Both the position numbers and the translations under genes were made by a program. The notes beneath the pieces are model-generated. The model saw only the letters and a list, made by a program, of their open reading frames with translations, was not told where the DNA came from and searched no databases. DNA of 20,000 bases, taken from an uncultured virus (IMG/VR IMGVR_UViG_3300047157_000140) (Duplodnaviria > Heunggongvirae > Uroviricota > Caudoviricetes > Crassvirales). Location of the stretch: IMG/VR virus record IMGVR_UViG_3300047157_000140. The stretch is one strand, 5' to 3'. Positions 1-20,000 of the stretch are shown piece after piece; positions within the stretch are counted from its first letter, which is position 1, and each line of letters begins with the position of its first letter.

Positions 1-2
1 AT

Positions 3-419
3 GTTAAAAAAGTAGTGTGTAAGCATTACGATTTAGAAATAACAGACGATTGGTCAAATAACTGTGATCACTATATATACGAAGAAACTACAGCAGATGG
101 TTATAGTGTATGGATTAGTACTTACATGCAAGATAAGGTTTCTGTAAGTGAAAACGTATTCTATTATGATAATGATCTTGCAGATCAATTTAAAACAGCG
201 GTTTACGATAATGATCACAGTGATGTTAAGATATATGTAGATGATATACATGAAGATAACTACTGGTTACAAGATGCCATTAGAGACTTATATGTAGAAT
301 TAGTTGATGTATATACTGATATGGTTAGAGATGAACTAATAGACGAAGGTTATGAAGATCTACCTACTGACGAACAAACTTCAGTAGATTTATTAAACTT
401 ACTAGCAAACAACGAATAA
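3..419 (+). CDS. Acidic hypothetical phage protein, 5' partial
   Basis: Frame is open from position 3 (GTT AAA AAA GTA GTG TGT...), so the true start is probably left of the window; D/E-rich; stop is 1 nt before the next ATG. Confidence 0.75.
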   Translation, partial: VKKVVCKHYDLEITDDWSNNCDHYIYEETTADGYSVWISTYMQDKVSVSENVFYYDNDLADQFKTAVYDNDHSDVKIYVDDIHEDNYWLQDAIRDLYVELVDVYTDMVRDELIDEGYEDLPTDEQTSVDLLNLLANNE

Positions 420-420
420 T

Positions 421-897
421 ATGAGTACAAGAAGCGTAACTATGGTAGTCCATAGATCAGAGGCAGAAAAATACAAGGTAGGTTTTGCTATACATCCGTC
501 GGAGATTAGTGACAAAAGCTATGTAAATATGTATTTACACCATGATGGTTATCCTGAATATACAGGTGTAAACCTTTCTAATTGGGTTAACCATATGCAA
601 AAAGTTAAAGGCTTTACTAATTTCGGTGACGCATCAAGAATAGCATCACACTTAGTTAAAGATTTTCATTATAACTCTCAATATTTATATCCTAATGTAG
701 ACAATATAGATCATCACTATACTTATATCGTATGGACAGGTAAACCTGATGTGTGGATTAGTTGTTACAATAATTATACTAATGAATGCGTATTCGTTAA
801 TACTCCAGATAAAATAATAAGTAAATGGTCTAGAAATGATATGGAATACACAAGTTGGAATAAAAACCCTAACAATCAAGAAAAAATTACAAACTAA
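421..897 (+). CDS. Conserved phage hypothetical protein (MSTRS...YLHHDGYP...G motif family)
   Basis: 158 aa ORF; N-terminal MSTRS and Y-x-H-x-DGYP-x3-G motif recognised from uncharacterised phage proteins. Confidence 0.75.
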   Translation: MSTRSVTMVVHRSEAEKYKVGFAIHPSEISDKSYVNMYLHHDGYPEYTGVNLSNWVNHMQKVKGFTNFGDASRIASHLVKDFHYNSQYLYPNVDNIDHHYTYIVWTGKPDVWISCYNNYTNECVFVNTPDKIISKWSRNDMEYTSWNKNPNNQEKITN

Positions 898-924
898 ATA
901 CGAACAACATTGGATAATAAATAT

Positions 925-1167
925 ATGACTGAAAACGAAATAGAAAAACTAGCAAAAAGAATTGCTAAACTAGTATTAGAAGGCTTATCAGAGATACAGT
1001 TTGAAGAATTAGTATCTCCTGAAACTGAAGAACAAGAATTATTAGCTGAACTAGCTACTGTGATGACACAATTAGATTATAACTTACAACTAGAAGATTA
1101 TAATAAATGTGAACAATTAAAAAGAAAAATAATTAAAATAGAAAATAAACTAAATAAATTTAAATAA
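925..1167 (+). CDS. Small helical protein with C-terminal UVR (UvrB/C)-like coiled-coil motif
   Basis: ATG at 925 preferred over TTG at 910; C-terminus LQLEDYNKCEQLKRKIIKIE resembles the UVR motif. Confidence 0.6.
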   Translation: MTENEIEKLAKRIAKLVLEGLSEIQFEELVSPETEEQELLAELATVMTQLDYNLQLEDYNKCEQLKRKIIKIENKLNKFK

Positions 1168-1168
1168 T

Positions 1169-2023
1169 ATGATTAAACCAATGCTCGCATACAAAGTAGA
1201 CAAAAAACCTGTCGACTGGTCCGAGAAAGTATACATTCAACCTAAGCTTGATGGCGTAAGGTGTGTTATATACGTTGACGACAAAGAAAACATTAGATGT
1301 TTCTCACGTACAGGTAAAGAATTTCACAATCTTGAACACATTAAACTATCGTTAAACAAATTTTTCTTTGACTATGCTAATGTAGATGTTGTACTCGACG
1401 GCGAATTATACAACCATGATCTTAAAGATGACTTCGAAAAGATTATATCATTAGTTAGAAAACAAAAACCAACTGATGCTGATAAAGCTGAAGCTGAAAG
1501 GTTAATACAATTTCACTGCTATGACTATATAGAAACAGTTATGGACAAACCTTATAGTTACAGGTCTGATCAACTAGCTTGTTCTGATATGTATAACTAC
1601 TGTATTAAATACGTAGAAACTACTCTAGTTAATTCTAAAGACTCTGCACAGTTAAGACATCAGTATAATCTAAATAACGGTTACGAAGGTTCTATACTAC
1701 GTCTAGACAAACCCTATCAGCAGAAACGTTCTTATAACTTACAAAAGTTTAAAGACTTTTCAGACACTGAAGCTACAATTGTAGGTTACGAAGCAGGTAA
1801 AGGTAAACGCACGGGCACGCTAGGTAAATTTTTAATGCAAGATGATGACGGTAACAAATTTGGTTGCCCTCCAGGTAAAGGCTACAACTATGAAGATTTA
1901 GCTAATATATTAAATAACATTCATGACTACATAGGTAAGCGAGCTACGTTTACTTATTTCGAACGTACTCAGTACGGTAGTTACAGACATCCATTATTTA
2001 AAACTATTCGTAACTATGAATAA
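1169..2023 (+). CDS. lig: ATP-dependent DNA ligase
   Basis: KPMLA N-terminus, motif I QPKLDGVR, VLDGELY, FHCYD, EGSILR, KRSYNLQKFK, and an OB-fold C-terminus ending YRHPLF. Confidence 0.95.
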   Translation: MIKPMLAYKVDKKPVDWSEKVYIQPKLDGVRCVIYVDDKENIRCFSRTGKEFHNLEHIKLSLNKFFFDYANVDVVLDGELYNHDLKDDFEKIISLVRKQKPTDADKAEAERLIQFHCYDYIETVMDKPYSYRSDQLACSDMYNYCIKYVETTLVNSKDSAQLRHQYNLNNGYEGSILRLDKPYQQKRSYNLQKFKDFSDTEATIVGYEAGKGKRTGTLGKFLMQDDDGNKFGCPPGKGYNYEDLANILNNIHDYIGKRATFTYFERTQYGSYRHPLFKTIRNYE

Positions 2024-2096
2024 ATTTAAAATTAATCCTAAGCAAGTTGCTATTGGTTTTATATTATTCTTAATAATATGTAAATGGCTAAGTTAA
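2016..2096 (+). CDS. 26 aa hydrophobic micro-protein
   Basis: MNKFKINPKQVAIGFILFLIICKWLS*; overlaps the ligase stop; single TM-like stretch. Confidence 0.4.
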   Translation: MNKFKINPKQVAIGFILFLIICKWLS

Positions 2097-2194
2097 TATA
2101 CCAATTATACAACGATAACATGATAAGCGAAGAGGTAGTACACTTATTATTAGACGCTCATTATAATAGAGTAAACAAAACTAGATACAGATGA
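2084..2194 (+). CDS. 36 aa hypothetical protein
   Basis: MAKLIYQLYNDNMISEEVVHLLLDAHYNRVNKTRYR*; ATGA overlap with the next gene. Confidence 0.55.
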   Translation: MAKLIYQLYNDNMISEEVVHLLLDAHYNRVNKTRYR

Positions 2195-2715
2195 ATATAT
2201 TTTATTTAGATAAAGATCCAGTAAAAGCTGCGCAAGTACAATATAACAAGCATGTTGTGAAGATGATATTAGAATCAGCCCAAATGCTTTGCACTGCGCA
2301 TCATCATTATGCTGAAGAGGTTGGGTATGACAATAGCTATATACCCTATAAAAAAGCTCATTACAATCACCCATCTACAATATGGACTAGACAAAACAGT
2401 AGGCAATATTACTGGTTATTTCAACATATGTTAGCATTGGGTAATGAGTATACTAAAAGATATGACAAAAAGCATTTAAGTATAACTAAATGTTTTGATG
2501 CTTTAAAAAATTGTCCTGTCGGTATGCCTTTAGGTGGTAAATTTAATCAACCACCACAAGCTATGCCAGATGAATATAAGCGTGATTGTGCTATACACGC
2601 TTACTGGTTGTACTATGTACACGAAAAGAAAAACATAGCGCATCACAAAGAAACATTATATGATACTAAATACATTGAAAATGTTGTTGGTTACAGCAAC
2701 AATATACCATGCTGA
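2191..2715 (+). CDS. Pyrimidine dimer DNA glycosylase / endonuclease V-like protein
   Basis: MNIFYLD..P...A....KHVVKMILESAQML and HPSTIW motifs typical of this family. Confidence 0.8.
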   Translation: MNIFYLDKDPVKAAQVQYNKHVVKMILESAQMLCTAHHHYAEEVGYDNSYIPYKKAHYNHPSTIWTRQNSRQYYWLFQHMLALGNEYTKRYDKKHLSITKCFDALKNCPVGMPLGGKFNQPPQAMPDEYKRDCAIHAYWLYYVHEKKNIAHHKETLYDTKYIENVVGYSNNIPC

Positions 2716-3001
2716 TCCTGCTCAATGCAATGCAGACTATTTAACTACAGCTTCATTAAAAACTATTAATGAGGCTAATCCTCAAGGTCATCGCTGGATA
2801 GCGGTATCTAGAGATCTAGAACAACACGGTTTTGTGTTTGGTACTAGAGTTTGTGTTGAAGGAGCGGGACAGTTAGATGGTGAATGGACGATAGAAGATA
2901 GAATGAACAAAAGATGGACCAATAGAATAGACTTTTTAGTTAACAAAGAATTAAAAGGTGGTAAATGGAATAACGTAAAAATAACAATTATAGATGAGTA
3001 G
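2660..3001 (+). CDS. 3D-domain (double-psi beta-barrel) putative peptidoglycan-active protein
   Basis: TATIYH, WIAVSRDL, FGTRV, IEDRM, RIDFL motifs; start may be ATG 2681. Confidence 0.7.
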   Translation: MILNTLKMLLVTATIYHADPAQCNADYLTTASLKTINEANPQGHRWIAVSRDLEQHGFVFGTRVCVEGAGQLDGEWTIEDRMNKRWTNRIDFLVNKELKGGKWNNVKITIIDE

Positions 3002-3104
3002 AAAACAAGCAATACATTTAATTAATACAAATGCCTTTGGCATCAAAGATAAAATTAAAAATTTTATTAAACCAAAAACTAAACCTAAAAAGAAAGGACT
3101 GTGA
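2994..3104 (+). CDS. 36 aa basic hypothetical protein
   Basis: MSRKQAIHLINTNAFGIKDKIKNFIKPKTKPKKKGL*; fills the gap and overlaps the upstream stop. Confidence 0.5.
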   Translation: MSRKQAIHLINTNAFGIKDKIKNFIKPKTKPKKKGL

Positions 3105-3146
3105 CAACAGCCCTTAAAGATTAATAAGTAATAAGCAAATGTCACA
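3100..3146. promoter_or_regulatory. Inverted repeat TGTGACA-N33-TGTCACA (possible operator/hairpin)
   Basis: TGTGACA at 3100-3106 and its reverse complement at 3140-3146 bracket an AT-rich intergenic spacer. Confidence 0.4.
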
Positions 3147-3777
3147 CGAAAGAAACATAAAATGGCTAAATGATAGACGCGTGGTTTATAGAAGATTTCC
3201 TATAAGCGATACGCCTACTGTTGAGACAGATAAATACATGTTCTTTGAAGACGGTACTTACGAAAACTATTCTCTATTTAATACTAAAGCTAAGATCACA
3301 ACTTACAAGTCACTGAAGTGGCATATGCTTGTTTTATATTATTTAAACATAGATGGTATAGAAGGTGACATTGTGTCACTTGAAGATGACATGAGATCTA
3401 TATTTAATTTTATAGCAAACAAAGAAAATGGATTTGTAACTTTTTTTATAAAACAAACAGTGTTGAACGACATGATAACAAGTGTCTTTAATCAAGGTGG
3501 TGATATACCTAAGAATAAAATGCGTAAAGTAATATTTAAGGACTATAGCGGTTTAACTCCTGAACAGAAAATGTCAATCGTTGGCAAACTAATAGGAAGA
3601 GCATGCAAAGTAGATCAAGAATCTATTTATCAGACAATGTTAGATTTAAATGACTTCGGTAAGAAAATCACAATTGCTAGAATAGCAGGTCTACTTGATT
3701 GCTCCTCAAGAACAATTTATAGAAACATGAACAAAGAATTAACACATGAAAAAATACTATTAAATGAAGAAGTATAA
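3139..3777 (+). CDS. DNA-binding protein with C-terminal helix-turn-helix
   Basis: C-terminal ITIARIAGLLDCSSRTIYRNM is a typical HTH; N-terminal domain not recognised. Confidence 0.7.
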   Translation: MSHERNIKWLNDRRVVYRRFPISDTPTVETDKYMFFEDGTYENYSLFNTKAKITTYKSLKWHMLVLYYLNIDGIEGDIVSLEDDMRSIFNFIANKENGFVTFFIKQTVLNDMITSVFNQGGDIPKNKMRKVIFKDYSGLTPEQKMSIVGKLIGRACKVDQESIYQTMLDLNDFGKKITIARIAGLLDCSSRTIYRNMNKELTHEKILLNEEV

Positions 3778-4522
3778 CATACAAAACTACATAAGGTATA
3801 AAGAAGATTTAAAATCATCTTTAGCTTTATTAGAAGGTAAAAGCTACAAAGACTGCACAAGAAAAGAATTAATAACTAAATTCTTACCATTAGTAGAAAG
3901 TTTAGCTAGAAAGTTTTCAACAAGTCAACAGGCTTCAGGCGTTCAAAGTATAATGGATTTAATTCAATCAGGATCATCTGGTTTAACTAAAGCTGTAGAT
4001 AGATTAGACTGGGAAACATTAGAAAAATCAGAAGACGTAGAGAAAACATTAAAAAGCTTTTTTAGTAAAAGAATAAAAGGAGCTATAAGAAGATCAATAG
4101 ATATAAATAGAGGTGATATACGTATACCAGAGCACAAGCTTAATGAAATACGAAAAAACTTTGGTAAAGACGAAAAGATGGTTGCTTTGTTTTTTAATTC
4201 TATATTTTTAAGTATAGACGAAAAGCCAAACAATGACGATAACCCTATATATGATATACCTGACAAATCAGAGCCATACAATCAACAGTTATTAAACATA
4301 TACTTAACTGGTTTGCTTAAAAAACATTTAAACGAATTAGAGTATCAAATATTAAGATTAAGTTACGGTTTAGACTGTGATAAACACGCGGCGAAAGATA
4401 TTGCCAAAATACTAAACATACAAGGTAGTAGTTCTTACGTTAGAGTTTCTCAGCTAAAAAAACAAGCTGTAGACAAACTAATATTATCTGTAGATCACTC
4501 GCAAGTGCTTGATTACCTGTAG
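3764..4522 (+). CDS. Phage RNA polymerase sigma-70 family factor
   Basis: Region 2: LPLVESLARKF...DLIQSG..GLTKAVDR...RIKGAIRR...IRIPEH; region 4: LNELEYQILRLSYGL...DIAKILNI...RVSQLKKQAVDKL. Confidence 0.9.
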   Translation: MKKYNIQNYIRYKEDLKSSLALLEGKSYKDCTRKELITKFLPLVESLARKFSTSQQASGVQSIMDLIQSGSSGLTKAVDRLDWETLEKSEDVEKTLKSFFSKRIKGAIRRSIDINRGDIRIPEHKLNEIRKNFGKDEKMVALFFNSIFLSIDEKPNNDDNPIYDIPDKSEPYNQQLLNIYLTGLLKKHLNELEYQILRLSYGLDCDKHAAKDIAKILNIQGSSSYVRVSQLKKQAVDKLILSVDHSQVLDYL

Positions 4523-4584
4523 TTTAAGTGATTAAATATTAAATAATATATGTAATTATACTAATAAGAAAAAACCATAAACCA

Positions 4585-5127
4585 ATGACTATAAACGAAA
4601 AGCTGGCTACAATCCAGACAAAATTTAAATCGAAAAAAAGTAGATTTAATTCCTTTGGCAAATACAACTTCAGATCAGCCGAAGACATTCTCGAAGCAAC
4701 AAAACCCTTTCTATTAGAGTTAGGAGTTACAGTAACAATTAATGAAGAGATCATTAGTGTTGACCCTTTACCTATGATGCAGTCTACTGCTTCTGTAAGT
4801 GATGGTGATAATGCTATACACGCTACTGCTATAGTCGGTGTAGACTTAAATCAAAAAGGTATGAACGTACCTCAACAGTTTGGTTCCGCATCCTCTTATG
4901 CTAAAAAATATGCGTTAGGTAATTTATTCTTAATTGATGACACAGCGGACAGCGATGCTACTAATGATCATGGTAAAAAGAAGTTTGCGCCAAAAACTAA
5001 AACCTCAATAACAGCAGATCAGTTAGCAAAAGCTAAAGACTATGTTAAAGCTGGAGGTAAAATAGAAGCTATAAAAGCTAAATATGCTTTGTCTAAAGAA
5101 GCAGAGCAAGAACTAACAACATTATAG
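4585..5127 (+). CDS. erf: ERF-family single-strand annealing protein
   Basis: NSFGKYNFRSAEDILEA and QQFGSASSYAKKYALGNLFLI, the ERF signature. Confidence 0.9.
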   Translation: MTINEKLATIQTKFKSKKSRFNSFGKYNFRSAEDILEATKPFLLELGVTVTINEEIISVDPLPMMQSTASVSDGDNAIHATAIVGVDLNQKGMNVPQQFGSASSYAKKYALGNLFLIDDTADSDATNDHGKKKFAPKTKTSITADQLAKAKDYVKAGGKIEAIKAKYALSKEAEQELTTL

Positions 5128-5859
5128 ATGAAAAAAGAAGATGTGTTAAAACAATTAGAAAATGACAAGCATTACTACGGTGACTTTGGTAAAAAGTATC
5201 TTAGTAACTCTGACATTTCTACTTTATTAACAAATCCTTTAGCGCTAGGTCAACCATCAAAGCAGATACCTGCATTTTTAGTTGGCGGTTATTTTCATAC
5301 TGCGATACTAGAACCTGAAAAGCTTAAAAACTTTAAAGTTGTAGAATCAACAAGTAGAAACTCTAAAGCGTATAAAGAGATCTCAGGTGGAGAATTATGT
5401 TTATTGCAAAACGAAGTAGATAAGATAGAACTGATGACAGATAAAATGATGTCAAACGAAGTTTGTAGAGATCTTATACGTGGTAGTAACATAGAATATG
5501 AACGACCAGGGATTACAGAGCTTGAAGGCGAGATGTGGAAAGGTAAAGCTGATATTATAAACCATGATGAAAAGCTGATCATTGATTTGAAGACGACAGC
5601 AGACATTACAAAGTTTAAATACTCAGCATCCAAGTATAATTACGACTCACAAGCTTATATTTATAGTAAACTGTTTGGTTATGAAATGTTGTTTATAGTT
5701 ATAGATAAAACAACTCACCAAATAGGTATTGTTTGACTGCTCACCTCAATTTTATGAAAAAGGTGCTGATAAAGTTCAACAAGCGGCAGAACAATATAAA
5801 TTATTTTTTAAAACAGAGGATTTGATCCTCAACAGTTTTTTTTAACTAAAACCCTTTAA
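5128..5859 (+). CDS. PD-(D/E)XK exonuclease (RecE/ExoVIII, DUF3799-like), frameshifted near the 3' end
   Basis: LSNSDI, GGYFHTAILEP, KGKADII, IIDLKTT, YDSQAYIY; continues in shifted frames (FDCSPQFYEKG...QFFLTKTL*) to TAA 5857-5859. Confidence 0.85.
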
Positions 5860-5869
5860 AAACCTAAAT

Positions 5870-6043
5870 ATGGCAAGAAAAAGAACAACAAAAAGATTAT
5901 GTACAGTATCAGGAATAACTACAAGCACAGATAATTTCTATGCTAACCAAACACATGTTAAAGCTGTAGATAACTTAAGAAGAAACTCTGGTGCAACTAA
6001 AGACCAGATAGCAAGAATGTTTAACCAAGTAAACGCATATTAA
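5870..6043 (+). CDS. 57 aa basic hypothetical protein
   Basis: MARKRTTKRLCTVSG...ARMFNQVNAY*; fills the gap, stop is 1 nt before the SSB start. Confidence 0.65.
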   Translation: MARKRTTKRLCTVSGITTSTDNFYANQTHVKAVDNLRRNSGATKDQIARMFNQVNAY

Positions 6044-6044
6044 T

Positions 6045-6359
6045 ATGGCATCAATAATTAAAGCTAGTATTAACCTTAATGAAATACCTAAAGATAAGAT
6101 CTATGTAGGTAAAAAAGGTAAATACTTACCAATTACAATAACCTTGAATGACGAGCTAGATCAGTTTGGTAATCAAGGCCCTGTAGTTGTAGAACAATCA
6201 AAAGAAGAAAGGGAGGCTAAAGTAGCTAAAACTTACCTTGGTAATGTTAAAGTGGTGTGGACAAACGGTGATAACGTAGCCGCAGCACCTAAACAAGACC
6301 AACAAGCTCAAGCGGCACCAGTTGCAGCGGTTGCTCCAGCAGATGATTTACCGTTTTAG
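6045..6359 (+). CDS. Putative single-stranded DNA-binding protein
   Basis: Beta-rich core, Ala/Gln/Pro linker and acidic DDLPF tail; lies between recombinase and primase-helicase. Confidence 0.75.
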   Translation: MASIIKASINLNEIPKDKIYVGKKGKYLPITITLNDELDQFGNQGPVVVEQSKEEREAKVAKTYLGNVKVVWTNGDNVAAAPKQDQQAQAAPVAAVAPADDLPF

Positions 6360-6444
6360 TGGAGTGTGAAATGTGTGGGCAAGGAATGACGCAGGACGAA
6401 TATATGTTCTGGACATTTGCCCTGACTGTAGAGACGGAAATTAA
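6359..6444 (+). CDS. About 28 aa Cys-rich zinc-ribbon micro-protein (one indel assumed)
   Basis: GTG start: ECEMCGQGMTQDEYMF, then shifted frame DICPDCRDGN*; two CxxC pairs. Confidence 0.45.
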
Positions 6445-6462
6445 TTAAATAAAATTAAATCA

Positions 6463-8135
6463 ATGCAGACAACAGAGATCAATGGATTCTTGATTGATGG
6501 TTCAATCAATATGGCCTAGAAGAGAAGACACAGGGTATATGTCCCCTGTGTTCTCACGATAGGAAACCTAAAACCAAAAAGCTTAAATGTGCTAGCTATG
6601 ATTGGGAACGTGGTCTCGGTACCTGTCACAACTGTGACACTAGTTTTCAACTTCATACTTACCAACGTAAAGGTGCTAGCGAAAGAGTCTATGTAAGACC
6701 TGATGCAATAGAGCAGTTTGACGATGTAAGTACGAATGTTGAGACATGGTTTGGTACAAGAGGTATATCAAAGAAAACACTGCAAGACTTACAGGTTACT
6801 GAAGGTCAAGAGTGGATGCCTCAAACTAGTAAGATGGAAAATACCATACAGTTTAATTACTTTATGGGTGATCAACTTATTAATGTTAAATATAGAGACG
6901 GTAGAAAAAACTTCAAGTTATACAAAGGTGCTGAAAAAGTATTTTACAATATTAATAGTATTGTAGGTTATGATGAATGTATAATTGTTGAAGGTGAAAT
7001 GGATGTGTTAGCTTTGCACGAAGCTGGTATTAAAAATGTAATATCAGTACCTAACGGTGCTACACTAAATTCTAACAACCTAGATTATCTTAGATAATTG
7101 TATTGATTATTTTGAAGATAAAGACTAAGGTTATACTTGCAGTTGATGCTGATGAAGCCTGGTCAAGCTTTAAAGCAAGAGTTTATACGTAGACTCGGTG
7201 CTGAGGTTTGTTACACTTGTAGATTTTGATGACTGTAAAGATTCAAATGACTATTTAATTGAACATGGTGCTGATGCCTTACGTTCTGCTATACACGCTG
7301 CAAAGCAAGTACCGCTAGAAGGTGTTAGTACATTATACGATATACGAAGATGAACTTAAAGACTTTGTTAAAAATGGATTTAAACCTGGGTTTCAAGTCG
7401 GGCTTAAAAACTTTGATGAAATATTTTCGACATACACTGGTCAGTTTATTACGGTTACTGGCATCCCTAGTAGTGGTAAGTCTGACTTTGTTGATCAAAT
7501 GTGTGTTGGATATAATACAAACTATGGATGGAAGACTGCATTTGCGTCTCCGGAAAATGCTCCAACATATCTTCACGCACATAAGTTAATGCGTAAGGTT
7601 TGGCAAGGTATGCCTTCACCTAGCAGATATAGATGGTGAACAATGGAATAAGTTGCAGACCACGTAAACGATAATTTCTTTTTCATTGACATGGAAAGAT
7701 ATACTCTTGACCATGTACTACGTAAAGGCGCTGAGCTTGTTAAACGTAAAGGTATTAAATGTTTAGTCATTGATCCTTTTAATAAGGTTAGAGATGTTAA
7801 TTGTAAGACTGAAGATGTTAATAGGTATACAATGGAATATCTAACTAAGATAGAAGTATTTGCTAAAAAGTATGATGTATTAGTATTTATAGTTGCGCAC
7901 CCTACAAAGATGTACAAGGCTCTGATGGTAAAATAGAAGAACCTACAATGTATAATATTAAAGGTGGTGGTGAATGGTACGATGCTAGTTATCATGGTTT
8001 ATTAGTACATAGAGATTATGATGCTAAAACTGTTAAAGCTAAAGTATTAAAAGTTAAGTTTCAAAACCTCGGTGAAAACGGTGCTGAAGCTTTTTTAAAT
8101 GGGAACACAAATCAGGTTGCTTTATACCTTTGATT
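6463..8135 (+). CDS. Twinkle/T7 gp4-like primase-helicase (several frameshifts; 3' end uncertain)
   Basis: Zn domain CPLCSHDRK...GTCHNC; TOPRIM IIVEGEMD and VDADE; Walker A TGIPSSGKS; Walker B LVIDP; VAHPTK; IKGGGEW; KVKFQNLG. Confidence 0.9.
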
Positions 8136-8189
8136 CAAGAGAGTTATGGAGCACTATTTTTAAATATTACAAATACTATTACGAAAAAT

Positions 8190-8831
8190 ATGAAAAAAAC
8201 ATATGATAATGCTAATGAAGCTTACGAAGATCTTCTACACGAAGCAATAACAGAAGGTGTAGATTTCGATGACACAAAAGCTTTATTTAATTGTGGTTTT
8301 ACTATTACAAACCCACAAGATAATTGGATAACAAATAAAGAACGTAAATGGAGTTTAGAATACGCTGAAGCTGAGTGGGCTTGGTATTTGTCTGGTGATC
8401 CTAGTATTGATAAGCTAGGAGAAATATACGGTAAGATACCACCGATATGGGAACGTATGGCAAACAGCGATAGAAAAGTAAACTCTAATTACGGTTATCA
8501 ATGGAAAAGAAATAATCAAATAGATTATGTTGTTGCAAAGTTAAGACAAAACAAAAACACAAGGCACGCTGCTATAAGTATATACGATGCTAAGGAATAT
8601 GAAGATTACAGGAAAGATACACCGTGCACTTATGCTATACAGTTTACTATCGTAGACAATAAACTTTGTATGTCTGTCTATATGCGTTCTAATGACATCT
8701 GGTACGGTTTCTGTAATGATCAATATCAATTTTCATCTTTACAAAAACTAATTGCTGGACGTCTTAATTTAGATACTGGATGGTATTACCATCACGCGCA
8801 CAACATGCATCTATATAACAACAAACTATAA
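8190..8831 (+). CDS. Thymidylate-synthase-fold enzyme, dCMP hydroxymethylase (T4 gp42)-like
   Basis: EYAEAEWAWY, IPPIW, VNSNYG, catalytic PCT, MRSNDIWYGFCND (Asp where ThyA has Asn), HNMHLY; ATG 8190 preferred over TTG 8130. Confidence 0.8.
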   Translation: MKKTYDNANEAYEDLLHEAITEGVDFDDTKALFNCGFTITNPQDNWITNKERKWSLEYAEAEWAWYLSGDPSIDKLGEIYGKIPPIWERMANSDRKVNSNYGYQWKRNNQIDYVVAKLRQNKNTRHAAISIYDAKEYEDYRKDTPCTYAIQFTIVDNKLCMSVYMRSNDIWYGFCNDQYQFSSLQKLIAGRLNLDTGWYYHHAHNMHLYNNKL

Positions 8832-8834
8832 AAT

Positions 8835-9596
8835 ATGTATTATTTATACCACATACCAGGTAAAAAGATTGGCGTAACGCGTAATCTTAAGAACAGAGTT
8901 ACCCTTATACAAGGCTATAAGGAGAATGAGTATGAGGTTCTTGAACAGTCAGAAGATATAGATTATATATCAGACCGTGAAATAGAACTTCAAACGTCTT
9001 ATGGCTATAAAAAAGATATAAAATTATATAAAAACCTATTTAATAAAATGAAAATAAACATAACAGAACAAACCTCAACTTTCCCTTGTCCGGTTAATAA
9101 ACTAAAAGGACAACTTATGGATAACATAGGTTTAACTTGGAAGCATCCAGAGTTCGGTAAGTTTGAAATAACAAAAGAAAACATACCTTGGATAATGGCC
9201 AACGTTAAAACTTCAATGTTTAACAACGATAGAAGCTACATTTATAACAAAGCTTTTTACGAAGCTTACTACAATACAGATCACACACCTGCTAAAACAG
9301 ATGAAAGGTTTGATTTAATAAGAGATTGGGCTGCTACAAGAGGCTTATATGACAAAGGTGATTCAAATACACAATATGTCAAACTACAAGAAGAGGCTGG
9401 TGAGCTTGCTAAAGCATTGCTTAAAGATGATAAACCAGAAATTGTAGATGCTATAGGTGATATAGTTGTAGTACTTACAAACTTAGCACACTTACAGGGA
9501 TATGATATAGAATATTGTATTGATGAAGCTTATAAAGTTATAGCAGCAAGAACAGGTAAAATGATTAACGGAACATTCGTAAAAGATGCAGATTAA
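8835..9596 (+). CDS. Multidomain protein: GIY-YIG-like N-terminus, unknown middle domain, MazG-like NTP pyrophosphohydrolase
   Basis: C-terminal IRDWAATRGL...KLQEEAGEL...DAIGDIVVVL...RTGKMINGTFVK is MazG-like; N-terminal YYLYH...KIGVT...R...REIELQ resembles GIY-YIG. Confidence 0.8.
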   Translation: MYYLYHIPGKKIGVTRNLKNRVTLIQGYKENEYEVLEQSEDIDYISDREIELQTSYGYKKDIKLYKNLFNKMKINITEQTSTFPCPVNKLKGQLMDNIGLTWKHPEFGKFEITKENIPWIMANVKTSMFNNDRSYIYNKAFYEAYYNTDHTPAKTDERFDLIRDWAATRGLYDKGDSNTQYVKLQEEAGELAKALLKDDKPEIVDAIGDIVVVLTNLAHLQGYDIEYCIDEAYKVIAARTGKMINGTFVKDAD

Positions 9597-9873
9597 AACA
9601 CAAGATAAGATAGTACAACAAGTACTAAGGAAGATGGACGAACGTAGTTTAATAGGTCAAAAGAAATATGGAGCTACTATGATGCAAGAAATTGAAGGTC
9701 AAGAAAAAGATCTTAATAGATTTCTTGTTGATGTACAAGAAGAATTAATGGACGCGTTATTATACATTGAAGCAGCTAAAAGATGTTTACAAGATGAGGT
9801 TGAGGAAGTTGCTTATAAAAGATTTACTAGTGACGTAACTAATATAGAGGTCAATGAGGAAGAAACTTTATAA
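9586..9873 (+). CDS. Small all-alpha NTP-pyrophosphatase-like protein
   Basis: R...GQKKYG and QEELMDALLY (EExxD) motifs. Confidence 0.6.
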   Translation: MQIKTQDKIVQQVLRKMDERSLIGQKKYGATMMQEIEGQEKDLNRFLVDVQEELMDALLYIEAAKRCLQDEVEEVAYKRFTSDVTNIEVNEEETL

Positions 9874-10309
9874 ACGCAAAAAGGGTCCAGTACAGTCAAA
9901 GAAAATAACCTATGATGGTATCAACTTTGCTTCTGGGCTCGAGCGTTATATGTATATGGCACTACGTAAAGCTAAGATAACAGCTTTGTATGAAGGCCAA
10001 ACGTTTGAGCTTTCTGAGTCTTTTGATTTTCCTTTTGAAGCATACGAAAGATGTGGTAATGGTAAAGGAGAATATAAAAACAGAGGCAAAAAGAAAATAT
10101 TAAACATTAAATATACACCAGACTTTGTAGGTAAGGGTTTTATAATTGAAACTAAAGGTAGAGCTAATGAATCGTTTCCACTTAGGTGGAAGCTTTTTAA
10201 AAAGTTAATAACAGAAAGACGATTAGGACCACTTACATTATATAAACCACAAAATCATAAAGAATGCGACGAAACAGTAAGGTTAATCCTAGAGAAAGCA
10301 AAAGAGTAG
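9854..10309 (+). CDS. Endonuclease I-like / DUF1064 PD-(D/E)XK nuclease (putative Holliday junction resolvase)
   Basis: DGINFASGLE, YTPDF and IIETKG motifs. Confidence 0.8.
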   Translation: MRKKLYKRKKGPVQSKKITYDGINFASGLERYMYMALRKAKITALYEGQTFELSESFDFPFEAYERCGNGKGEYKNRGKKKILNIKYTPDFVGKGFIIETKGRANESFPLRWKLFKKLITERRLGPLTLYKPQNHKECDETVRLILEKAKE

Positions 10310-10425
10310 CTAGACAAAGATACGGAGAACGCAAACTAAACACGTGGATAAAATGGAGATGGAAACAGTTTGGTGTAATTAGATATAAAGATTTATTAAA
10401 ACAATGTAAAGATTATAATATATGA
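10264..10425 (+). CDS. 53 aa basic hypothetical protein
   Basis: MRRNSKVNP...KQCKDYNI*; ATGA overlap with the next ORF. Confidence 0.5.
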   Translation: MRRNSKVNPRESKRVARQRYGERKLNTWIKWRWKQFGVIRYKDLLKQCKDYNI

Positions 10426-10565
10426 AAGAAAAGAAAAATTGGAGTTTGTCATTTGGATTTTACCCTGGTATACTGCTAGGTGTTAGATCTTACAATGAAC
10501 CAGAGCAAACCACTCATGTGCTATACATACCTTTTGTAGATATAGCTTTAGAAATATTTCACTAA
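10422..10565 (+). CDS. 47 aa hypothetical protein
   Basis: MKEKKNWSLSFGFYPGILLGVRSY...YIPFVDIALEIFH*; ATGA and TAATG overlaps at its two ends. Confidence 0.65.
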   Translation: MKEKKNWSLSFGFYPGILLGVRSYNEPEQTTHVLYIPFVDIALEIFH

Positions 10566-11524
10566 TGGGTTTGTTTGATGAGCGCATAGCGTACAAACCG
10601 TTTGATTACCCTGAATATTATACTGAGGGTTGGTTAAAACAAGCTCAGGCGTTTTGGTTACACACTGAAATACCTATGCAAAGTGATATTAAAGATTGGA
10701 AAGAAAAATTAGATGAAAAAGAAAAAAACCTTGTCGGGAACATACTTCTTGGATTCGCACAGACGGAATGCGCGGTATCAGACTATTGGACCCAAAAAGT
10801 CGTATCGTGGTTTCCTAAACACGAAATAAGACAAATGGCCATGATGTTTGGCTCACAAGAAACAGTACACGCTGTGGCTTATAGTTATTTAAATGAAACA
10901 TTAAAACTAGAAGATTATGAAGCGTTTTTACACGAACCTGCAACAGCCGATCGTTTTGATAACTTGGTTGCTTATGATGGCGACGACCCTGTGGGTATCG
11001 GAACCTCTCTTGCTATCTTCTCCGCTTTTGCAGAAGGCGTTAGCTTATATAGTGCCTTTGCTGTTCTTTATAGTTTTCAGCTACGCAATTTACTTAAAGG
11101 CATCGGACAACAAATGAAATGGTCCGTGAGAGATGAAAGCTTACATAGTAAAATGGGTTGTCAGTTGTTCAGACATATGTGTGAAGAAAATAAAACACTT
11201 TTAAAAGACTGTGAATCAGACATATATAAAGCAGCTAATACTATGGTTGAATTAGAGGAAAAGTATATAGATAAAATGTTTGAAATGGGTGACATTGAAG
11301 GTATTAAAGCTTACGACTTAAAACAATTTATAAGAAAAAGAGCTAATGAAAAACTTATTGAACTTGGTTACAAAGAAGCTTTCGAGTTTGACGAAAAAGC
11401 AGCTGACAACCTTAGTTGGTTTTATCATCTTACCGGGGGCGTCACTCATACTGATTTCTTCGCTATTAGGCCGACTGACTATAGTAAAGCAAATGAAGGA
11501 GAAGATTTCGAAGACATATGGTAA
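10565..11524 (+). CDS. nrdB: Class I ribonucleotide reductase beta subunit
   Basis: KPFDYP, FW.HTE, metal ligands QTEC, ETVH, AEG, DESLH; Tyr in HAVAY; TDFF and DY in the C-terminal tail. Confidence 0.95.
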   Translation: MGLFDERIAYKPFDYPEYYTEGWLKQAQAFWLHTEIPMQSDIKDWKEKLDEKEKNLVGNILLGFAQTECAVSDYWTQKVVSWFPKHEIRQMAMMFGSQETVHAVAYSYLNETLKLEDYEAFLHEPATADRFDNLVAYDGDDPVGIGTSLAIFSAFAEGVSLYSAFAVLYSFQLRNLLKGIGQQMKWSVRDESLHSKMGCQLFRHMCEENKTLLKDCESDIYKAANTMVELEEKYIDKMFEMGDIEGIKAYDLKQFIRKRANEKLIELGYKEAFEFDEKAADNLSWFYHLTGGVTHTDFFAIRPTDYSKANEGEDFEDIW

Positions 11525-11770
11525 CAAGAAGAAAACTACTTAAGCTTTTAGCTTACACAAATAAGTTAACATCATATCAAAAGTTTCGCATCACGTGTAG
11601 GTTACATGGGTGCGGGTTTTTTGATAGCAGGGCAATGGACATTAGATCCTAGGCTTTTCATGATAGGTTTTATATGTGTTATAGTACAAACATCATCAAG
11701 AAAACAATGGAACTTAGTTGCATTGAATATTAATGGGCTAATAGCTTGGATAACTCATTTTATAAAATAT
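11518..11770 (+). CDS. Small multi-pass membrane protein (about 80 aa), one frameshift near 11587, reads in frame into nrdA as sequenced
   Basis: MVTRRKLLKLLAYTNKLTSYQKF / ASRVGYMGAGFLIAGQW...FMIGFICVIVQ...WNLVALNINGLIAWITHFIK; three hydrophobic segments. Confidence 0.55.
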
Positions 11771-13490
11771 ATGTGGAACAATGAATGGAAAAAAGGTGAA
11801 GACTACCCAAAGTGGGGAGACACCGAAGTATATAAAAAAACAATATCTGGAGGATACTTATATCAAGGAGAAACACCTAAGGAGGCTTATAAAAGAGTCG
11901 CGAAAACGGTTGCTCGTAGATTATATAAGCCAGAAATGGCAGAAACTTTCTTTGAGTATATTTGGAATGGTTGGCTATGCTTGGCTAGTCCGGTACTTAG
12001 TAATACAGGTACTGATCGCGGTTTACCTATTAGCTGTTTTGGTATCGATGTGGCTGATAGTATACAAGACATTGGACAAAAAAACTTAGAGATGATGCTA
12101 CTCGCTAAGCACGGCGGTGGAGTTGGTATCGGTATAAATCAAATAAGACCCGCCGGCGCTAAAATAACAGGAAATGGAACAAGTGATGGAGTTGTGCCGT
12201 TTTGTAAAATATACGATTCAACTATACTTGCCACTAATCAAGGATCTGTCCGAAGAGGAGCTGCATCAGTTAATATCAATATTGAGCATGCCGATTTCGA
12301 AGAGTGGCTTGAAATTAGAGAACCTAAAGGAGACGTCAATCGTCAATCGCTCAACTTACACCAGTGCGCTGTGGTCGGCGATAAGTTCATGCGAAGACTT
12401 GAAGCAGGAGATAAACAAGCTAGAAAAAGATGGAGTAAACTTCTTCAAAAGCGTAAAGCAACTGGAGAACCTTATATCCTATTTAAAGGGAAACACAAAC
12501 AAAAATAACCCAAAGCATACAAAGATAACGGTCTCAAAGTTCATATGACAAACATATGTTCAGAAATAACGTTACACACTGATGAAAATCATAGTTTTGT
12601 ATGTTGTTTATCATCATTAAATTTAGCTAAATATGAAGAATGGAAAGGTACAAACCTTATTTATGACAGTATATGGTTCCTTGATGGAGTCATGGAAGAG
12701 TTTATACAACGAGCTAAAGGCTTACGAGGCTTTGAAAACGCGGTTAGGTCAGCTACGAAAGGAAGAGCGCTTGGCCTTGGGAGTTTTGGGCTGGCACACG
12801 TACTTACAAGAAAAAGGTATCTCGTTCGAAGGTTTACTTGCTCAGTTTGAAACTAGGAAAATTTTTAGTCAAATTAAAATTGAAAGTGAAAGAGCTAGTA
12901 TGGCACTTGCAGAAACTTACGGAGAACCTTTATGGTGTTCTGGAACTGGTATGCGTAATACTCATTTACGTGCTGTTGCTCCTACTGTTTCTAATAGTAA
13001 GCTTAGTGGAAATGTTTCGCCGGGTATAGAACCTTGGGCTGCAAATGTTTTTACAGAACAACAGCTAAAGGTACTTTTATACGTAAAAATCCTACTTAGT
13101 TAAACTATTAAGAAAACTTAAAATAAATAACAATGAAACGTGGGATAAAATACTTGCCGATGGTGGTAGTGTACAAGATCTTGCTGAGCTTGATGATGTT
13201 GTTATGGCACACGACGTCACCCGCAAAGGAGGTATTTAAAACTTTTAAGGAGATTAATCAACTAGAATTAGTTAATCAAGCTGGACTGAGACAGCAGTAT
13301 GTAGATCAGTCAGTTAGTTTGAACTTAGCTTTTCCTAGTGTAGCTACGCCTAAATGGCTTAACAAAGTTCATTTTGAAGCTTGGAAAAAAGGTGTTAAAA
13401 CTTTATATTATACAAGGACTGAATCAGTGCTTACGTGGAGATATTGCTACTCAAGCTATGAATGAAGATTGTTTAGCTTGTGATGGATAA
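11771..13490 (+). CDS. nrdA: Class I ribonucleotide reductase alpha subunit, short form with no ATP cone evident (frameshifted)
   Basis: ASPVLSN, PISCF, GGGVG, RRGA, GEPY, TNICSEI, CCLSSLN, LGLG, APTVSNS, DQSVSLN, KTLYY, C-terminal CLACDG* at 13488-13490; pieces lie in different frames. Confidence 0.93.
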
Positions 13491-13494
13491 AAAT

Positions 13495-13521
13495 AAAGGG
13501 GGATTAATTTCCCCCTTTTTT
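13495..13521. terminator. Intrinsic terminator, likely bidirectional, between the convergent arms
   Basis: AAAGGGGGA-TTAATT-TCCCCCTTT hairpin with a T run on the right and an A run on the left; directly after the nrdA stop. Confidence 0.8.
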
Positions 13522-13872
13522 CATTCTAATAGCCTTGTTTTGATCTGACGTAGCAGGTTTGCTAACAGGCTTATTATTGTTGTTGCTATTATTATTGTTT
13601 GAATTATTATTATTACTAGGGCTATATATAGGCCTGTTGTTGTAATAAGGTTGATAGTAACCAGGATATTGATTCCAGTTATTATAATAGTTATTGGGAT
13701 ACCTTACTATTTTATAATACACATTAGGCCTTATCATGTTTATAGGCAATCTAAGAGTATCACCAGTTTCTGTAACAGCTAAAACATGTGTTACCATTAT
13801 TTTAGGTTTTTGATCTTGCACAGCACAGCTACCTAACACTATGCTTAATAAAATTAAAATTGATTTTTTCAT
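13504..13872 (-). CDS. Lipoprotein with Tyr/Asn-rich low-complexity tail
   Basis: MKKSILILLSIVLGS-C lipobox from ATG 13872; poly-Asn tract at about 13570-13616. Confidence 0.75.
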   Translation of the reverse strand: MKKSILILLSIVLGSCAVQDQKPKIMVTHVLAVTETGDTLRLPINMIRPNVYYKIVRYPNNYYNNWNQYPGYYQPYYNNRPIYSPSNNNNSNNNNSNNNNKPVSKPATSDQNKAIRMKKGGN

Positions 13873-13876
13873 ATAA

Positions 13877-14284
13877 TTAACATTTCCAACGTCTACGCGC
13901 TGCTTTACCTCTTTCACCAGTCCAACCCTTGGATCTAGCACAGAAAGATTTTCTTCTTTTAGCAGCTTTACTACCTGGCTTTACATCACCAGTAACTGCT
14001 GTTTGTAAATTACTACCTGGGTTTTTAGCCTTATAAGCTTTAACACCTGTTGATGTCATACCAGCGCCTTCTTCAGTAGATCTAAAGTTTCTGCCTTTAC
14101 CTTTAGTAGTTTTTCTTATTTCTCTTTTGTTTTTTCTTTCAGCTCTACGTTCAGTTCTAAACTCTTTACGTTCAGCTCTAGATTCTTTTCTCTCTTCCTT
14201 TGTTCTCTTTTTACTTGGAGAAGAGCATTCTTTTTTTAACAAAGGAGAATTATATAGTGCTCTCTGTCTAGCTAACCAAGTCAT
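13877..14284 (-). CDS. Highly basic phage protein (DUF6321-like C-terminal domain)
   Basis: GMTSTGVKAYK..NPGSNLQTAVTG...RRKSFCARSKGW...ARRRWKC; R/K/E-rich N-terminal half. Confidence 0.7.
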   Translation of the reverse strand: MTWLARQRALYNSPLLKKECSSPSKKRTKEERKESRAERKEFRTERRAERKNKREIRKTTKGKGRNFRSTEEGAGMTSTGVKAYKAKNPGSNLQTAVTGDVKPGSKAAKRRKSFCARSKGWTGERGKAARRRWKC

Positions 14285-14445
14285 TATTTAGGTACACATT
14301 CATTAACTTGTTTAGGCGAACCGTCAGCGTTTTTCTTACCACTAGGTGAGTCTTGCAAGCCTACCTTCTTATGTGTTTTCCAACAATTTATTTTTGCTGG
14401 TGATCTAAAATGTGTTACGCTTTGTACTTTTTTACATATACTCAT
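14284..14445 (-). CDS. 53 aa basic protein with CW...G...VNECV motif
   Basis: MSICKKVQS...NCWKTHKKVG...KQVNECVPK*; ATGA and TAATG overlaps with its neighbours. Confidence 0.65.
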   Translation of the reverse strand: MSICKKVQSVTHFRSPAKINCWKTHKKVGLQDSPSGKKNADGSPKQVNECVPK

Positions 14446-14896
14446 ATTACCATGTATTTAGTTTTGTTATTTTCGTCTTGTATACGCTTTTAAACATCTA
14501 TTTCTATTCTTATCCTCAGATACATAACTTATATGCACCCAGTTAGGATTTTCATCCGTACCAAATTCCCATATCATCTGATCGTAATCTAAGTTTGCTT
14601 TTATCCACTTATACATCTCTGCATTAGTAGCATGACCATATGTATCATCAATATCAATTGCTTGACCATTACAATGTTGTGATTTAGAACTTCCGCCAAT
14701 AGCTTTGTTAAGTTCAGGTCCACGATAAAACGAGTTGATCTTTATAGGACCTCCTACGTGCTTTCTAAGAGGCTCAAACACTTTTTCTGATATAGTAATC
14801 ATGTTTAATAAATGATCATCAGTAGGATCGTTTTTAAACCTAGCCTTTCAGCTGTTATGCTATACACTCCTTCGTGTAGACTTACGTGCTTATCAT
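14442..14896 (-). CDS. Peptidase M15 family Zn peptidase, probable endolysin (frameshifted ends)
   Basis: INSFYRGPELNKAIGGSSKSQHCNGQAIDID and WVHISY (H, D, H zinc ligands); KHVSLHEGVYS upstream; reconstructed C-terminus ...KTKYMVI*. Confidence 0.88.
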
Positions 14897-15099
14897 TTTT
14901 CTTTTTTCTACCTTTACGAGCCTTACCTTTAACAGCGTCTGTTATGTCAGCCACTTGGCTACCAACTTCTTTTATCAGCAACATCTATTTCTTCCTTAAC
15001 AGCTTTAACTCTTTTTTTAGTTTCTTTAACTGTAGCTATAACTTTTTCATCTATAGTAGTTTTACCTAAAACCCAGTTCCAAAATGACACATTAATCAT
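14897..15099 (-). CDS. Small coiled-coil protein with basic tail (frameshifted)
   Basis: MINVSFWNWVLGKTTIDEKVIATVKETKKRVKAVKEEI...KEVGSQVADITDAVKGKARKGRKKK; stop ambiguous. Confidence 0.5.
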
Positions 15100-15519
15100 T
15101 TATTCAAATTTACTTGCTTTGTTTAATTTCGTATTATTGATTCTTGAATTTCTTTTAAATCCTGCAGGTAATTCAAGATCTAAACCAGCTTTAAAAACTG
15201 TTTCTTTTATACCACCTTTAAATATAATAATTGTAGGTGCCATACGAACTCTATATTTCTTTTTTGCAACTGGAGCTTTAGCTATATCAACTCTATAATA
15301 CGTCGCATCTTGTAGTTGTTCCCATTCAGCAAAACAATTAACTTCATTAAACTTAGCCCAAAACTCTACAACAATAGGTATACTATCATCATCACCAAAA
15401 GCATGGTGTCCACTTATTTTATCTTCAAAATTTGATCATCTAATCCAGTATTTATCAGGAACTTCTGATTGGCTATATGATAAAAATGGTATTAATAATA
15501 ATAAAATTAAGTATTTCAT
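15100..15519 (-). CDS. Secreted thioredoxin-fold protein lacking CxxC (frameshifted)
   Basis: Signal MKYLILLLIPFLSYS-Q; IVVEFWAKFNEVNC; YYRVDI; KYRVRMAPTIIIFKGG (cis-Pro loop). Confidence 0.7.
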
Positions 15520-15841
15520 TATCTATTTTTTTGTATCTCGTATAATCTTTCATCTATCTTATCTAGTTGCTCTAATATCATCTTCTACATCTTCTTGAGT
15601 GTCCATATTGTCTGACGAATCAATTCGTCTTTTAATCATATTCTGATTCTATAGATAACAGGTTCAGGTAATTCTTTAGCTAAAGCTATATCTGCTTTAA
15701 ACTAAACCAAACACCAGCTAAAGATATTATAGCCAAATATTACATGCTCCTATTGTTTTTAATGATATACCAAAATCTGGTTTACCATCACCATCTATAT
15801 CTATACCTATTTGATGTATTTTCGTCGATATTCTTTGCCAT
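15519..15841 (-). CDS. Single-TM plus coiled-coil protein with a DIDGDGKPD loop (frameshifted)
   Basis: Pieces: MAKNIDEN, IGIDIDGDGKPDFGISLKTIG, IISLAGVWFS, KADIALAKELPEPV, DTQEDVE, QLDKIDERLYEIQKNR*. Confidence 0.6.
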
Positions 15842-15842
15842 T

Positions 15843-16148
15843 TTATTTCTCTTTTAATTCTTCAATTGTTGCTATAAGTTTTTCTACATCTTTCTGTAGG
15901 TATTCAATTCTTAAATCTTGCTTAGCATCATCAGGTAAAGCACCCATTTCACCTCTAGGCCATTTTATTCTAAACTCATCGTTTAATGTTTGATTATATT
16001 CTAATCTAACAATTATAGAAGCTTCTATGTTACTTATTTTTGCTGTTAAATCAAACCATATACCAGCTACAGATATAATACCTATAATTATACCTATTAA
16101 TGTTTTTATATCAAGTTTTACTTCTGATTTTTCTGATAATTCTTCCAT
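15843..16148 (-). CDS. Single-TM plus coiled-coil membrane protein
   Basis: TM LIGIIIGIISVAGIWF followed by a heptad-rich C-terminus; intact 101 aa ORF. Confidence 0.75.
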   Translation of the reverse strand: MEELSEKSEVKLDIKTLIGIIIGIISVAGIWFDLTAKISNIEASIIVRLEYNQTLNDEFRIKWPRGEMGALPDDAKQDLRIEYLQKDVEKLIATIEELKEK

Positions 16149-17325
16149 TATCTAAAGGTATATTAATCCAAAATTAGTTAAGTATATTTCACTATCCCAA
16201 AACTTAGTATATTCACCTTCAATAAACAAACCTATTGATTTACTAATTTTCCAACCCAACATTAACCAGCTTGATAGTCACTCCATTGTTCTGGTCTAAT
16301 AATTATTTTATTAAACCACCTTTACCCCAGTTGTTTCTGTTAAATAGCTAAAATCTTCATCACCTTGTATATATTTATGGTAAGGTAATATCCAATTACC
16401 ATAAGCATGTAGCCAAAAGTTATTTTTGTAATGGTAAAAGTCAAAACCTACAATAGGTGCAATTTCACCAAAAGGATCTAATCAGCCCAAGCTTCATTGA
16501 TTGTATCTATTCAATAAATCAGGCAATTATTCTGTCTCTAAAATCAGCATCTGTATAAGCAACAATATCTCCTTGTTCATTTTTCCAATACCAATCATAT
16601 GTTTGTTACCAAACTCATCATTTTGTGAATAGTATAAGTCATCATAACCATATTCAAAACCTAAAGAATACCATGGGTTTAGCAGCATACCATTTTCATC
16701 TTGTTCATTTAACCATATTTCTACTGGATTATAACCATAAGGACGTTGATGTGTACGATATATTGCACCAGCAGATATACTAAGTTTCTTACCAATAGGT
16801 AACCTGGCTCTTAATTCACCAGATGTGTATTTAAACCCTACATTACCAGTTTCTCTAGCTTCAAATTTTAGCTATGTGATATTTACCTGTGTGTCTTATA
16901 AATAATCTTTTATTTTAAATTCATCACCATTCATCTTTCTTTTTCCCAATGTAACAAATATTCTAAACCTTTACAGCTGATGTAGGTGCTGATAAACCTA
17001 TTTGTTTTTCTTCGGTACCACCTGTAAAAAGTTACCTGGTTTTACTTTCGTAATCAAACCTAGCTAGCTTACGTATACCAAAACCATATCTATAATCAAA
17101 GGGTGATAGTACTGCTCTGATCTATCTACCTCTGGTATACCATAAAAATCTTGTGGATCTGTACGTATAAAATACTTTGGCACTTCAGATTTAGCGTTTT
17201 CTATATTACCAGCCGCGTATAGAACTGTACCGTATTTTAAGAAATCATTGTATAATTCTTTAAAAAATTGTGCATTAGCATTGCTGCTTAATAGCATAAT
17301 TAGTATAAATTAGCAAATGTCTCAT
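16148..17325 (-). CDS. Secreted protein of about 390 aa, probable outer-membrane beta-barrel (many frameshifts)
   Basis: Signal ending SSNANA-QFF; amphipathic strands YRYGFGIRK, ELRARLPIGKKLSISAGAIYR, IVGFDFYHY, WLHAYGNW, GWKISKSIGLFIEGEY; ends FG..YTFR*. Confidence 0.6.
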
Positions 17326-17369
17326 ATGTTAAGTCTTATTTATAGTTAAGTATCACTTGTTTTTATTTT

Positions 17370-20000
17370 TCTTAATTTTTTTATTCTTGAAGGTGCTTTT
17401 TTTCTTTTTTACCTTTAAGTTTTTTATTTAGAATTAGCAGATCTTGATTCTTCATATGGGTTAACTCCTACATCCCAAGTACTCCAACCTAATAGACATA
17501 GCTATTCTTTGCCAAGCAGCATTTGCTCTATCCATAGCTTCTTTTAAATTATTTATAATCATACAGCTCTATCTAACGGTACGTTAGTTGTAGCTGATAC
17601 AACATTACCTATAGCTAATAAGAAGGATTATCTAATCCAAAACCATTATTTTCTATTTTTTTTGTTAAACTTGTATGTTTGAAAGCACTATATAATTTTC
17701 TTAGTTTACTACCAACTGGTGGAGATATGTTAGCCGCTCTATCATAGTATAAGTATGATCAGCTGACCTTTTATTTTCTTGTTCTAAAAACTTCATTATA
17801 ATATTTTTACCTGTAGAAGCAACCAGCACCATATATACCAGAACCTCTTAACATAGTATCAGCCATGTTATTTATTTGCTGTTCTTTTTTTCTTATTTCA
17901 AATCTTCTTCATCTTCACCACCAAACAACAACCAAACATAGCGTTTTGTAACCTGTAAACATAAATTTTGTATTGCCCCATAGTAAGCTATTTTAGATAC
18001 ATTAGTTTTCCAATCACCTCTACCGTTTTTAATATCTAAATGCTTTTTAGTTAATCTCTAGTATACTGCATTGGTGTATTTTGAAAAGCTAATATTAATC
18101 TACCTAATGGACCTGCTTGTTGTTGTGATATTCATATCAGGTCTTGCTGACTGCTGTGCTTTTTCTGAAGCCTCTCAGCAAAATCTTCAAAAGCTTTTTT
18201 TCAGCTTCTTTTCAGATAAACCTTCTTTTAAATAAGTGTTTAATTCTATTTCTATAAAAGTAGCACCACCAGAAGCTATAGCAAAACTATCAGCTATTTG
18301 AGTAGGTGTAAAACCTTTTTTAATAAATAAGCTATAGCTGCATGCGCTTTGTTTTTAGAGTTAGCAACAGCACTAGCTATTTCAGCTTCGTTTACATCAC
18401 TTTGTAACCTGATCTTCTTTGCTTTAAAGTGGTGAATTAAATATCATAGCTAAAATCTTTCCAATATTGTGGTTGATTAGCAAAAGCTTTACCGGCTTTT
18501 AATGGGTTGTTGTCACTCCAGTTTATAAAGTTATACTAGATATTGTTTGTAAGTAAAGCTGATCTCATATTAAAGAACATTATAGCACCAACAGAGTTGT
18601 TAACCCAATTCATAAAACCGTTGACCAATCTGTTCTGTACCAAAGTTTCTATTAGTACCGTTTTCCATACGATATAATATATCTTCTAAAGCTTCTCTGA
18701 ATCTAGTACCATATATAGCTTCTATTTTATTCATATTCTTCTTACTGAATATAACATTTTTATTTTCTATCCAGTCTTTTAAATATCTAGTTTTCTACTT
18801 ACTGTATTGCTTACATCGTTCATAGGTCGCTAGATTATATTACCAGCTAACCCAGTTTTCAGTAGGTTTTGGATAACCTTGATTTAATTTTAGTTATTAG
18901 ATACTTTATCAGCAAACTCTTTTAAAGTCTAATATCTTTATTAACTATTTTCTTTAATTCTTTTGATCTGTTTTAGATATACCAGGAATAGTTGTAACCA
19001 TTTTTATCCCATAAATAAACTCTTATAGCTTGATCATATGTAAAGTTATTATAATTAGTTTTCTTACCTAATAGCTTTTTACATCTTTGTTATTTTTACG
19101 CAAAGCCCTAAATCATTAGCCATAGTTTGCTTAGCATTGTTTATATCTCTGTAAGCCTAGCAAATGGTTTTAACTAAATTTTTCATTAAAAACTCCATTT
19201 GTTTATCACCTTTTTACCTTTACCTAAAAAAGAATATATTAAACCTACAAAGTCTTCAGCTGATGGTGGTAAAAAAACTTATATTTATCTTTAGCACCCT
19301 TTGCTTCTAGCAGCTGCATCAGAATATGTTTTAAAGCTTCAACACCTGTTGTTTCTTCTATTATGTCATTAAAATCTTTACTCTAGTGCTTTAAACTAGA
19401 TTTAGCTATAGCTTGTTGAACTTTACTTAACATCTATAACATTTAAAACATCTTAACAGCTTTAACATTTTTATACGCGTCATCAGCAAAATAAAAATCA
19501 TTATAACCTTCTAGCAGCTTTACCTAATACCCAATCAGCTTTAGCTTGTGGTGTACCATCTTCTAAACCAGTTATATTTTCTATAGGTATATCTAAACCT
19601 AAACCTTTTAAAAAGCTTTTGTATTGCTGGTGCTGACGCTTGTGGTCTAGCTGTTAATATAAATATATCTTTGTTACCAAACTTTCTTGTCTTTTTGTGC
19701 AAGTTCAAACAATGGTCCTTTTTTACCATCAATAACTTCATTAAATTCACTAAAATCAAACTCAGTAACGCACCAGCAGCTTCAAGGTCTGCTGACTGTA
19801 AAGCAAACTCAGTAGCATTTATTTTATAGTGCTACCATCAGGCATAGTAACACCTAACTTTGACTATTTGTTTTAGCAAGTGTATCATCAAAGTCAAAAA
19901 CACTAATACCTTTTTTCTATTTATATCTTTAGTATTCTGAAATAATGAAAAACGAAAAACATTTCTTTTACCGTTACTCTTGAACTCTGGTATAGCCGTT
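17370..20000 (-). CDS. Giant protein, C-terminal part (5' partial, heavily frameshifted), putative virion/ejected protein with an internal HAD domain
   Basis: Protein-like pieces run continuously: VFDFDDTL, ILTARP, FADD, PPSAEDFVGLIY, WVNNSVGAIMFFN, GFTPTQIADSFAIASGGATFY, SQQQAGPLGRLILAFQNTPMQY, GWSTWDVG; stop position approximate. Confidence 0.7.

Follow-up and report, generated by a model that had tools for sequence, protein, structure and literature searches.

A putative deoxycytidylate 5-hydroxymethyltransferase gene beside a MazG-domain gene in a common marine phage lineage

The locus and its phage lineage

The window, a 20,000-nucleotide stretch of DNA from an uncultured virus (IMG/VR record IMGVR_UViG_3300047157_000140), carries an intact gene for a small protein with the thymidylate synthase (TS) fold. 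It is followed by a gene for a MazG-domain protein and by a short conserved open reading frame (ORF). The genes discussed here are the following:

1169..2023, plus strand: ATP-dependent DNA ligase (PF01068 and PF14743)
6498..8133, plus strand: primase-helicase, broken in the window by stops and single-base indels
8190..8831, plus strand: TS-fold protein of 213 residues, intact (PF00303, PDB sequence matches, signature residues)
8835..9596, plus strand: three-domain protein of 253 residues (Pfam, AlphaFold2 model, fold matches)
9586..9873, plus strand: conserved helical protein of 95 residues (matching only phrog_11184 and phrog_17558, both of unknown function)
9854..10309, plus strand: DUF1064/resolvase-like protein (PF06356, E 9.9e-09; phrog_190)
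10565..11524, plus strand: ribonucleotide reductase small subunit, intact (PF00268, E 2e-59)
11606..13465, plus strand: ribonucleotide reductase large subunit, broken in the window by one in-frame stop and frameshifts

The TS-fold gene forms part of the replication and nucleotide module in a podophage lineage with genomes of about 65 kb. The lineage is frequent in seawater and has relatives among the phages of Flavobacteriia. Near-identical DNA has been found in seawater, estuary and viral metagenomes from 10 studies. The terminase is closest to those of phages of Flavobacteriia, in keeping with an earlier suggestion that this is a Bacteroidota phage unlike T4. By megablast the whole window has no match among GenBank phages, and it yielded no hits in tRNA or Rfam scans. 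The order of the genes is strongly conserved. In all 77 marine viral loci with room for it, the MazG gene lies directly 3' of the TS-fold gene; the 95-residue ORF and the DUF1064/resolvase-like gene are each present in 76 of the 77, and the trio of TS-fold gene, MazG gene and 95-residue ORF is syntenic in 76-77 of them. A relative of the 213-residue protein is encoded by 427 of 428 candidate stretches in IMG/VR.

The two broken genes are single ORFs in a complete relative, G001, where the primase-helicase has 571 residues and the ribonucleotide reductase large subunit 572. The window's extra bases in the primase-helicase (at 7090, 7123, 7157, 7346 and 7625) are not in public contigs. For the large-subunit region, the listed differences from public contigs include just one of the window's single-base indels, that at 11584, a little 5' of the gene. 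An alternative genetic code was considered for the broken genes and rejected: reading TAG, TGA or TAA as sense restores no long ORFs at 15-20 kb, and the breaks are single-base indels.

The thymidylate-synthase-fold protein

The 213-residue protein matches PF00303 (Thymidylat_synt) with an E of 7.4e-26 and 91.3 bits (cut-off 24.3 bits), over profile positions 25-214 of 266. It is labelled 'thymidylate synthase' by the PHROG scan, and the same JGI name is carried by its relatives. In a PDB sequence search the top matches were MilA CMP hydroxymethylase (1.9e-18) and T4 dCH (2.8e-17), with E. coli ThyA a weaker match at about 2.5e-12. The protein is a short form: its C-terminus lies directly past an H-x-Y motif, four residues beyond Tyr209, and the C-terminal tail of ThyA (50 residues) is missing. 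The lengths of 120 database relatives range from 213 to 223 residues, and there is one TS-family gene per genome in five of five complete relatives.

A longer enzyme hidden in the DNA was also considered. In the window the TS gene and the next ORF are in the same frame, with TAA and one codon between them; fusion or read-through was rejected because in relatives (e.g., L020 and L004) the two are offset by a number of bases not divisible by three. Splitting of a longer TS gene by an intron or homing endonuclease was likewise rejected, as no C-terminal TS segment lies downstream, all 120 database proteins are short, and the GIY-like domain at the N-terminus of the MazG protein, far from being sporadic, is a fixed feature in 74 of 77 loci.

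The residues on which the assignment of the protein turns lie in three motifs:

8484..8492, plus strand: S99-N-Y101, a Ser-x-Tyr pair corresponding to Ser94 and Tyr96 of T4 (alignment)
8616..8627, plus strand: D143-T-P-C146, the catalytic Cys with an Asp three residues upstream (alignment)
8685..8720, plus strand: R166-S-N-D-I-W-Y-G-F-C-N-D177 (HMMER and MAFFT alignments)

The initial annotation had picked out the last of these together with IPPIW and VNSNYG, and all are present as written in the translation. It had also placed an Asp at the position that selects the base. In both the HMMER and the MAFFT alignments Asp177, the last residue of GFCND, does align with Asp179 of T4 gp42 (GFRND) and with Asn177 of E. 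coli ThyA, and the gp42 motifs given there agree with the T4 record. Cys146 forms an invariant alignment column, equivalent to T4 Cys148 and ThyA Cys146. Asp143 corresponds to T4 Asp145, the water activator, at a position where ThyA has Leu143. Six residues (E62, S99, Y101, D143, C146 and D177) are kept in 201 of 201 family sequences, 189 of them distinct, a set made up of the window, 80 loci and 120 proteins. The T4 cofactor contacts K28, R177 and R220 are, on a reading of the alignment, unconserved and replaced by F25, C175 and N211.

These positions have published meanings. A hydroxymethylase signature, proposed in PMC6400193 from the T4 ternary complex and mutants, has two elements: an Asp at position -3 from the catalytic Cys, and a Ser or Thr at position -2 from a conserved Tyr. 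Cytosine specificity, according to the accounts in PMC6400193 and PMC8670742, is conferred by Asp at T4 position 179 (ThyA 177). For the preference for deoxy- over ribonucleotides, PMC6400193 describes the positions of MilA K133R and A176S as the criterion; in an alignment to 5jnh, R125 and S167 of the 213-residue protein sit opposite MilA K133 and A176 and are the deoxy-type residues. At the three signature positions the dUMP hydroxymethylases SPO1 gp29 and Ag3 orf66 show Ala-x-Tyr, Asp and Asn, and the corresponding residues of E. coli ThyA are Pro, Leu and Asn. Among 135 aligned rows (11 references and 124 of 150 representatives, an XP12-type sequence not being among those compared), 84 have Ser/Asp/Asp and 44 Gly/Asp/Asp; the ThyA-type Pro/Leu/Asn occurs in one, the E. 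coli reference.

Overall identity is not discriminating, as it is 27% to each of T4 gp42, SPO1 gp29 and E. coli ThyA; to Ag3 orf66 it is 32-33%, above the T4 gp42 value. In a quick FastTree phylogeny with local support only, the window protein falls within a 63-row Ser/Asp/Asp group that holds T4 gp42 (SH-like support 97), the latter on a long branch flagged as unsure, and ThyA and the two dUMP hydroxymethylases lie outside it. The comparison with ThyA, T4 gp42 and the SPO1 enzyme is part of the check that the initial annotation had proposed.

Signature residues, the missing tail and the 201-sequence conservation together support assignment of the protein to a cytosine-specific type of TS-fold enzyme rather than to thymidylate synthase, as had been predicted. 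It is read here as a putative deoxycytidylate 5-hydroxymethyltransferase of the dCH type. Of hydroxymethylation and methylation the former is the more likely, since Asp143 and Ser99-x-Tyr101 fit the signature published for dCH.

The MazG-domain protein and the 95-residue reading frame

The 253-residue product of the next gene has three domains:

about residues 1-60: N-terminal domain, possibly T5orf172/GIY-YIG-like
about residues 70-145: conserved middle domain, no family assigned to its fold
9300..9593, plus strand (about residues 156-253): MazG-type NTP pyrophosphohydrolase domain (31-sequence alignment, fold matches)

At the C-terminus lies a genuine NTP pyrophosphatase domain of the MazG type. 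Residues 172-234 match PRA-PH (PF01503) with 28.7 bits and MazG (PF03819) with 23.9 bits, for curated cut-offs of 21.3 and 22 bits, and both families are matched by 31 of 31 members of the protein family. Five acidic residues of this domain (E186, E187, E190, D205 and D209) are invariant in the 31-sequence alignment; we take these acidic helix residues to be the MazG metal-binding motif. The AlphaFold2 model of the protein has a mean pLDDT of 84.8, with blocks of 84-97 over residues 161-240. Model residues 155-253 match the MazG fold (VIA) with Z of 9.4-9.5 to 7ody (S-2L MazZ), 2yxh, 1vmg and 1yvw. Foldseek gave the MazG match a probability of 1.00, yet an E of only 0.01; in the PDB profile search the family matched 1vmg at 1.1e-07.

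For the N-terminal domain, 4 of the 31 members match PF10544 (best E 0.0034) and 3 match PF13455. Among the nearest named Atlas clusters, with scores of 0.96-0.97, T5orf172 is found on 14-18% of members. The GIY-YIG superfamily is characterised by a beta-beta-alpha-beta-alpha core with conserved Tyr, Arg and Glu. The model has strands at 2-7, 11-15 and 34-39 and helices at 18-25 and 42-55, and Y5, K11, R21 and E49 are invariant in the family. Nothing was obtained for this domain from a PDB profile search or from hhalign against T4 SegA; in fold searches with the whole model the match lists were filled by the MazG domain. The middle domain has no Pfam or PDB sequence match.

Relatives of the protein are found in phages of other hosts. 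Over its middle and MazG parts it shares about 35% identity with 'DNA-binding proteins' of Streptococcus thermophilus phages (O1205 ORF19/20), and fold and sequence matches in BFVD are also from Staphylococcus, Lactobacillus and Brochothrix phages. It had been suggested that the adjacent proteins remove dCTP as T4 gp56 does. What stands of this is a genuine MazG domain in the 253-residue protein; similarity to T4 gp56 was not significant (single-pair BLASTP E 0.017, over a short stretch). We infer a dCTPase role and put it no higher than that, because of this lack of significant gp56 similarity and because homologues occur in Streptococcus phages, where the 10.7 kb examined around the match in O1205 contain no annotated TS-like gene.

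The 95-residue ORF overlaps the MazG gene by 11 nt and does contain an acidic motif, EELMD, from which a second NTP pyrophosphatase had been suggested. That part of the suggestion is not supported, as no NTP-pyrophosphatase signal was detectable in the ORF. Pfam NTP-pyrophosphatase families gave no match at E up to 1 with 29 members, and a PDB profile search gave chance matches alone (E 1.4 or worse). By hhalign the family of this ORF matches that of the 253-residue protein with a probability of 0.75%, and single-pair BLASTP against T4 gp56 gave an E of 0.072 over a short stretch. The AlphaFold2 model is a two-helix hairpin of low confidence (pLDDT 64.5).

Known systems, proposed pathway and rival readings

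The TS-fold protein can be compared with several known enzymes. With T4 gp42 (1b49, 1b5e, 6a9a) it shares the TS fold, the catalytic Cys, Glu62 (T4 Glu60), the Ser-x-Tyr pair, both Asp residues, the local motif MRSND..GF.ND and the absence of the ThyA C-terminal tail. It differs in length (213 residues versus 246), in overall sequence and in the three cofactor contacts. The setting differs as well. T4 accompanies the gene with a dNMP kinase, a dCTPase from a different family, glucosyltransferases and a polymerase of the phage's own; no counterparts of these were found in the window or in complete relatives.

The closest cultured relative is gene 00032 of Bacteroides phage BF486P2, named 'deoxycytidylate 5-hydroxymethyltransferase', with 44.7% identity over the full length, the Ser/Asp/Asp pattern and the GFCND motif. 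That annotation appears to be automatic, and a literature search on BF486P2 found no paper. In BF486P2, unlike the window, a dUTPase gene and a further, divergent TS-like gene lie nearby, and within 9 kb there is no homolog of the MazG protein or of the 95-residue ORF. The CMP 5-hydroxymethylase MilA of Streptomyces (5b6d, 5jnh), the best PDB match, also has Asp at the selectivity position; it differs in the ribonucleotide-favouring Lys133 and Ala176, where the window has Arg125 and Ser167, and in an extra C-terminal domain (325 residues in all). The MazG domain, for its part, shares fold and acidic motif with enzymes such as S-2L MazZ (7ody) and that of Sulfolobus (1vmg). It is distinguished from these and from the O1205 protein by its fusion to a putative T5orf172/GIY-YIG-like domain and by always adjoining the hydroxymethylase gene.

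A related pattern is known from viromes. As described for MetaGPA in PMC8670742, PF00303 is the domain most associated with cytosine-modified contigs, the modified ones having Asp177; PF01503 co-occurs with it, PF01068 and PF14743 are associated with modified contigs, and coastal water is among the samples. All four domains are carried by the window. Unlike what that account describes, a carbamoyltransferase was not seen in a Pfam scan of G001, and dCMP deaminase was matched in none of five complete relatives. The principle that Asp177 marks cytosine-modifying TS homologs, which are enriched on modified virome DNA, is already published in PMC8670742. A literature search found no papers on Cellulophaga or Flavobacteriia with hydroxymethylase, or on marine MazG with dCMP hydroxymethylase.

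The enzymes that would act after the hydroxymethylase are not apparent. The initial annotation saw no kinase, glycosyltransferase or DNA polymerase in the window, and the scans agree. The search of a wider genome that it had called for, run with Pfam and PHROG on the ORFs of the complete relative G001, found no DNA polymerase, dNMP kinase, glycosyltransferase or deaminase. Families of thymidylate kinase, dCMP deaminase, DNA pol A and DNA pol B are matched in none of five complete relatives. Just one strict Walker A motif of G001 is at a position plausible for an NTPase, and it belongs to the helicase. About half of its ORFs are without an assigned function and could hide a kinase. That no downstream enzymes were found counts against the passage of 5hm-dCMP into DNA that is proposed next.

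We infer the following pathway from the signature residues and the neighbouring gene. Cys146 would attack C6 of dCMP, Asp177 would select and protonate the cytosine, and methylene-tetrahydrofolate would donate the one-carbon unit. Water, not hydride, would then be added to give 5-hydroxymethyl-dCMP, because Asp143 and Ser99-x-Tyr101 are present and the ThyA C-terminal lid is absent. The adjoining MazG-domain protein could plausibly hydrolyse dCTP or other dNTPs to monophosphates, feeding the hydroxymethylase and depleting dCTP. Once the product was phosphorylated and polymerised, the phage DNA would probably contain 5hmC or a derivative, as a defence against restriction. Taken as a whole, the reading of a short gp42-like deoxycytidylate 5-hydroxymethyltransferase plausibly fed by its MazG neighbour, in a phage whose DNA probably contains 5hmC or a derivative, is one that we consider fairly probable.

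The automatic name, thymidylate synthase, is backed by PF00303, the PHROG labels and the JGI names of relatives. ThyA is recognised by Asn177, Leu143 and a tail ending in the folate-binding carboxylate, and here the protein has Asp177, Asp143 and no C-terminal 50 residues; as the Pro/Leu/Asn pattern is seen in just one of the 135 rows, that of E. coli, an ordinary thymidylate synthase is hardly credible. Synthesis of 5hm-dUMP, as by SPO1 gp29 or ViI-type enzymes, would fit the short TS core and Asp143 that are held in common, as well as the identity to Ag3 orf66, higher than that to T4 gp42. Such an enzyme should combine Asp143 with Asn at 177, and SPO1 gp29 and Ag3 orf66 do have that Asn, together with Ala in place of Ser99, and lie outside the clade of the window protein, whose residue 177 is Asp; a dUMP hydroxymethylase is therefore very improbable. 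A better case can be made for a dCMP methylase forming 5-methyl-dCMP, as reported for phage XP12 and the engineered ThyA N177D, and leaving 5mC in the phage DNA. By work cited in PMC8670742, Asp177 alone turns ThyA into a dCMP methylase, and G001 showed neither a glycosyltransferase nor any other enzyme that would decorate hmC. Against it, Asp143, in the place of Leu in ThyA, and Ser99-x-Tyr101 fit the hydroxymethylase signature, and the protein has no C-terminal tail of the kind with which ThyA closes its active site for hydride transfer, so that we hold this reading to be quite improbable.

A cytosine hydroxymethylase might also serve without full replacement of cytosine, its product entering the DNA in part or being used to manipulate the nucleotide pool. 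T4 requires its own kinase for hm-dCMP, and the failure to detect a phage dNMP kinase, DNA polymerase or glycosyltransferase in complete relatives would be in line with such a role. Strict retention of the catalytic residues and the fixed place of the gene in the replication module speak against it, the half of the G001 ORFs without function could conceal a kinase, and Asp177-type TS genes are enriched on contigs surviving a selection described in PMC8670742 as needing full cytosine modification. This reading is accordingly considered improbable. At the other extreme, a globally common marine podophage lineage of Flavobacteriia might replace cytosine with 5hmC or a derivative by means of a minimal module. 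This would consist of the hydroxymethylase and a fusion of GIY-YIG/T5orf172 nuclease and MazG dNTPase, taking the roles of T4 EndoII and gp56, and there would be no dNMP kinase or polymerase of the phage's own, host kinases and replicase accepting the modified nucleotide. In this complete form the proposal is speculative and rather unlikely to hold.

To return to the gp42-like hydroxymethylase, the residues and the conserved neighbourhood suggest that a common phage lineage probably modifies the cytosines of its own DNA. If the DNA does carry modified C, readouts of marine viromes that are based on restriction, bisulfite, APOBEC or nanopore methods would be affected. Marine Flavobacteriia would then be confronted by a T4-like anti-restriction strategy. 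Phosphorylation and polymerisation of hm-dCMP without dedicated enzymes of the T4 type would become a question of how much host enzymes tolerate.

Genes of the window and a probable cytosine-type enzyme

The window, with a G+C content of 33%, is a phage replication and nucleotide module, in which the following genes were recognized.

Genes of the window (coordinates, strand, description)
1169-2023, +, ATP-dependent DNA ligase with PF01068 and PF14743
2191-2715, +, PHROG-624 / Pyr_excise-like protein, 174 aa (phrog_624, 9.5e-48)
3764-4522, +, sigma-like factor
4585-5127, +, Erf
5128-5736, +, PDDEXK exonuclease
6498-8133, +, primase-helicase, broken in the window
8190-8831, +, thymidylate synthase (TS)-fold gene, PF00303
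8835-9596, +, MazG-domain gene, 253 aa, Pfam matches including PF01503
9586-9873, +, 95-aa ORF, matching only PHROGs of unknown function
9854-10309, +, DUF1064 protein
10565-13465, +, ribonucleotide reductase small and large subunits, the large one broken in the window
downstream of the ribonucleotide reductase genes, -, minus-strand genes including an M15 endolysin

The phrog_624 label of the 174-aa protein is 'DNA binding protein' (9.5e-48); its pyrimidine-dimer DNA glycosylase Pfam match lies just at the cut-off (23.9 bits against 23).

Judged from its sequence, the TS-fold gene can be assigned with good confidence to a dCMP hydroxymethylase-type enzyme, mislabelled as thymidylate synthase. 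Its PF00303 match (E 7.4e-26) spans only profile positions 25-214 of 266. The top PDB sequence matches are two cytosine hydroxymethylases, Streptomyces MilA, which acts on CMP (1.9e-18), and the T4 dCMP hydroxymethylase gp42 (2.8e-17); the canonical thymidylate synthase, E. coli ThyA, gives about 2.5e-12. Overall identity is 27% to each of T4 gp42, the dUMP hydroxymethylase SPO1 gp29 and E. coli ThyA, and therefore the case rests on diagnostic residues. PMC6400193, on the T4 ternary complex, proposes three markers of dCMP hydroxymethylases: Asp179, which selects cytosine; an Asp or Glu lying three positions upstream of the catalytic Cys, which activates water and is Leu in TS enzymes; and a Ser or Thr two residues upstream of a conserved Tyr. 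It likewise stresses that the TS C-terminal tail is missing from the T4 enzyme. In the alignment the window protein carries Asp177, Asp143-x-x-Cys146 and Ser99-x-Tyr101; its chain stops four residues past Tyr209. At the three positions it is identical to T4 gp42 (Ser/Asp/Asp). In contrast, the dUMP hydroxymethylases SPO1 gp29 and Ag3 orf66 have Ala/Asp/Asn, and E. coli ThyA has Pro/Leu/Asn. The cytosine-type reading of the initial annotation is thus backed by Asp177, Asp143, Ser99-x-Tyr101 and the absence of the tail. Its placement of R166-D177 at 8685-8720 and its IPPIW and VNSNYG motifs proved exact, and the gp42 motifs it gave agree with the T4 record and PDB alignments.

According to PMC6400193, K133R and A176S switch MilA from CMP to dCMP; the window protein aligns Arg125 and Ser167 at these positions. 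Some T4 gp42 folate contacts are not conserved: K28, R177 and R220 read off the alignment as F25, C175 and N211. The protein is related to gp42 without being a close copy of it.

E62, S99, Y101, D143, C146 and D177 are kept in 201/201 family sequences, 189 of them distinct; the set comprises the window, 80 loci from IMG/VR and 120 proteins from databases. An exhaustive HMMER search gave 7662 matches at E <= 0.001. An alignment was made from 124 of the best 150 of these (26 shorter than 190 aa were dropped) and 11 references. Among its 135 rows, 84 have Ser/Asp/Asp and 44 Gly/Asp/Asp. In a quick FastTree tree of 213 core columns, the window protein groups with T4 gp42 in a 63-row Ser/Asp/Asp group (SH-like support 97), with the dUMP hydroxymethylases and ThyA outside. 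The tree lacks bootstraps, and the branch leading to T4 gp42 is long; the tree is therefore taken as consistent, not decisive. In this comparison with ThyA, T4 gp42 and the SPO1 enzyme, which the initial annotation had proposed, the window protein sides with gp42.

Bacteroides phage BF486P2, the closest cultured relative, has two TS-like genes (6168-6929 and 9001-9681 of the locus), each with Asp at 177, that flank a dUTPase; its second copy is highly divergent and forms a long branch in the tree. In Enterococcus phage VPE25 (2992-5350 of the locus), a TS homolog of Asp type (281 aa, 36% identity) directly adjoins a dUTPase and a gene whose annotation is beta-glucosyltransferase, an arrangement that suggests DNA of the glucosyl-hmC type in this group of Enterococcus phages.

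The neighbouring genes

Of 80 loci compared, 77 have room for a MazG gene after the TS gene and all 77 carry it there, 74 of them as a single full-length match. The 95-aa ORF and DUF1064 are each found in 76/77. The window's 253-aa protein is conserved and has three parts (31-sequence alignment; AlphaFold2 mean pLDDT 84.8). Its C-terminal domain (residues about 156-253) is a MazG-type pyrophosphohydrolase, above Pfam cut-offs, with five acidic residues invariant in the 31 sequences. A PDB profile search finds 1vmg (1.1e-07), and fold matches include S-2L MazZ and 1vmg (VIA Z 9.4-9.5); in Foldseek E is only 0.01, at probability 1.00. The MazG domain is real, and gene position points to a putative dCTPase role. 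Of the NTP pyrophosphatase call on this gene, then, the domain stood; the likeness to the T4 dCTPase gp56 did not reach significance.

The N-terminal domain (residues 1-60) is predicted as beta-beta-alpha-beta-alpha, with a weak T5orf172 signal in 4/31 members and weak MUG113 in 3/31, and Atlas leads agree. Both Pfam families belong to the GIY-YIG clan. PDB profile search and hhalign found nothing for this domain, and GIY-YIG membership is a lead rather than a finding. The middle domain has no match across all libraries searched. The middle and MazG parts share about 35% identity with 'DNA-binding proteins' found in Streptococcus thermophilus phages, and BFVD gives similar proteins from Staphylococcus, Lactobacillus and Brochothrix phages. 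No TS-like gene is annotated in 10.7 kb around the O1205 match, the one such neighbourhood examined. The domains are separable, as two relatives show: in one, a free-standing MazG protein of 104 aa that lacks the N-terminal and middle domains comes after the TS gene (L078:4166-4477), and in the other, the 334-aa protein has a long insert upstream of the MazG domain (L043:1765-2766). In the window, the TS ORF shares its frame with the ORF that follows, with only TAA plus one codon between them (8829-8837). Read-through was considered and rejected: the offsets differ in relatives, so the shared frame is coincidence.

The 95-aa ORF is also conserved, its invariant residues including R20, K27, Y28, G29, E52, E53 and D56. 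Its PHROG matches are all of unknown function. The initial annotation had taken it, with its EExxD motif, for a second pyrophosphatase-like gene; Pfam, PDB and hhalign tests gave this no support, and the model is a low-confidence helical hairpin.

Relatives, host and sequence quality

IMG/VR holds 427 relatives (71-84% identity, contigs up to about 70 kb). One complete relative, G001, is a contig of 68,886 bp that carries terminal repeats and to which the window aligns end to end at 76-89% nucleotide identity. Its ORFs, scanned by PHROGs and/or Pfam, include terminase, portal, a weakly matched crAss-like capsid, a muzzle domain, ribonucleotide reductase and large proteins of 2372 aa, 1470 aa and, for a tail fibre, at least 1730 aa. 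The kinase and transferase genes that the initial annotation suggested seeking elsewhere in the genome did not appear in G001: these scans found no DNA polymerase, dNMP kinase, glycosyltransferase, deaminase, dUTPase or ThyX. Nor did a plausible P-loop kinase motif turn up apart from the helicase. Each of 5/5 complete relatives has one PF00303 and one PF01503, and 0/5 have thymidylate kinase, dCMP deaminase, DNA pol A or DNA pol B families. GroEL, GroES and thioredoxin are encoded by the complete relatives, together with the C-terminal domain of a crAss muzzle protein and a weakly matching crAss capsid. Primase-helicase, ligase, Erf and exonuclease are present, yet DNA polymerase was not detected. 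The terminase shares 44% identity with its counterparts in Flavobacterium, Cellulophaga, Tenacibaculum and Maribacter phages, which supports the Bacteroidota host proposed earlier.

Three parts of the window are broken: the primase-helicase, the ribonucleotide reductase large subunit and the stretch homologous to the 2372-aa gene. Compared with G001, non-multiple-of-three indels (mostly single bases) cluster, numbering 20 at 6-8 kb, 119 at 15-20 kb and zero at 3-5 kb and 10-11 kb. In short-read public contigs (four runs from four different studies), the extra window bases 7090, 7123, 7157, 7346, 7625 and 11584 are absent, and bases missing from the window near 6499, 7651 and 8091 are present, so that the breaks most likely stem from errors in the assembly of this record. 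What is seen at 6000-8133 and 15000-20000 looks like uneven assembly or polishing error, not gene decay, 15-20 kb being judged against G001 alone. Over 8129-8618, 8387-8693, 8965-9527 and 9102-9485 the same runs show no difference from the window, and the TS-fold, MazG and 95-aa genes are sound. On the minus strand, 15300-20000 yields no ORF of more than 60 aa whichever stop codon is reassigned, and aligns (76% identity) to part of the single 2372-aa G001 ORF. That ORF has no Pfam or PHROG match and could be a virion protein of crAss-like kind.

Occurrence and the link to modified viromes

DNA nearly identical to 6300-10300 is present in 17 metagenome runs of seawater, estuary or viral origin (55-74% of sampled 31-mers). 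In whole or part the region was found in 20 runs from 10 studies dated 2016-2025, and this genotype is widespread. Literature searching turned up no paper dealing with this lineage or BF486P2.

A virome study, PMC8670742, used enzymatic selection to obtain phage DNA with modified cytosine from sewage and from coastal water. There, the domain with the strongest association was PF00303, the top discriminating residue was position 177 (Asp in modified contigs), PF00303 and PF01503 co-occurred, and modified contigs were also associated with the ligase domains PF01068 and PF14743. The window has all four domains, which supports the class of gene rather than this genome in particular. In general form, the idea of the initial annotation is already published there.
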